Part shown: positions 1 through 53,840 of the stretch, piece by piece
Layout of the letters: each line of letters begins with the position of its first letter
How positions within the stretch are numbered: the first letter of the stretch is position 1
IMG/VR virus record: IMGVR_UViG_3300025671_000087
Span: 1 to 53,840 of that record
Direction: 5' to 3' (one strand)
DNA length: 53,840 bases
Source of the DNA: a virus
Lineage: Duplodnaviria > Caudoviricetes
The notes under the pieces: model-generated
The model's input: the letters and a program-made list of their open reading frames with translations, nothing else
Told to the model about the DNA's origin: nothing
Databases searched by the model: none
Translations under genes and position numbers: made by a program

Positions 1-33
1 TCAGATTTTACCTATTTTTATTTGTATGATAGT

Positions 34-498
34 TTATGCCGCCTGTTTAGCTTGCTGTTGAATTGCCGCAATCAAAGCAATAGGATCATACCCACGTTTT
101 AGCAAGTTGGTGGCAGCTTTGATATAGTCCAACTCGGTATCGGACTTTTCACCGGCAAAAGCCTTGGCCCAATTTGCTCCACGCATGGATGTTTCATCGC
201 CCACCAATTTTGCAAGGGTATCAACCGCCGCATTGCTTAGGGTAGCATCTTTAATTTTAATTGCGATACCGCCTGTTTTTGTTTTTGTGACTTTTGAGCC
301 GTCAAAGATTGCCGCAAACGTCACCCTGATTGCCCTTTCAGCCTGAGCATCACTCTTAGCTTTACAGGCGTTTAACAGTTTGACAATCACTGTAGTATCA
401 CGTTCAGCAATTACATGGTCAATTGCATCTTTGAACGCAACTCCCATTGCTTTGCCATTGCCAAGTGAACGATTAAAATTTGTGATAATAGTTTTCAT
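34..498 (-). CDS. hypothetical early protein (154 aa)
   Basis: Long ORF; ATG at 498 preceded by AAAGGACATGGGAAA is preferred to the track start at 555; no recognisable motif. Confidence 0.75.
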   Translation of the reverse strand: MKTIITNFNRSLGNGKAMGVAFKDAIDHVIAERDTTVIVKLLNACKAKSDAQAERAIRVTFAAIFDGSKVTKTKTGGIAIKIKDATLSNAAVDTLAKLVGDETSMRGANWAKAFAGEKSDTELDYIKAATNLLKRGYDPIALIAAIQQQAKQAA

Positions 499-534
499 TT
501 TCCCATGTCCTTTTCTGTTGGGGTTATTGTTTCG

Positions 535-1036
535 GTTGAAACATCGATAGGCCAAAGCAATTGCAATGGCCTACTGGATTTTCCAACCTTGTGGCGTTTA
601 TCCCTATCACTCAATCCGTATCAATAGGATTGAATGGATATGCCACTTGATATGAACCTCAATTCATACCGCATTGCATATCAGGACTATTACCTTTTAC
701 ATTTCGGGCTTTGCATTTGCCACCCGTGACCCTTTCCCCCATGGCCCTAAAACTATTATTGGCAATCTCTAAACTTCTTTCGATTTTTCTGGACTACTTC
801 TATTTGAAGTCACGCAGATTGTAAGAGCTATTGCCTAAGTCTTTGGGCAGGTGTCGGTCAAATCAGATTGTCAGTCTGATTGTCAGTTTACCGATATGGA
901 TTGAACTACCCTCATATTCCCACTGACTAAGGAATATAAACTTGGTTTTGTGATTGGCCGCAATTCCTAGTGGAATATTGACCGAAAACCTTGGTAGCTC
1001 AAAAATGTCAAATAACAGGCTATTAACTAGCTCTTA
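535..1036. ncRNA. candidate large structured RNA or structured early leader
   Basis: No ORF in the track here; many nested inverted repeats (see findings); most likely transcribed on the - strand. Confidence 0.4.
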
Positions 1037-1334
1037 AGGGACTTAAACGGGATAAAGTAGCAGCTATATATTCTGTTTGCGACTATTCATGTCTCTTTTG
1101 CGACAATTAGCATATTTTTTTAGTTTTTATTGCATTTTTATTTATTTGTTAATTAAATCAAGTATTTATACCCTTAAATAAATAAACAGAATAAAAACAG
1201 TAAGTTGCAGGGAATGGACTTTTTATAGGGTGACATAGCCTAAAACCTCTTTCGGGCTTGTACAGGGCTTATATTGAGTGTCAGGCCTATTTCACGTTTT
1301 GTTCTCGTTATGAGGCAATGCGGCAGGGTATATA

Positions 1335-1457
1335 TTAACTGAACGCCTGTTTAATTAACGTGGGGGTATACATTTACATATTCGAATGTATGAATGTATC
1401 ACTGTTGGTGGTTACTGTTGGTACTTGCCCGAGTTAATTGAACGCACGTTCAGTTAA
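1335..1457. promoter_or_regulatory. two copies of a 24-bp imperfect palindrome (operator-like)
   Basis: TTAACTGAAC-GCCT-GTTTAATTAA at 1335-1358 and TTAATTGAAC-GCAC-GTTCAGTTAA at 1434-1457. Confidence 0.5.
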
Positions 1458-1690
1458 TTGTTACAGTATAACACATTCGCATATTCATATGTAATCATAT
1501 ATTGTATAATACATCCATATATAAGAATACGTTGATATACGAACACATTCAAATTCTTGAATATGTCTGATAGTATTCACGATCTTGAATATGTTACGGG
1601 GGGTATGGGCCAGGGGGGTGTGCGTAGATAGTATATATGCCCAATGACAGAGATGGGATTTTTTAGTTTCGGTCAAAATGTCGCACCTAA

Positions 1691-1733
1691 ATGTGATCAC
1701 ATCGTGTTATCCATTATATTTTGTGATCACAAA
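1691..1733. repeat. two TGTGATCACA palindromes 30 bp apart
   Basis: ATGTGATCACAT at 1691-1702 and TTTGTGATCACAAA at 1720-1733. Confidence 0.6.
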
Positions 1734-1772
1734 TAAAATATCAATAAAAATAAAAATATTTTTGTCTACCCC

Positions 1773-1802
1773 TTGACGCCGGGGCATAGAGTATTATATA
1801 AT
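1773..1802 (+). promoter_or_regulatory. sigma70-type promoter
   Basis: TTGACG-N18-TATAAT with an upstream A/T-tract UP-like element. Confidence 0.6.
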
Positions 1803-1817
1803 ACTTAATGTAATTAT

Positions 1818-1920
1818 ACTTTAAGTAACTCTATGTTACTTAAAGTACCCTAAAGTAACTTTAAGTTTCTATTATCTCTTATATATTAATAGTTATTAAG
1901 TACTTTAAGTAACTTTAAGT
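1818..1920. repeat. 10-bp phased ACTTWAAGT repeat array
   Basis: Copies or variants at 1818, 1828, 1838, 1848, 1858, 1902 and 1912. Confidence 0.75.
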
Positions 1921-1968
1921 AGTACTTTATAGACGTACAAAGTTTTTTCTGTCGTCCAATTTAAAGTA

Positions 1969-1997
1969 TTGACTTTACCCCTCCCCCAAGGTATAAC
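1969..1997 (+). promoter_or_regulatory. sigma70-type promoter for the lysis/late arm
   Basis: TTGACT-N17-TATAAC(T). Confidence 0.65.
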
Positions 1998-2000
1998 TAT

Positions 2001-2255
2001 ATGAGAAAAAGACACATGTACGCCTCGGATAATGTCGTCGAAGAGTTCTATAGAGCTTTAGCCGACAAGAACGAAGGCAAAGTACGTAGAGTACACATAC
2101 CAAGATCCGATGTATTTTACGTAAGAGAAGCTATATTTCAAGACACTGGTACTAAATACTCTCTAGACAGAGTAGAAAGAGCAATGTTCCTAGAAGGAAT
2201 GCTCAATGCTAGAGACGTTTTTGACCCAGAACGAAAAAGAGATTGGGAAGATTGA
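2001..2255 (+). CDS. hypothetical protein
   Basis: First ORF of the + arm; the start may be the second ATG (2016), given the promoter position. Confidence 0.75.
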   Translation: MRKRHMYASDNVVEEFYRALADKNEGKVRRVHIPRSDVFYVREAIFQDTGTKYSLDRVERAMFLEGMLNARDVFDPERKRDWED

Positions 2256-2500
2256 TGGCTAAAACAGTATTAGACGACTGGAAGGTACTTCCAAGGCTAA
2301 TGATGCTGGCAGTGACTGTCCTGACTTATCAGGCGGTACATTGGTTCATGTCGTTACCTGACCCTAGTGTAGCTCAATCAGGTCTTGTATCGGTCTGTAT
2401 GGGTGCTTTAACTGGTTGCTTTGGTATTTGGATGGGTAAAGAGTCTAAAACAACTGTAACTCCCACAAGAGTCGTTCACGAAGAGAAGTATAGCAAATGA
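2255..2500 (+). CDS. small membrane protein (two TM segments; holin/antiholin candidate)
   Basis: Two hydrophobic segments; TGATG coupling at 2255; lies in the lysis cassette. Confidence 0.65.
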   Translation: MAKTVLDDWKVLPRLMMLAVTVLTYQAVHWFMSLPDPSVAQSGLVSVCMGALTGCFGIWMGKESKTTVTPTRVVHEEKYSK

Positions 2501-2853
2501 TTGGTCAGATTATAGGTGCTGTAGGTGGACTAGCTACCAGTTATCTTGATGGTAAGGTAGCAGTACAGAAAGCCAACGCAGAAATCAAAGTAAAACAAGC
2601 TACAGGTGAGATTGACTGGGACATTGCTGCAATGAACAGCACCCAGAACTCCTGGAAAGACGAGTGGATCACTCTACTTTTCTCTATTCCCCTTATTTTA
2701 GCCTTCTGTGGAGACTGGGGTAACGAAATTGTACAAGCTGGCTTTACATCTTTAGAAGCTATGCCCACTTGGTATCAATATTCACTAGGTGGTATTGTTA
2801 GTGCCAGCATTGGTATGAGATCAGTATCTAAATTCTTTACAGGGAAGAAATAA
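2497..2853 (+). CDS. putative holin
   Basis: SWKDEW motif followed by TM segments and a basic C-terminus; directly upstream of the endolysin. Confidence 0.6.
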   Translation: MIGQIIGAVGGLATSYLDGKVAVQKANAEIKVKQATGEIDWDIAAMNSTQNSWKDEWITLLFSIPLILAFCGDWGNEIVQAGFTSLEAMPTWYQYSLGGIVSASIGMRSVSKFFTGKK

Positions 2854-3305
2854 TGTCCTTTAAATTATCAAATCGCAGTCTTGCTAAGATGGAAGGCGTA
2901 GATGAAAGCCTAGTTGCTGTAGTCAAACGTGCTATCGAGCTTACCAAAGTAGACTTTGGGGTAATCTATGGTTTGAGAACAGTAGAAGAGCAAGAGAAGC
3001 TTGTAGCTGCTGGTAAATCCCAAACTATGAAGTCCAAACACCTAGAAGGTAGAGCCGTAGACCTTATGGCCTATGTGGATGGTAAAGGTGTCTGGGAACT
3101 GAATGTCTACGATGACCTTTGTGACGCAATGAAAGAGGCAGCTAAAGAACTTGGTGTAGCAATCAAGTGGGGTGCAGCCTGGTCTGAAGGAGATATTCGG
3201 ACTTATCCTGGTACAGCTGAAGATGCAATGATGGCCTACGTAGACTTACGTAGAAGCCAAGGGCGTAGACCCTTCATTGATGGCCCTCACTTTGAATTAA
3301 TGTAA
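2853..3305 (+). CDS. endolysin, peptidase M15 family (L-Ala-D-Glu peptidase-like)
   Basis: GLRTxEEQ, SKHLEGRAVD, WGAAW and DGPHFEL motifs. Confidence 0.9.
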   Translation: MSFKLSNRSLAKMEGVDESLVAVVKRAIELTKVDFGVIYGLRTVEEQEKLVAAGKSQTMKSKHLEGRAVDLMAYVDGKGVWELNVYDDLCDAMKEAAKELGVAIKWGAAWSEGDIRTYPGTAEDAMMAYVDLRRSQGRRPFIDGPHFELM

Positions 3306-3308
3306 GCC

Positions 3309-3539
3309 ATGTATGAGATGTTAGAAATACTTATGCAATGGCTGGTTGCCCCTGTAATCGTAGTTATTTGGATGCTTTACAACAAAGTAAACGATAACGA
3401 AAAAGATATTGCAGTTATTAAAGCTCAACACGCATCAAGTTCTCTTCATCACGACAGAGAAATGAAAGAGATGAGAGATACCATCAAGGCTATCTTCAAC
3501 AAATTAGATAATATAGAGCAGTCTCTAAGGAATCGGTAA
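3309..3539 (+). CDS. membrane-anchored coiled-coil protein
   Basis: N-terminal TM segment followed by a heptad pattern. Confidence 0.7.
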   Translation: MYEMLEILMQWLVAPVIVVIWMLYNKVNDNEKDIAVIKAQHASSSLHHDREMKEMRDTIKAIFNKLDNIEQSLRNR

Positions 3540-3898
3540 TGGAAAACTTAAAGTTACCTGTAGCCCTCGTGATTGCTATGGCTGCACAGCTTGCGGCAGG
3601 CGTGTGGTGGGTATCCCAACAAGCAGCTACTATTTCTAACCTAGAGGAGACAGTAAGTCAGCTAGGTTCACGTATGGCTATCGAGGACAACGTAAACCTT
3701 AAACGTGATGTCGCAGGTAATAGTGTAGAAATACAGTACGTATGGAATGATGTAGAAGAGTTATGGGAAGAGTTAGATGCTTTAACTCGTACCATCTCAG
3801 GTATTACTGCACTACAACAACGTGTAGCTCTCATAGAGAATGACTTTAAGTATATAAACCGTGACCACAACTCTATTATAGGTCCAATGGAGAAATAG
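3539..3898 (+). CDS. membrane-anchored coiled-coil protein (i-spanin-like candidate)
   Basis: N-terminal TM segment and long coiled coil; downstream of the endolysin. Confidence 0.65.
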   Translation: MENLKLPVALVIAMAAQLAAGVWWVSQQAATISNLEETVSQLGSRMAIEDNVNLKRDVAGNSVEIQYVWNDVEELWEELDALTRTISGITALQQRVALIENDFKYINRDHNSIIGPMEK

Positions 3899-3900
3899 AT

Positions 3901-4074
3901 TTGTTGTGCGTGTTGGCCTTTGTTTCATTCGGTCACGCATGGACTGTAAGTGGTAATAGATTGTTTCAGTATTGTTACTACGACTGTGGGTTACCTAAGA
4001 ATGGTTTATTTTACGATAGGGTATACAGAGTAGGCTATAATTATTCTTGCCCTATTGAAATTAAATTCAAATAG
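3901..4074 (+). CDS. small Cys-containing, possibly exported protein (57 aa, not in ORF track)
   Basis: TTG start after GGAG; (M)LCVLAFVSFGHAWTVSGNRLFQYCYYDCG...SCPIEIKFK. Confidence 0.55.
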   Translation: MLCVLAFVSFGHAWTVSGNRLFQYCYYDCGLPKNGLFYDRVYRVGYNYSCPIEIKFK

Positions 4075-4179
4075 AGGTATACTTAACATAATTGGGCGTA
4101 AAAGTAATTTATAATTACTACCAATTTAAATAAGGAGTAGGGGTAAATAGTGAACGTCCCACGTTCCCCCTAGAATTAC

Positions 4180-4422
4180 ATGAGAAATTACAAAAAAGAA
4201 TACGGTAATTACCAAGGCACTGCCCAGCAGAAGAAGAATCGTGCTTCTAGGAATGCTGCACGTAATGCTCTTAAAAAGGTTGGAGTGGTTAAGAAGGGTG
4301 ACGGTAAGGATGTAAATCACCGTAACGGTAACCCCAGGGATAACTCACCTAAGAACCTATCTGTAACAACTAAACGTGCAAACAGATCTTTTCCTAGAAA
4401 TAGTAAAGCAGGTAAAAAATAA
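4180..4422 (+). CDS. small basic HNH-like protein
   Basis: GDGKDVNH-x-NGNP-x2-N-x3-NL-x7-NRS beta-beta-alpha-Me pattern. Confidence 0.75.
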   Translation: MRNYKKEYGNYQGTAQQKKNRASRNAARNALKKVGVVKKGDGKDVNHRNGNPRDNSPKNLSVTTKRANRSFPRNSKAGKK

Positions 4423-4718
4423 TGGCTATCCCTGAAAGAGTTAAAACTAAGATGAAGGACGCAGGACTTAAAGGCGTCAACAAACCACAACGTCTTAATG
4501 ACGACAGTGGTAAGTCTCATCATGTTATGGCTTCTGAGGGTGGTAAGTACAAGTATATCAAGTTTGGTGAAAAAGGTGCATCAACTGCAGGTAAACCTAA
4601 AGCTGGTGAATCTGACAAGATGAAAAAGAAACGTGCAAGTTTCAAGGCTAGACACGGTAAGAATATTAAAAAGGGTAAAATGTCTGCTGCTTATTGGGCA
4701 GACAAGGTAAAGTGGTGA
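4422..4718 (+). CDS. small basic conserved phage protein
   Basis: KRASFKARH...SAAYWADKVKW pattern; Lys-rich. Confidence 0.8.
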   Translation: MAIPERVKTKMKDAGLKGVNKPQRLNDDSGKSHHVMASEGGKYKYIKFGEKGASTAGKPKAGESDKMKKKRASFKARHGKNIKKGKMSAAYWADKVKW

Positions 4719-4906
4719 TGTGGATAGCTGTCGTCTTAGCTTGCAGCACTCAGATGGCCACATCTTGTCAGGTATTTGCCAATACAAAAGAGATGTTTTA
4801 TGAACAATTTGCCTGTAACGATGACGCAACTAAGATGGCTGAGTACTTAGTAGCTCAGGGTGTAGTTGCAGTGCCTCTTTGCTTTGAAGTGGGAAAATCA
4901 ACATAA
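4718..4906 (+). CDS. small Cys-containing, signal-peptide-like protein
   Basis: TGATG coupling; MWIAVVLAC N-terminus; four Cys. Confidence 0.65.
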   Translation: MWIAVVLACSTQMATSCQVFANTKEMFYEQFACNDDATKMAEYLVAQGVVAVPLCFEVGKST

Positions 4907-5082
4907 TGAAAAAGAAGTCTACAGTAAATGCAGCTGGTAACTATACCAAACCAACTATGCGTAAGAACCTTGTCGCCAAAGTTAAGGCGGGTGGAAAAGG
5001 TGGCAAACCTGGACAATGGTCTGCGAGAAAAGCCCAAATGGTTGCAAAGCAATACAAAGCAAAAGGCGGTGGATATAAGTAA
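4906..5082 (+). CDS. small basic protein, DUF5872-like N-terminal half (58 aa, not in ORF track)
   Basis: MKKKSTVNAAGNYTKPTMRKNLVAKVKAGGKGGKPGQWSARKAQMVAKQYKAKGGGYK; TAATG coupling at both ends. Confidence 0.8.
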   Translation: MKKKSTVNAAGNYTKPTMRKNLVAKVKAGGKGGKPGQWSARKAQMVAKQYKAKGGGYK

Positions 5083-5213
5083 TGGCAAAAGCTAAGAAAC
5101 TTACAGTAGCTGAAAAGTACCGTCAATTAAAAGCCCAAACTGAATCAGCCGGTATGAAGGTAGAGGAAGTTGACGGTAAAATTGTAGTAAGACGTAAGGC
5201 TAAGAAAAAATGA
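5082..5213 (+). CDS. small basic protein (43 aa, not in ORF track)
   Basis: MAKAKKLTVAEKYRQLKAQTESAGMKVEEVDGKIVVRRKAKKK; coupled to both neighbours. Confidence 0.7.
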   Translation: MAKAKKLTVAEKYRQLKAQTESAGMKVEEVDGKIVVRRKAKKK

Positions 5214-5440
5214 AGAAACCACAGAAGTCTCTAAAAGACTGGGGCAAACAAAAGTGGAGAACTTCAGACGGATCTCCCTCAAAGGGTAAAAAAAGATACC
5301 TGCCAGACTCGGCATGGAAATCTTTGTCGCCTGGAGAAAAGGCAGCTACCAACAAAGCTAAGGCAACAGGTAATGCTAAAGGTAAACAATTTGTAAAACA
5401 GCCCAAGAAGATTGCAGCTAAAACCAGGAAGTTTAGATGA
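5210..5440 (+). CDS. small basic protein, DUF5872-like C-terminal half
   Basis: QKSLKDWGKQKWRT...RYLPDSAWKSLS...GKQFVKQP. Confidence 0.8.
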   Translation: MKKPQKSLKDWGKQKWRTSDGSPSKGKKRYLPDSAWKSLSPGEKAATNKAKATGNAKGKQFVKQPKKIAAKTRKFR

Positions 5441-5727
5441 TGAAAAAGACTCAATGTCCAAAGTGTAAAGGTAAAGGATGCTCCCATTGTGGTGGCAAAG
5501 GTTATCATACTGGTATGAACAAAGGTGGTGTTATGAATGAAGGTATGAAGGCTCTAAAGAAAAAAGCCCCAGCAGTAGCTAAGAAGATGGGCTACAAACA
5601 CGGTGGTACAACTGCTAAAAAAGGTATGTCTTACGGAGGTATGGCTAAAAAGAAAATTGGCATGAAAGATGGTGGTATGGCTAACTGTGGTGCTTCCATG
5701 AAACCTAATAGGATGTCCAGGTCATGA
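5437..5727 (+). CDS. small basic protein with CxxCxGxG zinc-finger repeats and four xxxGG motifs
   Basis: CPKCKGKG-CSHCGGKG; MNKGG, YKHGG, MSYGG, MKDGG. Confidence 0.75.
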   Translation: MMKKTQCPKCKGKGCSHCGGKGYHTGMNKGGVMNEGMKALKKKAPAVAKKMGYKHGGTTAKKGMSYGGMAKKKIGMKDGGMANCGASMKPNRMSRS

Positions 5728-5990
5728 GACTGGAGAACGATAAAGTAGTAGATCATATTGGTACTGTCCTTGCCGAAAAAATACGGGGTGAGTGGCACAC
5801 TAAAGATGATGCAGTCATGCAGTTTATTTTAACTTTGGAAGGCGGTGATCCTATTCTAGAGGAAGAGGACGAACTGGAGATGGTTCGTGCTCGTAACGAT
5901 AAAGGTCATTACATTGCGGATGATCCTGACACGGAAGTAAACGAAGCTTGGATAGTAAAAACAGTAAAGAAGGCTGCTAAAAAGAAATGA
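5724..5990 (+). CDS. hypothetical protein
   Basis: Coupled ORF with a RARNDKGHYIADDPDTEVNEAW segment. Confidence 0.75.
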   Translation: MRLENDKVVDHIGTVLAEKIRGEWHTKDDAVMQFILTLEGGDPILEEEDELEMVRARNDKGHYIADDPDTEVNEAWIVKTVKKAAKKK

Positions 5991-6346
5991 GTGTACTCAA
6001 TCAGGGCAAACCAGCACGTATGCGTTCTGTGTATGGTCACAACAGTGGCACTGCTACAGAGGTTGTATATACATGTCCTGCTAACTGTGTAGCTGAGGTT
6101 ACGTTTATCCATGTAGTCAACGGTGGTGGAAGTACAAACTCTGTAGATGTAGAGTGGTATGTAGCAGCTGATAACTACACGTCTCACTTTCTTTCAGGTA
6201 AGAGTTTAAATGCAGGTGATTACGTTACCTTTTCCGACATCGACCTAGTACTGCAGCCGGGTGACAAGATACAAAACGTACCTACTTCTGCTGGTCATAT
6301 TGACACTATCCTTACTGTAACAGAGACCTTTGTTCCAGTAGGGTAA
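5987..6346 (+). CDS. hypothetical beta-rich, possibly virion protein
   Basis: Coupled ORF; Thr/Val-rich beta-strand pattern. Confidence 0.75.
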   Translation: MSVLNQGKPARMRSVYGHNSGTATEVVYTCPANCVAEVTFIHVVNGGGSTNSVDVEWYVAADNYTSHFLSGKSLNAGDYVTFSDIDLVLQPGDKIQNVPTSAGHIDTILTVTETFVPVG

Positions 6347-6351
6347 CGGGG

Positions 6352-6380
6352 TTGCACTATTGTCAATAGTGTGGTATAAC
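6352..6380 (+). promoter_or_regulatory. promoter with a palindromic operator in its spacer
   Basis: TTGCAC-N17-TATAAC(T); CACTATTG-T-CAATAGTG inverted repeat at 6355-6371. Confidence 0.65.
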
Positions 6381-6389
6381 TAAGTATGG

Positions 6390-6445
6390 TATAACTCCTG
6401 TGTATACAAACGTGTATACATGATGTTCATGAAACAGGAGTTATA
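6390..6445 (+). promoter_or_regulatory. structured 5' UTR sequestering the Shine-Dalgarno sequence
   Basis: TATAACTCCTGT (6390-6401) is the exact reverse complement of ACAGGAGTTATA (6434-6445). Confidence 0.7.
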
Positions 6446-6448
6446 AAC

Positions 6449-6598
6449 ATGAAATGGTTAATCAATTGGTTTGAAGCAGTAGCTGTAGCACAACAACGCC
6501 GTGCAGACTATTGGCTTTTAAAGAATATGTCCGATAAAGAATTGAAGGACATTGGAATATCCCGTGGAGAGATTGCTCAAAAAGTCTTTTTAGGTTAA
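6449..6598 (+). CDS. DUF1127 (YjiS-like) small protein (49 aa, not in ORF track)
   Basis: MKWLINWFEAVAVAQQRRADYWLLKNMSDKELKDIGISRGEIAQKVFLG carries the L-x2-(M/L)SD-x2-LKDIG(I/L)-x-R-x-(D/E)I hallmark; strong AGGAG SD. Confidence 0.85.
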   Translation: MKWLINWFEAVAVAQQRRADYWLLKNMSDKELKDIGISRGEIAQKVFLG

Positions 6599-6642
6599 AA
6601 TCTATATTATAAATAGGTAGATGAGACTTTGGGAGGAGGCTC

Positions 6643-7116
6643 GTGGATCCAATTACCATAATGGCTGGAGCATCAGCTGCGTTTAATGCCATAAAAAAGG
6701 GTATTGAGGTAGGCAGAGGCTTGCAAGATATGTCTGGCCAATTGTCTCAGTGGGCAGGAGCCATGTCTGACTTAGGTCGGGCAGAAACAAAAGCTAAAAA
6801 CCCCCCTTGGTGGAAATCACTAAGTGGGGGTGTAGAACAAGAAGCTATGCAAATTTTTGCTGCTAAGAAAAAAGCAGAAGAAATGCGTAAGGAGCTTAAG
6901 CAATACATATCATTTAGTATGGGTCCATCAGCTTGGGAAGAACTTCTCCGAATTGAATCCCAGGTACGTAAGAGAAAACAAGAGCAGGAGTACCGCAAAG
7001 AAGAAATAAAAGAAGCTATTATTAACTGGTCTGTTGGCATATTAGCTGCCCTTGTAGGATTAGTTATATTAACTGTAGGTTTTTATTTTCTCGGTACACA
7101 ACAAGGAAAGTGGTGA
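6643..7116 (+). CDS. conserved phage protein with coiled coil and C-terminal TM segment
   Basis: GGAGG SD, GTG start, hydrophobic C-terminus. Confidence 0.8.
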   Translation: MDPITIMAGASAAFNAIKKGIEVGRGLQDMSGQLSQWAGAMSDLGRAETKAKNPPWWKSLSGGVEQEAMQIFAAKKKAEEMRKELKQYISFSMGPSAWEELLRIESQVRKRKQEQEYRKEEIKEAIINWSVGILAALVGLVILTVGFYFLGTQQGKW

Positions 7117-7120
7117 CACT

Positions 7121-7489
7121 ATGGCTAGAAATCTAACGGAGAAGCAGCAAAAATTTCTCGACGTATTGTTTGAGGAAGCTGGCGGAAATCTAGTTAAAGC
7201 TAAAAAGCTTGCTGGGTACGCAGATGCTGTAACTTCTCGTCAAGTAGCAGAGCCACTGGCAGATGAGATTGCGGATCTGACCAAGAAGTTTATTGCCTCT
7301 TCTTCAACCAAAGCTGCATACTCAATGTTTGAAATTATGAACAACCCGACAGATCTGGGAAATAAAGAAAAGATGGCAGCTGCAAAAGATGTCCTAGATC
7401 GTAGTGGTTTTGTGAAGACAGAGAAGGTAGAAGTCTCTGCAGCAAGCCCACTATTTATCCTGCCTCAAAAAGATAATGAAGATAACTAA
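7121..7489 (+). CDS. putative terminase small subunit (N-terminal HTH)
   Basis: LTEKQQKFL...AKKLAGY HTH-like start; AAKDVLDRSG; upstream of terL. Confidence 0.6.
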   Translation: MARNLTEKQQKFLDVLFEEAGGNLVKAKKLAGYADAVTSRQVAEPLADEIADLTKKFIASSSTKAAYSMFEIMNNPTDLGNKEKMAAAKDVLDRSGFVKTEKVEVSAASPLFILPQKDNEDN

Positions 7490-7895
7490 AACTTGGACAC
7501 TACCTAAACCTGAAAAAATTGGTGAGGAATATGTCTGGAAAGCCGCAGTCAGAGTTGGAAGACATGTTCCATTTGGCTATAGACAACATCCAGATGATCG
7601 TGATATACTCTTACCAATTCCAGAAGAATTAGAATTATTTGAAAAAGCTAAGGAGTTCTTGAAACGTTACAGTTATAGAGAAGTCTCTGCTTGGCTCAGT
7701 ACTCAATCTGGAAGATATATTTCCCACGTAGGATTATACAAGAGAGTTAAAATTGAGCAAAAACGTAAGACAGAAGCTTCAACTCAACGTTACCTCGCCC
7801 AAAGGTACAAAGAAGCCCTTGAAAAAGCCGAGAGGTTTGAAGGTAGACAGCTCGGTCAAAAAGACTACCTCGATACCAGCCCAACCGAAACCTGA
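7476..7895 (+). CDS. putative DNA-binding protein (recombinase-domain-like)
   Basis: VPFGY...YSYREVSAWL...ISHVGL pattern. Confidence 0.6.
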   Translation: MKITKTWTLPKPEKIGEEYVWKAAVRVGRHVPFGYRQHPDDRDILLPIPEELELFEKAKEFLKRYSYREVSAWLSTQSGRYISHVGLYKRVKIEQKRKTEASTQRYLAQRYKEALEKAERFEGRQLGQKDYLDTSPTET

Positions 7896-9318
7896 AGAAA
7901 TAGATTTTGAACAAGCTGCGCAAGAAGTTATCTTTGAGCCAAACCCTGGACCACAAACATCTTTCCTGGCAGCTACGGAGCAGGAAGTACTTTACGGAGG
8001 AGCAGCAGGTGGCGGTAAGTCGTATGCAATGGTTGCAGACCCAGTTAGGTACTTGGGTAACCCTAATGCACGAATGCTACTTGTTCGTCGTAGTACAGAA
8101 GAGCTTAGAGAACTTATATCGGTAAGTAAACAACTCTATCCAAAAGCTATCCCTGGGATCAAGTTTATGGAAAGAGATAAGACTTGGGTAGCTCCATCAG
8201 GTGCTACATTGTGGATGTCATATCTTGATAGAGATGATGACGTTATGCGATACCAAGGTCAAGCTTTTAACTGGATTGGCTTTGACGAACTTACACAATG
8301 GCCTAGCCCTTATGCATGGAACTACATGAGATCCCGTCTCCGTAGCACTAGGGCATCTGGATTGCCACTGTATATGAGAGCAACAAGCAACCCAGGTGGC
8401 CCTGGGCATCAGTGGGTAAAAAGAACGTTTATCGACCCTCAAACTCCGAATAAAGCGTTCCCTGCCACTGACGAAAACGGAAACGTGGTTACGTGGCCAA
8501 AAGGTCATAGTCGGGAGGGTGAGTCTCTATTCAAAAGAAAATTTATACCGGCCACCCTCTTCGACAACCCTTATCTTTCAGACGATGGTCTTTACGAAGC
8601 TAATCTTTTATCTCTGCCTGAACATCAAAGAAGACAACTTCTTGAAGGTGACTGGGACATAAATGAAGGTGCAGCTTTTCCAGAGTTTAACAGACGGGAC
8701 CACGTTATTGACCCGTATGACATACCAGGTAACTGGACACGGTTTAGAGCTTGTGACTATGGCTACGGGTCTCACACAGGAGTTCTTTGGTTCACGGTAG
8801 TTCCTGGATCAGAGCAACTGGTAGTCTACAGGGAGCTTTACGTATCTAAGGTCACAGCTACAGACTTAGCAGATATGATCTTGGATATCGAGAACGAGTC
8901 TAACGAGAAAATACGGTATGGAGTTCTTGACTCCTCTCTCTGGCATAATCGTGGTGATACTGGCCCCAGCCTAGCCGAGCAGATGATTATGAAGGGTTGT
9001 CGGTGGAGACCTTCAGATAGATCTAAAGGTTCTCGTGTAGCAGGTAAGAACGAATTACACAGACGTCTGCAGATAGATGAATTTACAGAAGAGCCTAGGT
9101 TAGTGTTCTTCAATACTTGTACAGACACAATCTCACAAATACCCAGTCTACCTTTGGATAAAAATAATCCTGAAGATGTAGACACACATGCAGAAGACCA
9201 CTTGTATGATGCTCTTAGATATGGTGTAATGACAAGGCCAAGAAGTAATATATTTGACTTTGATCCTGCATCGCAACGAACAGGCTTTCAAGCATCAGAT
9301 CCAACTTTCGGATATTAA
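7753..9318 (+). CDS. terL: terminase large subunit
   Basis: Walker A YGGAAGGGKS, Walker B IGFDELT, ATSNPGG, nuclease CDYG and DHLYDALRY; start codon uncertain. Confidence 0.95.
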   Translation: MSKNVRQKLQLNVTSPKGTKKPLKKPRGLKVDSSVKKTTSIPAQPKPEEIDFEQAAQEVIFEPNPGPQTSFLAATEQEVLYGGAAGGGKSYAMVADPVRYLGNPNARMLLVRRSTEELRELISVSKQLYPKAIPGIKFMERDKTWVAPSGATLWMSYLDRDDDVMRYQGQAFNWIGFDELTQWPSPYAWNYMRSRLRSTRASGLPLYMRATSNPGGPGHQWVKRTFIDPQTPNKAFPATDENGNVVTWPKGHSREGESLFKRKFIPATLFDNPYLSDDGLYEANLLSLPEHQRRQLLEGDWDINEGAAFPEFNRRDHVIDPYDIPGNWTRFRACDYGYGSHTGVLWFTVVPGSEQLVVYRELYVSKVTATDLADMILDIENESNEKIRYGVLDSSLWHNRGDTGPSLAEQMIMKGCRWRPSDRSKGSRVAGKNELHRRLQIDEFTEEPRLVFFNTCTDTISQIPSLPLDKNNPEDVDTHAEDHLYDALRYGVMTRPRSNIFDFDPASQRTGFQASDPTFGY

Positions 9319-9327
9319 GGATAAGAC

Positions 9328-11433
9328 ATGGAAGAAGAATTTGAATCAATGGAAATGGATATGGAAGAAGCTACTGCTATCGAAGACGTAGCAGAAGAAG
9401 ACTATTCTGATCCGTTGACAGGTCAGATTATCCAGTTCGTTAAGGATAAGTACAGTAAGGCTGAAACAGCTCGTCAATTAGACGAAGAACGTTGGATTCA
9501 ATCTTATCGTAACTATCGGGGTCTTTATGGCCCTGATGTACAGTTTACCTCTACAGAAAAATCCAGAGTCTTTGTTAAAATTACTAAAACAAAGGTTCTT
9601 GCTGCTTATGGGCAAATTGCAGAAGTACTATTCGGTGGTAATAAATTCCCTATTACCATTGATCCGACAGTTCTTCCTGACAATGTACCAGAGACAATTA
9701 GTTTTGAGACTAATCCACAGTTAAATCAAGCAAAAGAAGAATCTGGAGGCTTGAATGCAGGGGAAACTTTTCCCCAGTATATGCAACGTGTAGGTAGCCT
9801 ACAGAAAGATCTTGAACCTGTAGCAGACAAGGTTGAAGATAAGCCAGGAAAAACACCTAGCTCAATCCAACTTCATCCGGCAGAAATTTCAGCTAAGAAG
9901 ATGGAAAAGAAGATTCATGACCAACTAGAAGAATCTCATGCTAAAAAGCATTTACGTGCTGCTGCATTTGAATCGGCACTATTTGGTACTGGGATCATGA
10001 AAGGCCCATTTGCTGTCGATAAAGAGTATGCAAACTGGGATGAAGAGGGTAACTACACTCCAACTTTTAAAACAATTCCACAAACTACTTCTGTGTCTAT
10101 CTGGAACTTCTATCCAGATCCAGATGCTTCTACTATGGAAGAAGCTGAGTATGTAGTAGAACGTCACAAAATGTCTCGTTCACAATTACGTGCTTTAAAG
10201 AATCGTCCATACTTCCGTGAGAATGCTATCGACAATGCCCTCCGTCTTGGTGAAGACTACCGCAAAGAGTGGTGGGAACACATTATGGAAGATAACTCAG
10301 AAGAGGACAGAGCTGAACGTTTTGAAGTTCTGGAGTTCTGGGGTTTTGTAGATAGAGATATTATTGAAGATCAAGGGGTAGACATCCCTAAAGAGTTAAA
10401 AGATGCAGATCAATTAAGTGTAAATATCTGGGTTGCAAACGGACAAGTTATCCGTTTGGTAATGAATCCATTTACTCCTGCTTATATACCTTACTTTGCT
10501 GCACCTTACGAAATGAATCCATACAGTATTTTTGGCGTAGGTATTGCTGAAAACATGGATGACACACAAACACTTATGAATGGCTTTATGCGTATGGCAG
10601 TAGACAATGCTGCCCTATCTGGTAATTTGCTTATCGAGGTAGACGAGACTAATCTCGTCCCAGGGCAAGACCTCTCCGTGTATCCAGGCAAAGTGTTTAG
10701 GAGACAAGGAGGGGCACCTGGTCAAGCTATCTTCGGCACCAAGTTCCCTAACGTATCTAATGAAAATATGCAGATGTTTGATAAGGCTAGGGTTCTGGCT
10801 GATGAAAGTACTGGGTTCCCTTCTTTTGCACATGGTCAAACTGGCGTTTCGGGTGTGGGCAGAACGGCATCTGGTATTTCTATGCTCATGTCTGCTGCCA
10901 ATGGTTCTGTAAGAAACGTAGTCAAAAACATTGATGATTATCTCCTTGCCCCTTTAGGTAAAGCATTCTTCAACTTTAACATGCAGTTTGACTTTGACAC
11001 TGAAATTAAAGGTGACCTAGAAGTTAAGGCTCGTGGTACAGAAAGCTTGATGGCTAACGAAGTACGTAGCCAACGTCTTATGCAGTTTATGCAGGTTGTT
11101 TCTAATCCAGCTCTTGCACCCTTTGCTAAAATGGATTATATTGTTCGTGAAATTGCTAAGTCTATGGATCTTGATCCTGATAAGGTTGGCAACAATATGG
11201 CACAAGCAGCAATCCAAGCTGAGATCTTGAAGAAGTTCCAACAAGAGAATCCACCGCCAGCACCACCTCCAGGAGCACCAGGTCCACAAGGACAAGCCCC
11301 ACAGGGCCAAGGAGCAGCCCCTGGAGTGCAGGATACCGCAGGAGGCGGGGGTGGTAACATAGGAATAGGAACAGCCCCTCAGCCAGGAGAACAGGGCTTC
11401 TCAGGTAACACAGGACAAGGTCCAGTACAGTAA
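9328..11433 (+). CDS. portal protein
   Basis: 701-aa ORF after terL; FGTGIMK, SIWNFYPDP, FGVGIAE and RTASGISML motifs typical of podoviral portals. Confidence 0.9.
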   Translation: MEEEFESMEMDMEEATAIEDVAEEDYSDPLTGQIIQFVKDKYSKAETARQLDEERWIQSYRNYRGLYGPDVQFTSTEKSRVFVKITKTKVLAAYGQIAEVLFGGNKFPITIDPTVLPDNVPETISFETNPQLNQAKEESGGLNAGETFPQYMQRVGSLQKDLEPVADKVEDKPGKTPSSIQLHPAEISAKKMEKKIHDQLEESHAKKHLRAAAFESALFGTGIMKGPFAVDKEYANWDEEGNYTPTFKTIPQTTSVSIWNFYPDPDASTMEEAEYVVERHKMSRSQLRALKNRPYFRENAIDNALRLGEDYRKEWWEHIMEDNSEEDRAERFEVLEFWGFVDRDIIEDQGVDIPKELKDADQLSVNIWVANGQVIRLVMNPFTPAYIPYFAAPYEMNPYSIFGVGIAENMDDTQTLMNGFMRMAVDNAALSGNLLIEVDETNLVPGQDLSVYPGKVFRRQGGAPGQAIFGTKFPNVSNENMQMFDKARVLADESTGFPSFAHGQTGVSGVGRTASGISMLMSAANGSVRNVVKNIDDYLLAPLGKAFFNFNMQFDFDTEIKGDLEVKARGTESLMANEVRSQRLMQFMQVVSNPALAPFAKMDYIVREIAKSMDLDPDKVGNNMAQAAIQAEILKKFQQENPPPAPPPGAPGPQGQAPQGQGAAPGVQDTAGGGGGNIGIGTAPQPGEQGFSGNTGQGPVQ

Positions 11434-11624
11434 TGCACAACCTAAAGCCTTTAGTAAATGATAAAGCTCTGTGGGAATCTTTTCTTGCAGAGCTTAACAC
11501 CCGATTAGCTGAAGTCCATCGTCAGATGGAACAAGCAAACTCAGCAGAAGATCTGTACAGGCTACAAGGCCAAGCAGCTTGCCTTAATAAATTTAAGTAT
11601 CTTAGGGAAAAAGTAAATGGCTGA
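11433..11624 (+). CDS. small conserved post-portal protein
   Basis: LYRLQGQ motif; coupled to the portal gene. Confidence 0.75.
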   Translation: MHNLKPLVNDKALWESFLAELNTRLAEVHRQMEQANSAEDLYRLQGQAACLNKFKYLREKVNG

Positions 11625-14600
11625 GGTAGGTAAATCTACAAAGATTGACAAAGGTAAATTGGCCAGTCAAACTGAAGAAGCCCTAGGCTGGGCGGCAGAG
11701 GGTAAAAAGTTTGCAGATGCAAATCCAGTAAAAGTAGGAGAAAACCAAGAGTCTACTGCACTATCAATTGCTGACGTGCCAGTCTTTGATAGACCTATTG
11801 ATGCTAGTGAAAATGATAGGTGGACTGGTGTTCAAGATGAACTTGGTAATCGTCAATATAAAACTATATTCGGTAGAACTTACTTTGTAAGACCTGCAGA
11901 AGATCAAAGAAGTAATTACGAAAAGATACAACAGGATATTATTCCTGTTGTTAAAAGGTATTTAGACAACCCCACTGCCCCCTCTAGAGAGCAAACTATT
12001 AATTTTCTAAAAGAATCTTTAGGTGCTGCTTGGGAAACCTTTAAGATACCGGGTGATCTTGCCGCAGGTAACAAAGGTATGGAAGATGTTACACTAGGCA
12101 ACATCTTTGAGTTAGCTGGTGGTACAGGTGCTGCATCTACTGTAGGTAAAGTTCCTGGTGGGGACTCTTCTAATACAATGAGAGTCTTTGGTGGCCCTGG
12201 AGCAAGAGATTACCGAGGCCGTGCACTAGAAAAAGCTGCAAAAATGAAATCGGAAGGTGCTTCTGATGCAGAAATAGAAGAAATGACTGGTAGGGTTGCT
12301 ACAGCTGCTCCAGGATCAGAAATTTCTAAAGGTTTTTCATATCAATATAAATTTGAAATACCTGATGCAGAAATAAAAATAGAAAATCCAGTTGCAAATT
12401 ATGCAGATGGAAATGGTTTAACAGTCAAGGAAAGTTTAGAACAAGTCACTAATAAACCTGGTGAAGGTTTTAGCTTAGAATCTTTTATACCAAGTCATTC
12501 TGAATTATTTAGACAATACCCAGATATAAAAGACACTATTGTAAGCTTCACGGACGAGCCAGGTTATTTAGGTTTTTATGATTCCTCTAACAATTCTATA
12601 AATATAGCTACAGAACTTTTTGAAAAGGGTGTAAACAGTCCAGAATTCAGGTCAACTTTTTTTCATGAGTTACAACATGCTTTACAAGCAAAAGATTTTA
12701 TTGTAACCGGCATGGATTTTATTGCTAATAATAACATAGAAGCTATGAAAGTTTTAAGTGGATCAAGAAAAGATTCTCATGGAAAGAGCCTGTTTGAAAC
12801 ACATCTAAAAGATGATAAAAACTTGTTAAACACTCGAAGTGAGTTGCTAGCTCTCGGAGAAGAAATACTAAAAAATCCAAATTCAAAAAAACTTTCTGAA
12901 AAATTAGCTTATAAATATCAACAATTGCGAGATGAAGTATACTTAAACTATTTGAGGTATGGTAAAGAAGTTGAAGCCCGCATTGCAGGGGAAAGGGCAA
13001 CGGGTACAAAAGGTAGGTCTGTTGTTGAGGAGAAAGCTAATCAATTACCGGATAGAGTAGAGTTTGGGTCTAAGATAAATAAACCCCCTAATTTTTTAAA
13101 TAGGTTATCTAAAGCACTGGGCATGCGCCCAGCAAAAATGACTCCAAAGTATTTACAAAAAAATATTGACGAAGCTATGGATTTTATTACCTCTTACAAT
13201 GAGGCAGAAGACTATAGCCTTGCTAAGACTATGATGAAGTCTCTTGACAATCCAGAACCTAACTCTAGTCCTAACCAAATTAAAAGATACCGAGATGACA
13301 TTGACCCAGAAGTGTATGATGCTTTTGACGAGCTAGCAGAAATACAAAGAGGTGCTCCAGAACTGGCAATGACTTCTGCACAAAGGGTTTTACAGGGCGG
13401 GGTACTTAGCTACGCACTTGAGCACACTGGCGATCTTACACACAGGATGGCTGAAAAAGGTGGTGTATATGGGTCAGAGTATGTTAAACCAAAAGTTAAT
13501 AGGTTGCTTGACAGTTTAACAAGTGAGTACGGTTTTGAAAAAGAACACCTAGAAAACTTAAAAAATAGTGCACAGTTTAACTACGATAACCTTGGTAGAG
13601 GTACTAATCTATCTTTTGAGCAGTTCTATAAAGAGTACGTAGACAAAGCACAAGAGAAAATTAAAGCCTATGCAGAAGAACATAAAAAAGTTCCTGTGTA
13701 CAATGACATGCAATTAGCTGGACGAGAAGCTGCAATTGCAATAGGTGAAGGTAGATACACAGATGCTATAGAACATTTGTACACAATTAAAATGGCTATA
13801 GATGATGGTAGTTACTCTCAAAAAGCTATAGAATTTAATCCTAAAATAGACTTTCGAAAAAATTCAGATCAGGGATTTGCCCAAGGAGGCGAAGTAGGTA
13901 ATATGAGCATGAAAAAACAGATGTCACTCTTTGAGTATGGTGGAATTGCTGACGATGGCATGAATAAAGACCCAGTGTCCGGTAACAATGTACCTCCAGG
14001 TTCTCTTGCTAAAGAAGTACGAGATGATATTCCTGCTATGCTGTCGGAGGGTGAGTACGTAGTCCCTGCCGATGTCCTTCGTTACTACGGAGTAAATTTC
14101 TTTGAGAATCTACGTGGTCAAGCAAAACAGGGCTTGAACACTATGGAACAAAATGGTAGGATTGGTGGAACTCCAATGACGCAACAAGATGTTGCTCGTA
14201 ATATGCAACAACCTATGGCTCCTGCACCTGTCCAAGCTGCTCAAGGAGCTATGATGCAATCTCCAATGAGGGTTCAACAACAGCCAGCCCCTCAAGCTGT
14301 AGGTAATTCAGGGATTCCTACGCAAGGCTATGCTGGTGAGGATGGGTCTATAGTTTCTAGATGGAGTCCTGCAAGAGCACGTTACTCCTCTCCCATGTTT
14401 CAAGGTACGTCCTCACAACAGGCTAATATTCAAACAGCTCAAGAACAAGCAGCTACTGAATCAATTACTTACATGAGAACCCACTATAACCAGAATGGAG
14501 AATCTATTCAGGTTGCTTATGAAGGTACTGACCCAGCAAGTGCAACACCTAAAGCAGGGCAGGATCAACTCCTATCCGATTACCCACTTACCGAAGAAGA

Positions 14601-15441
14601 GTGGATAGCTTATAAGTCAGAGATGAGCAAAAATACTGGTGACGATGGTGGCTCAGGAGGTGGTGGAGACACTACTGTTTCTGGTGGTTCTGATACAAGC
14701 TGGATGGATGGAATTGACTTTGGTGACACAGCTTCTGTTAAAAAATGGGTAGAATCTGACGATGGTTTAGGTATGTCTGGAGGTGCAAGAGACCTTGCAG
14801 ATAGGGGGGTCATAGGATTAATACCACAGGGAATACAAGCTCAAGATATTGCTAAAGCAAGGGGTATTCGTAACTATTACGATAGCATAGGCGATACAGA
14901 GATGGTTGACTACCTAGATGGCAAGATTAAGGAAGCCGCAGCCGAAGGTGGGATATTATTTTCTGCTTTAGATAAGTTGGGTCTTTTAACTGGTAAATCT
15001 TACTTAGAGCAGATAAAATCCTTTGCACCTACTAGTTTAGATTTACAAAGGACATTTACTGCAGATCAAAGAAAAGAATTTACCGATACCTCTGGCGACA
15101 TGGTTAAAGATGAAGGTGGGGCTTCTGTTTACAAACCTGGTGGTATTGATGTTGCAATGTTGGATACTAGTGATGACGGTCCTGGACTTACTGCCGCAGA
15201 ACAACATGCGGTTAATACGTCGAGAGCTAGGGCTGCTGCAAGTACAGCAGCTACAGAAGCAGCTTTTGAAGCTGGTGCAAGCACAAATACTGCGGAAGAA
15301 ATTCAGGACTTTAAACAAAAAGTTGAAGAAGCAGGTGGTACTTGGGCTACAAGTGGACGTGCAGAAGGCGGTCTAATGACCACCCCCAAACCAAAGAAGA
15401 AAAGCAAACCTAAGAAGACAGGGCTTGCAGGTAAGAAATAA
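11617..15441 (+). CDS. large multidomain (polyvalent-type) protein with HExxH metallopeptidase/LPD23-like domain
   Basis: KFEIPD...H-x2-LFRQYP...GFYD...HELQHALQ...EVEAR; a later DDIPAMLSEGEYVVP domain; low-complexity linkers. Confidence 0.75.
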   Translation: MAEVGKSTKIDKGKLASQTEEALGWAAEGKKFADANPVKVGENQESTALSIADVPVFDRPIDASENDRWTGVQDELGNRQYKTIFGRTYFVRPAEDQRSNYEKIQQDIIPVVKRYLDNPTAPSREQTINFLKESLGAAWETFKIPGDLAAGNKGMEDVTLGNIFELAGGTGAASTVGKVPGGDSSNTMRVFGGPGARDYRGRALEKAAKMKSEGASDAEIEEMTGRVATAAPGSEISKGFSYQYKFEIPDAEIKIENPVANYADGNGLTVKESLEQVTNKPGEGFSLESFIPSHSELFRQYPDIKDTIVSFTDEPGYLGFYDSSNNSINIATELFEKGVNSPEFRSTFFHELQHALQAKDFIVTGMDFIANNNIEAMKVLSGSRKDSHGKSLFETHLKDDKNLLNTRSELLALGEEILKNPNSKKLSEKLAYKYQQLRDEVYLNYLRYGKEVEARIAGERATGTKGRSVVEEKANQLPDRVEFGSKINKPPNFLNRLSKALGMRPAKMTPKYLQKNIDEAMDFITSYNEAEDYSLAKTMMKSLDNPEPNSSPNQIKRYRDDIDPEVYDAFDELAEIQRGAPELAMTSAQRVLQGGVLSYALEHTGDLTHRMAEKGGVYGSEYVKPKVNRLLDSLTSEYGFEKEHLENLKNSAQFNYDNLGRGTNLSFEQFYKEYVDKAQEKIKAYAEEHKKVPVYNDMQLAGREAAIAIGEGRYTDAIEHLYTIKMAIDDGSYSQKAIEFNPKIDFRKNSDQGFAQGGEVGNMSMKKQMSLFEYGGIADDGMNKDPVSGNNVPPGSLAKEVRDDIPAMLSEGEYVVPADVLRYYGVNFFENLRGQAKQGLNTMEQNGRIGGTPMTQQDVARNMQQPMAPAPVQAAQGAMMQSPMRVQQQPAPQAVGNSGIPTQGYAGEDGSIVSRWSPARARYSSPMFQGTSSQQANIQTAQEQAATESITYMRTHYNQNGESIQVAYEGTDPASATPKAGQDQLLSDYPLTEEEWIAYKSEMSKNTGDDGGSGGGGDTTVSGGSDTSWMDGIDFGDTASVKKWVESDDGLGMSGGARDLADRGVIGLIPQGIQAQDIAKARGIRNYYDSIGDTEMVDYLDGKIKEAAAEGGILFSALDKLGLLTGKSYLEQIKSFAPTSLDLQRTFTADQRKEFTDTSGDMVKDEGGASVYKPGGIDVAMLDTSDDGPGLTAAEQHAVNTSRARAAASTAATEAAFEAGASTNTAEEIQDFKQKVEEAGGTWATSGRAEGGLMTTPKPKKKSKPKKTGLAGKK

Positions 15442-15484
15442 GGCTACCCAGCAATAATGCTGGCCCCAACATAAGGAAAATAAT

Positions 15485-16378
15485 ATGCCTGAACTAGCAG
15501 AAGTAGAAACACCAAAATCAGCAGGTTTTGTTGATCGAGGTTATAATTACGAAAGAAAACGTAGCCGTATCGAAAAAGAGGAAGAGGAGATTAAACGTCT
15601 TGAAGCTCAACAACGTGGCGAAGAATCCGGATCAATCGAAGAAGAAACCTCCGAAACGGAAGAGACCAATACAGAAGTTGAAGAAACAACGTTATCTGCA
15701 GAAGAAAGATCTTTTAAAAAAAGATATGGTGATTTAAGACGTCACATGCAAGAAAAAGAAAAGGAATGGAACGATAAGTTCGAAACCTTTGAAAAACGCA
15801 TGAAAAAAGAATCTATTGTTCCTCCTAAGTCTGATGAAGACATTGAACAATGGGCAAAAGAATATCCAGACGTAGCAGGTATTGTAGAAACAATTGCTGC
15901 TAAAAAAGCTCAAGAGATGTTTAATAAAGCAGATGCTAGGCTTCAAGAGTTGGATAAAGCACAGTTAGAGGCAGAACGGGTAAAAGCAGAGAATGCTATC
16001 CGTAAGTCTCACGATGATTTTGATGATCTACGTGCTTCAGATGAATTTCATAACTGGGCTGAAGAACAGCCTAAGTGGGTACAAGATGCACTATACGAGA
16101 ATGCAGATGATCCTGCCTCAGTAGTACGTGTCATTGATTTGTACAAAGGAGATAAAGGCCTTACTAAAACTGCAAAGAAAGCTAAGGCTAGGGATGCAGC
16201 TTCTACAGTCACAAGACGTACTAAGACGTCAGTGGATGTGGATGATGCAAACGACACTATTCGTGAGTCAGAAGTTGCAAAAATGTCCGACAAGGAATTT
16301 GAGCAAAGAGCTGATGAAATTAACAAAGCTATCCGTTCGGGTAAGTTTGTTTACGATGTATCTGGTAGAGCCAGATAA
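15485..16378 (+). CDS. capsid scaffolding protein
   Basis: Acidic coiled coil; FKKRYGDLRRH; position before the major capsid gene. Confidence 0.8.
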   Translation: MPELAEVETPKSAGFVDRGYNYERKRSRIEKEEEEIKRLEAQQRGEESGSIEEETSETEETNTEVEETTLSAEERSFKKRYGDLRRHMQEKEKEWNDKFETFEKRMKKESIVPPKSDEDIEQWAKEYPDVAGIVETIAAKKAQEMFNKADARLQELDKAQLEAERVKAENAIRKSHDDFDDLRASDEFHNWAEEQPKWVQDALYENADDPASVVRVIDLYKGDKGLTKTAKKAKARDAASTVTRRTKTSVDVDDANDTIRESEVAKMSDKEFEQRADEINKAIRSGKFVYDVSGRAR

Positions 16379-16382
16379 GCTG

Positions 16383-16410
16383 TTGACAAATACTAATTCA
16401 ACAGTATAAC
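16383..16410 (+). promoter_or_regulatory. promoter for the major capsid gene
   Basis: TTGACA-N16-TATAAC(T). Confidence 0.7.
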
Positions 16411-16414
16411 TATA

Positions 16415-16625
16415 GGCACAGAGACAAAAGCCTCATTTGACTACCTTTTGTCTCGGCCAAATTCCACAAAAGTCTAAACTAAAAAGAACTACCTGTTTAA
16501 GTATAGGCCCACTTACTCTAGACCGTATAATTGATCATTATACTCTAGACCGTAAGTGCACCCTAGAAAAATAACAGCCTCTTTAAGGTGTTTAGCTTCG
16601 TTTATAAGCCAAATATCATGGAGGA
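16415..16625 (+). ncRNA. structured cis-regulatory leader of the capsid mRNA
   Basis: Stems 16421-16430/16445-16454 and 16510-16558; outer CTAAAC/GTTTAG pairing. Confidence 0.55.
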
Positions 16626-16631
16626 TTTCAA

Positions 16632-17705
16632 ATGGCTTTTCAATCCGCAGGTGGACACGGGAATTTACCAAACGGTAATTTTTCTAGTGTTATCTATTCC
16701 AAGAAGGTCCAGCTCGCCTTTAGAAAGAGCACAGTCGTTGGTGATATCACTAACTCCGATTATTTTGGGGAGATTTCTGCCCAAGGGGACACTGTTAAAA
16801 TTATTAAAGAGCCTGAGATTTCAGTTGCGGCATATGCCCGTGGCCAGAACATCACAGCACAGGATCTTGATGATGAAGACTTCTCCCTCGTAATCGACAA
16901 AAGCAACTACTATGCTTTCAAAATCGACGACATCGAAGAAGCTCACAGCCACGTAAATTTCATGGATCTTGCAACCAACCGTGCGGCTTACCGCCTGGCT
17001 GATCAGCATGACCAAGAAGTTTTGGGTTACCTGACAGGTTACAAACAGTCTGACTTGCATGCTCAAGCAGATACTGTAAATGACGTTGTCAATGGTACAA
17101 AAGCTGTAGCAACTGCAGGTTCAGATGAATTGCTTGGTTCAATGAAACTGAAAAAAGGTGACTTTGGTAACATCACTACTTCAGGTGCTGCTGACCATTC
17201 GATTCCTGTTGCAGCACGTCTACCAGGTGCAACTGCACTGCCAACTGCTACGATCTCACCAGCTATGTTGGTGGCACGTATGGCTCGTTTGCTTGACCAA
17301 CAACAAGTTGACAAGCAAGGGCGTTTTATCGTCGTTGATCCAGTATTCATGGAAGTACTTCGTGATGAAGACTCACGTTTCATGAATGCCGATTACGGTG
17401 AAGCGGGTGGCCTACGTAACGGTCTTGTCTTGAACAACTTCCACGGTTTCCGTGTATACAGCTCAAGCAACTTGCCAGCACTGGGTACTGGTCCAGGTAC
17501 AACAGGTACTGCAAACCAGAATGCCAACTTCGGTGCAATCGTAGCTGGTCATGATTCTGCTGTTGCAACTGCAGAGCAAATCAGTAAAACTGAAACTTAC
17601 CGTGACCCTGACAGCTTTGCTGACATCGTTCGTGGTATGCACCTATACGGTCGCAAGATTCTTCGTCCAGAAGCTCTTGTAACTGCCAAATATAACTTAG
17701 CATAA
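16632..17705 (+). CDS. major capsid protein
   Basis: 357 aa; GGAGG SD; GDTVKI...IDDIE...DIVRGMHLYGRKILRPEAL; codon bias of a highly expressed gene. Confidence 0.9.
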   Translation: MAFQSAGGHGNLPNGNFSSVIYSKKVQLAFRKSTVVGDITNSDYFGEISAQGDTVKIIKEPEISVAAYARGQNITAQDLDDEDFSLVIDKSNYYAFKIDDIEEAHSHVNFMDLATNRAAYRLADQHDQEVLGYLTGYKQSDLHAQADTVNDVVNGTKAVATAGSDELLGSMKLKKGDFGNITTSGAADHSIPVAARLPGATALPTATISPAMLVARMARLLDQQQVDKQGRFIVVDPVFMEVLRDEDSRFMNADYGEAGGLRNGLVLNNFHGFRVYSSSNLPALGTGPGTTGTANQNANFGAIVAGHDSAVATAEQISKTETYRDPDSFADIVRGMHLYGRKILRPEALVTAKYNLA

Positions 17706-17719
17706 GGGGAGATTAGACA

Positions 17720-18118
17720 ATGGCTTTGAATGGTATTCGTATGATCTCAGTAGAACTTGAGGCAACAGCACTGTCTGCTGGTGCCAATACAGTTGCTACT
17801 CTTCCTGCACAAACAGTTATTTTGGCTGCTGGTGTTGAAGTTACAGAAGCACTTACAGGTGCTACTGCTTTGACTTTCGACATTGGTACTGGTCTCGATG
17901 ATGATGCTTTTGTTGCAGCTTATGCAATGGCTGGTAAAGCAGTAGGTGCAGTAGCACCTTCTATTGCTGGTGTTGCTTATCTGACAGCAGAAGACACATT
18001 GGACATGACTATTGATACTCTGACAGGTACAGCTACTGCAGGTAAACTGCGTGTCTGGGCAATGGTTGCAGATGTCGATGGTAAAGGTGCTGCAGAAGTA
18101 GCTCGTGATCAAGTGTAA
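17720..18118 (+). CDS. putative capsid decoration/cement protein
   Basis: Ala/Thr-rich 132 aa between the capsid gene and a terminator. Confidence 0.6.
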   Translation: MALNGIRMISVELEATALSAGANTVATLPAQTVILAAGVEVTEALTGATALTFDIGTGLDDDAFVAAYAMAGKAVGAVAPSIAGVAYLTAEDTLDMTIDTLTGTATAGKLRVWAMVADVDGKGAAEVARDQV

Positions 18119-18131
18119 ATAACTAATCTTT

Positions 18132-18156
18132 AGGGGCTGGGAAACTGGCCCCTTTA
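18132..18156 (+). terminator. intrinsic terminator-like hairpin
   Basis: AGGGGCTGG-GAAA-CTGGCCCCT with a short T run. Confidence 0.65.
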
Positions 18157-18178
18157 GGCTATCCAAAGGATTTTTGTA

Positions 18179-18910
18179 ATGGCTACTTATGTATCACTGG
18201 TAAATGAACTACTACGTAGGTTGAATGAGGTAACACTCGATGCAGCTGGTGATGGCTTTGATACAGTACGTAACGTACAAGCATTAGCTAAAGATGCTGT
18301 TAATAATGCCATTAGAAATATCCTACAAACAGGGCAGGAGTGGCCCTTTCTTAAAACTACTTACGTTCAAACATTAACTGCAGGTACAAGACAGTATGAT
18401 TTTCCTGCAGATCTTGCCAGTGTAGACTGGGACACTTTTTATATAAAGCAGTTAGGATCTGCAAGTAATACTCCTAGTTTTTTACCTACAATTTCTTTTG
18501 AGGAATATACTCAGAGATACCGTGGCCTTGATGATCAAGCAGATGTAGGCTCAGGAATTTCTGTGCCTCAACGTGTGTATCAAACATACGGGAGTAAATT
18601 TGGTGTAACTCCTGTTCCAAATGACGCATACGAAGTAGAGTACGTATACTGGTCATTTCCTGCAGATCTAAATCTGTACAACGATACCAGTGTAATTCCT
18701 GACAGGTTTAACCACGTAGTGATTGACGGCGCAATGATGTATTTAATGCGATTTAGATCTAATGATCAAAGTGCAGCTGTCCACCAACAAACTTTTACTG
18801 AAGGTATCCGTTCTATGAGACGTATACTTATGGATGATCCTCTGGACATTAGATCCACAGTACTCCAAAGAAATAAATCATTCAGCAATACAATTAGTAG
18901 TATTGTCTAA
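18179..18910 (+). CDS. tail tubular protein A / head-tail adaptor
   Basis: LVNELLRRLNE...AVNNAIR...WPFL pattern; position after the head genes. Confidence 0.75.
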   Translation: MATYVSLVNELLRRLNEVTLDAAGDGFDTVRNVQALAKDAVNNAIRNILQTGQEWPFLKTTYVQTLTAGTRQYDFPADLASVDWDTFYIKQLGSASNTPSFLPTISFEEYTQRYRGLDDQADVGSGISVPQRVYQTYGSKFGVTPVPNDAYEVEYVYWSFPADLNLYNDTSVIPDRFNHVVIDGAMMYLMRFRSNDQSAAVHQQTFTEGIRSMRRILMDDPLDIRSTVLQRNKSFSNTISSIV

Positions 18911-20448
18911 TGGCTGAAAACCTAGCCTCATTTAAAGTATTCTGTCAGGGTGGTCTTAACACTAACCGTGATGTGTTATCACAGGGTGAGACTTCCCCAG
19001 GCTCTGCCGTGGCTTTGATTAACTATGAACCTGCTGTTACAGGTGGCTATAGACGTATCAGTGGCTTTAGTAATGATTATGGTACAGTACCCGGTACAGG
19101 CAGTGTCTTAGGTTTGTGTGTAGCTAATGGTGTGAATGACGGTATCCTTGCTGCACGTAAGCCTTCTAGTGGTTCTAACTATTTGCATTACTGGGATGAC
19201 GGTACGGAAAACTGGGTAGCAGTTACTACATCAGGTTCCCCTACTATGACAGGTGTAACAAAGGTGCGATTTAGTAGGTACAACTGGGGTACAGACAAGA
19301 TTGTACTTACAGACGCAATAAATCCTGCTGCTACTTACGATGGCACTACTTACACGCAGATCACAGACAGCAATGCGCCCAGCGCACCTAAGGTGTCTCA
19401 CGTATTTAAGAACCATTTATTCCTTGCTGGAGATACTACAGAACCTACTAACCTTTTCTTTTCTGCGCCTTACGATGAGACTAGCTTTGACCCTGCTGAC
19501 GGTGCAGGTGTTATCAATGTAGGCTTTCCTATTGTAGCTATTAGGTCTTTCCGTGATGCCTTGTACATCTTTGGTACGAACATTATCCGTAAGCTTGCAG
19601 GTAATAATATCTCAGACTTTGTACTTCAAGAAGTTACAGATGATCTGGGTTGTATGGCTACGGACAGTGTTATTGAGATAGCTGGTGACTTATTGTTTTT
19701 GTCTCAGGATGGGTATCGTCCTATCTCTGGTACAAACAAGATTGGCGATGTTAACTTAGAGTCTATCTCTCAAAACGTACAATCTATTTTTACTGAGGTG
19801 GTTCTTCAAGAAGACTTAGATGTATTATCTTCTGTAGTCATTCGTGCTAAGTCTCAATTTCGTGTGTTCTTTGCTGTAGGTGAGTCTACAGGTCTAATTG
19901 CAGGTATGCGTTCAACACCTCAAGGAACTGCTTTTGAGTTTGGGCAGGTGCTAGGTATCGAAGCTTCTTGTGCGGATAGCGGCTACATAGGTCAGTACGA
20001 GTTTGTCCTACATGGTGATAGCAACGGTAAGGTGCATCGTCAAGAAAAAGGTACGGACTTTGATGGTGCAGAAATCTTTAGTCTATATCAGACGCCATTT
20101 ATTCATATGCAAGACCCAGAGCAGCGTAAGGTCATCCATACAGTCGCTACATACTTACGCTCTGAGGGTGACAATGAAGTTGCTATGTCGGTCTTGTATG
20201 ACTACGAAGCTTTTGAAACATTAAGTCCTAACAACTTTACGATTAGTACAGAAGGCGCAGCAGCTTACTACAATGAAGCCCTTTACGACAGCACCGCAAT
20301 CTTTGACGGCAATCCAGCACCAGTAGTAAGAACTAACGTATCGGGGTCAGGTAAGTCTGTATCTTTTAAGTACGTAACAAATGACACAAATGCGTCACAC
20401 AGCATTCAAGGCTTAGTTGTGACCTTCGGAGTAGGAGATAGACTCTAA
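18910..20448 (+). CDS. tail tubular protein B / nozzle
   Basis: GGLN N-terminus; beta-propeller-like 512 aa. Confidence 0.7.
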   Translation: MAENLASFKVFCQGGLNTNRDVLSQGETSPGSAVALINYEPAVTGGYRRISGFSNDYGTVPGTGSVLGLCVANGVNDGILAARKPSSGSNYLHYWDDGTENWVAVTTSGSPTMTGVTKVRFSRYNWGTDKIVLTDAINPAATYDGTTYTQITDSNAPSAPKVSHVFKNHLFLAGDTTEPTNLFFSAPYDETSFDPADGAGVINVGFPIVAIRSFRDALYIFGTNIIRKLAGNNISDFVLQEVTDDLGCMATDSVIEIAGDLLFLSQDGYRPISGTNKIGDVNLESISQNVQSIFTEVVLQEDLDVLSSVVIRAKSQFRVFFAVGESTGLIAGMRSTPQGTAFEFGQVLGIEASCADSGYIGQYEFVLHGDSNGKVHRQEKGTDFDGAEIFSLYQTPFIHMQDPEQRKVIHTVATYLRSEGDNEVAMSVLYDYEAFETLSPNNFTISTEGAAAYYNEALYDSTAIFDGNPAPVVRTNVSGSGKSVSFKYVTNDTNASHSIQGLVVTFGVGDRL

Positions 20449-23400
20449 TGGCAGGATACACCCGACAGTCAGTAGCTGATATTATTGCTAGTGCAATTAT
20501 TAAAGCAGGGCCAGTTAATGCGGAGTATAACGCACTACGTGATGCTTTTGCTTTTAGTGGTGGTCACAAGCATGATGGAAGCTCAACAGAAGGTGCTTAC
20601 GTACCTCTTATTGCTGATGTTGACGCAAAGAATAAAGTTGTAGTAGACACAACTAACAACCGCATTAGCTTCTATAGTGAAGTAGGTGGTGCTGCTGTTG
20701 AGCAAGTACGTATTAAAGACGGTGCAGTTGTACCAGTAACTGATGATGACATTGACTTGGGTGCTGTAGGCGCTGAGTTTAAGAATCTTTATGTTGACGG
20801 TGTAGGCTATATTGATACACTTACAGTACACGAGAATGCAACTGTTGCTGGTACTCTTGGTGTTACTGGTGTTCTTACTGCTACTGGTGGTGTTGTAGGT
20901 AATGTAACAGGTAACGTTACAGGTAATGTAACTGGTGATGTTACAGGTGACTTGACGGGTGATGTAACCTCTACAGGTACTTCTACCTTCGCTACTGTTG
21001 ACGTTAATGGTGGGACAATAGACGGTACAACTATTGGTGCAACTACACCTGCCGCAGCCACATTTAGTTCTGCTACTGCTACTACTGTAGACATTAACGG
21101 TGGTACTATTGATGCTACAGTTATTGGCGGCACTACTCCTGCCGCTGCTGACTTCACTACAATGGACACTACAGGTAACGCATCTGTAGGCGGTACGTTT
21201 AATGTAACAGGTACGTCTACCTTCACAGGTGCTATGTCTGCAGGTAGCCTTACCACTACAGGCAACTCTACTCACGCTACAGTAGACATTAACGGCGGTG
21301 CTATTGATGGCACTACTATCGGTGCTTCTAGTGCTGCTGCAGGTACATTCACTACAGTAACAACTACAGGACAGGCTACCCTAGCAACTGCTGACATTAA
21401 TGGTGGTACTATTGATGGTTCAGTTATTGGTGGTACAACTCCACAAGCTGTAACAGGTACAACCATTACAGCTAACACAGGCTTTACTGGTGCGCTTACA
21501 GGCAATGTCACAGGCAACGTAACAGGTAATCTGACAGGCAATGTAACGGGCGATGTAACTGGTGATCTCACTGGTAACGTAACTGCCGCTACTGGTACAA
21601 CTACACTGAATGACCTTGTAGTTAATGGTACGGTAGACTTCACTAGCACAGCACTTCTTAACGTAAGTGATCCTACAGCAGATCAACACGCAGCCACAAA
21701 AATATACACAGACACTGCAGATGCACTCAAGCTGGACAAAGCTGGCGGTACGATGTCTGGTGACATCACTATGGGTGGTAATACTGTAACAGGTTTGGGT
21801 ACGCCCAGCGCCACATCTGATGCTGCAACTAAGGGTTATGTAGATACCTCTGTAGCTGCTGTGATTGATGCTGCACCTGCTGCTCTTGATACTCTTAACG
21901 AACTGGCTGCTGCGCTGGGCGATGACGCTAGTTTCTCTACTACTGTAACAAACAGTATTGCTACTAAGCTGCCTCTTGCTGGCGGCACTATGACTGGCGA
22001 CATCACTATGGGCGCTAATGCAGTTACATCGACTGCAGCACCTACTACAGATGATGAACTTACTCGTAAGGGTTATGTAGACACACAAGATGCACTGAAG
22101 CTAAACCTGTCTGGTGGAACCATGTCGGGTGCTATTGCTATGGGTACATCTAAAGTTACTGGCTTGGGTGATCCAACAGCTAACCAAGATGCAGCTACTA
22201 AATTGTACACTGACACACAGGATGCTACTAAGCTGAACCTGTCTGGTGGCACTATGACTGGTGACATTGTACTAGGTTCTAACAAGGCTACCTCAACTGC
22301 TACACCTACAGCTAACGATGACCTGACACGCAAGGGTTACGTTGATGGCATTCTTGGTTCAGCTACTGCTGCCTCTGCTAGTGCCGCTGCTGCGGCTACA
22401 TCTGAGACTAATGCTGCAACTAGTGAAACTAATGCAGGTAACTCTGCTGCTGCAGCCGCTGCATCTTATGATGACTTCGATGATCGTTACCTTGGTGCTA
22501 AAGCTTCCGCTCCTACCACAGACAACGATGGTGATGCACTTGTAACGGGTGCTTTGTATTGGAACTCTACAAGTGATGAACTGTACATTTGGAGTGGTAG
22601 TGCTTGGGAGCAAGGTAGTTTTACTGCAGGTTCACTTCTGGCTAATGTTGTAGAGGACACAACGCCACAGCTAGGCGGTGACCTAGATAGTAACGGTAAC
22701 GATATACTATTCGGCGACAGCGACAAAGCCATCTTCGGCGCTGGGTCTGACCTAGAGATTTACCATGATGGGTCTAACAGCATTGTCGCAGATGTTGGCG
22801 CTGGGGGTTTATTTTTATCTGGCTCTTCTTATGTTGCTATTTTAAACGGCGACAGATCAGAATATATGTTTAACGGCAATGTTAACGGAGAAGTAGCACT
22901 TTACTATGACGGTTCTAAAAAACTCGCCACCACCAGCACAGGCGTAGACATCACGGGTACTTTGACCAGCGATGGGCTTGACACAAGCCAAGCCGCAAAA
23001 ATTAACTCTAATACAGCAGAAGGCGTACAACTTGGTGGTGATGCAACAGGTTCTACACTTATTGGCAACTTAAAGAACACATCTGGTCGCCTTACTCTGC
23101 AAGCACCAACTAGCAGAAGTGTCGTTACCCAAACTAACGGGGCAATAGACCGTATGTTAGTAGCCTCCAACGGCGACATCTCCTTCTACGAGGACACAGG
23201 CACCACGCCAAAGTTCTTCTGGGATGCGAGTGGTGAGAGTTTAACCCTTAACAGCACATTAAAAGTAGAAGGTGGAACAACTAACGGTTTTCTTCAAGCT
23301 TCTGGCAGTTTATTTCAGTTAGGGGCTTCTACAGCTTCCGACCTTGTTGTTTACACTAACAACACAGAACAGATGCGCATCACCAGCAGCGGAAATGTTG

Positions 23401-24716
23401 GGATTGGGACGACTTCGCCTAGTTATAATTTGGACATTCAGTCATCTGGTGCGGCGCAGGCTAGGATACAGTCTGCTTCAGGGTCGAATGCTGTTTTCAG
23501 AATTGAAACGGCGGGAACAACAGACGAAACAAAGATTTACTTTGGTAGTTCATTTGATAACGATCGTGGCCAAATTATATATGCCCACGCAAATAACTCT
23601 ATGCAGTTTAGAACTGATGCTGTAGAAGCCATGCGCATCGACAGCAGCGGTAATGTTGGCATTGGGACGAGTTCGCCTAGTTCTTTTACCAGCGCATCTG
23701 CACAAAATTTAGTTGTAGGTTCGGGTTCTGGAAATGCTGGAATGACCGTATACAGTGGAACATCATCTGTTGGCGGTTTAGCCTTTGCTGATGGAACGGG
23801 ATTGGGTAGCCACTATAGGGGTCTTTTGCAATATCTCCACGCATCCGATGCAATGCTTTTATATACATCTGAAATAGAACGTATGCGCATCGACAGCAGC
23901 GGTAACTTGCTGGTGGGGACTACGAGTTTTACAGGTACGTCGGGAGTTTCACTATCGGCAACGGGATATGTGTACGCAAGTTCAACAAATGATGTAGCTA
24001 TTTATGCAAATAGGGAAACCTCAGACGGCGACATTGCAGTGTTCCGCAAAGACGGCACCACTGTGGGGAGTATTGGGTCATACAGTGGCGTTGGTATGTA
24101 CGCTATGGCTCCGAACAATGGTGGATCGGGGCTGTTGTTCTATGATAATGCAGCACCAATTTATCCAATACAAAACGTAAGCGGCACAGCTACTATCTCA
24201 GATAATGTTTCTGATCTTGGTGCGGCAGTGCATCGCTTCAAAGACCTCTACCTCTCTGGCACTGCTTATGTAGGCGACAGAATATCTCACGATGGTGATA
24301 GCAATACTTATGTTGGTTTTACTAGTGACTCCGTTAATCTTTTTGCTGGTGGTGTTAGTGCCAACTTTACACCCAATGGCTTCTTCATCAATGATGGCTC
24401 TTTACGTGAAGATTATGATGCACTCTCTGGGACATCACCTACTTGTAACGTAAATACTGCTGCCGCATTTAGCCTGTCAATGGCAGGTAACACTACGTTT
24501 ACCTTTACAAGCCCAGCATCAGGATACTCTACAGGCTTCATCCTACAGTTAACAGGCTACACAGGTTATACAGTCACATGGCCTAGCTCAGTTAAGTGGG
24601 CAGGCGGTACTGCACCAGACGCACCCGCAAGTGCTGAAACTGACCTGTTAGTCTTCTGGACACGTGATGGTGGAACGACTTGGTATGGTGCTTTAGCTAT
24701 TGACGCTGCAGCATAA
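20448..24716 (+). CDS. long tail fibre protein
   Basis: GHKHDG head-binding motif; GNVTG, INGGTID, GGTMTGDI, AATKxYVD and MRIDSSGNVGIGT repeats. Confidence 0.9.
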   Translation: MAGYTRQSVADIIASAIIKAGPVNAEYNALRDAFAFSGGHKHDGSSTEGAYVPLIADVDAKNKVVVDTTNNRISFYSEVGGAAVEQVRIKDGAVVPVTDDDIDLGAVGAEFKNLYVDGVGYIDTLTVHENATVAGTLGVTGVLTATGGVVGNVTGNVTGNVTGDVTGDLTGDVTSTGTSTFATVDVNGGTIDGTTIGATTPAAATFSSATATTVDINGGTIDATVIGGTTPAAADFTTMDTTGNASVGGTFNVTGTSTFTGAMSAGSLTTTGNSTHATVDINGGAIDGTTIGASSAAAGTFTTVTTTGQATLATADINGGTIDGSVIGGTTPQAVTGTTITANTGFTGALTGNVTGNVTGNLTGNVTGDVTGDLTGNVTAATGTTTLNDLVVNGTVDFTSTALLNVSDPTADQHAATKIYTDTADALKLDKAGGTMSGDITMGGNTVTGLGTPSATSDAATKGYVDTSVAAVIDAAPAALDTLNELAAALGDDASFSTTVTNSIATKLPLAGGTMTGDITMGANAVTSTAAPTTDDELTRKGYVDTQDALKLNLSGGTMSGAIAMGTSKVTGLGDPTANQDAATKLYTDTQDATKLNLSGGTMTGDIVLGSNKATSTATPTANDDLTRKGYVDGILGSATAASASAAAAATSETNAATSETNAGNSAAAAAASYDDFDDRYLGAKASAPTTDNDGDALVTGALYWNSTSDELYIWSGSAWEQGSFTAGSLLANVVEDTTPQLGGDLDSNGNDILFGDSDKAIFGAGSDLEIYHDGSNSIVADVGAGGLFLSGSSYVAILNGDRSEYMFNGNVNGEVALYYDGSKKLATTSTGVDITGTLTSDGLDTSQAAKINSNTAEGVQLGGDATGSTLIGNLKNTSGRLTLQAPTSRSVVTQTNGAIDRMLVASNGDISFYEDTGTTPKFFWDASGESLTLNSTLKVEGGTTNGFLQASGSLFQLGASTASDLVVYTNNTEQMRITSSGNVGIGTTSPSYNLDIQSSGAAQARIQSASGSNAVFRIETAGTTDETKIYFGSSFDNDRGQIIYAHANNSMQFRTDAVEAMRIDSSGNVGIGTSSPSSFTSASAQNLVVGSGSGNAGMTVYSGTSSVGGLAFADGTGLGSHYRGLLQYLHASDAMLLYTSEIERMRIDSSGNLLVGTTSFTGTSGVSLSATGYVYASSTNDVAIYANRETSDGDIAVFRKDGTTVGSIGSYSGVGMYAMAPNNGGSGLLFYDNAAPIYPIQNVSGTATISDNVSDLGAAVHRFKDLYLSGTAYVGDRISHDGDSNTYVGFTSDSVNLFAGGVSANFTPNGFFINDGSLREDYDALSGTSPTCNVNTAAAFSLSMAGNTTFTFTSPASGYSTGFILQLTGYTGYTVTWPSSVKWAGGTAPDAPASAETDLLVFWTRDGGTTWYGALAIDAAA

Positions 24717-24751
24717 CTTATATAGAATAACTTATAAAGAGGTATAACACA

Positions 24752-25063
24752 ATGGCAATCACAACTACTTGGACAATCCCTACAGTAGAACGTAACTTAA
24801 GCGATGGTGGTATCACTGTCATTCATTGGCGCTGCCAAGCGTCAGACGGTGAAGGTAACACTTGGGATGCTGTAGGCACTACAAGTCACACACCTGACCC
24901 CAGCGCACCAGGATTCATCTCTTATGATGATGTAACTTTAGCTAACTGTTTAGGTTGGGCTAAAGCAAAACTAGACGTAGAAGCTATTGAAGCTAGCGTC
25001 ACAGCACAACTACAAAGCGTACTTACACCAGTGACAGCTAGTGGTACGCCTTGGAGCGATTAA
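24752..25063 (+). CDS. tail fibre-associated protein
   Basis: TWTI...HWRC...FISYDDVT...GTPW pattern. Confidence 0.65.
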   Translation: MAITTTWTIPTVERNLSDGGITVIHWRCQASDGEGNTWDAVGTTSHTPDPSAPGFISYDDVTLANCLGWAKAKLDVEAIEASVTAQLQSVLTPVTASGTPWSD

Positions 25064-25087
25064 CAACTACAACAAAGGAGAATCACA

Positions 25088-25312
25088 ATGGTAGAGAAAC
25101 AAACAAAAACCATTACGATTAACGACAAAGAATACACTGAAGATCAACTAACAGATCAACAGAAAGCTATTATTAACCACATTGCTGACTTGGATCGTAA
25201 GATGGGTTCCGCACAGTTTAACTTAGACCAGCTAACTGTAGGGCGTGATGCTTTTGTAGCAATGCTTAACCAGTCACTTGAACAAGCTGATACACCTGAC
25301 GTAAAAGAGTAA
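25088..25312 (+). CDS. tail fibre-associated small coiled-coil protein
   Basis: AAGGAG SD; ITINDKEY followed by heptads. Confidence 0.7.
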   Translation: MVEKQTKTITINDKEYTEDQLTDQQKAIINHIADLDRKMGSAQFNLDQLTVGRDAFVAMLNQSLEQADTPDVKE

Positions 25313-25326
25313 GAGGGTAAACCTAG

Positions 25327-27378
25327 ATGTCTACAAGAGTAAGACAAGCTTTTCAAAGTGCAGCAGGTGCCGCTGGTGGTGGAGCCCTGAACGTAGAAGA
25401 TGTGTTCAGCACTTATTTATATACTGGCAATAGTGCGTCTCAGCCCATTAATAACGGGGTTGACCTTGCTGGACAAGGCGGGATGGTTTGGGCTAAGGCC
25501 AGAGATACATCTTACAACCACTTAATTTGGGATAGTGAAAGAGGTTCCACAAATGGAACAGCTTACGACATTCTTTTTCCTAATCTGAATAATGCTTCAA
25601 ATTCAGCAGCATCATATGGCGTAACTTCATTTAACAGCAACGGCTTCACTCTAGGCCCATCTGGTCAACAGTCTATTACTAACCAAGGTGGTGCGTCTTA
25701 TGGAGACATAGACTACGCCTCTTGGACATTCCGCAAAGCCCGTAAGTTCTTTGATGTGGTGACTTATACTGGCAATGGTACTTCTGGTCGTACTGTTAGT
25801 CACAACTTAGGATCAACCCCAGGTTGCATCATAATAAAAGGCACAAGTTCCAACTATGAATGGTCTGTTTATCATAGGGGAATAGACAGCACCGCCCCAG
25901 AAGATTACTTTACGTGGCTAAATCACACCTATGGTAGATTTGATAACACGGGCTATTGGAACGACACTGCGCCTACATCCACGCAATTTACTTTAGGTAA
26001 TAACGGAAATGTAAATGCTTCTGGGCAAACTTATGTAGCCTACCTATTCGCACACAACGATGGTAACGGTGGGTTCGGCCCTGATGGTGATGCTGATATT
26101 ATCAAGTGTGGGAGTTATACTGGTGGTTCTGGAAATACTGAGATTGATTTAGGCTTTGAGCCTCAGTGGTTAATGATAAAACGAACTGACAGCGCAGAAG
26201 ATTGGTTAATGCTTGATGTTATGCGTGGTTTAATTGTTAGCGGTGATGATGTTGCATCAACTGGTCAGAAAGATATTATGGCTAACACTAACGCAGCGGA
26301 GGCAACACCTGCTTATGCAGGAGTCAGTCCTCAATCAAACGGTTTTAAGGTTAGGTCTGGACTTGATGCTCTATATAGTGCCAATGGTGGAACCTACATC
26401 TACATCGCCATTCGCCGTGGCCCTATGGCTGTGCCTGAGAGTGCGACTGATGTGTTTAAGGCTTTGGCCTATACTGGCAATAATTCTTCACAAGACTTAG
26501 ACGTAGGCTTTCCTGTTGACACTGTTTTTATCCAAAACAGAACTAAAAACTACACTTATAACAACTGGGTGATTGATAGGATTAGAGGTCCGGGTAAACA
26601 ACTTTACACTGATATGACAAATAGTACTTCTTCTGATGGCAATTATAAGCACTTAGATAATAACTTTGGATTAGAGTTTACAGGTGCCGGCAACTTAAAT
26701 GGTGTTTATGGTGGCACTCCTGTGCCATATATTGGGTACTTTTATCGTCAAGCAGCTGGCTTCTTTGATGTCGTTGCTTACACGGGGACAGGCCAAGGTA
26801 GTAGATCAATAACACACAATTTAGGGGTTTCACCTGAGCTTGTAATCGTGAAGCAGCGAACAGCGTCAAGTAACTGGTTTACTTGGTGTTCTGAATTAGG
26901 AAACGATCATCATTTGTTCTTAAATGCTGTTACCGCAAAACAGAGTAGCGCATTGTATATGAGATCAGCGACTGACACTGCTTTCAACCTAGGTAACCAA
27001 GCTAGTGGTGTTGGAGTAAATTCATCTGGTGTTACTCACATAATGTACCTCTTCGCAAGCCTCCCCGGTATATCTAAGGTGGGGAGCTACACGGGTAATG
27101 GCGCAAGTCAAACTATCAACTGTGGCTTTACGTCAGGTGCAAGTTTTATAATGATAAAACGTACCGACAGCACGGGTAACTGGTATCAGTGGGACACAGA
27201 ACGTGGCATTGTTTCAGGAAATGATCCCCACCTTGGATATAATATCTCAGGGCCAACAGCAGAAAACTCTAGTTATGACAGTGTTGATCCGAATAATAGT
27301 GGTTTCAATGTAGTTCAAAACTCTGGTACAAACATTAACGTAGCTAACGCCACTTACATCTTCCACGCAATCGCATAA
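25327..27378 (+). CDS. tail fibre / receptor-binding protein with an internally duplicated domain
   Basis: Repeated YTGNG, FFDVV(T/A)YTG, HNLG, YLFA, GSYTG and IKRTDS blocks. Confidence 0.8.
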   Translation: MSTRVRQAFQSAAGAAGGGALNVEDVFSTYLYTGNSASQPINNGVDLAGQGGMVWAKARDTSYNHLIWDSERGSTNGTAYDILFPNLNNASNSAASYGVTSFNSNGFTLGPSGQQSITNQGGASYGDIDYASWTFRKARKFFDVVTYTGNGTSGRTVSHNLGSTPGCIIIKGTSSNYEWSVYHRGIDSTAPEDYFTWLNHTYGRFDNTGYWNDTAPTSTQFTLGNNGNVNASGQTYVAYLFAHNDGNGGFGPDGDADIIKCGSYTGGSGNTEIDLGFEPQWLMIKRTDSAEDWLMLDVMRGLIVSGDDVASTGQKDIMANTNAAEATPAYAGVSPQSNGFKVRSGLDALYSANGGTYIYIAIRRGPMAVPESATDVFKALAYTGNNSSQDLDVGFPVDTVFIQNRTKNYTYNNWVIDRIRGPGKQLYTDMTNSTSSDGNYKHLDNNFGLEFTGAGNLNGVYGGTPVPYIGYFYRQAAGFFDVVAYTGTGQGSRSITHNLGVSPELVIVKQRTASSNWFTWCSELGNDHHLFLNAVTAKQSSALYMRSATDTAFNLGNQASGVGVNSSGVTHIMYLFASLPGISKVGSYTGNGASQTINCGFTSGASFIMIKRTDSTGNWYQWDTERGIVSGNDPHLGYNISGPTAENSSYDSVDPNNSGFNVVQNSGTNINVANATYIFHAIA

Positions 27379-27422
27379 CTGCATACGCAATATAATCAAG
27401 GTCATACAAGGAGTATCAACTA

Positions 27423-27926
27423 ATGACTGAATATCGTGATCGCACAACTGGTGAGCTTAAATCTCAAGGCCAGTTACGCAAAGAAAACCCTAACATGTCT
27501 ATGCCTAAAGTGTGGACAAGTAATGTGTTTGACGCACTGAATGTAGACCCTGTGCTTCGTGCGCCTAAACCTACGGATGGCATTGGTGCATATCAATCAG
27601 TACGCCGCAATGGTGTAGTGCAGGATGCTAATAACAACTGGGTTGAGGCATGGCAGATAGCTGATATGTTTGCTGACACAACTGAGGATGGTGTAACAAC
27701 CACTAAAGCTGAACATGAAGCAGCATATCAAGCACAGCTAGACAGTAGTGCAGCAGAAAGTAACCGCACACAGCGTGACCGCTTGATTGGTGAAACAGAC
27801 TGGTGGGCATCTTCTGATCTCACTATGACTGCTGAACAAACAGCATACCGTCAAGCACTGCGTGACATCACAAGCCACGCTAACTGGCCCCACTTAGATG
27901 AGGCTGACTGGCCTACTAAACCATAG
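27423..27926 (+). CDS. tail fibre assembly chaperone-like protein
   Basis: RDRLIGETDW...YRQALRDIT...WPTKP. Confidence 0.8.
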   Translation: MTEYRDRTTGELKSQGQLRKENPNMSMPKVWTSNVFDALNVDPVLRAPKPTDGIGAYQSVRRNGVVQDANNNWVEAWQIADMFADTTEDGVTTTKAEHEAAYQAQLDSSAAESNRTQRDRLIGETDWWASSDLTMTAEQTAYRQALRDITSHANWPHLDEADWPTKP

Positions 27927-27936
27927 AGTGTAGGTT

Positions 27937-28191
27937 ATGTCTGACATTAAACTTACAGCAGATGAAATAGAAGATATGCTAGATCGTGCAGCTAGACGTG
28001 GGGCAAAGGAAGCTTTACGTTCTATTGGACTGTTAGATGATCAAGCACAAAAAGACATTACCGAAATGCGTAGCTTACTAGAAGCGTGGCGAGATACCCG
28101 TAAAGGTATCTGGACTACAGTAGTAAAAATAACCACTGTCGCCGTACTGACGTTTATTGCAGGCGCAGTATACATGGCAATGGATAAGTAA
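27937..28191 (+). CDS. DUF6127-like small membrane protein
   Basis: AARRGAKEALRSIGL...DITEMRSLLEAWR plus a C-terminal TM segment. Confidence 0.7.
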   Translation: MSDIKLTADEIEDMLDRAARRGAKEALRSIGLLDDQAQKDITEMRSLLEAWRDTRKGIWTTVVKITTVAVLTFIAGAVYMAMDK

Positions 28192-28202
28192 GGACTCAAA
28201 AG

Positions 28203-31200
28203 ATGGCCAGCAATTTAAATAACGTAGAGAAACTACTTGTCAGTTCGCACGGGTTTACAGATAACGGGGACGGTACAGTAACTGCTCCTAGCGGAGCTTT
28301 GTATGATGGCGAACAGGGTGGCTATTACACTGCTACGGGCGCATCACCCGTATTAAATACTGGTCCTGGTAGTGCCATCGAAAACCTTGCAGATTTAACA
28401 TATTTGTCGCAGAATACTGGCGTATCTAGTGCAGTACTAAATGCAGCTTACGAGTCTGTAGGCATTGATTCAAGTGATCCTTTTGCTTTTGGCGAGGCGC
28501 ATAAGCTCCTTAGGAACAATGGGTATAAACCAGGTGAAAATATTGGGTTCTACGGAAGCAATCAAGCAGTTGATGAGGGTGCTAAACTTCTTCAACAACG
28601 TTGGCAAGAAGCTCCTACTGAGGAAGAATTGGCTGAAGCTGGCCTAAGTGGGATGACTGTTATTAACAGTAATACTGCTAACAGTGAGTGGCTTACTAAT
28701 GCTTTGGCGGCTAGTAACATTGATACGAATAAAACAAATGCTATAACTGGCCAAAAAGCTGACTACTCCGATCTAGACGGGCGGTTAAAAGACAACTCTT
28801 ATTGGGGTTCTAAAATTAACGAATTTGGATCCTACGACAATGCTACTCTTGATATGATGGAGTGGGAAGAGTTGAAAAAGAAAATGGAGGAAACTACTCC
28901 TGGGGGTTCTGGCAACAATGCTACAGGTATTGTTACCGGAGGTACTGCAACTGACTCTGGTGCAGGTGGAATTTCTGGTGGGTTTACTGCAGATTCAAAT
29001 ACTCTAGACATTCCAGATTCTGCAGTGTTACCCACATTTACTGGTGGTGTATCTCAAGTAAGTCCTGGTGCTTCTGGTACTTACACAGTACCTGCTCAGA
29101 CTTTTGAAGATAATATTACAAACCAAGTTAAAGACTTTAAAGATAGGGCTGTAGAACAGCAACAGTTTTACCAGCCACAAACTATAGCAGAAAAAGAAGC
29201 TGCAGGTCAGGATGTATCTTCGTATGCATTAAGTCAAAAGCTGTACCGTAATCCTAGTACTGGCCATCAAATATTTATTCCGTTTCAAGGTAGTCAACCA
29301 CTGCAAGCAGTTCCTGCAGGTTACTACGAAGTAAATCAGCAGACGGGTACTATGGGTACTGGTGTCTTTAATCCTATTACAGCTGGTGGTAATACGTTTA
29401 CTGGTGCCAACACTGGCGGGGTAATTCAGGGTTATTCTGGAGAAGATGGCTCAGTAGTTTCTCCTAATCCGAATCCCATTGATCCTAATCAAATCTACGG
29501 TGATGTAAGTTTTACTGACCCTGTAACTGGCCAAGTAATTACACAAACTCCTGAAGAATATTTTCAGTCTCTAGCTAACAAACAAGCACAAGCTACGTTT
29601 AACCCTGCTACCTCTGTAGCAATGCCTGGTGTATCTACTATGGCAGAGCTAGGTTATGAATACAATGCTGATGGTACAGTTAAGTTAGACCCAGCTACTG
29701 GTCAACCTATGACAAAAGAGTTAATGCCTGGGACTGTCTTAGAGTCTACTGCAGGTCAAGCTCAAGCACTGGCCCCTGTGATTGGTAAAAGGCAAGCTAC
29801 AGATGCTTCAGGTAATCTTATGTTCGATACTGCAGGTCAACCTATTATGGTTGGTGCAGACCCTGCACAAGTAGGTCAAGTAGTTCAAGCTAAAGGTCCA
29901 GGAACCCCTGCAATGTATGACGAAGCAGGTAACCTTCTTTCAGAAGCAGTGGACATTCCTGGAGCAGCTCAAGTAGGTCTAACTACTGCAGCACCTGGAA
30001 TAGCTACACAGCTTCAAGGTGGTACTACAACTAACTACCAGGGTATGGCCGATGCTGTAGCAGGAGCTAACTGGGATGTTACGACTGGTACATTTAATAT
30101 GAACGGTCAGACATTTACTCCAGATCAGTTTATTGCAGCTAATAACTTAAATATTGGTGATTACTTAACCACTACTGGTGGTCTACAAGCTGCTCAGTTA
30201 TCTGACCTAACTCAAACAATTACAGGTCAAACAGATTATACTTCCTCAGTATCGGATCTTACAGCTGAAACAGGTTCATCCCAGACTGTAGCTGATGTCG
30301 CAGGTGAAGCCGGTCTACCCACTCGTACACTGCAGACAGGTCCAAATGGAGAGGTTATTACGGGTACTGGTGTAGACCAAGCTGCAGTTCAACAGGCCTT
30401 TGGTACTGGTGAAGTAGCTGCTGCATCTGTTCAAGATGAACTAGCAGGTCTTATGGCTCAATTCGAAGGTGGTGATACACCTGCATGGGCTGCAGGATCA
30501 ATGCGTAAAGCATCTCAAATGCTTGCAGCTAGAGGTCTTGGTGCTTCGTCTATGGCAGGTCAAGCAGTTATTCAAGCTGCTATGGAAGCTGCTCTACCTA
30601 TTGCTCAGATTGATGCTGGTAACAAACAGCAGATGGCTCTATTTAAAGCAGAGCAAAGAGCTAAGTTCTTAGGTCAAGAGTTTGATCAAGCCTTCCAAGC
30701 TAAAGTACAAAATGCAGCCAGAGTTTCTGAGATTGCTAATATGAACTTTAGTGCAGAGCAACAAATTGCTTTGGAAAACTCTCGTGCTGCAAACACTATG
30801 GATTTGCAAAACTTGAGCAACAAGCAAGCCCTCGTTATGTCTGAAGCTGCTGCACTATCTCAACTTGAGATGGCCAGCCTAAATAACCTACAACAAGCTC
30901 AAGTACAAAATGCGCAGAACTTCTTGCAGCTTGACATGGCTAACCTTAGCAACAATCAATCTACTGCACTGTTTAAAGCACAGCAAGTTAGCAATGCAAT
31001 GCTCAGTGATGCAGCTCAGGCTAATGCCTCTGCACAATTTAATGCCACAAGTACAAACCAAACTAACCAGTTCTTCTCAAACCTTGCAGCTCAAGTATCA
31101 CAGTTCAATGCAGCACAACAAAATGCTATTACTCAGTTTAATGCTGAAGAAGCTAATGCAATTCTTGAATTTAACTCTGCACTGCAAAACCAACGTGAGA

Positions 31201-31583
31201 TGTTTAATGCTCAAAACTACCTAGCAGTGGCTCAGGCTAATGCTCAGTGGAGACAGAACATCAACACTTCAAACACAGAAGCACAGAACATTGCTAGCCT
31301 CACCTATGCTAAAGAGGTAAATGGACTTACCCAAAAAGCTATAGATGACTACTGGCAAAAAGAAAGAGATATTATGTCCTATGCCTTTGCACAGTCTGAA
31401 GGTGCTGCTGATAGAGCACTCAAGATCCTTCTTGGTGAACAAAGCTTAACATCAATTAGAGAGCAGCTAGAGTTTAAAGAAGAAGAAAATAAAGCTGAGT
31501 TCTGGTCAGATCTGTTGTTTGGTGATCAAGGCTTTAGTGACGTCTTTAAAATGAAAGCTAAAAAAGAAGAAGAAGGAGCTTGA
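28203..31583 (+). CDS. internal virion (ejection) protein
   Basis: Gly/Thr-rich N-terminal part; ARGLGASSMAG and Gln/Asn/Ala-rich QFNA repeats. Confidence 0.7.
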   Translation: MASNLNNVEKLLVSSHGFTDNGDGTVTAPSGALYDGEQGGYYTATGASPVLNTGPGSAIENLADLTYLSQNTGVSSAVLNAAYESVGIDSSDPFAFGEAHKLLRNNGYKPGENIGFYGSNQAVDEGAKLLQQRWQEAPTEEELAEAGLSGMTVINSNTANSEWLTNALAASNIDTNKTNAITGQKADYSDLDGRLKDNSYWGSKINEFGSYDNATLDMMEWEELKKKMEETTPGGSGNNATGIVTGGTATDSGAGGISGGFTADSNTLDIPDSAVLPTFTGGVSQVSPGASGTYTVPAQTFEDNITNQVKDFKDRAVEQQQFYQPQTIAEKEAAGQDVSSYALSQKLYRNPSTGHQIFIPFQGSQPLQAVPAGYYEVNQQTGTMGTGVFNPITAGGNTFTGANTGGVIQGYSGEDGSVVSPNPNPIDPNQIYGDVSFTDPVTGQVITQTPEEYFQSLANKQAQATFNPATSVAMPGVSTMAELGYEYNADGTVKLDPATGQPMTKELMPGTVLESTAGQAQALAPVIGKRQATDASGNLMFDTAGQPIMVGADPAQVGQVVQAKGPGTPAMYDEAGNLLSEAVDIPGAAQVGLTTAAPGIATQLQGGTTTNYQGMADAVAGANWDVTTGTFNMNGQTFTPDQFIAANNLNIGDYLTTTGGLQAAQLSDLTQTITGQTDYTSSVSDLTAETGSSQTVADVAGEAGLPTRTLQTGPNGEVITGTGVDQAAVQQAFGTGEVAAASVQDELAGLMAQFEGGDTPAWAAGSMRKASQMLAARGLGASSMAGQAVIQAAMEAALPIAQIDAGNKQQMALFKAEQRAKFLGQEFDQAFQAKVQNAARVSEIANMNFSAEQQIALENSRAANTMDLQNLSNKQALVMSEAAALSQLEMASLNNLQQAQVQNAQNFLQLDMANLSNNQSTALFKAQQVSNAMLSDAAQANASAQFNATSTNQTNQFFSNLAAQVSQFNAAQQNAITQFNAEEANAILEFNSALQNQREMFNAQNYLAVAQANAQWRQNINTSNTEAQNIASLTYAKEVNGLTQKAIDDYWQKERDIMSYAFAQSEGAADRALKILLGEQSLTSIREQLEFKEEENKAEFWSDLLFGDQGFSDVFKMKAKKEEEGA

Positions 31584-32449
31584 TCATGGCTTATAATGTA
31601 CCTTATCTCAAATACCTTCAAAATTTACGAGAGTCTCCTAACAAGTACTCAGCTTTACAAGCATCTCCTGCGAGGGGGATTCTTAGTAAGCCTATGAAGG
31701 CAAACCTAGAGGTTTATGATGATGACCCTCTTGAAGTGCAGAGAGATCTTATCCAAAGAATTAAAATGGACGATGAGACAAAGTATAGTATGATGGATGA
31801 TATGAATACTTCCAGAGCACTTACAGATGAAGCTGGTAATCCTGTTACCCTTCAAGAAGCTCTTGATGCAGAGGAGGCTGAGACAGTAAGTCCTCCTTCA
31901 GGTGGTCTGATGTCTCCTGCAGAAGCAGAGGCAGCTCCTGAAGTAGATCCTACACCCCCAGGTTCTTACACAGATGATGCAGAACTTGGAGCCTACTCCA
32001 ACACCATTGCTATCTTGCAAGATGACACTGAGTTTATGACTCAATTAGCTAGTATGACTGAGAAGTACCCAGGACTTACAGAACGTGAGATCTTTCTAGT
32101 TGCTGCCAAAGAAAGTAGTGTAGGAACTAACATGGGTTCTGCAGGTAATATGTTTCAGATCCTAGGTACACCAGCCCAAGAAGCTGGAATTGACTTGAAG
32201 AAACTTAATAAATCTGGTAATATGACGGATCATCTAAAGGCACTAGAAAAGTACCTGGATCGTTGGGACTACGATGGTAGTGCACCACTAGGACTTCTTG
32301 TTGCTGCACCTGGTTACAGAGATGCTGCACCCGATACTGTCGTTTATGAAAAGGGTAGCAAACAACTTAAGAAAAATCCTGGTTGGGCAGGAGCAGATGG
32401 TAATGCCACAGTGGCAAGCATCACAGAATTTTATAGGGGCCAAGAATAA
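31580..32449 (+). CDS. internal virion protein with putative lysozyme/transglycosylase-like C-terminal domain
   Basis: AAKESS (candidate catalytic Glu), MFQI, EKYL; start may be the ATG at 31586. Confidence 0.55.
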   Translation: MIMAYNVPYLKYLQNLRESPNKYSALQASPARGILSKPMKANLEVYDDDPLEVQRDLIQRIKMDDETKYSMMDDMNTSRALTDEAGNPVTLQEALDAEEAETVSPPSGGLMSPAEAEAAPEVDPTPPGSYTDDAELGAYSNTIAILQDDTEFMTQLASMTEKYPGLTEREIFLVAAKESSVGTNMGSAGNMFQILGTPAQEAGIDLKKLNKSGNMTDHLKALEKYLDRWDYDGSAPLGLLVAAPGYRDAAPDTVVYEKGSKQLKKNPGWAGADGNATVASITEFYRGQE

Positions 32450-33033
32450 TGATTTTTGACAGAGTACAACCAGGGTTCTCCCTAACTCAAGAGCCAAAAG
32501 GTGCTCCTTTTGAGAATCCACCGGACATTACAGACCCCGAAGAAGCAGCAATGTATCACCTAGATAAGATGAACAATGCAGATGCTTTCGAAGATATTAG
32601 CTATTTTTTGGAAAAAGGTATTGATATTCCTACTTTGGTCCAGGGTATACTTCGCAATGCTGTGTTCCAAGGTGTGCATAGTATTGATGTAAGTCTTATT
32701 GTTGCTCCCACACTGCACGAATTTATCAAAGATATTGGGGATATAACGGGGGTAGACTACGATGAGGGTATTAGTAATGACGGGGATAGAGCTGTTATTC
32801 GTTACCAACGTAACGTAGCTCGTGCAGAAAAGATGCTTAAAAAACTTGGTGTAAGTGCTGAGAGAACCATGTCTGGTGAAGAGACAGAAGAAGACGATGA
32901 CATGAAAAATCAGATGGAAGCTATGATAGTAGCTGACGCAGAGGAAAAACCTATGGAAGGGGTTGCTCCAGAAGAGACTGCAGAGGCACCGATGGAAGAG
33001 CTAAAAGGTTTAATGGCTAGGAGTGCAGGATAA
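32449..33033 (+). CDS. virion-associated protein
   Basis: PGFSLT.EP...PFENPP N-terminus; acidic tail. Confidence 0.7.
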   Translation: MIFDRVQPGFSLTQEPKGAPFENPPDITDPEEAAMYHLDKMNNADAFEDISYFLEKGIDIPTLVQGILRNAVFQGVHSIDVSLIVAPTLHEFIKDIGDITGVDYDEGISNDGDRAVIRYQRNVARAEKMLKKLGVSAERTMSGEETEEDDDMKNQMEAMIVADAEEKPMEGVAPEETAEAPMEELKGLMARSAG

Positions 33034-34541
33034 TGGCATTAGGATTTTACTCAGGTCTAAAAAACCGTGAAGACAGAATCAGAACAAGGAAAGAACTTTT
33101 AGCTGATAAAAAAGCTGCTAATGAGCAATGGAATGCACGTTTTAAACTGCAGAATGAAGAGGCTAATAAGACTTGGTTAGAACGTAATACTATTACTTAC
33201 GGCCAGCAGATGTCTGCTGCTGAAAAAGCTGCTGCAGCTGCTGCTGCTGCTAGAGAAGAGAGCCGTGCATTTGAACTTGATGTGTTAGCACTGAAGAGGG
33301 CTTACGAGCTAGACGATCAGGCTGCAGCTCAAGAGTGGTGGAAAGATCAACAAGTTATTCTTAACAAGTTTGCCGAGCAAAAAGCAGTTAATGCAGAGGG
33401 TAGGTTACAGGCTTGGGATCAGACAAAGTTTGAACGAGATAGAAAAGCAAGACAAGAAGATCTAAGATCAGAGATCGGACTTAGAACTTCTGCTGCAAAT
33501 AGTCAATTTGATTACCAGTATACTATTAAGACAGAGGCAGCTAAATCTGCTGCTATTGCTGCTCATGCAAATGAAATGCAGAAACTCCTCTTTGAAAGAG
33601 TTACGGGCGGCGATTTTGTCGGTGCAGACTTCACTGCTGCTGTAGGTAGTACTAGTGACCCTATGGCTCAGATTGCACAGTATTCGGCAGGTATTATTGC
33701 CCTAGGTGTAGAGAAAGATAACAAAGTTCTTGCTAACCTTGCAGGTTTAAACAACCCAGCTGTTATGAAGTCTGTGTTCGAGACACTTCAAAAGTACCAT
33801 ACAAAACTTGTAGAATCTGGTCGTACAGAAGATGGGCAAACTTTAGATCCAAATGCTATTGATATGTTTAGAGACGGAGCTAACAGTTATTTAAGTTCCA
33901 TTGAAATTACAAGTCCTGATCCATCTCAAGCTGAAGCTATCATTAAACAGATGGAAAGCATGGAAGGTGCAAGACCTTTAGACGACCTTACTAAATCTAT
34001 TATTAGGATTTATGCTAATAAAGGATCTGGTTTTGCAGTAATTGAACCTACAGTTATTGAGCCTTTAGATACATCTAAACTTGGTGACTGGACAAAAATT
34101 ATAACTCAGAATTCAGTTGCAAGAGGTAGGAGTGAGCAGAATAACATCTCTAAAGCTTTGACATCAGTAAATGAAATGTCTAAAACAGGCACTCCTGATC
34201 AACAAGCAATGGCAAAAGAATTAATGGAATGGCTGGGCACCAGGAGTCTTGCTGTTACAGAGGCTTTAGATAGTGCTAGAGGTGATAATCCAGATTACTA
34301 TGGTGTAACCTCCTTGTACGGAAACAATGTTATTGGGGAGGCAATGGAGGCAGAGCCTAAGTTGAGAACTGCGGTTCTACCCGATTATATAAAAGAGGCT
34401 AAGGATGCAGCCCCTATCGTAGTTCCTAATGTTTCTGTGCTTAGGTCTCTTATTGAATATGGAATTATCAAAGTAGGTGATGTTGTAACTTATACTAGAG
34501 ACGATGGTCAAACCGTGACAGGTCCATACAAAGGAAAATAA
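33033..34541 (+). CDS. internal virion protein
   Basis: Helical N-terminal half; located in the ejection-protein block. Confidence 0.6.
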   Translation: MALGFYSGLKNREDRIRTRKELLADKKAANEQWNARFKLQNEEANKTWLERNTITYGQQMSAAEKAAAAAAAAREESRAFELDVLALKRAYELDDQAAAQEWWKDQQVILNKFAEQKAVNAEGRLQAWDQTKFERDRKARQEDLRSEIGLRTSAANSQFDYQYTIKTEAAKSAAIAAHANEMQKLLFERVTGGDFVGADFTAAVGSTSDPMAQIAQYSAGIIALGVEKDNKVLANLAGLNNPAVMKSVFETLQKYHTKLVESGRTEDGQTLDPNAIDMFRDGANSYLSSIEITSPDPSQAEAIIKQMESMEGARPLDDLTKSIIRIYANKGSGFAVIEPTVIEPLDTSKLGDWTKIITQNSVARGRSEQNNISKALTSVNEMSKTGTPDQQAMAKELMEWLGTRSLAVTEALDSARGDNPDYYGVTSLYGNNVIGEAMEAEPKLRTAVLPDYIKEAKDAAPIVVPNVSVLRSLIEYGIIKVGDVVTYTRDDGQTVTGPYKGK

Positions 34542-34542
34542 T

Positions 34543-37500
34543 ATGGCAGATGGATTTACTCTAGCTGATCTAGAGAAAGATGTTGTCGTACCTGATGTAG
34601 AGCCTATCATAACTACTCTGGAAACAACAACAGAGCCTACATCAGAGGTGCCTGAACTTACACCAGAAGTTCCTGTATCAGAACAACCTACAGTAGAAGT
34701 ACCCACTGAAGGGGAGCCTACATCTGAAGGGTTTACTCTGGGTGACTTATACCCTCAAACAGGTGTATCTGAGACACCAGTGCAGCAAGCACAAGATTTA
34801 AGCTCTCCATTTACACTAAAAGATCTTCAAGTTCCATTTGGAGGTTTTACCCTAGAGGCAGAAGATCGTTTTTTAAACGTATACGATATTTTTGATAAGT
34901 ACGACAATAAGCCTCTAACTAAAGAAGACATCATTGCTGATCCAGACCTTATGGAGATTGTGTACCAATCTTTAGAGGCAAGATTTCCCGAATCAACAAC
35001 CTTCGGTAAAGTTACTAAAAGTGTTGCAGGTGTGATGGGGGGTGCTACTGGCGGTTCTGCTCTAATGAACCGTAACTACAGGGCGATGGAGCCAGAAAAA
35101 GCATTTGAGATCTACCAAAATTATCAAAGAACTTTTGATGCTGCACAATCAGTTACTGTTGCTAATGAGATTACTTATACCCTGGGGGCAGACGACGAAA
35201 CTAAAAGACGCCTTGCTGGAGGGTACTTACTTTTTAACCAGATGGGTAATATCTTTACTGGTGAAGGTAGTTGGCCAGAGATGTTCGATGGTATCGTAGA
35301 CTACACCTCAGCTGCGGTATGGGATCCTGTAACTATCTTGTCGTTTGGTATAGGTAAAGTTTTAACTGCAGGGGGTACAAAAGCTACAGGTGCTGCACTT
35401 CAAAAAATGCTGACTGCAGCCTATACAGATGCTATTGAAAAAGGTGCTACAAAGAAAGCTGCAACTATTGCTATAAGCAATGCTATGGCAAAGGCTATGC
35501 CAATGGCTACGGTAGACGGTGCATTTGCACTTGGGCAAGACTTTGGTAGACAGATGCAGCTGATAGAAGTTGGTGCACAGGACGAGTACAGCAAGGCTGA
35601 AGGTGCTCTTACTGCTGCAGGATCTATGCTCTTTCCCGTAGTTGCAGGTGGATCAGCACTGTTTAAGGAAGCTAGAAGGTCTCCCTTTGCAAAGAATACT
35701 ATTCTTTCGTATCAAAACATCGACAAGATGATTAAGAAACATGGTCCAGATGAAGCTTGGAAAAAGCTTGGTCAGGCACTGGACAAGAACGGCTTGTTTC
35801 AATCTCTTGATGAACAGTTTGGTACGTTATCTGCTAGAGGTAAGATTAACTTCTTACCTTGGGAACAAGCTAAAGATGAAGCTGATAGGTTAATTGCTTC
35901 TAGGGGTGAAAAGAGAAGAGACCTTGCAGCCACTAATGCATTCTCTAAATTCTTTTGGTTTGGTGATCCAGAAAATGGAGTTAAAGGTTATTTTGAAGCT
36001 CTAAATGATGCTGGGTTTGTGATGCATCCAGAGATCATAAAGAAGTACAAGACAACTGGTGCCTTTGCAAGGACTATACGTTTTATTAATCCGTCTAAAC
36101 TTGATAAGATGGTTAAAACCTGGGAAGAAGAAACTGGTTACGTACTCGATGGTGTACGTACAGAAAAAGGTAAAGTCTCCCCTGCTATGATGGAAGCTGT
36201 AATGAAAAACAGCACTAGTTTGGCGGGTGAAAATCTGTGGATTGCATCTGAGCTGTCTAGATTGCAAAAGGCAGGTGTTAGTAACAAAGGTATGCTTGAG
36301 TTGTACAAGAGGATACAACCTTCGGAAGGTCCACAACACAATCAAGCTGCACTGTCTTTGTATAAACGACTAATTACCTCTCACCTATCTACTACTGGTG
36401 CTAACCTTCAAGGCTTTAAAACACTTGTATCTCTTAATACTGCTGCAGACTTTGTTGCCGGTGCTATAGATCTGTCTCGTGGTGCTATTGCAAAAGGTCT
36501 TGGTAACGAAGAGGCTGCAGTAAATTTTTACAACAGAGCCTATGGAGAGTGGGGTGGATCATTCCGCAGAGTTGCTGATGCATTGTCCCCAGATATCCCT
36601 ATTGAATATGCTGATGCTGTTCTTGCAATGAACCCTAAGATTGCAGAAAAGTTATTTAGAGATATTGCAGGTGACGGTGGTGTTACTGATTCTTTAGAGA
36701 TGTTTAATCTTGATGGAGCTTCTTACAAGAAACGACTTAAGGATGCTGGACCTGTAAGAACAGCTATAGGAAAGACTGAAGAGTTTCTTTGGAAGGGTGC
36801 TGATGCATACACAAAGGGTGTGCAAACACTAACATTAGCCAGGCTTCAGGATAACCTTACTAAACGTTTTGCTTTCGGTACAAACCTTAACCAGGGTATT
36901 ATGAAGAAGTATGGAGTAACTCCAGAGGAGTTCTTCTCCAATCCTGATGTAGAGTTTACTATGGCTAAACCAGAGTTCCGTGAGATCATGGAGCAAGCTG
37001 CTTACCGTACTATGAGGGAAACTGCCTCTGTAAACTGGTCTACCTTACCTGCTACAAACTTTATGAGAAAGTCTGCAAGGTTTATCGAAACAGTTACCAA
37101 CCGTTCTATGGGTGGTTATGTTGTACCTTTCGGGAGCTTCTTGAACACAACTATAGCAACTGCTGGAGATCTTAGTGGGGTAAACTACTTAAGATATGTT
37201 ACAGCTAAAACTATCGGTAAACAGATTGATCCTGTAACTGATGATGGTGTAGAACTATTTTCTAAAATGGTTGTAGGTTGGGGTGCAGTTAGCTACGGTG
37301 TTGGTGGTCAAATAGGATTTGAAACTGAAACTGGTGATAGTGCTGTCGAAAGAATAGAAAGTGGCCTGAGTTGGAAGCAAGATAGGCAGGACGATGGTAC
37401 GGTCAGGAACCGTGAGTTTGAATGGCCTATATCTCTGATAAGAGCTAGTAGCCAGGCCATTGCTCATGGTATGATTGAGACTGGTGAGATGGACATGTCT

Positions 37501-38433
37501 AAGGCAGCTCAACGTATGTTGACTGACTCTGAGTTCCGTAAAAGATTTATGTCAGGTATTCCTGACGATCTTTGGGTTGATCTTACAGTCCAGGTAGGTC
37601 CAGGGCAAGCACTGAGAGACCTTGACGATCTCGGAGCTTCTATGGGAAGATCTTGGCAGATGGCTAAAGATGGTGACTATGGTCCTCTTGCCTACAGTAT
37701 GCTTGCTGCATCAGGTTCGAAGGTAGTTTCTGGATTTACTCGCCATCTTGATCCAGTGAACACTGCTTATGGATTGCTTGAGGGTAAAGAGATGAACCCC
37801 GACCTTCGTCAAGGTAATAGATTTTTTAATGATGCAGGTCGTTACCTTAATCAACTTACCGGACAAGCAGAGGGTATGGAGAGAAGGGCTACACCTACAA
37901 GAGGCTTTGCTTCTGGAAAGGATGTAGATGTTGGTAAGCAACTAATGGTTAGGTCTTCTAAGAATCCTAACTTAGTTGAGGCTATGTTTAACTCAGCTGG
38001 TGCTAATATCTTTACCCAGGTTCGTTGGACTGGTCCTGCGAAAGTAAAGAACTACATGGACGGGATGTTAGCCCCTGCACTACAGACCCAGTCTGAATTG
38101 GCTATGGCTAAGTATCCTAATTACTTCAAGATGAGACAAGATCAAAAGGAACTTGTACTAAATGAGGTTAGAGAGGGTGCCAAGGCTATGGTAGTCAATC
38201 AGATGGAGAATGGTGGCCAAGTACCTCAAACAATGGATGTTGTAAGAAAACTTAGCAGTAAGAAAAAAGTAGTGGAAAAAGTATTAAACCTTCTACCATT
38301 TGAATTTGGAAGCACTGATACCTACGATCAAAAGATGGAGAAGATACTAGAGATGGAGGATGGTTATCAACAACTCTTAAAGATTAAAAATCTTGTTGAT
38401 ACCTACGACGACTGGAACAAAGTAGTTCAATAA
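34543..38433 (+). CDS. large internal virion protein (T7 gp16-like position)
   Basis: 1296 aa; last gene of the structural arm; N-terminal (G)FTLxDL repeats. Confidence 0.7.
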   Translation: MADGFTLADLEKDVVVPDVEPIITTLETTTEPTSEVPELTPEVPVSEQPTVEVPTEGEPTSEGFTLGDLYPQTGVSETPVQQAQDLSSPFTLKDLQVPFGGFTLEAEDRFLNVYDIFDKYDNKPLTKEDIIADPDLMEIVYQSLEARFPESTTFGKVTKSVAGVMGGATGGSALMNRNYRAMEPEKAFEIYQNYQRTFDAAQSVTVANEITYTLGADDETKRRLAGGYLLFNQMGNIFTGEGSWPEMFDGIVDYTSAAVWDPVTILSFGIGKVLTAGGTKATGAALQKMLTAAYTDAIEKGATKKAATIAISNAMAKAMPMATVDGAFALGQDFGRQMQLIEVGAQDEYSKAEGALTAAGSMLFPVVAGGSALFKEARRSPFAKNTILSYQNIDKMIKKHGPDEAWKKLGQALDKNGLFQSLDEQFGTLSARGKINFLPWEQAKDEADRLIASRGEKRRDLAATNAFSKFFWFGDPENGVKGYFEALNDAGFVMHPEIIKKYKTTGAFARTIRFINPSKLDKMVKTWEEETGYVLDGVRTEKGKVSPAMMEAVMKNSTSLAGENLWIASELSRLQKAGVSNKGMLELYKRIQPSEGPQHNQAALSLYKRLITSHLSTTGANLQGFKTLVSLNTAADFVAGAIDLSRGAIAKGLGNEEAAVNFYNRAYGEWGGSFRRVADALSPDIPIEYADAVLAMNPKIAEKLFRDIAGDGGVTDSLEMFNLDGASYKKRLKDAGPVRTAIGKTEEFLWKGADAYTKGVQTLTLARLQDNLTKRFAFGTNLNQGIMKKYGVTPEEFFSNPDVEFTMAKPEFREIMEQAAYRTMRETASVNWSTLPATNFMRKSARFIETVTNRSMGGYVVPFGSFLNTTIATAGDLSGVNYLRYVTAKTIGKQIDPVTDDGVELFSKMVVGWGAVSYGVGGQIGFETETGDSAVERIESGLSWKQDRQDDGTVRNREFEWPISLIRASSQAIAHGMIETGEMDMSKAAQRMLTDSEFRKRFMSGIPDDLWVDLTVQVGPGQALRDLDDLGASMGRSWQMAKDGDYGPLAYSMLAASGSKVVSGFTRHLDPVNTAYGLLEGKEMNPDLRQGNRFFNDAGRYLNQLTGQAEGMERRATPTRGFASGKDVDVGKQLMVRSSKNPNLVEAMFNSAGANIFTQVRWTGPAKVKNYMDGMLAPALQTQSELAMAKYPNYFKMRQDQKELVLNEVREGAKAMVVNQMENGGQVPQTMDVVRKLSSKKKVVEKVLNLLPFEFGSTDTYDQKMEKILEMEDGYQQLLKIKNLVDTYDDWNKVVQ

Positions 38434-38437
38434 ATTA

Positions 38438-38464
38438 AGGGGGCTTAACGCCCCCTCTTTTTTT
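38438..38464. terminator. terminator at the convergence of the two arms
   Basis: AGGGGGC-TTAAC-GCCCCCT followed by C and T7. Confidence 0.8.
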
Positions 38465-38669
38465 AAGTATCTTCATCCAGCATGTAGTCTGCCCAGTCGT
38501 ATGCTTGTTTCTTTATATCCCGCATATTGTTACTGGATCTTGCACCTGCTAGAAGACCAGTTAAAGCCTGGCCAGCAAGATATATCCTTGCTGTCAGACC
38601 TTTGCTTGAAACAATTTTACGTTTTTGTTGAGTAAACTTTTTTGCCTCTTTCTCTAAATCCTCTTTCAA
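38463..38669 (-). CDS. hypothetical protein
   Basis: AGGAG SD; YLAGQALTGLL...AYDWADYML. Confidence 0.7.
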   Translation of the reverse strand: MKEDLEKEAKKFTQQKRKIVSSKGLTARIYLAGQALTGLLAGARSSNNMRDIKKQAYDWADYMLDEDT

Positions 38670-38697
38670 CTACCAACTCCTTGTTTTAGGGATGGCC

Positions 38698-38916
38698 TTA
38701 CTCTTTGCTTTGAAGTTGAATAAGTGCTTCCAAATACCATCGTGCTTTTTTTAAATCCTCTAGACCATTCTTATACCTCCAACGGTGCAAGTATTTAGCA
38801 ACGTTACCCCTATAATAACCTATTAGCTCCTCATCTGTCAAGATGTCTTTAATATATGTGATACACTCGATATCACCCTGACCATAGTGTGGAGGTTTAT
38901 TTACGTTATCACTCAT
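38698..38916 (-). CDS. DUF3310 family protein (T7 gp1.7-like)
   Basis: VNKPPHYG...IECI...GNVAKYLHRW..KNG.EDLKKARWYL. Confidence 0.9.
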   Translation of the reverse strand: MSDNVNKPPHYGQGDIECITYIKDILTDEELIGYYRGNVAKYLHRWRYKNGLEDLKKARWYLEALIQLQSKE

Positions 38917-39359
38917 AGTTTTACTAGCTCTGCTTTTGTATACGGGATGTGGAAGAATAATTCTCCAGGTTTAATGTACCGACCTTTAGCTTCTTTTAAG
39001 CTTTCTTTGGTAAGTAACGTATCTTTAATACGCCAGGCTTGTTTTAGATCCTTACGAAAGACGTAAAAGTTTAGCACTCCATCGTTGCCCTCATACTTAT
39101 CTAGTAGGCGTTGCTTACGTTCTGGTATACGTATCTCATCCCAATGTTCAGGCCAATCGTTTTCCCAAGCTACTTTAACTTCAGCTTCATTGAAGAATGT
39201 TAGCCCGTGTTTTTGCGAGACAACGTCTACAAAGTAGTTTTCTTCTGTATTTACGATAACATGCTTTTTAGATTTTAGGTGGGATACAAGAGCATCCTTA
39301 GCTTGTTTGTCGTAAGCCTCGTACAAGGCTCTGTTAAAATTCTTTCTCACTGCCGCCAT
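38913..39359 (-). CDS. hypothetical protein, possible PD-(D/E)XK fold
   Basis: VDVV...EAEVK pattern. Confidence 0.65.
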   Translation of the reverse strand: MAAVRKNFNRALYEAYDKQAKDALVSHLKSKKHVIVNTEENYFVDVVSQKHGLTFFNEAEVKVAWENDWPEHWDEIRIPERKQRLLDKYEGNDGVLNFYVFRKDLKQAWRIKDTLLTKESLKEAKGRYIKPGELFFHIPYTKAELVKL

Positions 39360-39579
39360 TTAAAAGCTCCCTTAATTCCCTATAACCACCTACGTGACCA
39401 CCTTTGTCATCAAAGATTTGAGGTACTGTACTGAGATTTGTCTTCTTTAGCAAGGTTAAAATCCATTTAGAACTGGTAGAATGGACATTATATTCTACAT
39501 AACCAATGTTTTTATTCTTTAGCATTGCTTTAGCTAAGTCACAAAAGTTACACTGCTCTCTAGTTATCACCACATACAT
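39334..39579 (-). CDS. grx: glutaredoxin
   Basis: CNFC, TVPQIF and VGGY motifs; next to the RNR. Confidence 0.9.
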   Translation of the reverse strand: MYVVITREQCNFCDLAKAMLKNKNIGYVEYNVHSTSSKWILTLLKKTNLSTVPQIFDDKGGHVGGYRELRELLNGGSEKEF

Positions 39580-39760
39580 TGTGTTCTTTTCTCCAATTCA
39601 GTTCACGTAACAGTTTCTTTTGCTCATAGTCCGACATTATCATCCAGTCCCTAATCTCGTCTATGGTCCTTAAACACCCTGCGCAGTACCCGTCTTTTAT
39701 CTGACAGATCTTTACGCAGGGTGAGGGTGTAGACCCTACACTAGGTCTACGATTTCGCAT
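39560..39760 (-). CDS. DUF1289 family protein
   Basis: SPCVKIC...CAGCLRTIDEIRDW; ATG at 39760. Confidence 0.8.
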   Translation of the reverse strand: MRNRRPSVGSTPSPCVKICQIKDGYCAGCLRTIDEIRDWMIMSDYEQKKLLRELNWRKEHNVCGDN

Positions 39761-41631
39761 GAGTCGCCAGTGCAAGCAAGTGTCTGACTCCCAGAAGTAT
39801 TATCTTCGTTCTCATACTCGGAGAGTTTAGACCAGTCGATAGACTTAGGCATGAGAGACTTGAGAGAGTTGTAATCACTCTTACCTACTTCTTGATAAGG
39901 TGCTTGCTGATACGTGTGTTCATTGTATGGTAGGAATGATACACCAGACATCTCGTCAAAATATTTGTAAACAAATGCACCTACTTCCATCCACTCCTCT
40001 GACTTTACGTTTATAGTCACTGAAGGTTTATGTTCACACCAATGCCTTTGATACTGTAGCCACATCTTTAACTGTTCAATAGCAGAGATGTCCGATGTAC
40101 ATACAGCACCTTTAGGTGCCATCTGAGGAAAACTAAAGACTGTAGTCTGCTCAGGTTTAAACACATCAGGCTCATTAGGAATGCCTTGGTCAATCATAAA
40201 CTGTGTCAGAGGATCTTTGTTATCACCACGAACAGTCCGAATATAATAGGGGCTGTGACGAGCATGAATACCAGAAGAGGAGTCAACCAACTGTGATACT
40301 GTTCCCGAAGGTTTAACGCAGCTGATAGCAGCAGCAACAGGGATGCCAAGGCGTTTAGCCCACTCAGCATTAGTAGCCACGGCCAAAGATCTAAGTTTGC
40401 CAAGAGTTTTCTCCAATCCCACATTCTTTGTTGTCATTAAAGGGTTATCCATAATGCCAGTAAGAGACACACCAAGTAGACGTTCATCTTCAGTATTGTC
40501 TGCCCACTTCTTACGTAAGTAAGGAAACTTGGTATAGGTAGATTGAATTGTACCTAAGATAGTGGCTAGGCGTACTTTCTCCTCCAAAGTTTCTAAAGTA
40601 TCTGTAGCACGTACTACACACTCTGTTAAGTTGCAAAATTGCATCGGTCGTAGTATAATTTCCGAACAAGGATTTGTACCAAAATCATAGTTAGGATCAC
40701 GTCTACCATTTAATCCAGCTTGTTTCTTAGATGCTTCACGGTTAAAGATACCACGTTCACCAGAACCAGACTCAACTAAAGCCATCCACTCACGCATAAA
40801 AGAGACACTGTCTGGTTTTTCAGTGTAGGAGACAGAGTTGTTAGCCAAGGCACGTTGTGGATTATTCTCCCACCATTGTCCTGACTTAGCATGACGCATC
40901 CGGTCATCACTCAAATTAGACAGACTGATCATTGCACTGCGGCGTACACCACCTACAACTACTACCTCACCAATCTTACACATAATATCGTGACACTCGA
41001 TAGAGCTGAGTTTACGTCCTGAAGCTTTCTTGAAAGTGCTAATAGTAAAGTTAAACAGGTCAACCAAAGGGGCTGGACCAGAAGCCCTACCACCAAAAGT
41101 TTTAAGAGGTGCTCCAGCTGGACGTACCTTAGACACATCCCAAGTTGGGATCTCACCAGAGTATAGGAGTGCAATCAATTGACGAAGAGCCTTAGCCCAC
41201 CCCTCCTTGGAGTCCTTGACGACGATATTAGTCTCACTGTCGAAGAGTTGAGGAACATCTGGAAGCTTGTTGATGGCTTGCCTCTCTACACTGAAGCCAA
41301 CTCCCGTGCCACAGAGGAGGATAAACATAGCCTCATCGAAGGACTTAAGGTCATCTACGGGTAGGTAGCTACAGTTGTACATACAGGTATTGTCCCTGTC
41401 TGCTGCAGGTCCGGCAGTCATAAGAGATCGCATAGAGGGCATTACCTCTAGACCTAGAATAGCCTGTTCTAGTTTAAACTTTGTTTCTGAATCCACCAAG
41501 TCTCGAACTACATTAGTCATAAAACGAGATACGGTATCACTCCAGGATTCACGGCCAGATCCTTCACGGTACTTTGCATACCGTGACTTGTGGATAAAAG
41601 CCTGGTAATCTGTTGGTAGTTGGTTATTCAT
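39736..41631 (-). CDS. nrdJ: ribonucleotide reductase, class II (adenosylcobalamin-dependent)
   Basis: YNCSY, GGVRRSA, TNPCSEI, CNL, VKPSGT and C-terminal CTGDSC; no beta-subunit gene in the window. Confidence 0.9.
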   Translation of the reverse strand: MNNQLPTDYQAFIHKSRYAKYREGSGRESWSDTVSRFMTNVVRDLVDSETKFKLEQAILGLEVMPSMRSLMTAGPAADRDNTCMYNCSYLPVDDLKSFDEAMFILLCGTGVGFSVERQAINKLPDVPQLFDSETNIVVKDSKEGWAKALRQLIALLYSGEIPTWDVSKVRPAGAPLKTFGGRASGPAPLVDLFNFTISTFKKASGRKLSSIECHDIMCKIGEVVVVGGVRRSAMISLSNLSDDRMRHAKSGQWWENNPQRALANNSVSYTEKPDSVSFMREWMALVESGSGERGIFNREASKKQAGLNGRRDPNYDFGTNPCSEIILRPMQFCNLTECVVRATDTLETLEEKVRLATILGTIQSTYTKFPYLRKKWADNTEDERLLGVSLTGIMDNPLMTTKNVGLEKTLGKLRSLAVATNAEWAKRLGIPVAAAISCVKPSGTVSQLVDSSSGIHARHSPYYIRTVRGDNKDPLTQFMIDQGIPNEPDVFKPEQTTVFSFPQMAPKGAVCTSDISAIEQLKMWLQYQRHWCEHKPSVTINVKSEEWMEVGAFVYKYFDEMSGVSFLPYNEHTYQQAPYQEVGKSDYNSLKSLMPKSIDWSKLSEYENEDNTSGSQTLACTGDSCEIVDLV

Positions 41632-41984
41632 CTTTTATCCCCTGACCCTTTTAATTTACCACGTTGTTGTCTGTCACGTAGCTTTTTTAAATTATTATCC
41701 GCAACTGCACTGAGATCTACATTTAGATCTCGACATAGTGCTGCAATATACCAAAGACAGTCACCCACTTCGTCTGCAATTGCATCACGATCAAACTGAC
41801 CGTCACGCATGATCTTCTTAACCTTGTTAGCTACCTCACCAGCTTCAGCTGCTAGGCCAAGGGCTGGGTAGATTATCGCATGCTCTGACTTATAAATAGC
41901 AGTAGCTGCTGCGGCATTTTGGTAGTCATTTAACTGACCTGAGTCATAAAAATCCCAGGCATCTATATCAACTTGGCTTATCAT
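41628..41984 (-). CDS. mazG: MazG-like nucleotide pyrophosphohydrolase
   Basis: LGLAAEAGEVANKVKK...DEVGDCLWY. Confidence 0.85.
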   Translation of the reverse strand: MISQVDIDAWDFYDSGQLNDYQNAAAATAIYKSEHAIIYPALGLAAEAGEVANKVKKIMRDGQFDRDAIADEVGDCLWYIAALCRDLNVDLSAVADNNLKKLRDRQQRGKLKGSGDKR

Positions 41985-42135
41985 ATCTAACCTCACACTC
42001 CTCTACAACGATATCGTCTATGTCGTACAAGCTTCCCTGTACGAGTTCTGAGATTACCTCAGCATTATTCCCGAATGTTTCTAAAAAGTTTGCACTAGGG
42101 TCTACTTTTATTATTATATTTAGCTCGAACCTCAT
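41968..42135 (-). CDS. small acidic protein (55 aa, not in ORF track)
   Basis: AGGAG SD; MRFELNIIIKVDPSANFLE...VEECEVRYDKPS. Confidence 0.7.
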   Translation of the reverse strand: MRFELNIIIKVDPSANFLETFGNNAEVISELVQGSLYDIDDIVVEECEVRYDKPS

Positions 42136-42146
42136 CAGCAAGACTC

Positions 42147-42398
42147 CTAGTTATACTCAGGATCAGATGTCATGTCAACAATAATAGGGTCGATGGATTC
42201 GGAAAAATGTTTCTGCCACTCATAAGCAGAATCGAAATCGTCAAACCAAAAATTATCGTCAGCAATCTCACCGTTAATCTCTGTTTTACACACCATGAAG
42301 TACTTAGAACCTTCTGGAGCATTGTCAAGGTGCTCGGGATCGTAGATATCATTGATTGATGTTGGACCCTGTAGCACTCCCCATATTTTTACTTCCAT
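42147..42398 (-). CDS. hypothetical acidic protein
   Basis: In operon order; overlaps its neighbour. Confidence 0.7.
   Translation of the reverse strand: MEVKIWGVLQGPTSINDIYDPEHLDNAPEGSKYFMVCKTEINGEIADDNFWFDDFDSAYEWQKHFSESIDPIIVDMTSDPEYN
42150..42178 (-). promoter_or_regulatory. internal promoter for the nucleotide-metabolism genes
   Basis: TTGACA-N17-TATAAC(T) inside the 3' end of the upstream ORF. Confidence 0.7.
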
Positions 42399-42730
42399 TT
42401 CTTTAACAACTCCATGTAGTGATCAAGACTTACCATTGTAATCCATTCCTTTCTGTCTGCCCGAAAGAAAACAACTGGTTCACCTTTACCATGCTTCCTG
42501 GCTTGTTCAATGTAATCGTAGGCCATCTTCATTCCAGACTTCCTACGTTTTACTTCGATAGTAATCGGAATCTTTTTTCTAGCTGCGGGAGACAGCTGGA
42601 TGTCTTCTCCAGTGTCTCCCATAGTAGTAGACTTAACGTCATCAGGTTCTAGGTCAGGAAAGTTCTCTAGTATGGTATCCCTGATTTCGTTCTGTCCAGT
42701 TCTGCCCTTAGCCTTAGCTGCCCGTGTCAT
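42389..42730 (-). CDS. Holliday junction resolvase-like PD-(D/E)XK endonuclease
   Basis: KAKGR...GEDI...IEVKRR...EQA...PVVFFR. Confidence 0.8.
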   Translation of the reverse strand: MTRAAKAKGRTGQNEIRDTILENFPDLEPDDVKSTTMGDTGEDIQLSPAARKKIPITIEVKRRKSGMKMAYDYIEQARKHGKGEPVVFFRADRKEWITMVSLDHYMELLKKWK

Positions 42731-43577
42731 CGAACACCTCATCAACCTTGGGTTCTTTTTCTACGTGCACCAAGTACTCAATGCCGTATGAGTATTTGAA
42801 CATACGCAGATTGGGCCAACAGATCTTTTTGTATTCACAGAATTGACAGGACTTGTCCAGCTTCGTGTTAGGACTTGCCTTGCTTGCAGGTACTGGTTGA
42901 ATACGATCTGTAGGTAAATCACCTGCAACCAGATCTTTGGCTGCAAGCATCTCTTGTTCTTTGGTCTTCAGGTCTTCAGTAAAGTCATGTACGTCTAGGC
43001 AGATCTCACCACTAACCTTATCAACAGCAAGGAAAGCCCCGTGTGTTTTGTTTGTAACTAGTGGGTCGTCCTTACCTGCATAGACATAGGAACTAAGTTG
43101 GCTAATGTAACCAAACGCATCGTTATCACGGAGTGATCCGTCTTTAAATTTCTTGAAAGCAAAAGGGCTGCAGGACTTAACATCTACAGTCATACCGTCA
43201 ATAACACAGTCACGGTGGCCACGAATACCATGTACGGTCAGCCTATCCTGGGAGCCTTCCATACTGTGACCAGAGGCTGTAACCATAGACAGTATCAGCT
43301 CTTCAATCATGTCCCCGTAGAAGAAACGGAGAAGTAGGTTAGCACTGAGTGGTTCGCCTGTGCCTGGCTTGTTTACCTTGTACCACAACTTACGTTTGCA
43401 CGGTGTGCCTATGGACGAAAGAGATAGATACCCACGAGGCTCTTGTGGCTTACTAAATCTTTTGTTGGCTGACATGGCGATATTGTTTCCTAGAATAGAA
43501 CCTATCGTGCCGTTCCAACCACCCAGTCCATAGATCACGGACTCGATGTCTTCTACTAGTGTATCAATCTTTTTCAT
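42714..43577 (-). CDS. PD-(D/E)XK (Cas4-like) exonuclease
   Basis: SSIGTPCKRKLWY, GHRDCVIDG, DVKS, QLSSY, CQFCEYKKIC. Confidence 0.8.
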   Translation of the reverse strand: MKKIDTLVEDIESVIYGLGGWNGTIGSILGNNIAMSANKRFSKPQEPRGYLSLSSIGTPCKRKLWYKVNKPGTGEPLSANLLLRFFYGDMIEELILSMVTASGHSMEGSQDRLTVHGIRGHRDCVIDGMTVDVKSCSPFAFKKFKDGSLRDNDAFGYISQLSSYVYAGKDDPLVTNKTHGAFLAVDKVSGEICLDVHDFTEDLKTKEQEMLAAKDLVAGDLPTDRIQPVPASKASPNTKLDKSCQFCEYKKICWPNLRMFKYSYGIEYLVHVEKEPKVDEVFDDTGS

Positions 43578-43595
43578 ATTATATCCTTAAAGTTA

Positions 43596-43615
43596 TGGCC
43601 CCCCGAAGGGGGCCA
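43596..43615 (-). terminator. C(UUCG)G hairpin after ssb (weak terminator or stabiliser)
   Basis: TGGCCCCC-TTCG-GGGGGCCA on the - strand; poor U tract. Confidence 0.55.
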
Positions 43616-43635
43616 CTAGTTGTTTTTGGAGGAGG

Positions 43636-44136
43636 TTAAAACAACACTTCGCCTTCTTGTTTAGCTGCAGTGGGTGGCGAAGTAGTTTCCCCTGCAGTAT
43701 CCCTGACATAATCTACCTTATCAAGCACAATAACTTTATCAAGCCGTGTGCCGACAATAGCAGGTCGGCTAGTGTCATAGACGGACAGCTCCACTTCTAC
43801 TGTAGATCCATTACCAATAGAGCCATCGGTATCAAGGTCGTAAGGGCTGCCATCAGCCCAAGTAACAATAGGCGCACCACTGTCCCAATCCCTTCCTGTA
43901 TCATACTTACGGATAAACTTAACCTTAGTCCCACGTCCTTGAGGGTCAGCTGACCCCTTCTTCATAGAACGTGATGCCTTTAGTGCAGTTAGGTTGTCAT
44001 CATCCATGATAACATCAATTGTGCAAGCGCCGTCATGATCCCTGTACACACCATCAAAACCTTCCATGTCACGGTTTTGTGGAAATACTTTTGCCCATTC
44101 AGCAATGCCTGATACTTTTACTTTACGTGTAGCCAT
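43636..44136 (-). CDS. single-stranded DNA-binding protein (T7 gp2.5-like)
   Basis: GGAGGG SD before ATG 44136; IGNGS motif; acidic tail ending in Phe. Confidence 0.7.
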   Translation of the reverse strand: MATRKVKVSGIAEWAKVFPQNRDMEGFDGVYRDHDGACTIDVIMDDDNLTALKASRSMKKGSADPQGRGTKVKFIRKYDTGRDWDSGAPIVTWADGSPYDLDTDGSIGNGSTVEVELSVYDTSRPAIVGTRLDKVIVLDKVDYVRDTAGETTSPPTAAKQEGEVLF

Positions 44137-44152
44137 TTGGCCCTCCATTACG

Positions 44153-46000
44153 TTAGTGTACTTCACTATACTTATGACCATATTGTACGTCAATACCCAA
44201 GTCAACATTTAATTTAAGCTCTTGATTAAGTTTTTCAATAGCCCAGGTCAATGTTTTTGTATGCTCATCCTGCTCTCCTTCCTTAACAAGGTTAATAGAT
44301 TCATCATGAAACTGACCTATGATATTAGGTCTGCGTGATCTGTAGTAAGCAACCCACTTATCAAAGCAATAGGCTCCGGTGGATTGATTGAGTGTAGAGA
44401 ATACATCCTTCTCATAACGGAGTGAATGCCAGAAACCACTGACAGGGTTTTGTACCCACATCTCTCCGTTGATCTGTCTGACCTTCTGATCCTCAGCAAA
44501 TGCTTTGACAGACCAATTACGTTCCCAGTATGCATCCAAGATAGATTGTGCATGAGGGACAGCCATGCCAGTAGTACGGGACAACTTAGCTGCACCAACT
44601 CCGTAAGTAGCAGAATAGTTAACTACCTTGTAGTTCTTGCGTAGTGCCTTCAACTCTGGACGTTGACCTTGGTTATAAGAATCAATGTCAGACTGTTTGA
44701 TAGCACCTGCATGTTTAGCCAAGTCAAGGTGTGGATCAAAACCTTCTTGAGACATCTCTTGCACATAGTCAGGATCGTAAGGGTGCATGTAGTGCCTCTT
44801 GGTTGTATCTTCAAGGGATGTCATATCAGCACCGCAGAGGACGTAACCCTCTGGAGCAATCAAGCAACCACGTACTTCTTTGCCCCACGGCCTGTCTACC
44901 CCAGGAAGGTTGACTAGTGGTTTCTTGTGTTTGAAACGGAGAGTGTTGGTAAGTCCAGAAATTTCTGCTTTAACATAGCCACCTTGTTCACATTCGAGAA
45001 ATGCTTCGAAGATCTTAAGTCTATGCTGCAGGACGGTCAGACCTCCAAGAACTTCAACAGCAGGGTTGTTCTCTGCTATCAGTTTTACTGAGTCGGTCAG
45101 CTCTCCATCTTTACGTACTTGAGGTATCTTCTTCTCTTCGCCAGTCTCCTTGTTTCTATCGTATTTAAATGTGCAAGGCTCCCAACCCATAGAGTATAGC
45201 CAGTCCTTGACCTGATCAGTAGAGTTTGGATTAGGTTCATTCCAACCCTTGATAACCTCTACCTCACCGTCAAAGTGTGGTGGTAGGCTCTGCTCTTTAA
45301 GGAGATCAAACCAACGTTGACCATGAGCCGATGCTGTACCGTCCTTACGGAAACAGTTCTTTGGCTTAGTCTTCTTTGAAGTGACCTTACGTTTGGGCAT
45401 GACTGCACTTAGCTCAGATTCCTTATGAGACTTCTGCTTGGTGATGTCGTCTACACATCTCTGTGCAAGATCTACATCTAGCTTCCATCCAAGGCTCTCA
45501 GCTGTTGCAGCACAGTTCATCTTAAACTCCAGATACCGGAAGAACCGATCCAGATTTGACTTGTCCTTGTAGATGAACATAAATCTCTTTAGAAGATTTT
45601 GCCACAAGCACCAATTGATTTTTACATCCTCTGTACATCTGTGTGTATACTCCTCAAGGGTTAAGTTTTCCCAGTCATCAATCTTAGGTTTAGGAATACC
45701 GAAATCCTCACCAAAAGAATCAAGACCATGTTTTGACCTATCGTAATTTAATACCCAAGACATTGGCAGTGTGTCAAAGAGACGTGCTGTCACCTTGATA
45801 CCCAAGATCTTTTCTACAAGTGGTACATCATACCTGATAATGTTGTGACCAATCAGACCTGGCTGATTGAGTAGGAGATCACGCATAGCAGAGTAATCAT
45901 GCAAACTGTGGTAAGTTTTACCATCATGGGTATAGGATAAGCAGTGTATCTTTGTAGCCTGATCAAGTAGTCCGTCAGCTTCTACATCAAATACAATCAT
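44153..46000 (-). CDS. polA: DNA polymerase I (family A, T7-like)
   Basis: Exo motifs FDVEAD, GHNIIRYD, RCTEDV; motif A GADMTSLE, motif B KVVNYSATYG, motif C FHDE. Confidence 0.95.
   Translation of the reverse strand: MIVFDVEADGLLDQATKIHCLSYTHDGKTYHSLHDYSAMRDLLLNQPGLIGHNIIRYDVPLVEKILGIKVTARLFDTLPMSWVLNYDRSKHGLDSFGEDFGIPKPKIDDWENLTLEEYTHRCTEDVKINWCLWQNLLKRFMFIYKDKSNLDRFFRYLEFKMNCAATAESLGWKLDVDLAQRCVDDITKQKSHKESELSAVMPKRKVTSKKTKPKNCFRKDGTASAHGQRWFDLLKEQSLPPHFDGEVEVIKGWNEPNPNSTDQVKDWLYSMGWEPCTFKYDRNKETGEEKKIPQVRKDGELTDSVKLIAENNPAVEVLGGLTVLQHRLKIFEAFLECEQGGYVKAEISGLTNTLRFKHKKPLVNLPGVDRPWGKEVRGCLIAPEGYVLCGADMTSLEDTTKRHYMHPYDPDYVQEMSQEGFDPHLDLAKHAGAIKQSDIDSYNQGQRPELKALRKNYKVVNYSATYGVGAAKLSRTTGMAVPHAQSILDAYWERNWSVKAFAEDQKVRQINGEMWVQNPVSGFWHSLRYEKDVFSTLNQSTGAYCFDKWVAYYRSRRPNIIGQFHDESINLVKEGEQDEHTKTLTWAIEKLNQELKLNVDLGIDVQYGHKYSEVH
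44165..44193 (-). promoter_or_regulatory. internal promoter for ssb inside the polymerase 3' end
   Basis: TTGACG-N17-TATAGT. Confidence 0.6.
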
Positions 46001-47610
46001 GCTGCTATCTCACCCCTATCATACGGTACATCTTCACTGAGGATCGTTGTCTCTGGATCGTAGTAGACTGAACCTGCTTTGCCCAATTTAGCAAATGGCC
46101 TGTTCTTGTCAACAATAAATTCAGTTGTGTTCTGAAGTATCTCGTCCTCGGAATCAGTGTCTCGTTCGATCTTTATACAGATGATAGCCTCTTCTTCAAG
46201 AGATGCAGCATACTTTGTACGTCCGTCATCGTTAACCTGTGAGATAAATACCACACCAATGTTTAACTCTTTGGCAAGCTGGGCCATACGTGAACCTAGT
46301 GTGGTCAGTGTACTGGTAGCACCATCAACACCAGAGCTGGACAGATAAGCCAGACGTTGAACGTGGTCAACGAAAACGAAGTTAGCACCGAAGGATGTAA
46401 CAGCCATGCGAGTGTAGTCGAGCAACGTAAGTGGGTTGTCGTGAGACTGCATCTCAAAGATGATTGTCCTGTTGTTCTCAGAGTCGGCAATCTTATTAGC
46501 TGCTGCCTCTACATCATCAAGAGTGTAACCATTACGTTCGGCATCCTCTCTTGTACGAACATTGGAACCAAGCTCGTAGGTAGCCATAGCACGTAGTGTA
46601 GTGGACTTCATCTCCTCCATGTGTAGGAGTGCAACCTTTACACCCTCGTTCTGTAGAAGACCCGTCTCAAAGTAACGGATCACCTCAGTCTTACCAGTAC
46701 CACGGGGAGCCTTGATAAAGGTTAGTCCCCCCTTGACCATGCCACGGATCTTTTCATCGAGACCTGAGTGACCAGTAGGTACATACTCGTAAGGATTCTC
46801 TGTACGTAAAGCACTAGAAAAATCCTCACTAGAACAGAAGAAGTTCTCTGGGCTGTACCGCATGGGCTTCTTAGCTGCCCACATCAAGTCCTTACCATCA
46901 CCAGCCTGTAAGAAGTCATTGGCATCTTTGTGCTTGGACATAGGTACGTAGAAAAACTTATCGGGGAATGCCTGGTATAACTTGTCTGCTGCCCTACGCC
47001 CTGCAGGATCGAGTTCACCTGCGTAGATGATCTCTTTGAATGACGACAGATAGAGGTGGTTGTGGGCTATGAACTTTTCGCCAATGCTTGCACTGGGTAG
47101 AGACTTAACGGGAAAAGTCTTGCCGAGTATCTGATACAGAGAGGCCGCATCAAACTCACCTTCAGTGAGATAGATTCGTTGGCTTGTCCCTGCATTGAAC
47201 TCAGGGCCAAACAGGTGGTTCATACCCAATCCACGATCCTTTGTCCAGGTCTTAGACTTGTCATCGACTAGCCTGTACTTGACTGTGTGTGGGTACTTGT
47301 AGGCATAACGGACAGGTCGTCCGTCTTCGCCTTGCTGTATGGCAATGCCATATAGTTCGGACACGTCAGCATCTAAGCCTCGTATGCCCTCATGTGTCTG
47401 AGACACAATAGGTATATCCATAGGGTTTCTCCTCTCCTTCAATGGATACTCGGAATTAACCCATTCGAAAACATCTGGCATGTCTCGCATTGGGTAAGCC
47501 CTCGAACAAGAATGGCAGTGGCCGAAGCCATCGTCATTCCAATTAAATGCATCACTTGATCCGCAGTCTTGATACGGACAAGCTAAGTGTGGGTTGTCAT
47601 TGTTTGCCAC
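45997..47610 (-). CDS. primase-helicase (T7 gp4-like)
   Basis: Zn finger CPYQDC...CHSC, TOPRIM TEGEFDA, Walker A APRGTGKT, FVDH, ISQ, KNR; GTG start after GGAGG. Confidence 0.92.
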   Translation of the reverse strand: MANNDNPHLACPYQDCGSSDAFNWNDDGFGHCHSCSRAYPMRDMPDVFEWVNSEYPLKERRNPMDIPIVSQTHEGIRGLDADVSELYGIAIQQGEDGRPVRYAYKYPHTVKYRLVDDKSKTWTKDRGLGMNHLFGPEFNAGTSQRIYLTEGEFDAASLYQILGKTFPVKSLPSASIGEKFIAHNHLYLSSFKEIIYAGELDPAGRRAADKLYQAFPDKFFYVPMSKHKDANDFLQAGDGKDLMWAAKKPMRYSPENFFCSSEDFSSALRTENPYEYVPTGHSGLDEKIRGMVKGGLTFIKAPRGTGKTEVIRYFETGLLQNEGVKVALLHMEEMKSTTLRAMATYELGSNVRTREDAERNGYTLDDVEAAANKIADSENNRTIIFEMQSHDNPLTLLDYTRMAVTSFGANFVFVDHVQRLAYLSSSGVDGATSTLTTLGSRMAQLAKELNIGVVFISQVNDDGRTKYAASLEEEAIICIKIERDTDSEDEILQNTTEFIVDKNRPFAKLGKAGSVYYDPETTILSEDVPYDRGEIAA

Positions 47611-47839
47611 TTTTAACCTCCAGTCCAAATAACCCTTCTGGGCTATCCATTGCAGCATACAGATCTACGAGCTGTTGTAAAGACATTGCGATGACAGAAT
47701 TTTTCTGTGTGCTCTCATTAAATTGCAGAATAAAAACTTCTCCCTCATCACCTATTACAACCTCTACATCTTCATGCCTATCCTGTTCATCGAGTGTTCG
47801 GATAAGGGCATAGTCATATTCAAGTTCTACAGTAAACAT
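47597..47839 (-). CDS. hypothetical protein
   Basis: Coupled ORF with SD. Confidence 0.7.
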   Translation of the reverse strand: MFTVELEYDYALIRTLDEQDRHEDVEVVIGDEGEVFILQFNESTQKNSVIAMSLQQLVDLYAAMDSPEGLFGLEVKSGKQ

Positions 47840-48058
47840 TTACTCCCTCTGTCCCTTCAACACTTGTTCATACTTGAAGAACAACTGTTCAAACTTCCAC
47901 TGGTACAGCTGTTGCATACCCATCAAGGTATTCATCATCTCATCTTGTGTAGGCTCACGTTCACCGTCACCGATCTGTCTGAAGACAACCTGAAGGTCAT
48001 CACAGACATGCCAACAGTCCATGATCATTGGCTCTAAGTCATACAGTTTAGTCATCAT
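47840..48058 (-). CDS. hypothetical protein
   Basis: GGAGGT SD; [10 protein letters not shown]...KFEQLF. Confidence 0.75.
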
Positions 48059-48203
48059 TCACCTCCTTGTTATGCTTACGTAATCGTTTATTGTAAGCAC
48101 GTTTGATCTTCTTTACTTGACCTGCTTTCCATAGGTAAAACTTACGTGCTTTAGTGAGAGCATCATACTCATCACCGCCCTTCATTGGTATACGCTTAGT
48201 CAT
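48048..48203 (-). CDS. small basic protein
   Basis: [17 protein letters not shown]...KRAYNKR; start revised from the track. Confidence 0.65.
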
Positions 48204-48225
48204 CTTCGCCGCTAACTGTTTATCA

Positions 48226-48360
48226 TTACTCTTCCTCCAGACAGAAGCCACACCATGTGTCCTTGCTTGCATTACCACAGCTGACACATTTGCGCCACTT
48301 ATTCTTTTCATCACGTTCTTGGGATGCCTTACGTTCTTCATCTCTCATTGGTCTTATCAT
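48226..48360 (-). CDS. micro zinc-finger protein (44 aa, not in ORF track)
   Basis: MIRPMRDEERKASQERDEKNKWRKCVSCGNASKDTWCGFCLEEE; GGAG SD; CxxC-x8-CxxC. Confidence 0.65.
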   Translation of the reverse strand: MIRPMRDEERKASQERDEKNKWRKCVSCGNASKDTWCGFCLEEE

Positions 48361-48511
48361 TGTCTGTCTCCCAGTATAGACCTGTCTTAATCAGGGACAC
48401 AAAGCCCACGTTAAAGATGGCTCCAAATGTCTCTGAGTCACACTCAACCTGTAGTGTGGCACTGCCATCCTCATGCTCAGTTATTTCTGTCACCTTTACT
48501 TCACTCATCAT
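48338..48511 (-). CDS. small protein (57 aa, not in ORF track)
   Basis: MMSEVKVTEITEHEDGSATLQVEC...; overlaps the thyX stop. Confidence 0.65.
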   Translation of the reverse strand: MMSEVKVTEITEHEDGSATLQVECDSETFGAIFNVGFVSLIKTGLYWETDNDKTNER

Positions 48512-49169
48512 CATACATCCTCAATGCTTCCCAAGAGTTGGGGTAAATGTCCATCATATAGTCCTCAATCTCTTGAGCCACTAGCCTCGTCTCATACTGA
48601 GTATCATCCTTGAGACGTAGGCCACACATCTTAGCAAAGGCAAACAGAGAACCTGACCAGTACCACTCAGTCATCATAGACTGTGGCAGTACCATACGTG
48701 CTTGCTCTGGGCATACACCCCTGTCAAGCAAGCTGTTGTATAGAGTTTTACTAGCTAAACTAACGTCACCTATTTTACCAACATCTACCACGCCATCACT
48801 GCCTTGCTTCTTATCATCACTACGCCCACGCCATACGTCAGGCTGGTAGAACTCAGGTTCATCATCGACGTACCTACGGCTGATCTCATTCCAAGGCATG
48901 TACTCATGCTTGACCAGCTGACGTGCTACAAAGATCGGTGCCTTGACGTGGAAGGTAGCAAAGGCGTGATTGAACGGGGACTTGTGCTTGTGCTTTGCAA
49001 GATACCTGATCAGCCTCACATCGTTGTCGTGCAGTACAGGCACCATGACGGGGTCATCACCTATGCCTACCTCACCTAGTGCTTCACTCTTCTTACCGAA
49101 GCTAACCCTTGCAGAGTTGACCACGGATAGGTCTGACCCCATGTGGTCTACGTATGTTACCTCAATCAT
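48501..49169 (-). CDS. thyX: FAD-dependent thymidylate synthase
   Basis: VNSARVS, HKSPF, ARQLVKH-x5-NEISRRY, EQARMVLP. Confidence 0.95.
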   Translation of the reverse strand: MIEVTYVDHMGSDLSVVNSARVSFGKKSEALGEVGIGDDPVMVPVLHDNDVRLIRYLAKHKHKSPFNHAFATFHVKAPIFVARQLVKHEYMPWNEISRRYVDDEPEFYQPDVWRGRSDDKKQGSDGVVDVGKIGDVSLASKTLYNSLLDRGVCPEQARMVLPQSMMTEWYWSGSLFAFAKMCGLRLKDDTQYETRLVAQEIEDYMMDIYPNSWEALRMYDDE

Positions 49170-49521
49170 CTAACATTTCCTTTACAAATTCTTTTGCCTC
49201 TTCAAGATCTTCAAAATGCTGTCTAGTATTACCAACTAACCATTTTATTTTTTGTTCGTCAGGATCCCAAAGCTGCTGAACATATATCAGACGGTGCTTC
49301 GATGGTGAGTACGCAATGTAAGACCTATCTACACCTTTAACACCTCTATGAAGTTTATTAGTCCACCAGATGCCTTCGTGTGGCTGTGCCTTTGACCACT
49401 TAGCCGCACTGTGACCTACTACTTTTGATGCAGGTATCATTTTACGTTCACCTCCAGGCATAAAACTTTTTGATTGTTGTTGTTTACAAGAACCCCAGCC
49501 TTTTGTAGAGACTGTTGGCAT
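49162..49521 (-). CDS. hypothetical protein
   Basis: Fills the int-thyX gap; AGGAAG before the ATG. Confidence 0.6.
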   Translation of the reverse strand: MPTVSTKGWGSCKQQQSKSFMPGGERKMIPASKVVGHSAAKWSKAQPHEGIWWTNKLHRGVKGVDRSYIAYSPSKHRLIYVQQLWDPDEQKIKWLVGNTRQHFEDLEEAKEFVKEMLDD

Positions 49522-49603
49522 TCTTCCTGAGTAGAAAAGCTGCCGATCTGAAAGTAATCAACACCTGTTCCAGCTATTATTTGTACCCATATAGATACCC
49601 ATA

Positions 49604-50488
49604 TCATACTCTTTGTCTCCTATCTAATGCAGACTTTGCGGTTTTTAAACTAAACTTGTTGTACGGATTTAAACTTTGTACATGCTTATGACCTGATACA
49701 GATTGAATTGCAAGATGGTCTACACCACTCTCGATCATCTGCACAATGGCGGTCTTTCTTAAGTCACCCACTCGGAGGTCATCAGGAAGCCCTGCAGCAG
49801 CCTTAACGTCTGTAAGCAGTGTTGTCATCTGAACAATCGTTAGAGGCCTGTAGGCACTGTCCTGTGGCCTGTGGTGAGGTACTACGTAGGGCTGGAAGTC
49901 CCAGTCCTCTTTCTGCTGTTTGAGCATCGTGAGTAAGTTGTCTGGAATAGGTAGCTCAACAGTTGCACCTCGTTTGCTTTGAGTGATTGTCACTACCTCA
50001 TTCTCAAGGTCAACTTGATCCCATTGCAAGTTGCGTATGTCTATGGGTCTCTGCCCCCATTCATAACACATCAAGATAATCAGCCCAAGGTTTCTCCAGT
50101 CGAAGTTTTGGAATGCTGCGTCGAGGCATGATAGTACTTGGTCGTGCGTCCAGATAACTGAACGTGGCTCACTTGTACGTTTCCGTACTCGTGACATAGG
50201 ATTGGTAGGCATCTTCTCCATCGTGATCAGATAGTTCATCAGGACGGAGAATATACGTGCCTTGTGGTTTGCATTGGATGTAGATGTCTCCATCTCCCAC
50301 GTATCGTATATCTCCGTGCAAAGTGGGACGTTAAGATTCTTGATGGAGATATTACCCAGAGTCCTACCACCTACGGACATACGACAGAAAGAATGTAGTG
50401 CCGACTCGTAACCTTTTTGAGAGGATGCTGCCAGTGATGCAAACTGCCGTGTGTGTAGGTATTCATCTACTGCTGTTCTAAATCTCAT
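49604..50488 (-). CDS. int: tyrosine recombinase/integrase
   Basis: WGQRPIDI (R), QSKRG (K), GDLRKT (R), SGH (H), LNPY (Y); ATG at 50488 after AGGAAAG. Confidence 0.85.
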   Translation of the reverse strand: MRFRTAVDEYLHTRQFASLAASSQKGYESALHSFCRMSVGGRTLGNISIKNLNVPLCTEIYDTWEMETSTSNANHKARIFSVLMNYLITMEKMPTNPMSRVRKRTSEPRSVIWTHDQVLSCLDAAFQNFDWRNLGLIILMCYEWGQRPIDIRNLQWDQVDLENEVVTITQSKRGATVELPIPDNLLTMLKQQKEDWDFQPYVVPHHRPQDSAYRPLTIVQMTTLLTDVKAAAGLPDDLRVGDLRKTAIVQMIESGVDHLAIQSVSGHKHVQSLNPYNKFSLKTAKSALDRRQRV

Positions 50489-50532
50489 ATCTTTCCTAAC
50501 CAGTGTGTACAATCGTCATGTGGATCGTCCAT
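50485..50532 (-). CDS. 15-aa peptide coupled to int (not in ORF track)
   Basis: GGAGG SD; MDDPHDDCTHWLGKI; stop overlaps the int start (ATGA). Confidence 0.5.
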   Translation of the reverse strand: MDDPHDDCTHWLGKI

Positions 50533-50548
50533 GTTAGCCTCCATAGAT

Positions 50549-50625
50549 TGGCCCACCCTGCAGGACTCGAACCTGCAACCTACTGCTTAGAAGGCAGTTG
50601 CTCTATCCAGTTGAGCTAAGGGTGG
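50549..50625 (-). tRNA. tRNA-Arg(UCU)
   Basis: Cloverleaf: CCACCCT/AGGGTGG acceptor, GCTC/GAGC D stem, ACTGC-CT-TCT-AA-GCAGT, GCAGG-TTCGAGT-CCTGC, encoded CCA. Confidence 0.97.
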
Positions 50626-50630
50626 TGAAC

Positions 50631-50739
50631 CTATAGTTATACTTAAAGTATCTATTATTACTATAATAATAATTATTACAGTAACTTTAAGTTACCTTAA
50701 GTATTATAAAATAGACACTTTATTTCGTATGTCAAGGGG
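50631..50739 (-). promoter_or_regulatory. promoter region with ACTTWAAGT repeats upstream of tRNA/int/replication genes
   Basis: ACCCCTTGACA...TATAATACTTAAGGTAAC on the - strand; repeats at 50641, 50684 and 50694; GTATAACTATAGG next to the tRNA. Confidence 0.6.
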
Positions 50740-51714
50740 TCAGCCTAAATATTTTTTACCTAGTCTAGTTGCATACTCATCGTAGTAGCTAGAGTACTGT
50801 GCCATATCGTCAATCTGACACTCCTCCATGAGGCTGTACGGGGTGAAGCCGTATTGATCTAGCATCTCTGCAATCTTATGCGGGTAGTCGATCACCAGTG
50901 TCTCGAGCTGATCTATGTTGTCCTCATTACATACTGGCTCATAGCCAATAGCCTGAGACCTGTACACATACTTGTCCTCAACAACACTTGGGTCACGTTT
51001 GAACACTAGACGTGTCCAGTCAGCTAGACACAAGGCAGTCAGTAAGACATTAGCAAAATCAATGTCTTGAGTCTCATTGACACCATGCTGTCCGTAATAT
51101 CCGACACTGATGTTTGTGCATTCTGACACGTCAAGTATGTACTCGTTGCTGTCAGTGTAAGAGCCACCAGAGTCAGCCTTGAACTGTGGCAAGTTTATTG
51201 CCTCTGAGAAGGATGCAGCAAACTCATCTGAGGCTGTACGTAGGCCCATCTGGTGAGTGATGACGGACTCAGTGCCGTACCGATCAAAGCTAATCACTGC
51301 GTCAATATAACTCAACCACCAAGGGTTATCATCTACAAGTGCACGGCTACCCTTGCACCCTACTTCCTCAGCTGCATGGATGACATAGACACCCTCTACA
51401 CCCTCTTCAATCATGCCAAGGATAAGCCATACACCAGTGGTACAGTCAGCACCTAGGCAGCTGGATACCTTTGGGTCAGCAACAGAGATTACATCATTGA
51501 TAACAACGAGTTGCTGCATACCCTCTGTCTTGTGCACAGTGTCATGGTGTGCAGTGAAACACAGGTTAGGCTCATCACCAACGATGTGTATGTAGTTGCC
51601 ATGTCTGTCAGGTAAACCGAACGTAGGTTCGAGAAACCTTTGACAAAATTCTTTCTGCGTCTGACTACCCTCTGGGCGTTTGTAACGCAGCATCTCAATT
51701 AAACTATAGGTCAT
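50740..51714 (-). CDS. M20/M28-like zinc peptidase
   Basis: TAHHDTV, GADC, AAEEVG, ISFDR, YTDS and GYYGQH motifs; ATG overlaps the upstream stop. Confidence 0.8.
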   Translation of the reverse strand: MTYSLIEMLRYKRPEGSQTQKEFCQRFLEPTFGLPDRHGNYIHIVGDEPNLCFTAHHDTVHKTEGMQQLVVINDVISVADPKVSSCLGADCTTGVWLILGMIEEGVEGVYVIHAAEEVGCKGSRALVDDNPWWLSYIDAVISFDRYGTESVITHQMGLRTASDEFAASFSEAINLPQFKADSGGSYTDSNEYILDVSECTNISVGYYGQHGVNETQDIDFANVLLTALCLADWTRLVFKRDPSVVEDKYVYRSQAIGYEPVCNEDNIDQLETLVIDYPHKIAEMLDQYGFTPYSLMEECQIDDMAQYSSYYDEYATRLGKKYLG

Positions 51715-53306
51715 ACTTCCATTTCCTCTTGTACTTGTTCCCAAAGATTCTCGGCATTCTTTTGCCAGATGCCCGAATCATTGTCCATTTCCTCACTAGA
51801 TACTTCCTCACCATCAACAGTGGTACGTGACATGATGTTGGGGTACAACTCACCATCCCAGTCAGACCGAAAGTACTCGTCAATGGTGTCAGGTGAAATC
51901 CACACGTCATCGTGCTCACAGTATTGAACATCGTCAACATGCCACCACTCATCGTCAGTGCAGAGTACAAATGAATCGTAGTTAAGTACATGGTGCTCAC
52001 ACACTAGAAATACCTCGGTTCGACCTCCAAAAGTTACTCTACGGCACTCTATGGATTCTGACTTGTGTGTGTCTGACTCTGCATACTCGCAGTAAAAGTG
52101 TACGTCATAATAGCAGGACTCGCAGTAACACTCCTGGTCGTACTCTGAGTGGAATACGTCATCTTCATCTATGCCTCTACCACACTCGGTACACTCAGCA
52201 TAACTGCCACCAAGTACGCCACTGTATACACTGGCATCAACCTCACCACGATAGTCTATGACTAGGTGATCACCTGTATCAGACAATCGTTGTGGGATCA
52301 AGTCCAGATAGGGGCCGACAAAACCATCATCGTACTCGATACGTTTAAGACGTGCACCTACCCAACTTGCGTCCTCATCATACTTTGCACACATAGACTC
52401 TAGACGTTCTTCAATGCAGTCAATGGCTTGCTCGGACACACCATATATAGGCCCAGCCTGTGGTGTGTCGAAGTCGGGGCTTGTACATACCACACAACGA
52501 CCAGCAACGTCACCATTCTGGTCGGTGACAAAGACGATAGAGAAGTCACCACTAGCATATGCGGTAGCAGGATGGCAAGGCAGATGCTCAAACTCATACC
52601 GCATACAGCTGTGTGCACTGTGCTTGCGGGTACGAGTGGTGTTGATATTCTCCGTGGCTGATTGATTACCAGCATAGGCACGTCTGAAGTCTTCTGCATC
52701 TGTAGATACGTGAACCTTGAATTCCCGTGGTGCAAACTCTTGCAGGTACATATCATTCATCTGCATGAGTTGCTTGTGATCAAGCTCAGGGAACAACAGA
52801 CCAAAGGCACGGGTGGGATTCATGGCAGTGAGCCTGTCAGTGTCACGATGCTCTTGAGTTTTCCACAATGTGATCTTAGGATGAAACCTATTAGACCTAC
52901 GAGGGGCAAATGCACCGAGCCTGTAGTTTAGCTTTAGGCAGAGGTTTTGCTCATCTTGGTATCTTGGACAGAGTGACTTGACTGTACCCGTAAGCCAACC
53001 CATAAGTCGAACGTCTTTGTCATTGAATAGGCTGTACTCTCGGTACATACCCCAGCTACGCAACACCGGATCAGGCTCGTCAGGATCAGTGATGTAGATT
53101 TTCTTGACAACAAAGCCGTACTCGGTTGGTCGCACTACGTAACACTTGGTGTCACCGATAGTGATATGACCAGCACCAGCAACACCCTCCGCAGTAAAAA
53201 ATGCTGGGTCAAACTCGTAGGCCTTGTACATCTCAAGCTCTGCACTTACCTGCTCAGGCATAGTCTCTATCAAAGACTTGTTTACAGCAAGAATAGTATA
53301 ACTCAT
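51711..53306 (-). CDS. conserved early protein with an SCM...GRC...IYG core and Cys/His-rich C-terminal repeats
   Basis: HSCMRY, AGRCVV, GPIYG, GPYLD; CTECG, YCESC, FYCEY. Confidence 0.75.
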   Translation of the reverse strand: MSYTILAVNKSLIETMPEQVSAELEMYKAYEFDPAFFTAEGVAGAGHITIGDTKCYVVRPTEYGFVVKKIYITDPDEPDPVLRSWGMYREYSLFNDKDVRLMGWLTGTVKSLCPRYQDEQNLCLKLNYRLGAFAPRRSNRFHPKITLWKTQEHRDTDRLTAMNPTRAFGLLFPELDHKQLMQMNDMYLQEFAPREFKVHVSTDAEDFRRAYAGNQSATENINTTRTRKHSAHSCMRYEFEHLPCHPATAYASGDFSIVFVTDQNGDVAGRCVVCTSPDFDTPQAGPIYGVSEQAIDCIEERLESMCAKYDEDASWVGARLKRIEYDDGFVGPYLDLIPQRLSDTGDHLVIDYRGEVDASVYSGVLGGSYAECTECGRGIDEDDVFHSEYDQECYCESCYYDVHFYCEYAESDTHKSESIECRRVTFGGRTEVFLVCEHHVLNYDSFVLCTDDEWWHVDDVQYCEHDDVWISPDTIDEYFRSDWDGELYPNIMSRTTVDGEEVSSEEMDNDSGIWQKNAENLWEQVQEEMEV

Positions 53307-53307
53307 G

Positions 53308-53799
53308 TTAGTTCCTCCATTCAGGTTCCTTACCCCAACGCCATGTCAGGGTTATTGTACGTTCTTTCCACCTGTCATTCATATACAGGCGGTATGCACC
53401 ATGCACATCAGAAACGTCTGAGTAATCTACACCACGTTCTTGGTTACGTGCACAGTTTGCAAAGGGTGTCCTATTTTCAGATGGAAAGGCACCATGCTCT
53501 GCGTATTTGTCAAAGTAGGGCAACAGGTCAGCTGACTTGTGCAGTCCTACCTTCTGATTGAATAACGATCTCATGTGACTTACTAGCCAACGAAAGTTAT
53601 CACGGGATTGTCTGGCCCAGATTGTGCACGGGTGGTTCAAGTACGCCACCCGATACACTGGCAGGTCAGTGTCAGGCGTGAGGTGCCTGACTGTGGTAGA
53701 TAACATCTGTGCAGATTCCAAGATCATCTTGTTCTTGCGTATGTCATCCAACCACAATGCTGACTGCTCAGGACACTCAGAGAGTGCAAATATATTCAT
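53308..53799 (-). CDS. pyrimidine dimer DNA glycosylase (DenV)-like family protein
   Basis: MNIF...KMILESAQMLST...NHPCTIWAR...NFRWL...AYRLY; GGAGGT SD. Confidence 0.7.
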   Translation of the reverse strand: MNIFALSECPEQSALWLDDIRKNKMILESAQMLSTTVRHLTPDTDLPVYRVAYLNHPCTIWARQSRDNFRWLVSHMRSLFNQKVGLHKSADLLPYFDKYAEHGAFPSENRTPFANCARNQERGVDYSDVSDVHGAYRLYMNDRWKERTITLTWRWGKEPEWRN

Positions 53800-53840
53800 G
53801 TTACCTCCTAGTTAAGTAATTGTTTTAGTTGGGATATGAT

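Follow-up and report, generated by a model that had tools for sequence, protein, structure and literature searches.

A large covarying RNA directly ahead of a conserved gene in HMO-2011-type marine phages, a possible leader of their replication-gene operon

Riboswitch and attenuator leaders (metabolite riboswitches, T-box elements and protein-binding leaders) lie in the 5′ untranslated region, on the strand of the gene and at a conserved distance from it. They consist of a core that covaries and keeps its junction and loop bases invariant, followed by mutually exclusive helices near the ribosome-binding site. GOLLD, ROOL, OLE, HEARO and raiA are RNAs of several hundred nucleotides, rich in covarying helices and equipped with long-range stems and conserved loops; they were found by comparative analysis in uncultured material, their function being unknown, and GOLLD and ROOL are often carried by phages or prophages. 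To our knowledge, none of them has been linked to a single protein gene downstream, and very few bacterial or phage RNAs of such size and complexity are known. The P4 CI RNA, the P1/P7 c4 RNA and the HK022 put RNAs are simple leader elements of about 70–80 nt in early operons of integrase-carrying phages, where they control the continuation of transcription into the operon. In IscB with its omega RNA (HEARO), IS110 with its bridge RNA and the type III toxin–antitoxin system ToxIN, the protein gene is directly preceded by a structured RNA that is inherited with it.

Fremin, Bhatt and Kyrpides 2023 (PMC10690425) describe 8,495 DNA-virus candidates for structured RNAs, obtained by covariation from IMG/VR intergenic regions, 29–151 nt long (mean 67) and in some cases directly upstream of phage genes. 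GOLLD is named in the abstract of the preprint bioRxiv 10.1101/2024.12.08.627333.

The phage RNA described here resembles the riboswitch and attenuator leaders in its 5′ position, its strand, its conserved distance from the gene and its covarying core followed by exclusive helices; in one clade the second of these helices, together with a U-run, resembles a terminator. It exceeds known riboswitch aptamers two- to fivefold in size, has at least three structured domains upstream of the platform, and matches no Rfam riboswitch or T-box model; the window's clade has neither a terminator-like site nor a visibly sequestered ribosome-binding site. Size, long-range stems and conserved loops are shared with GOLLD, ROOL, OLE, HEARO and raiA, but the phage RNA matches none of their Rfam models and always stands directly ahead of one gene, here called gene A, with structure reaching the start codon. 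It is larger than the P4 CI, c4 and put RNAs, with which it shares the setting of a leader element in an early operon of an integrase-carrying phage, and has no match to the C4 family or any other. With the IscB, IS110 and ToxIN systems it shares its place just 5′ of a strictly co-inherited gene; unlike them, it is not repetitive, has no transposon ends, and precedes a gene for a mostly helical protein of 154 aa in which no nuclease, recombinase or ToxN-like fold was detected. The candidates of PMC10690425 have the IMG/VR source, the covariation evidence and sometimes the position upstream of a phage gene in common with it, but it is at least 400 nt long; six of its short boxes were absent from the searchable part of the supplements of that article, which probably lacks the alignment files.

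Rfam 15, whose families include GOLLD, ROOL, OLE, HEARO, T-box, riboswitches, C4 and phi29 pRNA, was searched at several thresholds. Gathering thresholds, applied to the whole window, left a single match, a tRNA at 50552–50625. Positions 300–2200 at E <= 10 gave seven weak microRNA or snoRNA rows far below thresholds. A search of 14 homologous loci (53.5 kb in all) at E <= 5 brought up four weak rows, which are unrelated, fall outside the leader and do not recur. The first-pass annotation, made from the sequence alone, had likewise expected no known RNA family. No paper linking HMO-2011 to a noncoding RNA was found in the literature, and two HMO-2011-type genome papers make no mention of noncoding sequence or promoters.

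The window, that is, the whole stretch of 53,840 nucleotides analysed, is a nearly complete contig of an HMO-2011-type marine podovirus; this type is presented in the abstract of PMC9038755 as a dominant and widespread marine virus group. A noncoding gap of 1.5 kb (499–2000) separates plus-strand lysis and structural genes from a minus-strand operon that includes a primase–helicase and a family-A DNA polymerase. The gap between the divergent operons measures 1.4–2.1 kb and is kept in 13/13 loci holding both flanking genes. The plus-strand genes, which begin at 2001, are annotated as lysis, packaging and structural genes, with a strong promoter predicted by promoter scan at 1773–1802. An integrase is carried by the phage according to the annotation of its open reading frames and of its relatives. 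Palindromic operator-like sites lie near the structured tract, at 1692–1731, and AT-rich tracts and repeats adjoin it. The features at the minus-strand side of the gap are as follows.

498..34, minus strand: gene A, open reading frame of 154 aa, first gene of the minus-strand operon
1104–1097 and 1083–1076, minus strand: two direct GTCGCAAA boxes, 21 nt apart (repeat family D14), upstream of the structured part
1065..1070, minus strand: TATATA, a possible −10 element (TATATA or TATAAA in five close relatives)

The tract contains no credible or conserved open reading frame, as the first-pass annotation had noted: of 13 open frames of at least 25 codons in 499–1060, both strands included, not one keeps its full length without stops in more than 4 of the 73 relatives. 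The GTCGCAAA boxes are kept in the window's clade and in several others, and to judge from the sequence they are candidate protein-binding sites or part of a promoter region. The hexamer TATATA does not appear in the promoter-scan output; TATATAGG, CTATAT and TTGACA-like hexamers occupy comparable places in other clades. If it served as a −10 element, the 5′ end of the RNA might lie near 1058, which is a guess.

The best conserved part of the RNA is a core formed by a hairpin and a three-way junction.

591–736, minus strand: core, hairpin P1 and three-way junction (covariance model R1)
726–722/709–705 and 720–719/714–713, minus strand: hairpin P1, with conserved loop GCAAAUGCAAA (720–710)
593..694, minus strand: three-way junction of P2, P3 with P3a, and P4
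694–692/595–593 and 687–684/603–600, minus strand: P2
682–676/643–637, minus strand: P3
668–661/658–651, minus strand: P3a
636–630/614–608, minus strand: P4
676–666, minus strand: conserved unpaired box CAAUGCGGUAU of the junction
653–643, minus strand: conserved unpaired box AUAUCAAGUGG of the junction
628–616, minus strand: conserved unpaired box CCUAUUGAUACGG of the junction
602–593, minus strand: conserved unpaired box GAUAAACGCC of the junction

The four junction helices are those supported by covariation in model R1, in which 95.1% of 2207 cells are paired and 30 of the 36 pairs have changed on both sides; none of 500 shuffles was as good, and slid controls gave 35–41%. The P1 stem, for example, alternates among GGG/CCC, GUG/CAC, GCA/UGC and CGA/UCG types across relatives. 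In three loci (L061–L063), the middle domain and P1 are present and the three-way junction is absent, so that the junction is not indispensable. A loop–loop pairing of UUGAUA in the P4 loop with UAUCAA at the base of P3a was rejected because G-to-A changes in the loop of four relatives have no matching change.

The core is strictly linked to gene A. Of 74 distinct regions upstream of gene A, 62 carry it, and its end lies 88–166 nt ahead of the start codon in 58 unique tails. R1 finds 63 loci at E < 1e-12, 63/63 on the strand of gene A; in a looser search with 82 rows, the opposite strand appears only in three of the weakest (E 0.0065–0.41). When loci were searched for the RNA first, gene A stood directly behind the core in 12/12 testable loci, a thirteenth being cut by the contig end, and behind none of 18 chance pattern matches. 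The cultured relative CRP-9 has the same replication module and gap, with neither gene A nor the RNA. No DNA match to 400–2100 or 500–2000, near or distant, exists in GenBank phage records, and no cultured phage there carries the RNA.

Two further domains and a short 5′ region lie upstream of the core on the minus strand.

751..894, minus strand: middle domain (covariance model R2, spanning 912–725)
881–875/867–861, minus strand: hairpin of the middle domain (R2)
841–838/754–751, 834–830/766–762 and 827–824/770–767, minus strand: long-range stems of the middle domain
818–806/800–788, minus strand: hairpin enclosed by these stems, with conserved loop CAUAUAG
901..1002, minus strand: distal domain, long-range stem 1002–993/910–901 around two arms
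990–985/949–944, 983–980/959–956 and 976–973/966–963, minus strand: distal arm 1 (RNAalifold)
940–930/921–911, minus strand: distal arm 2 (RNAalifold)
1001..1014, minus strand: conserved single-stranded box UAUUUGACAUUUUU
1019..1031, minus strand: 5′ hairpin (GCUAGUUAAUAGC), with hairpins of unrelated sequence at the same place in relatives

From 19 sequences, the middle domain folds with 33 pairs, of which 28 have changed on both sides. In model R2, 95.9% of cells are paired and 31/33 pairs have changed on both sides, against 0/500 shuffles as good and slid controls of 33–46%; its matches comprise 53 loci at E <= 0.01, 53/53 on the strand of gene A. For the distal domain, RNAalifold on 12 sequences gives 44 pairs, 16 with changes on both sides, and single-sequence folding yields identical helices. 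Sequence similarity to the two domains (query 737–1110) is found in 29 of 73 other upstream regions. The box UAUUUGACAUUUUU, directly preceded by the 5′ hairpin in alignments of relatives, occurs with at most two mismatches in 28 of 74 upstream regions, 334–608 nt ahead of the start codon. It contains TTGACA, which is not taken as a sigma-70 promoter because no −10 element follows at promoter spacing in any clade.

The last part of the RNA, ahead of gene A, contains three hairpins.

534..588, minus strand: long hairpin P5 (outer stem 588–581/541–534, middle 579–577/545–543, inner 574–567/554–547)
528..543, minus strand: small hairpin S2 (543–538/533–528), from alignment-based covariation
502..522, minus strand: hairpin CCCA/UGGG (522–519/505–502), with the ribosome-binding site AAAGGA (513–508) in its loop

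P5 is part of the minimum-energy fold of nearly all 58 unique tails and is built from at least ten different arm sequences; when 31 sequences are aligned with MAFFT, its cells are 80% paired, and 17 of the 21 pairs have changed on both sides. S2 is the sole helix kept by RNAalifold on alignment A8, which, like A6 and A7, comes from plain MAFFT and is not structure-aware. It is 89.3% paired, with 6/6 pairs changed on both sides (54 cells, against 20.9 in shuffles) and slid controls of 24–51%. Per-sequence shuffles of the downstream sequence gave a mixed and often non-significant result for S2, because arm boundaries differ between clades, and S2 was judged by the alignment-based test instead. 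Bases 541–538 are common to S2 and to the outer stem of P5, so that the two helices, each with compensatory changes, are mutually exclusive. On the sequence evidence, this arrangement looks like a switch. The hairpin around the ribosome-binding site, CCCA/UGGG in the window, is swapped for GUCUU/AAGAC in other clades; in an unrefined alignment 53.2% of its cells pair, with 4/4 pairs changed on both sides, which is weak support. The AUG of gene A follows at 498–496, and structure with compensatory changes runs right to the start codon. In total, there are more than 100 base pairs with compensatory change, together with long-range stems, the three-way junction and seven conserved unpaired boxes.

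Nested base pairing over about 500 nt had been proposed for 535–1036 in the first-pass annotation. The dense pairing is real, and about half of the proposed helices are replaced by others. The imperfect stem 535–587 with TAGGCCA/TGGCCTA (548–573) is P5, TCAATCC/GGATTGA (611–633) is P4, and the hairpins at 861–881, 914–937 and 963–976 all have covariation in their favour; the coordinates of the short motifs were right to within a base. The data are compatible with a helix 854–861/978–985 but test it weakly: its cells are 84.4% paired over 12 sequences, among which there is a single C-G to U-A exchange, and RNAalifold instead pairs part of it locally. GTGGC/GCCAC, TATCC/GGATA and TGATATG/CATATCA, taken together, are no better paired than shuffles (52.8% against 53.2%), and by covariation their bases form P2, P3 and P3a instead. 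Support is also lacking for the hairpin 832–849, which is 43.4% paired, and for 725–730/809–814, which is 70.5% paired with little covariation. The perfect 9-bp helix 822–830/1028–1036, thought to close a domain, is found only in the window and in L010 among 12 aligned sequences, with 6 bp of it in L026; bases 824–834 pair with 762–770 instead, with compensatory changes.

Both strands of 535–1036 fold better than dinucleotide shuffles, as the first-pass annotation would predict: the fold z is −3.35 for the plus strand, with 0/100 shuffles as good, and −5.92 for the minus strand, where it reaches −7.20 over 499–1060. G-U cells outnumber A-C cells by 216:17 in the core model and by 143:10 in the middle domain, with 15:2 in a further count; because of this excess, the RNA is assigned to the minus strand.

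We interpret the stretch from about 1058 to 499 as a large cis-acting leader RNA of the operon of gene A, similar to a riboswitch or an attenuator, and rate the chances of this interpretation as about even. The features that speak for it are the strand of the gene, the short conserved distance, a covarying domain that could act as a sensor, invariant junction and loop bases, and mutually exclusive helices. The sequence indicates that gene A is most likely what the RNA controls. The untranslated leader would fold, from its 5′ end, as the 5′ hairpin, the distal domain, the middle domain with its long-range stems, P1, the three-way junction and P5. The upstream domains most likely sense a signal, and the last 60 nt are most likely the output. 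Candidates for the signal are a small molecule, the transcribing polymerase, and a protein of phage or host, such as that of gene A itself. The 3′ arm of the P5 outer stem would pair either with its 5′ partner in the long hairpin or with the next few bases in S2, and the choice would decide transcription or translation into gene A and the genes behind it.

A hairpin with a U-tract is present in 21 of 58 unique tails; in seven of these, from one clade, the hairpin is S2 itself, which with its U-run resembles an intrinsic terminator; in that clade P5 would take the part of the anti-terminator. Several observations count against a leader. The 21 tails all come from clades other than the window's, and no terminator-like site exists in positions 1–2300 of the window. 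The ribosome-binding site, placed in a hairpin loop, is not visibly sequestered in that clade. S2 is weak (−4 to −8 kcal/mol) compared with P5 (about −25 to −30 for the tail). Known riboswitch aptamers are far smaller than a sensor of more than 400 nt, and L061–L063 do without the three-way junction.

The gene thought to be controlled gives few clues. No PHROG, Pfam or NCBIfam family matches gene A; a rhabdovirus nucleoprotein row (E 0.027) is the only sub-threshold row in Pfam. Its protein is basic (pI 9.6) and mostly helical in an AlphaFold2 model (pLDDT 89.4). Compared with the PDB, the model gives no clear match with Foldseek (best E 0.6), and generic helical bundles with VIA-align (best Z 7.4), below the level that is meaningful for helical matches; only unnamed viral clusters are found in the ESM Atlas. 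There are 71 homologues in metagenome proteins, and the gene A proteins of RNA-bearing phages are only about 40% identical. No tblastn match was found in GenBank phage records, and a pattern-limited scan of species-representative prokaryote genomes revealed no relative, and thus no prophage copy or host. In relatives, gene A heads an operon with genes for a DNA-binding protein, a primase–helicase and a polymerase: on the same strand, a further 1.2 kb or so, presumably with small genes, separates it from the genes for the DNA-binding protein and for a 531-aa protein, which are those at the other end of the window. As no function can be assigned to gene A, it does not point to any ligand.

A less probable alternative, which we nevertheless take seriously, is a free-standing and stable large noncoding RNA, ended or processed just ahead of the ribosome-binding site of gene A and acting in trans. 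Such an RNA might, for example, contribute to host takeover, serve as a scaffold, decoy or anti-defence RNA, or form a ribonucleoprotein with the gene A protein. In that case its position would reflect co-inheritance and not control. Its size and intricacy recall GOLLD, ROOL and OLE more than ordinary leaders, and a basic protein of no known family is always encoded next to it. Logan contigs of four RNA libraries cover 519–795 (run X2) and 799–988 (run X4), and the X2 contig ends at 519, about 20 nt ahead of the start codon and just after S2, which also fits a separate RNA. These contigs show no strand, ends or levels, and such libraries can hold DNA; gene A (1–501) and 988–1060 have no contig cover in the four runs, a gap that is no evidence either way. 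Against a separate RNA, covarying structure extends to the start codon; the exclusive P5 and S2 helices beside the ribosome-binding site have the look of a cis-acting platform, and the window's clade has no canonical terminator. The two interpretations are not exclusive, because processing of a leader can yield a stable RNA. Among the functional guesses of the first-pass annotation, the anatomy suggests that 'processed leader' came closest.

It is improbable that the transcript, standing at the head of the replication operon, is tied to replication itself and acts as a structured pre-primer or as an origin RNA. ColE1 RNA II and the T7 primary origin are parallels in principle. The RNA sits in the conserved 1.4–2.1 kb noncoding gap, where an origin would be expected, ahead of an operon with a primase–helicase and a family-A DNA polymerase and beside AT-rich tracts and repeats. 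It is, however, tied to gene A and not to the replication genes, as CRP-9 illustrates, and it has no structural sign of an RNA–DNA hybrid site.

Still smaller is the probability that the pairing acts in DNA, as cruciforms, as single-stranded DNA hairpins at an origin or packaging site, or as arrays of palindromic operators. Apart from wobble pairs, helices are strand-symmetric, the plus strand also folds better than shuffles, and the palindromic sites at 1692–1731 are not far away. The wobble asymmetry (216:17 and 143:10) speaks for RNA, although G-T wobble in single-stranded DNA is formally possible; nested long-range stems, a three-way junction and conserved loops are unlike operators, and the RNA-library contigs over the region are weak evidence in the same direction. 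The covariation in both models agrees with the earlier view of a large folded phage RNA and not a set of DNA operators.

The plus-strand RNA of 535–1036 first proposed, closed by 822–830/1028–1036 ahead of plus-strand genes, can be set aside as the least credible explanation: it has the z of −3.35 and a closing helix perfect in the window in its favour, but the wobble asymmetry and the better folding (−5.92 and −7.20) point to the minus strand, the closing helix is found in 2/12 sequences and partly in one more, five of the proposed helices fail the covariation test, and the plus-strand genes are late genes about 1 kb away with their own strong promoter. The statement that the RNA lies 'ahead of the first early gene' fails with it, since the genes from 2001 are lysis, packaging and structural genes and the RNA precedes gene A; nor does the comparison with the RNase III hairpins of T7 hold, given that no phage RNA polymerase was recognised among 18 large open reading frames scanned and that the structure is far more complex.

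The phage RNA of about 400 to 560 nt is kept in dozens of related phages and belongs to no catalogued family. We tentatively suggest, with rather low confidence, that it represents a new class of large ornate RNA (at least 400 nt, with more than 100 covarying pairs) in abundant marine phages: either a new riboswitch sensor that gates a replication-side operon on a host signal, or the RNA half of an RNA–protein machine with the gene A protein, in both cases with no counterpart among described RNA families. As far as we know, each such large RNA has so far opened new work, on ligands, RNA-guided enzymes or RNA-only assemblies. The covariance models and the helix map make this one testable as a synthetic RNA, for which no cultured phage is needed. 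If the RNA is a switch, it would be a control point at which these phages read some cue before they commit themselves to replication; should it be a stable RNA or part of an RNA–protein particle, it would be a new molecular player in the interplay of marine phages and their hosts.

The IMG/VR virus record is linear, with an estimated completeness of 97%. The plus strand from 2001 to 38433 carries lysis, packaging and structural genes (open reading frames and PHROG matches), among them the large terminase, portal and major head protein identified by PHROG. Three very large plus-strand reading frames, 11617-15441 (1274 aa), 28203-31583 (1126 aa) and 34543-38433 (1296 aa), have no PHROG match. 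The minus-strand block, running from 53799 to 38913, codes for a DNA-binding protein, a peptidase, an integrase, a primase-helicase, a family-A DNA polymerase and a ribonucleotide reductase. The major head protein shares 81% identity with its counterpart in Roseobacter phage CRP-9 and 68% with the one in Puniceispirillum phage HMO-2011; on the basis of these identities, we classify the phage as an HMO-2011-type podovirus. The tyrosine integrase gene (49604-50512, minus) adjoins a tRNA gene (50552-50625, minus), which is consistent with a phage integrating at a tRNA gene.

The noncoding gap between the divergent gene blocks spans 499-2000, and a gap of 1.4-2.1 kb is present in all 13 loci with both flanking genes. 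To its left lies gene A. Relatives carry, about 1.2 kb behind gene A and in its orientation, the DNA-binding-protein gene and a 531-aa gene that in the window lie at the right end. The contig is therefore broken within a minus-strand operon of which gene A is the first gene; the break falls at the window ends (1-33 and 53800-53840), and the 1.2 kb of the relatives is missing here.

Features of the noncoding gap and its surroundings (window coordinates).
498..34, minus: gene A, 154 aa, at the left end of the window
522-519/505-502, minus: last small stem, with the ribosome-binding site in its loop; GUCUU/AAGAC substitutes elsewhere
519-795: RNA-library contig, run X2, from a relative (23 differences)
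799-988: RNA-library contig, run X4
1002-993/910-901, minus: distal long-range stem
1415-1623: RNA-library contig, run X3
1492-1771: RNA-library contig, run X2, identical
about 1598-1624: G-rich run
1692-1701 and 1722-1731: two TGTGATCACA palindromes, flanking a minus-strand TATAAT
1773-1802, plus: strong sigma-70-like promoter, TTGACG-18-TATAAT, predicted by promoter scan
1817-1925: ACTTTAAGTAAC-type boxes, direct and inverted, between this promoter and the first plus-strand gene
2853-3305, plus: endolysin (PHROG)

The first-pass annotation had described 535-1036 as densely paired and free of genes, and in substance this is correct. Either strand of the tract gives a more stable fold than dinucleotide-shuffled sequence (z -3.35 plus, -5.92 minus), and for 499-1060 the folding energy on the minus strand is -177.4 kcal/mol (z -7.20). 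Any one open frame of at least 25 codons is conserved in at most 4 of 73 relatives.

Related loci were collected through gene A (16 viral and 80 metagenome loci) and one more through a DNA pattern, leaving 74 distinct upstream regions after removal of duplicates. A covariance model of the core (R1, 591-736), built from 30 sequences with 144 positions and 36 pairs, matched 63 loci at E < 1e-12, all on the strand of gene A, and is present in 62 of the 74 regions. Pairing is kept in 95.1% of 2207 cells, a level reached by none of 500 shuffles, and falls to 35-41% when the partner is slid by one to three columns; both sides have changed in 30 of the 36 pairs. On the minus strand the core consists of a hairpin (P1, with loop GCAAAUGCAAA) and a three-way junction (P2; P3 with P3a; P4) in which several unpaired boxes are invariant. 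The cells hold 216 G-U against 17 A-C combinations, so the folded strand is the minus strand; the plus-strand RNA originally proposed, whose own fold also beats shuffles, is thereby reduced to a minor reading. Three natural variants (L061, L062 and L063) have R2 matches (see below) and P1 without the three-way junction, and their P1 loop lies only about 110 nt upstream of the start codon.

The core is closely linked to gene A. A pattern of two conserved boxes matched 31 stretches of the viral collection, of which 13 are true R1 matches; gene A lies directly behind all 12 of these with enough downstream sequence, the thirteenth being cut by the contig end, and behind none of the 18 chance matches. 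Homologues of gene A number 71 among metagenome proteins; none was found in GenBank phages, and a pattern-limited scan of species-representative genomes gave no prophage copy. The cultured phage CRP-9 (MW514246), a relative, has 1255 nt that carry no annotated gene at the equivalent place (54903-56157, from gp73 to the record end, gp01 starting at base 1), with no gene A and no R1 or R2 match. The protein itself has neither a family nor a fold match; structure prediction gives a largely helical model of high confidence (pLDDT 89.4), and the protein's pI is 9.6.

The structure continues upstream of the core. A 19-sequence fold of 725-912 gave 33 pairs, with both sides changed in 28, and the model built from it (R2) found 53 loci at E <= 0.01, all on the strand of gene A and, among the loci compared, directly upstream of the R1 match. 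In the R2 alignment 95.9% of cells are paired (slid controls 33-46%), 31 of 33 pairs have changed on both sides and G-U to A-C is 143:10. Where 477 nt or more of upstream sequence are available (69 regions), R1 is found in 60, R2 in 49 and both in 47. The distal part, folded from 12 sequences in the wider clade to which the window belongs, has 44 pairs, including the long-range stem, with 16 changed on both sides. Of the 74 regions, 28 have a box UAUUUGACAUUUUU (1014-1001), preceded by a hairpin whose sequence varies from clade to clade. By these extents the conserved RNA measures about 410 nt or more (912-502) in most relatives, and some 530-560 nt in the clade of the window.

Several of the helices first proposed recur in this structure: 611-617/627-633 is P4, the stem 535-587 enclosing 548-573 is the hairpin P5 (see below), and hairpins 861-881, 914-937 and 963-976 appear in multi-sequence folds or the R2 alignment; 854-861/978-985 is rated compatible. 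Others found no support. For the outer pairs of 591-646 taken with 648-654/677-683, the share of paired cells is 52.8% (53.2% in shuffles), and for hairpin 832-849 it is 43.4%; 725-730/809-814 reaches 70.5% with little covariation. Two of 12 sequences keep the 9-bp closing helix 822-830/1028-1036 and one more has part of it; the helix's 3' partner region is instead paired with 762-770.

Nearly all of the 58 unique tails, between core and start codon, form the long hairpin P5 (588-534), with at least 10 distinct arm sequences; in a 31-tail alignment 80% of its cells pair, with changes on both sides at 17 of 21 pairs. On the same alignment, RNAalifold retained a single helix, S2 (543-538/533-528), which is 89.3% paired (slid controls 24-51%), with all six pairs changed on both sides. 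The 5' arm of S2 lies within the 3' arm of the P5 outer stem and, because bases 541-538 are shared, the two cannot coexist; judged from the alignments, they are mutually exclusive, each maintained by compensatory change. A U-run follows S2 in seven tails of one clade. A hairpin with a U-tract occurs in 21 of 58 tails, none from the window's clade, and a scan of 1-2300 found no terminator. The last small stem is 53.2% paired on an unrefined alignment, and its support is weak.

Expression data come from Logan contigs of RNA libraries only. In four metatranscriptome runs from four studies contigs cover late genes, and others show that the leader sequence is present in RNA libraries, the contigs being silent on strand, ends and level. 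Rfam families gave no match in the window or in 14 homologous loci. The HMO-2011-type genome papers searched mention neither noncoding RNA nor promoters, and an extensive IMG/VR intergenic survey reports candidate RNAs of 29-151 nt only (PMC10690425).

Elsewhere in the gap, the noncoding block 1415-1800 is nearly invariant between the window and the three relatives nearest to it, despite diverging flanks. Its folding scores are modest (z -2.0 minus, -3.5 plus), it contains the palindromes and the G-rich run, and two RNA-library contigs lie over it (1492-1771, identical, and 1415-1623). It is probably an operator and promoter region between divergent operons, or another transcript. The number of ACTTTAAGTAAC-type boxes beyond it varies among relatives.

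That a real, conserved, structured minus-strand RNA of a new family lies here we regard as practically certain. A stable or processed RNA acting in trans, possibly partnered with the gene A protein, is a tentative reading, itself compatible with a leader acting in cis; a replication primer or an element working at the DNA level are minor ones. A very large cis-acting leader has about an even chance of being correct, because of the fixed position on the strand of gene A, the conserved sensor-like core and, close to the ribosome-binding site, a bistable element that resembles a terminator/anti-terminator pair in one clade.

Follow-up and report, generated by a model that had tools for sequence, protein, structure and literature searches.

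A phage DUF1127 gene behind a conserved leader helix predicted to limit its translation

A gene encoding a 49-aa DUF1127 protein, preceded by a leader in which a helix covers the ribosome binding site, was found ahead of the packaging and structural genes of an HMO-2011-type marine roseophage. The stretch analyzed (the window) is a virus record of 53,840 nt with an estimated completeness of about 97%, that is, a complete or nearly complete genome. Judged by its presence in related phages, the gene is a stable component of this phage lineage, not a sporadic insertion, and the leader is a real, fairly conventional translation brake, its effect on translation being predicted. Hiding the ribosome site is a textbook control principle, to which the finding adds an example and not a concept. 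What is new is the presence of DUF1127 and helix leader together as a fixed, exchangeable unit heading the late genes of abundant marine phages.

The nearest named relatives of the window are the Roseobacter phages CRP-9, CRP-13, CRP-1, CRP-2, CRP-603, CRP-207 and CRP-345, with 68-74% DNA identity over the region. The CRP relatives are filed under the HMO-2011-type group, and HMO-2011-type roseophages have been reported as dominant in the ocean (PMC9038755). These relatives and the phage gene map agree with the viral origin given in an earlier note on this DNA, and all sequence features listed in that note were located in their places by direct reading and a repeat search.

Gene order around the DUF1127 gene

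The PHROGs scan, which took in 34 ORFs of the window, placed endolysin (from 2853), terS (7121-7489), terL (ending at 9318), portal (from 9328) and the major head protein (from 16632) on the plus strand, together with the tail genes. Ribonucleotide reductase, DNA polymerase, primase/helicase, thymidylate synthase and integrase were assigned to the minus strand; a tRNA-Arg adjoins the integrase gene. In the ORF map, several small basic proteins are encoded on the plus strand between the endolysin gene and a conserved gene of 119 aa (5987..6346, plus strand). The function of the latter is unassigned, with no Pfam match and no PHROG family at E 1e-5; it forms the left flank of the locus and served as the anchor for collecting related loci. 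The DUF1127 gene follows on the same strand (6449..6598, from the ATG through the stop codon). The next plus-strand gene (6643..7116) encodes a membrane-type protein of 157 aa with a C-terminal hydrophobic segment and has its own ribosome site, GGGAGGAGG; the gap between the DUF1127 stop codon and this gene is 44 nt.

The genes on both sides of the leader, endolysin among those upstream, look late. No terminator-like sites were found on the plus strand between 4000 and 10000. Since no terminator follows the DUF1127 ORF, the gene heads an operon rather than forming a closed unit, and from this arrangement it is taken as the first gene of the packaging and structural transcription unit. Since there is likewise no terminator between the upstream genes and the leader, read-through RNAs are plausible. 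The location in the late arm given in the earlier note, at the head of the packaging and structural genes, is borne out by this map. Its description of a self-contained cassette holds in part: leader and ORF are swapped as a block (see below), but no terminator closes the unit, the next gene starts 45 nt on, and in some relatives the DUF1127 ORF overlaps or abuts terS.

The DUF1127 protein

The ORF at 6449-6598 matched PF06568 with an E of 4e-8 and a score of 33.3 bits, the cut-off being 23.3, which supports the family assignment made earlier, and 16/16 representative orthologues matched the same profile. The match spans profile positions 3-36 of 37 and residues 9-42 of the 49-aa protein, which is thus almost entirely domain; in a whole-genome scan DUF1127 was recovered at 32.3 bits. 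Five residues (L32, D34, G36, R39 and I42) are invariant among the 16 representatives, and no PHROGs family was assigned to the protein at E 1e-5.

The structure model consists of three helices (2-25, 29-35 and 39-48; mean pLDDT 84). A Foldseek search of the PDB with this model gave nothing at E 0.001 or better, all matches having E above 3, and the best match of a profile search against PDB sequences was the weak one to BICC1 SAM (E 0.041). DUF1127 has been likened to Smaug-SAM (PMC8034643); the SAM similarity of the phage protein is a hint in line with that likeness and does not establish it.

A leader helix covers the ribosome binding site

In the window, the 5' arm of the closing helix (6390..6401, plus strand, TATAACTCCTGT) lies opposite the ribosome site as an anti-Shine-Dalgarno arm and pairs over 12 perfect bp with the 3' arm (6434..6445, plus strand, ACAGGAGTTATA), which holds the AGGAG at 6436-6440, 8 nt before the ATG. 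Two inner hairpins are enclosed (6401..6431, plus strand), one formed by 6401-6408 and 6413-6420, the other by CATGA (6419-6423) and TCATG (6427-6431). The RNA 6386-6460 folds with -22.9 kcal/mol (z -3.44), 0/200 dinucleotide shuffles folding as well, and its minimum-energy structure is a three-way junction. The Shine-Dalgarno site of the full-length window leader has a paired probability of 1.0 (unpaired 0.00), and the RNA 6402-6480, which lacks the 5' arm, has a z of -0.01.

The pairing hardly changes with temperature in the folding model, where the unpaired probability of the window Shine-Dalgarno site is 0.00 at 5-55 C and 0.01 at 65 C and the median over 30 occluded leaders is 0.045 or below. 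The modelled pairing from 5 to 65 C argues against an RNA thermometer for a marine host, one of the control modes considered in the earlier note.

The helix is kept in related phages while its sequence changes

With the 119-aa gene as the anchor, 364 relatives were found in IMG/VR and the best 80 were used, so the sample leans to close kin of the anchor; together with seven isolates and the window these make up 88 loci. A DUF1127-type ORF was present directly after the 119-aa gene, before the packaging genes, in 88/88 loci, a strict peptide motif catching 67 of them and inspection the other 21. By tblastn, the DUF1127 protein was also found in four further isolates (CRP-3, CRP-212, CRP-235 and CRP-738). 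The occupation of the site throughout this sample (best 80 of 364 from IMG/VR, seven isolates and the window) speaks against the moron-like insertion that had been suggested.

The 88 loci yielded 46 distinct leaders of 39-65 nt, the start codons of the relatives having been picked by a Shine-Dalgarno heuristic. All 46 had z below -2 (median -4.36, mononucleotide shuffles), and each has a 5'-terminal stretch that pairs at or beside the ribosome site. The paired probability of the Shine-Dalgarno sequence is above 0.8 in 23 of the 46, 0.5-0.8 in 12 and at most 0.5 in 11; in these 11 the helix ends just before or after the ribosome site or covers the start codon instead.

The arm sequences differ by group with their complementarity kept: beside the pair of the window, TAGTCTCCG/CGGAGACTA, ACTATCTCC/GGAGATAGT, GCTCCAGTT/AACTGGAGC and TGTCCATG/CATGGACA were found. 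Duplexes of a leader's own arms average -13.4 kcal/mol, compared with -7.9 kcal/mol for arms taken from different sequence groups. In an arm-swap permutation with one representative for each of 12 groups, 0/20000 re-pairings reached the observed energy sum. In the 31 leaders with at least 3 of the 4 GGAG bases paired to the 5' end, the next five pairs switch among A-U, U-A, G-C and C-G; position +5 after GGAG, for example, is U-A in 3, G-C in 11 and A-U in 16. This pair table was built from each leader's own predicted fold, and the permutation test is the real control. By this covariation the closing helix is real and maintained by compensatory change, in agreement with the anti-Shine-Dalgarno pairing described in the earlier note, and it is likely to be a selected RNA structure that limits translation.

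When 32 of the 46 distinct leaders were aligned with MAFFT, RNAalifold gave no consensus structure, the register of the helix differing from group to group. The interior varies: two hairpins occur only in the window's own (closest) group, most groups have one, one group has an unstructured C/A-rich loop inside the closing helix, and the interior length varies about four-fold. The three-way junction noted before is thus present in the fold of the window, but only the closing helix is shared, around an interior of 0-2 hairpins. A riboswitch, also named in the earlier note, is argued against by the lack of an Rfam match and of any conserved core, with sequence, length and hairpin number of the interior all variable; an Rfam scan of 6000-7000 (E up to 10) returned only three matches, all at chance level.

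It is most improbable that the complementarity works at the DNA level, whether as an inverted repeat bound by a protein, as a cruciform or as a junction for recombination. The left boundary of the exchanged block, at the second TATAACT, would fit such a role; however, protein-binding sites conserve sequence, whereas here the sequence changes and the complementarity stays, and the G-U pairs present are workable only in RNA.

In 13 bacterial DUF1127 loci, a small sample with uncertain start codons, 70-nt leaders had z from -2.8 to +1.3, with 2/13 below -2. From this comparison the helix seems to be a trait of these phages more than of the DUF1127 family.

The promoter region and a second -10 heptamer

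A promoter, P1, was located at 6352..6381 on the plus strand. It consists of TTGCAC (6352-6357), a 17-nt spacer with TG at -15/-14, and TATAACT (6375-6381; TATAAC 6375-6380), and its predicted start is at about 6386-6388. The pattern TTGCAC-N17-TATAAC is not enriched in the window (22 matches at up to 2 mismatches, 22.8 expected), P1 being its sole exact match. GTATAACT is enriched, with 9 occurrences against 2.56 expected and 0/100 shuffles reaching 9. The related form TTGAC(A/T)-N17-TATAACT was found at three further intergenic sites, near 1969-1998 (plus strand), 16382-16411 (plus strand) and 42178-42149 (minus strand). TATAAC agrees with GCtANAWC, the -10 consensus of the main sigma factor RpoD of Caulobacter (PMC8144410). 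Among the 88 loci, TTGCAN-N17-TATAAC was found in 44, in 18 distinct versions. On these grounds P1 is a credible host-type sigma70-like promoter, and the gene can be credited with a promoter of its own, as had been proposed.

The spacer of P1 holds a perfect 8-bp inverted repeat (6355..6371; CACTATTG at 6355-6362 and CAATAGTG at 6364-6371), which the earlier note had read as an operator. There are 7 repeats of this kind in the window and 4.4 +/- 2.4 in shuffles. Only this genome has the repeat in the spacer; in the other 17 promoter versions the arms are 0-5 bp long. The operator reading was rejected, the repeat being within chance and unique among the 18 versions; it probably has no function as a repeat. 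The spacer sequence itself is strongly conserved among the 18 promoter versions, a conservation that may stem from recent shared ancestry or mark a binding site.

The -10 region is duplicated in tandem with a spacing of 15 nt (AGTGTGGTATAACT at 6368-6381 and AGTATGGTATAACT at 6383-6396), so that the 5' arm of the large helix begins with a second TATAACT. This direct repeat of the P1 -10 (6390..6396, plus strand) is preceded by TGG, makes up the first 7 nt of the 5' arm and is a candidate inner promoter, P2, with a predicted start at about 6400-6403.

All 46 distinct leaders have a TA(T/A)AACT heptamer that adjoins the 5' arm on its 5' side or falls within it, and in each the arm begins 1-9 nt from the start of the heptamer. 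The one base that varies in the heptamer corresponds to the free position (N) in the -10 consensus of alphaproteobacteria, and in 36/46 leaders the heptamer is outside the helix yet invariant. A full P1 stands 14-15 nt upstream of the heptamer next to the arm in 44/88 loci; the other half have a single heptamer without a recognizable -35. Of the isolates, CRP-13, CRP-9 and CRP-1 are two-heptamer phages and CRP-207 and CRP-2 single-heptamer ones, growing on RCA hosts. The inner heptamer is also without a -35, and an extended -10 TG accompanies it in the window's group and a few others, not in all groups. In four isolate genomes, exact matches to TTGAC-N18-TATAACT were found only in CRP-207 and CRP-13, one each, which is not enough to draw promoter classes from. 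Readings as sigma54 or T7-like promoters, made by eye, were dropped; nothing is conserved upstream beyond TTG and the -10, and no RNA polymerase was matched among the 34 ORFs scanned with PHROGs, with five large ORFs matching nothing.

At the lambda promoter PR', transcription pauses close to the promoter in a sigma70-dependent manner. Lying at +3 to +9 of P1, the second TATAACT could act in the same way and load a late-gene antiterminator; this reading is very unlikely, though compatible with the others. It is favored by the tandem copy of the -10, 15 nt beyond the true one, by the strongly conserved P1 spacer and by the location at the head of the late genes. Half of the loci have a single heptamer, however, neither a Q-like antiterminator gene (PHROGs scan of 34 ORFs) nor a downstream terminator (4000-10000, plus strand) was found, and the covarying helix is not accounted for.

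Transcript origin as a tentative best explanation of the leader

The explanation that fits best, held tentatively and at a little less than an even chance, is that transcripts arriving from upstream are translationally silent and those from the inner promoter are translated, a design of the T4 gene e type. It starts from three observations: the helix, its compensatory conservation, and the constant position of the heptamer beside the arm. In an RNA from P1 (about 6387) or from read-through, 6390-6401 would pair with 6434-6445; the pairing would bury the Shine-Dalgarno sequence and leave the DUF1127 ORF poorly translated, and the downstream genes would be spared by their own ribosome sites. The heptamer at 6390-6396 would serve as a -10 element, with the 5' arm spanning the distance from this -10 to the expected start, and RNAs from the inner promoter (about 6400-6403) would lack the arm and allow DUF1127 to be translated. 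Inference begins with both start sites, with whether the inner promoter is active and with what the helix does to translation.

When the RNA was modelled with its start 7 nt past the heptamer, the window's Shine-Dalgarno site went from an unpaired probability of 0.00 to one of 0.91. With the same truncation in the 46 leaders, the median rose from about 0.2 to 0.59, and values above 0.5 were reached in 32/46, compared with 6/46 read-through RNAs, a gain that is partly trivial in that the arm has been removed. In 14/46 leaders the site remains at least half paired after truncation. A -35 is lacking at the inner element, and the strong P1, with which this element overlaps, could exclude it.

Among metatranscriptomes, none of 24 runs contained half of the sequence words sampled. 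In contigs of 4 runs, at 88% likeness, parts of 5900-6514 were covered and the upstream gene was bridged into related leaders; such contigs show no starts and may be DNA.

The T4 genes e (lysozyme), soc, 49 and I-TevI have the Shine-Dalgarno sequence and/or the AUG buried in RNAs that start upstream, and a promoter in the DNA of the 5' strand gives rise to RNAs without the arm (PMC3014915). The likeness to the phage leader lies in the ribosome site held in a helix of upstream-start RNAs and in a structure kept among related phages, as described for T4 in PMC3014915. The -10-type heptamer at or inside the arm in 46/46 leaders, without a -35, is a candidate counterpart of the T4 promoter in the 5' strand. 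The phage element here is a host-type sigma70 -10 (TATAACT), whereas that of T4 is a late promoter of the gp55 type. Here, moreover, the gene is a DUF1127 gene and half of the phages have a second, full promoter 15 nt upstream. With late-looking genes on either side, no early-versus-late logic like that of T4 is apparent.

A possible alternative, on the unlikely side, is that P1 is the single promoter and that the helix is a fixed throttle on the first small ORF and a 5' cap against decay. Set 2-4 nt inside the 5' terminus of the late transcript, the helix would then protect the long packaging and structural mRNA, and the second TATAACT would merely be transcribed. The resemblance of P1 to three other promoters of the window, its retention in 44/88 loci and a start near 6387 that makes the helix essentially 5'-terminal are consistent with this alternative, as is the promoter of the same type at 16382-16411, which is closely trailed by an 11-bp hairpin unrelated to any ribosome site. 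It leaves unexplained, however, the 44/88 loci that lack P1 yet have TATAACT immediately 5' of the arm, and the invariance of the heptamer in the 36/46 leaders where it is outside the helix; a pure stabilizer, moreover, needs no pairing with the Shine-Dalgarno site.

Leader and ORF are exchanged together

In a comparison of the window with two related loci (L079 and L080), identity was 70-98% on both sides and 40-70% within 6387-6626, which delimits an exchangeable block of leader, ORF and a short tail (6387..6626, plus strand). A third locus (L008) matches the window at 95-100% identity through the 119-aa gene's stop codon, with divergence setting in at the leader. The 119-aa protein has 81-99% identity across the IMG/VR loci and a median of 87% over all loci; the median identity is 58% for the DUF1127 protein and 57.5% for terS. 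These comparisons indicate that leader and ORF are swapped together as a cassette between otherwise similar phages. The left junction of the exchanged block is the promoter region, at the second TATAACT.

In T4-type phages, PeSL (promoter-early stem-loop) cassettes, made of a sigma70-like promoter and a stem-loop, lie at the boundaries of small-gene exchange, and here as well a promoter with a stem-loop marks the boundary of a small-gene exchange between related phages (PMC2839356). In the same paper, the PeSL stem-loops are terminators among early genes, with many per genome, whereas the phage locus has a single site at the head of the late genes, without a U-tract and hiding a ribosome site.

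Joint inheritance of leader and ORF as one block is what would be expected of a mutually recognizing pair, and it bears on a further alternative, an unlikely one, in which the helix is a switch worked in trans by the DUF1127 protein (autogenous control), by a host or phage small RNA, an RNase, a metabolite or temperature. CcaF1, a DUF1127 protein, binds RNAs (PMC8034643), and in the temperature model the helix is too stable to open unaided. Co-inheritance could, however, be simple linkage, which weakens the autogenous form. As a riboswitch, the switch would have neither an Rfam match nor a conserved interior, the length being four-fold variable and one group having an unstructured loop; as a thermometer, it is opposed by the window site staying paired at 5-65 C in the model.

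Quite unlikely, and the more far-reaching, is the proposal that leader and DUF1127 protein form a co-evolving, self-recognizing pair. By binding its own leader the protein would adjust its own amount, and it would also bind host or phage RNAs and redirect RNase E-dependent processing in late infection, with the alleles exchanged as a unit and tracking host differences. If this were true, it would give the first defined RNA target motif for the DUF1127 family and a role for DUF1127 in one of the most abundant marine phage groups.

Relation to studied DUF1127 proteins

DUF1127 proteins are numerous and few have been studied, and those studied differ. CcaF1 of Rhodobacter sphaeroides binds RNA and affects RNA stability (PMC8034643), and the Salmonella homologue YjiS is described in PMC11707872 as having no RNA association. 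Given the result for YjiS, function is not safely transferable across the family. By homology with CcaF1, there is perhaps an even chance that the phage DUF1127 protein is RNA-binding and changes how RNAs are processed or how stable they are during infection.

The phage locus shares with the ccaF1-ccsR locus (PMC8034643) the Pfam family, the small size of the protein and the alphaproteobacterial (Rhodobacterales) setting. It differs in that the protein is phage-encoded and that control would act via the 5' leader helix; moreover, CcsR/cuckoo small RNAs were not found here (Rfam, 6000-7000, E up to 10), with 44 nt to the next gene.

A literature search, judged by titles and abstract openings, found no paper on a phage DUF1127, and neither 'DUF1127' nor 'promoter' occurs in the main text of the HMO-2011 paper PMC9038755. 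The locus offers a compact testable system for what a DUF1127 protein does and how a phage meters it. Among the isolates, the ORF of CRP-13 is unannotated, and gp69 of CRP-603 is annotated already as a DUF1127 protein.

Mosaic boundary at the DUF1127 locus

In related phage loci (L008-L013), the 119-aa gene on the left flank of the DUF1127 locus (window 5987-6346, + strand) was 98-99% identical to its counterpart in the window, yet identity was only 59-61% for the DUF1127 gene and 57% for the downstream packaging gene terS, which places a sharp mosaic junction at the 6346/6387 boundary between these loci and the window. Recombination has its boundary in the intergenic promoter region, which separates the lysis/small-protein block from the packaging block.

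Directly 3' of the 119-aa gene's stop codon, a block of the form TA(A/G)CGGG(G)T(A)T(G/T)C(A/C)A was kept in all layouts (L001-L007 and L008-L087). This block was also kept in loci where the sole copy of the -10-like heptamer TA(T/A)AACT is 32-33 nt away and, because of this distance, the block is unable to act as a -35 element in such loci.

Small genes in the window and its relatives

In Roseobacter phage CRP-13 (L004, MW514247.1), a DUF1127 ORF with leader was found at positions 1549-1713 of the locus; the ORF is unannotated in the GenBank record and overlaps the start of terS. In the window, a run of small lysine-rich proteins of 98, 58, 43, 76 and 96 aa is encoded at 4422-5727, three of which matched PHROG families of unknown function. 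In CRP-1 and CRP-345, a copy of the 58-aa type comes next after the DUF1127 gene.

Promoter-like sequences elsewhere in the window

A promoter of the same type as the one predicted ahead of the DUF1127 gene, TTGACA-N17-TATAACT, was found at 16382-16411, with the major head gene about 220 nt further downstream. After this promoter come an 11-bp hairpin (arms GAGACAAAAGG at about 16421 and CCTTTTGTCTC to about 16455) and, beyond the hairpin, a direct repeat of ACTCTAGACCGTA near 16515-16555 (two copies about 27 nt apart); a structured leader, or alternatively a small RNA, may be encoded in the region 16382-16560.

On the minus strand (42178-42130), TTGACA-N17-TATAACT is directly followed by AGGAG, with an ATG 8 nt further; a ribosome site is placed here between the -10 element and the expected start site. 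This is a further case in which a short ORF would have or lack a Shine-Dalgarno sequence depending on where its transcript begins.

The tRNA-Arg(tct) gene (50549-50625, minus strand) adjoins the integrase gene (49604-50512), and TATAACT is present about 10 nt upstream of the tRNA gene (50641-50635, minus strand) without a clear -35 element; this would be the same heptamer used without a -35 element.
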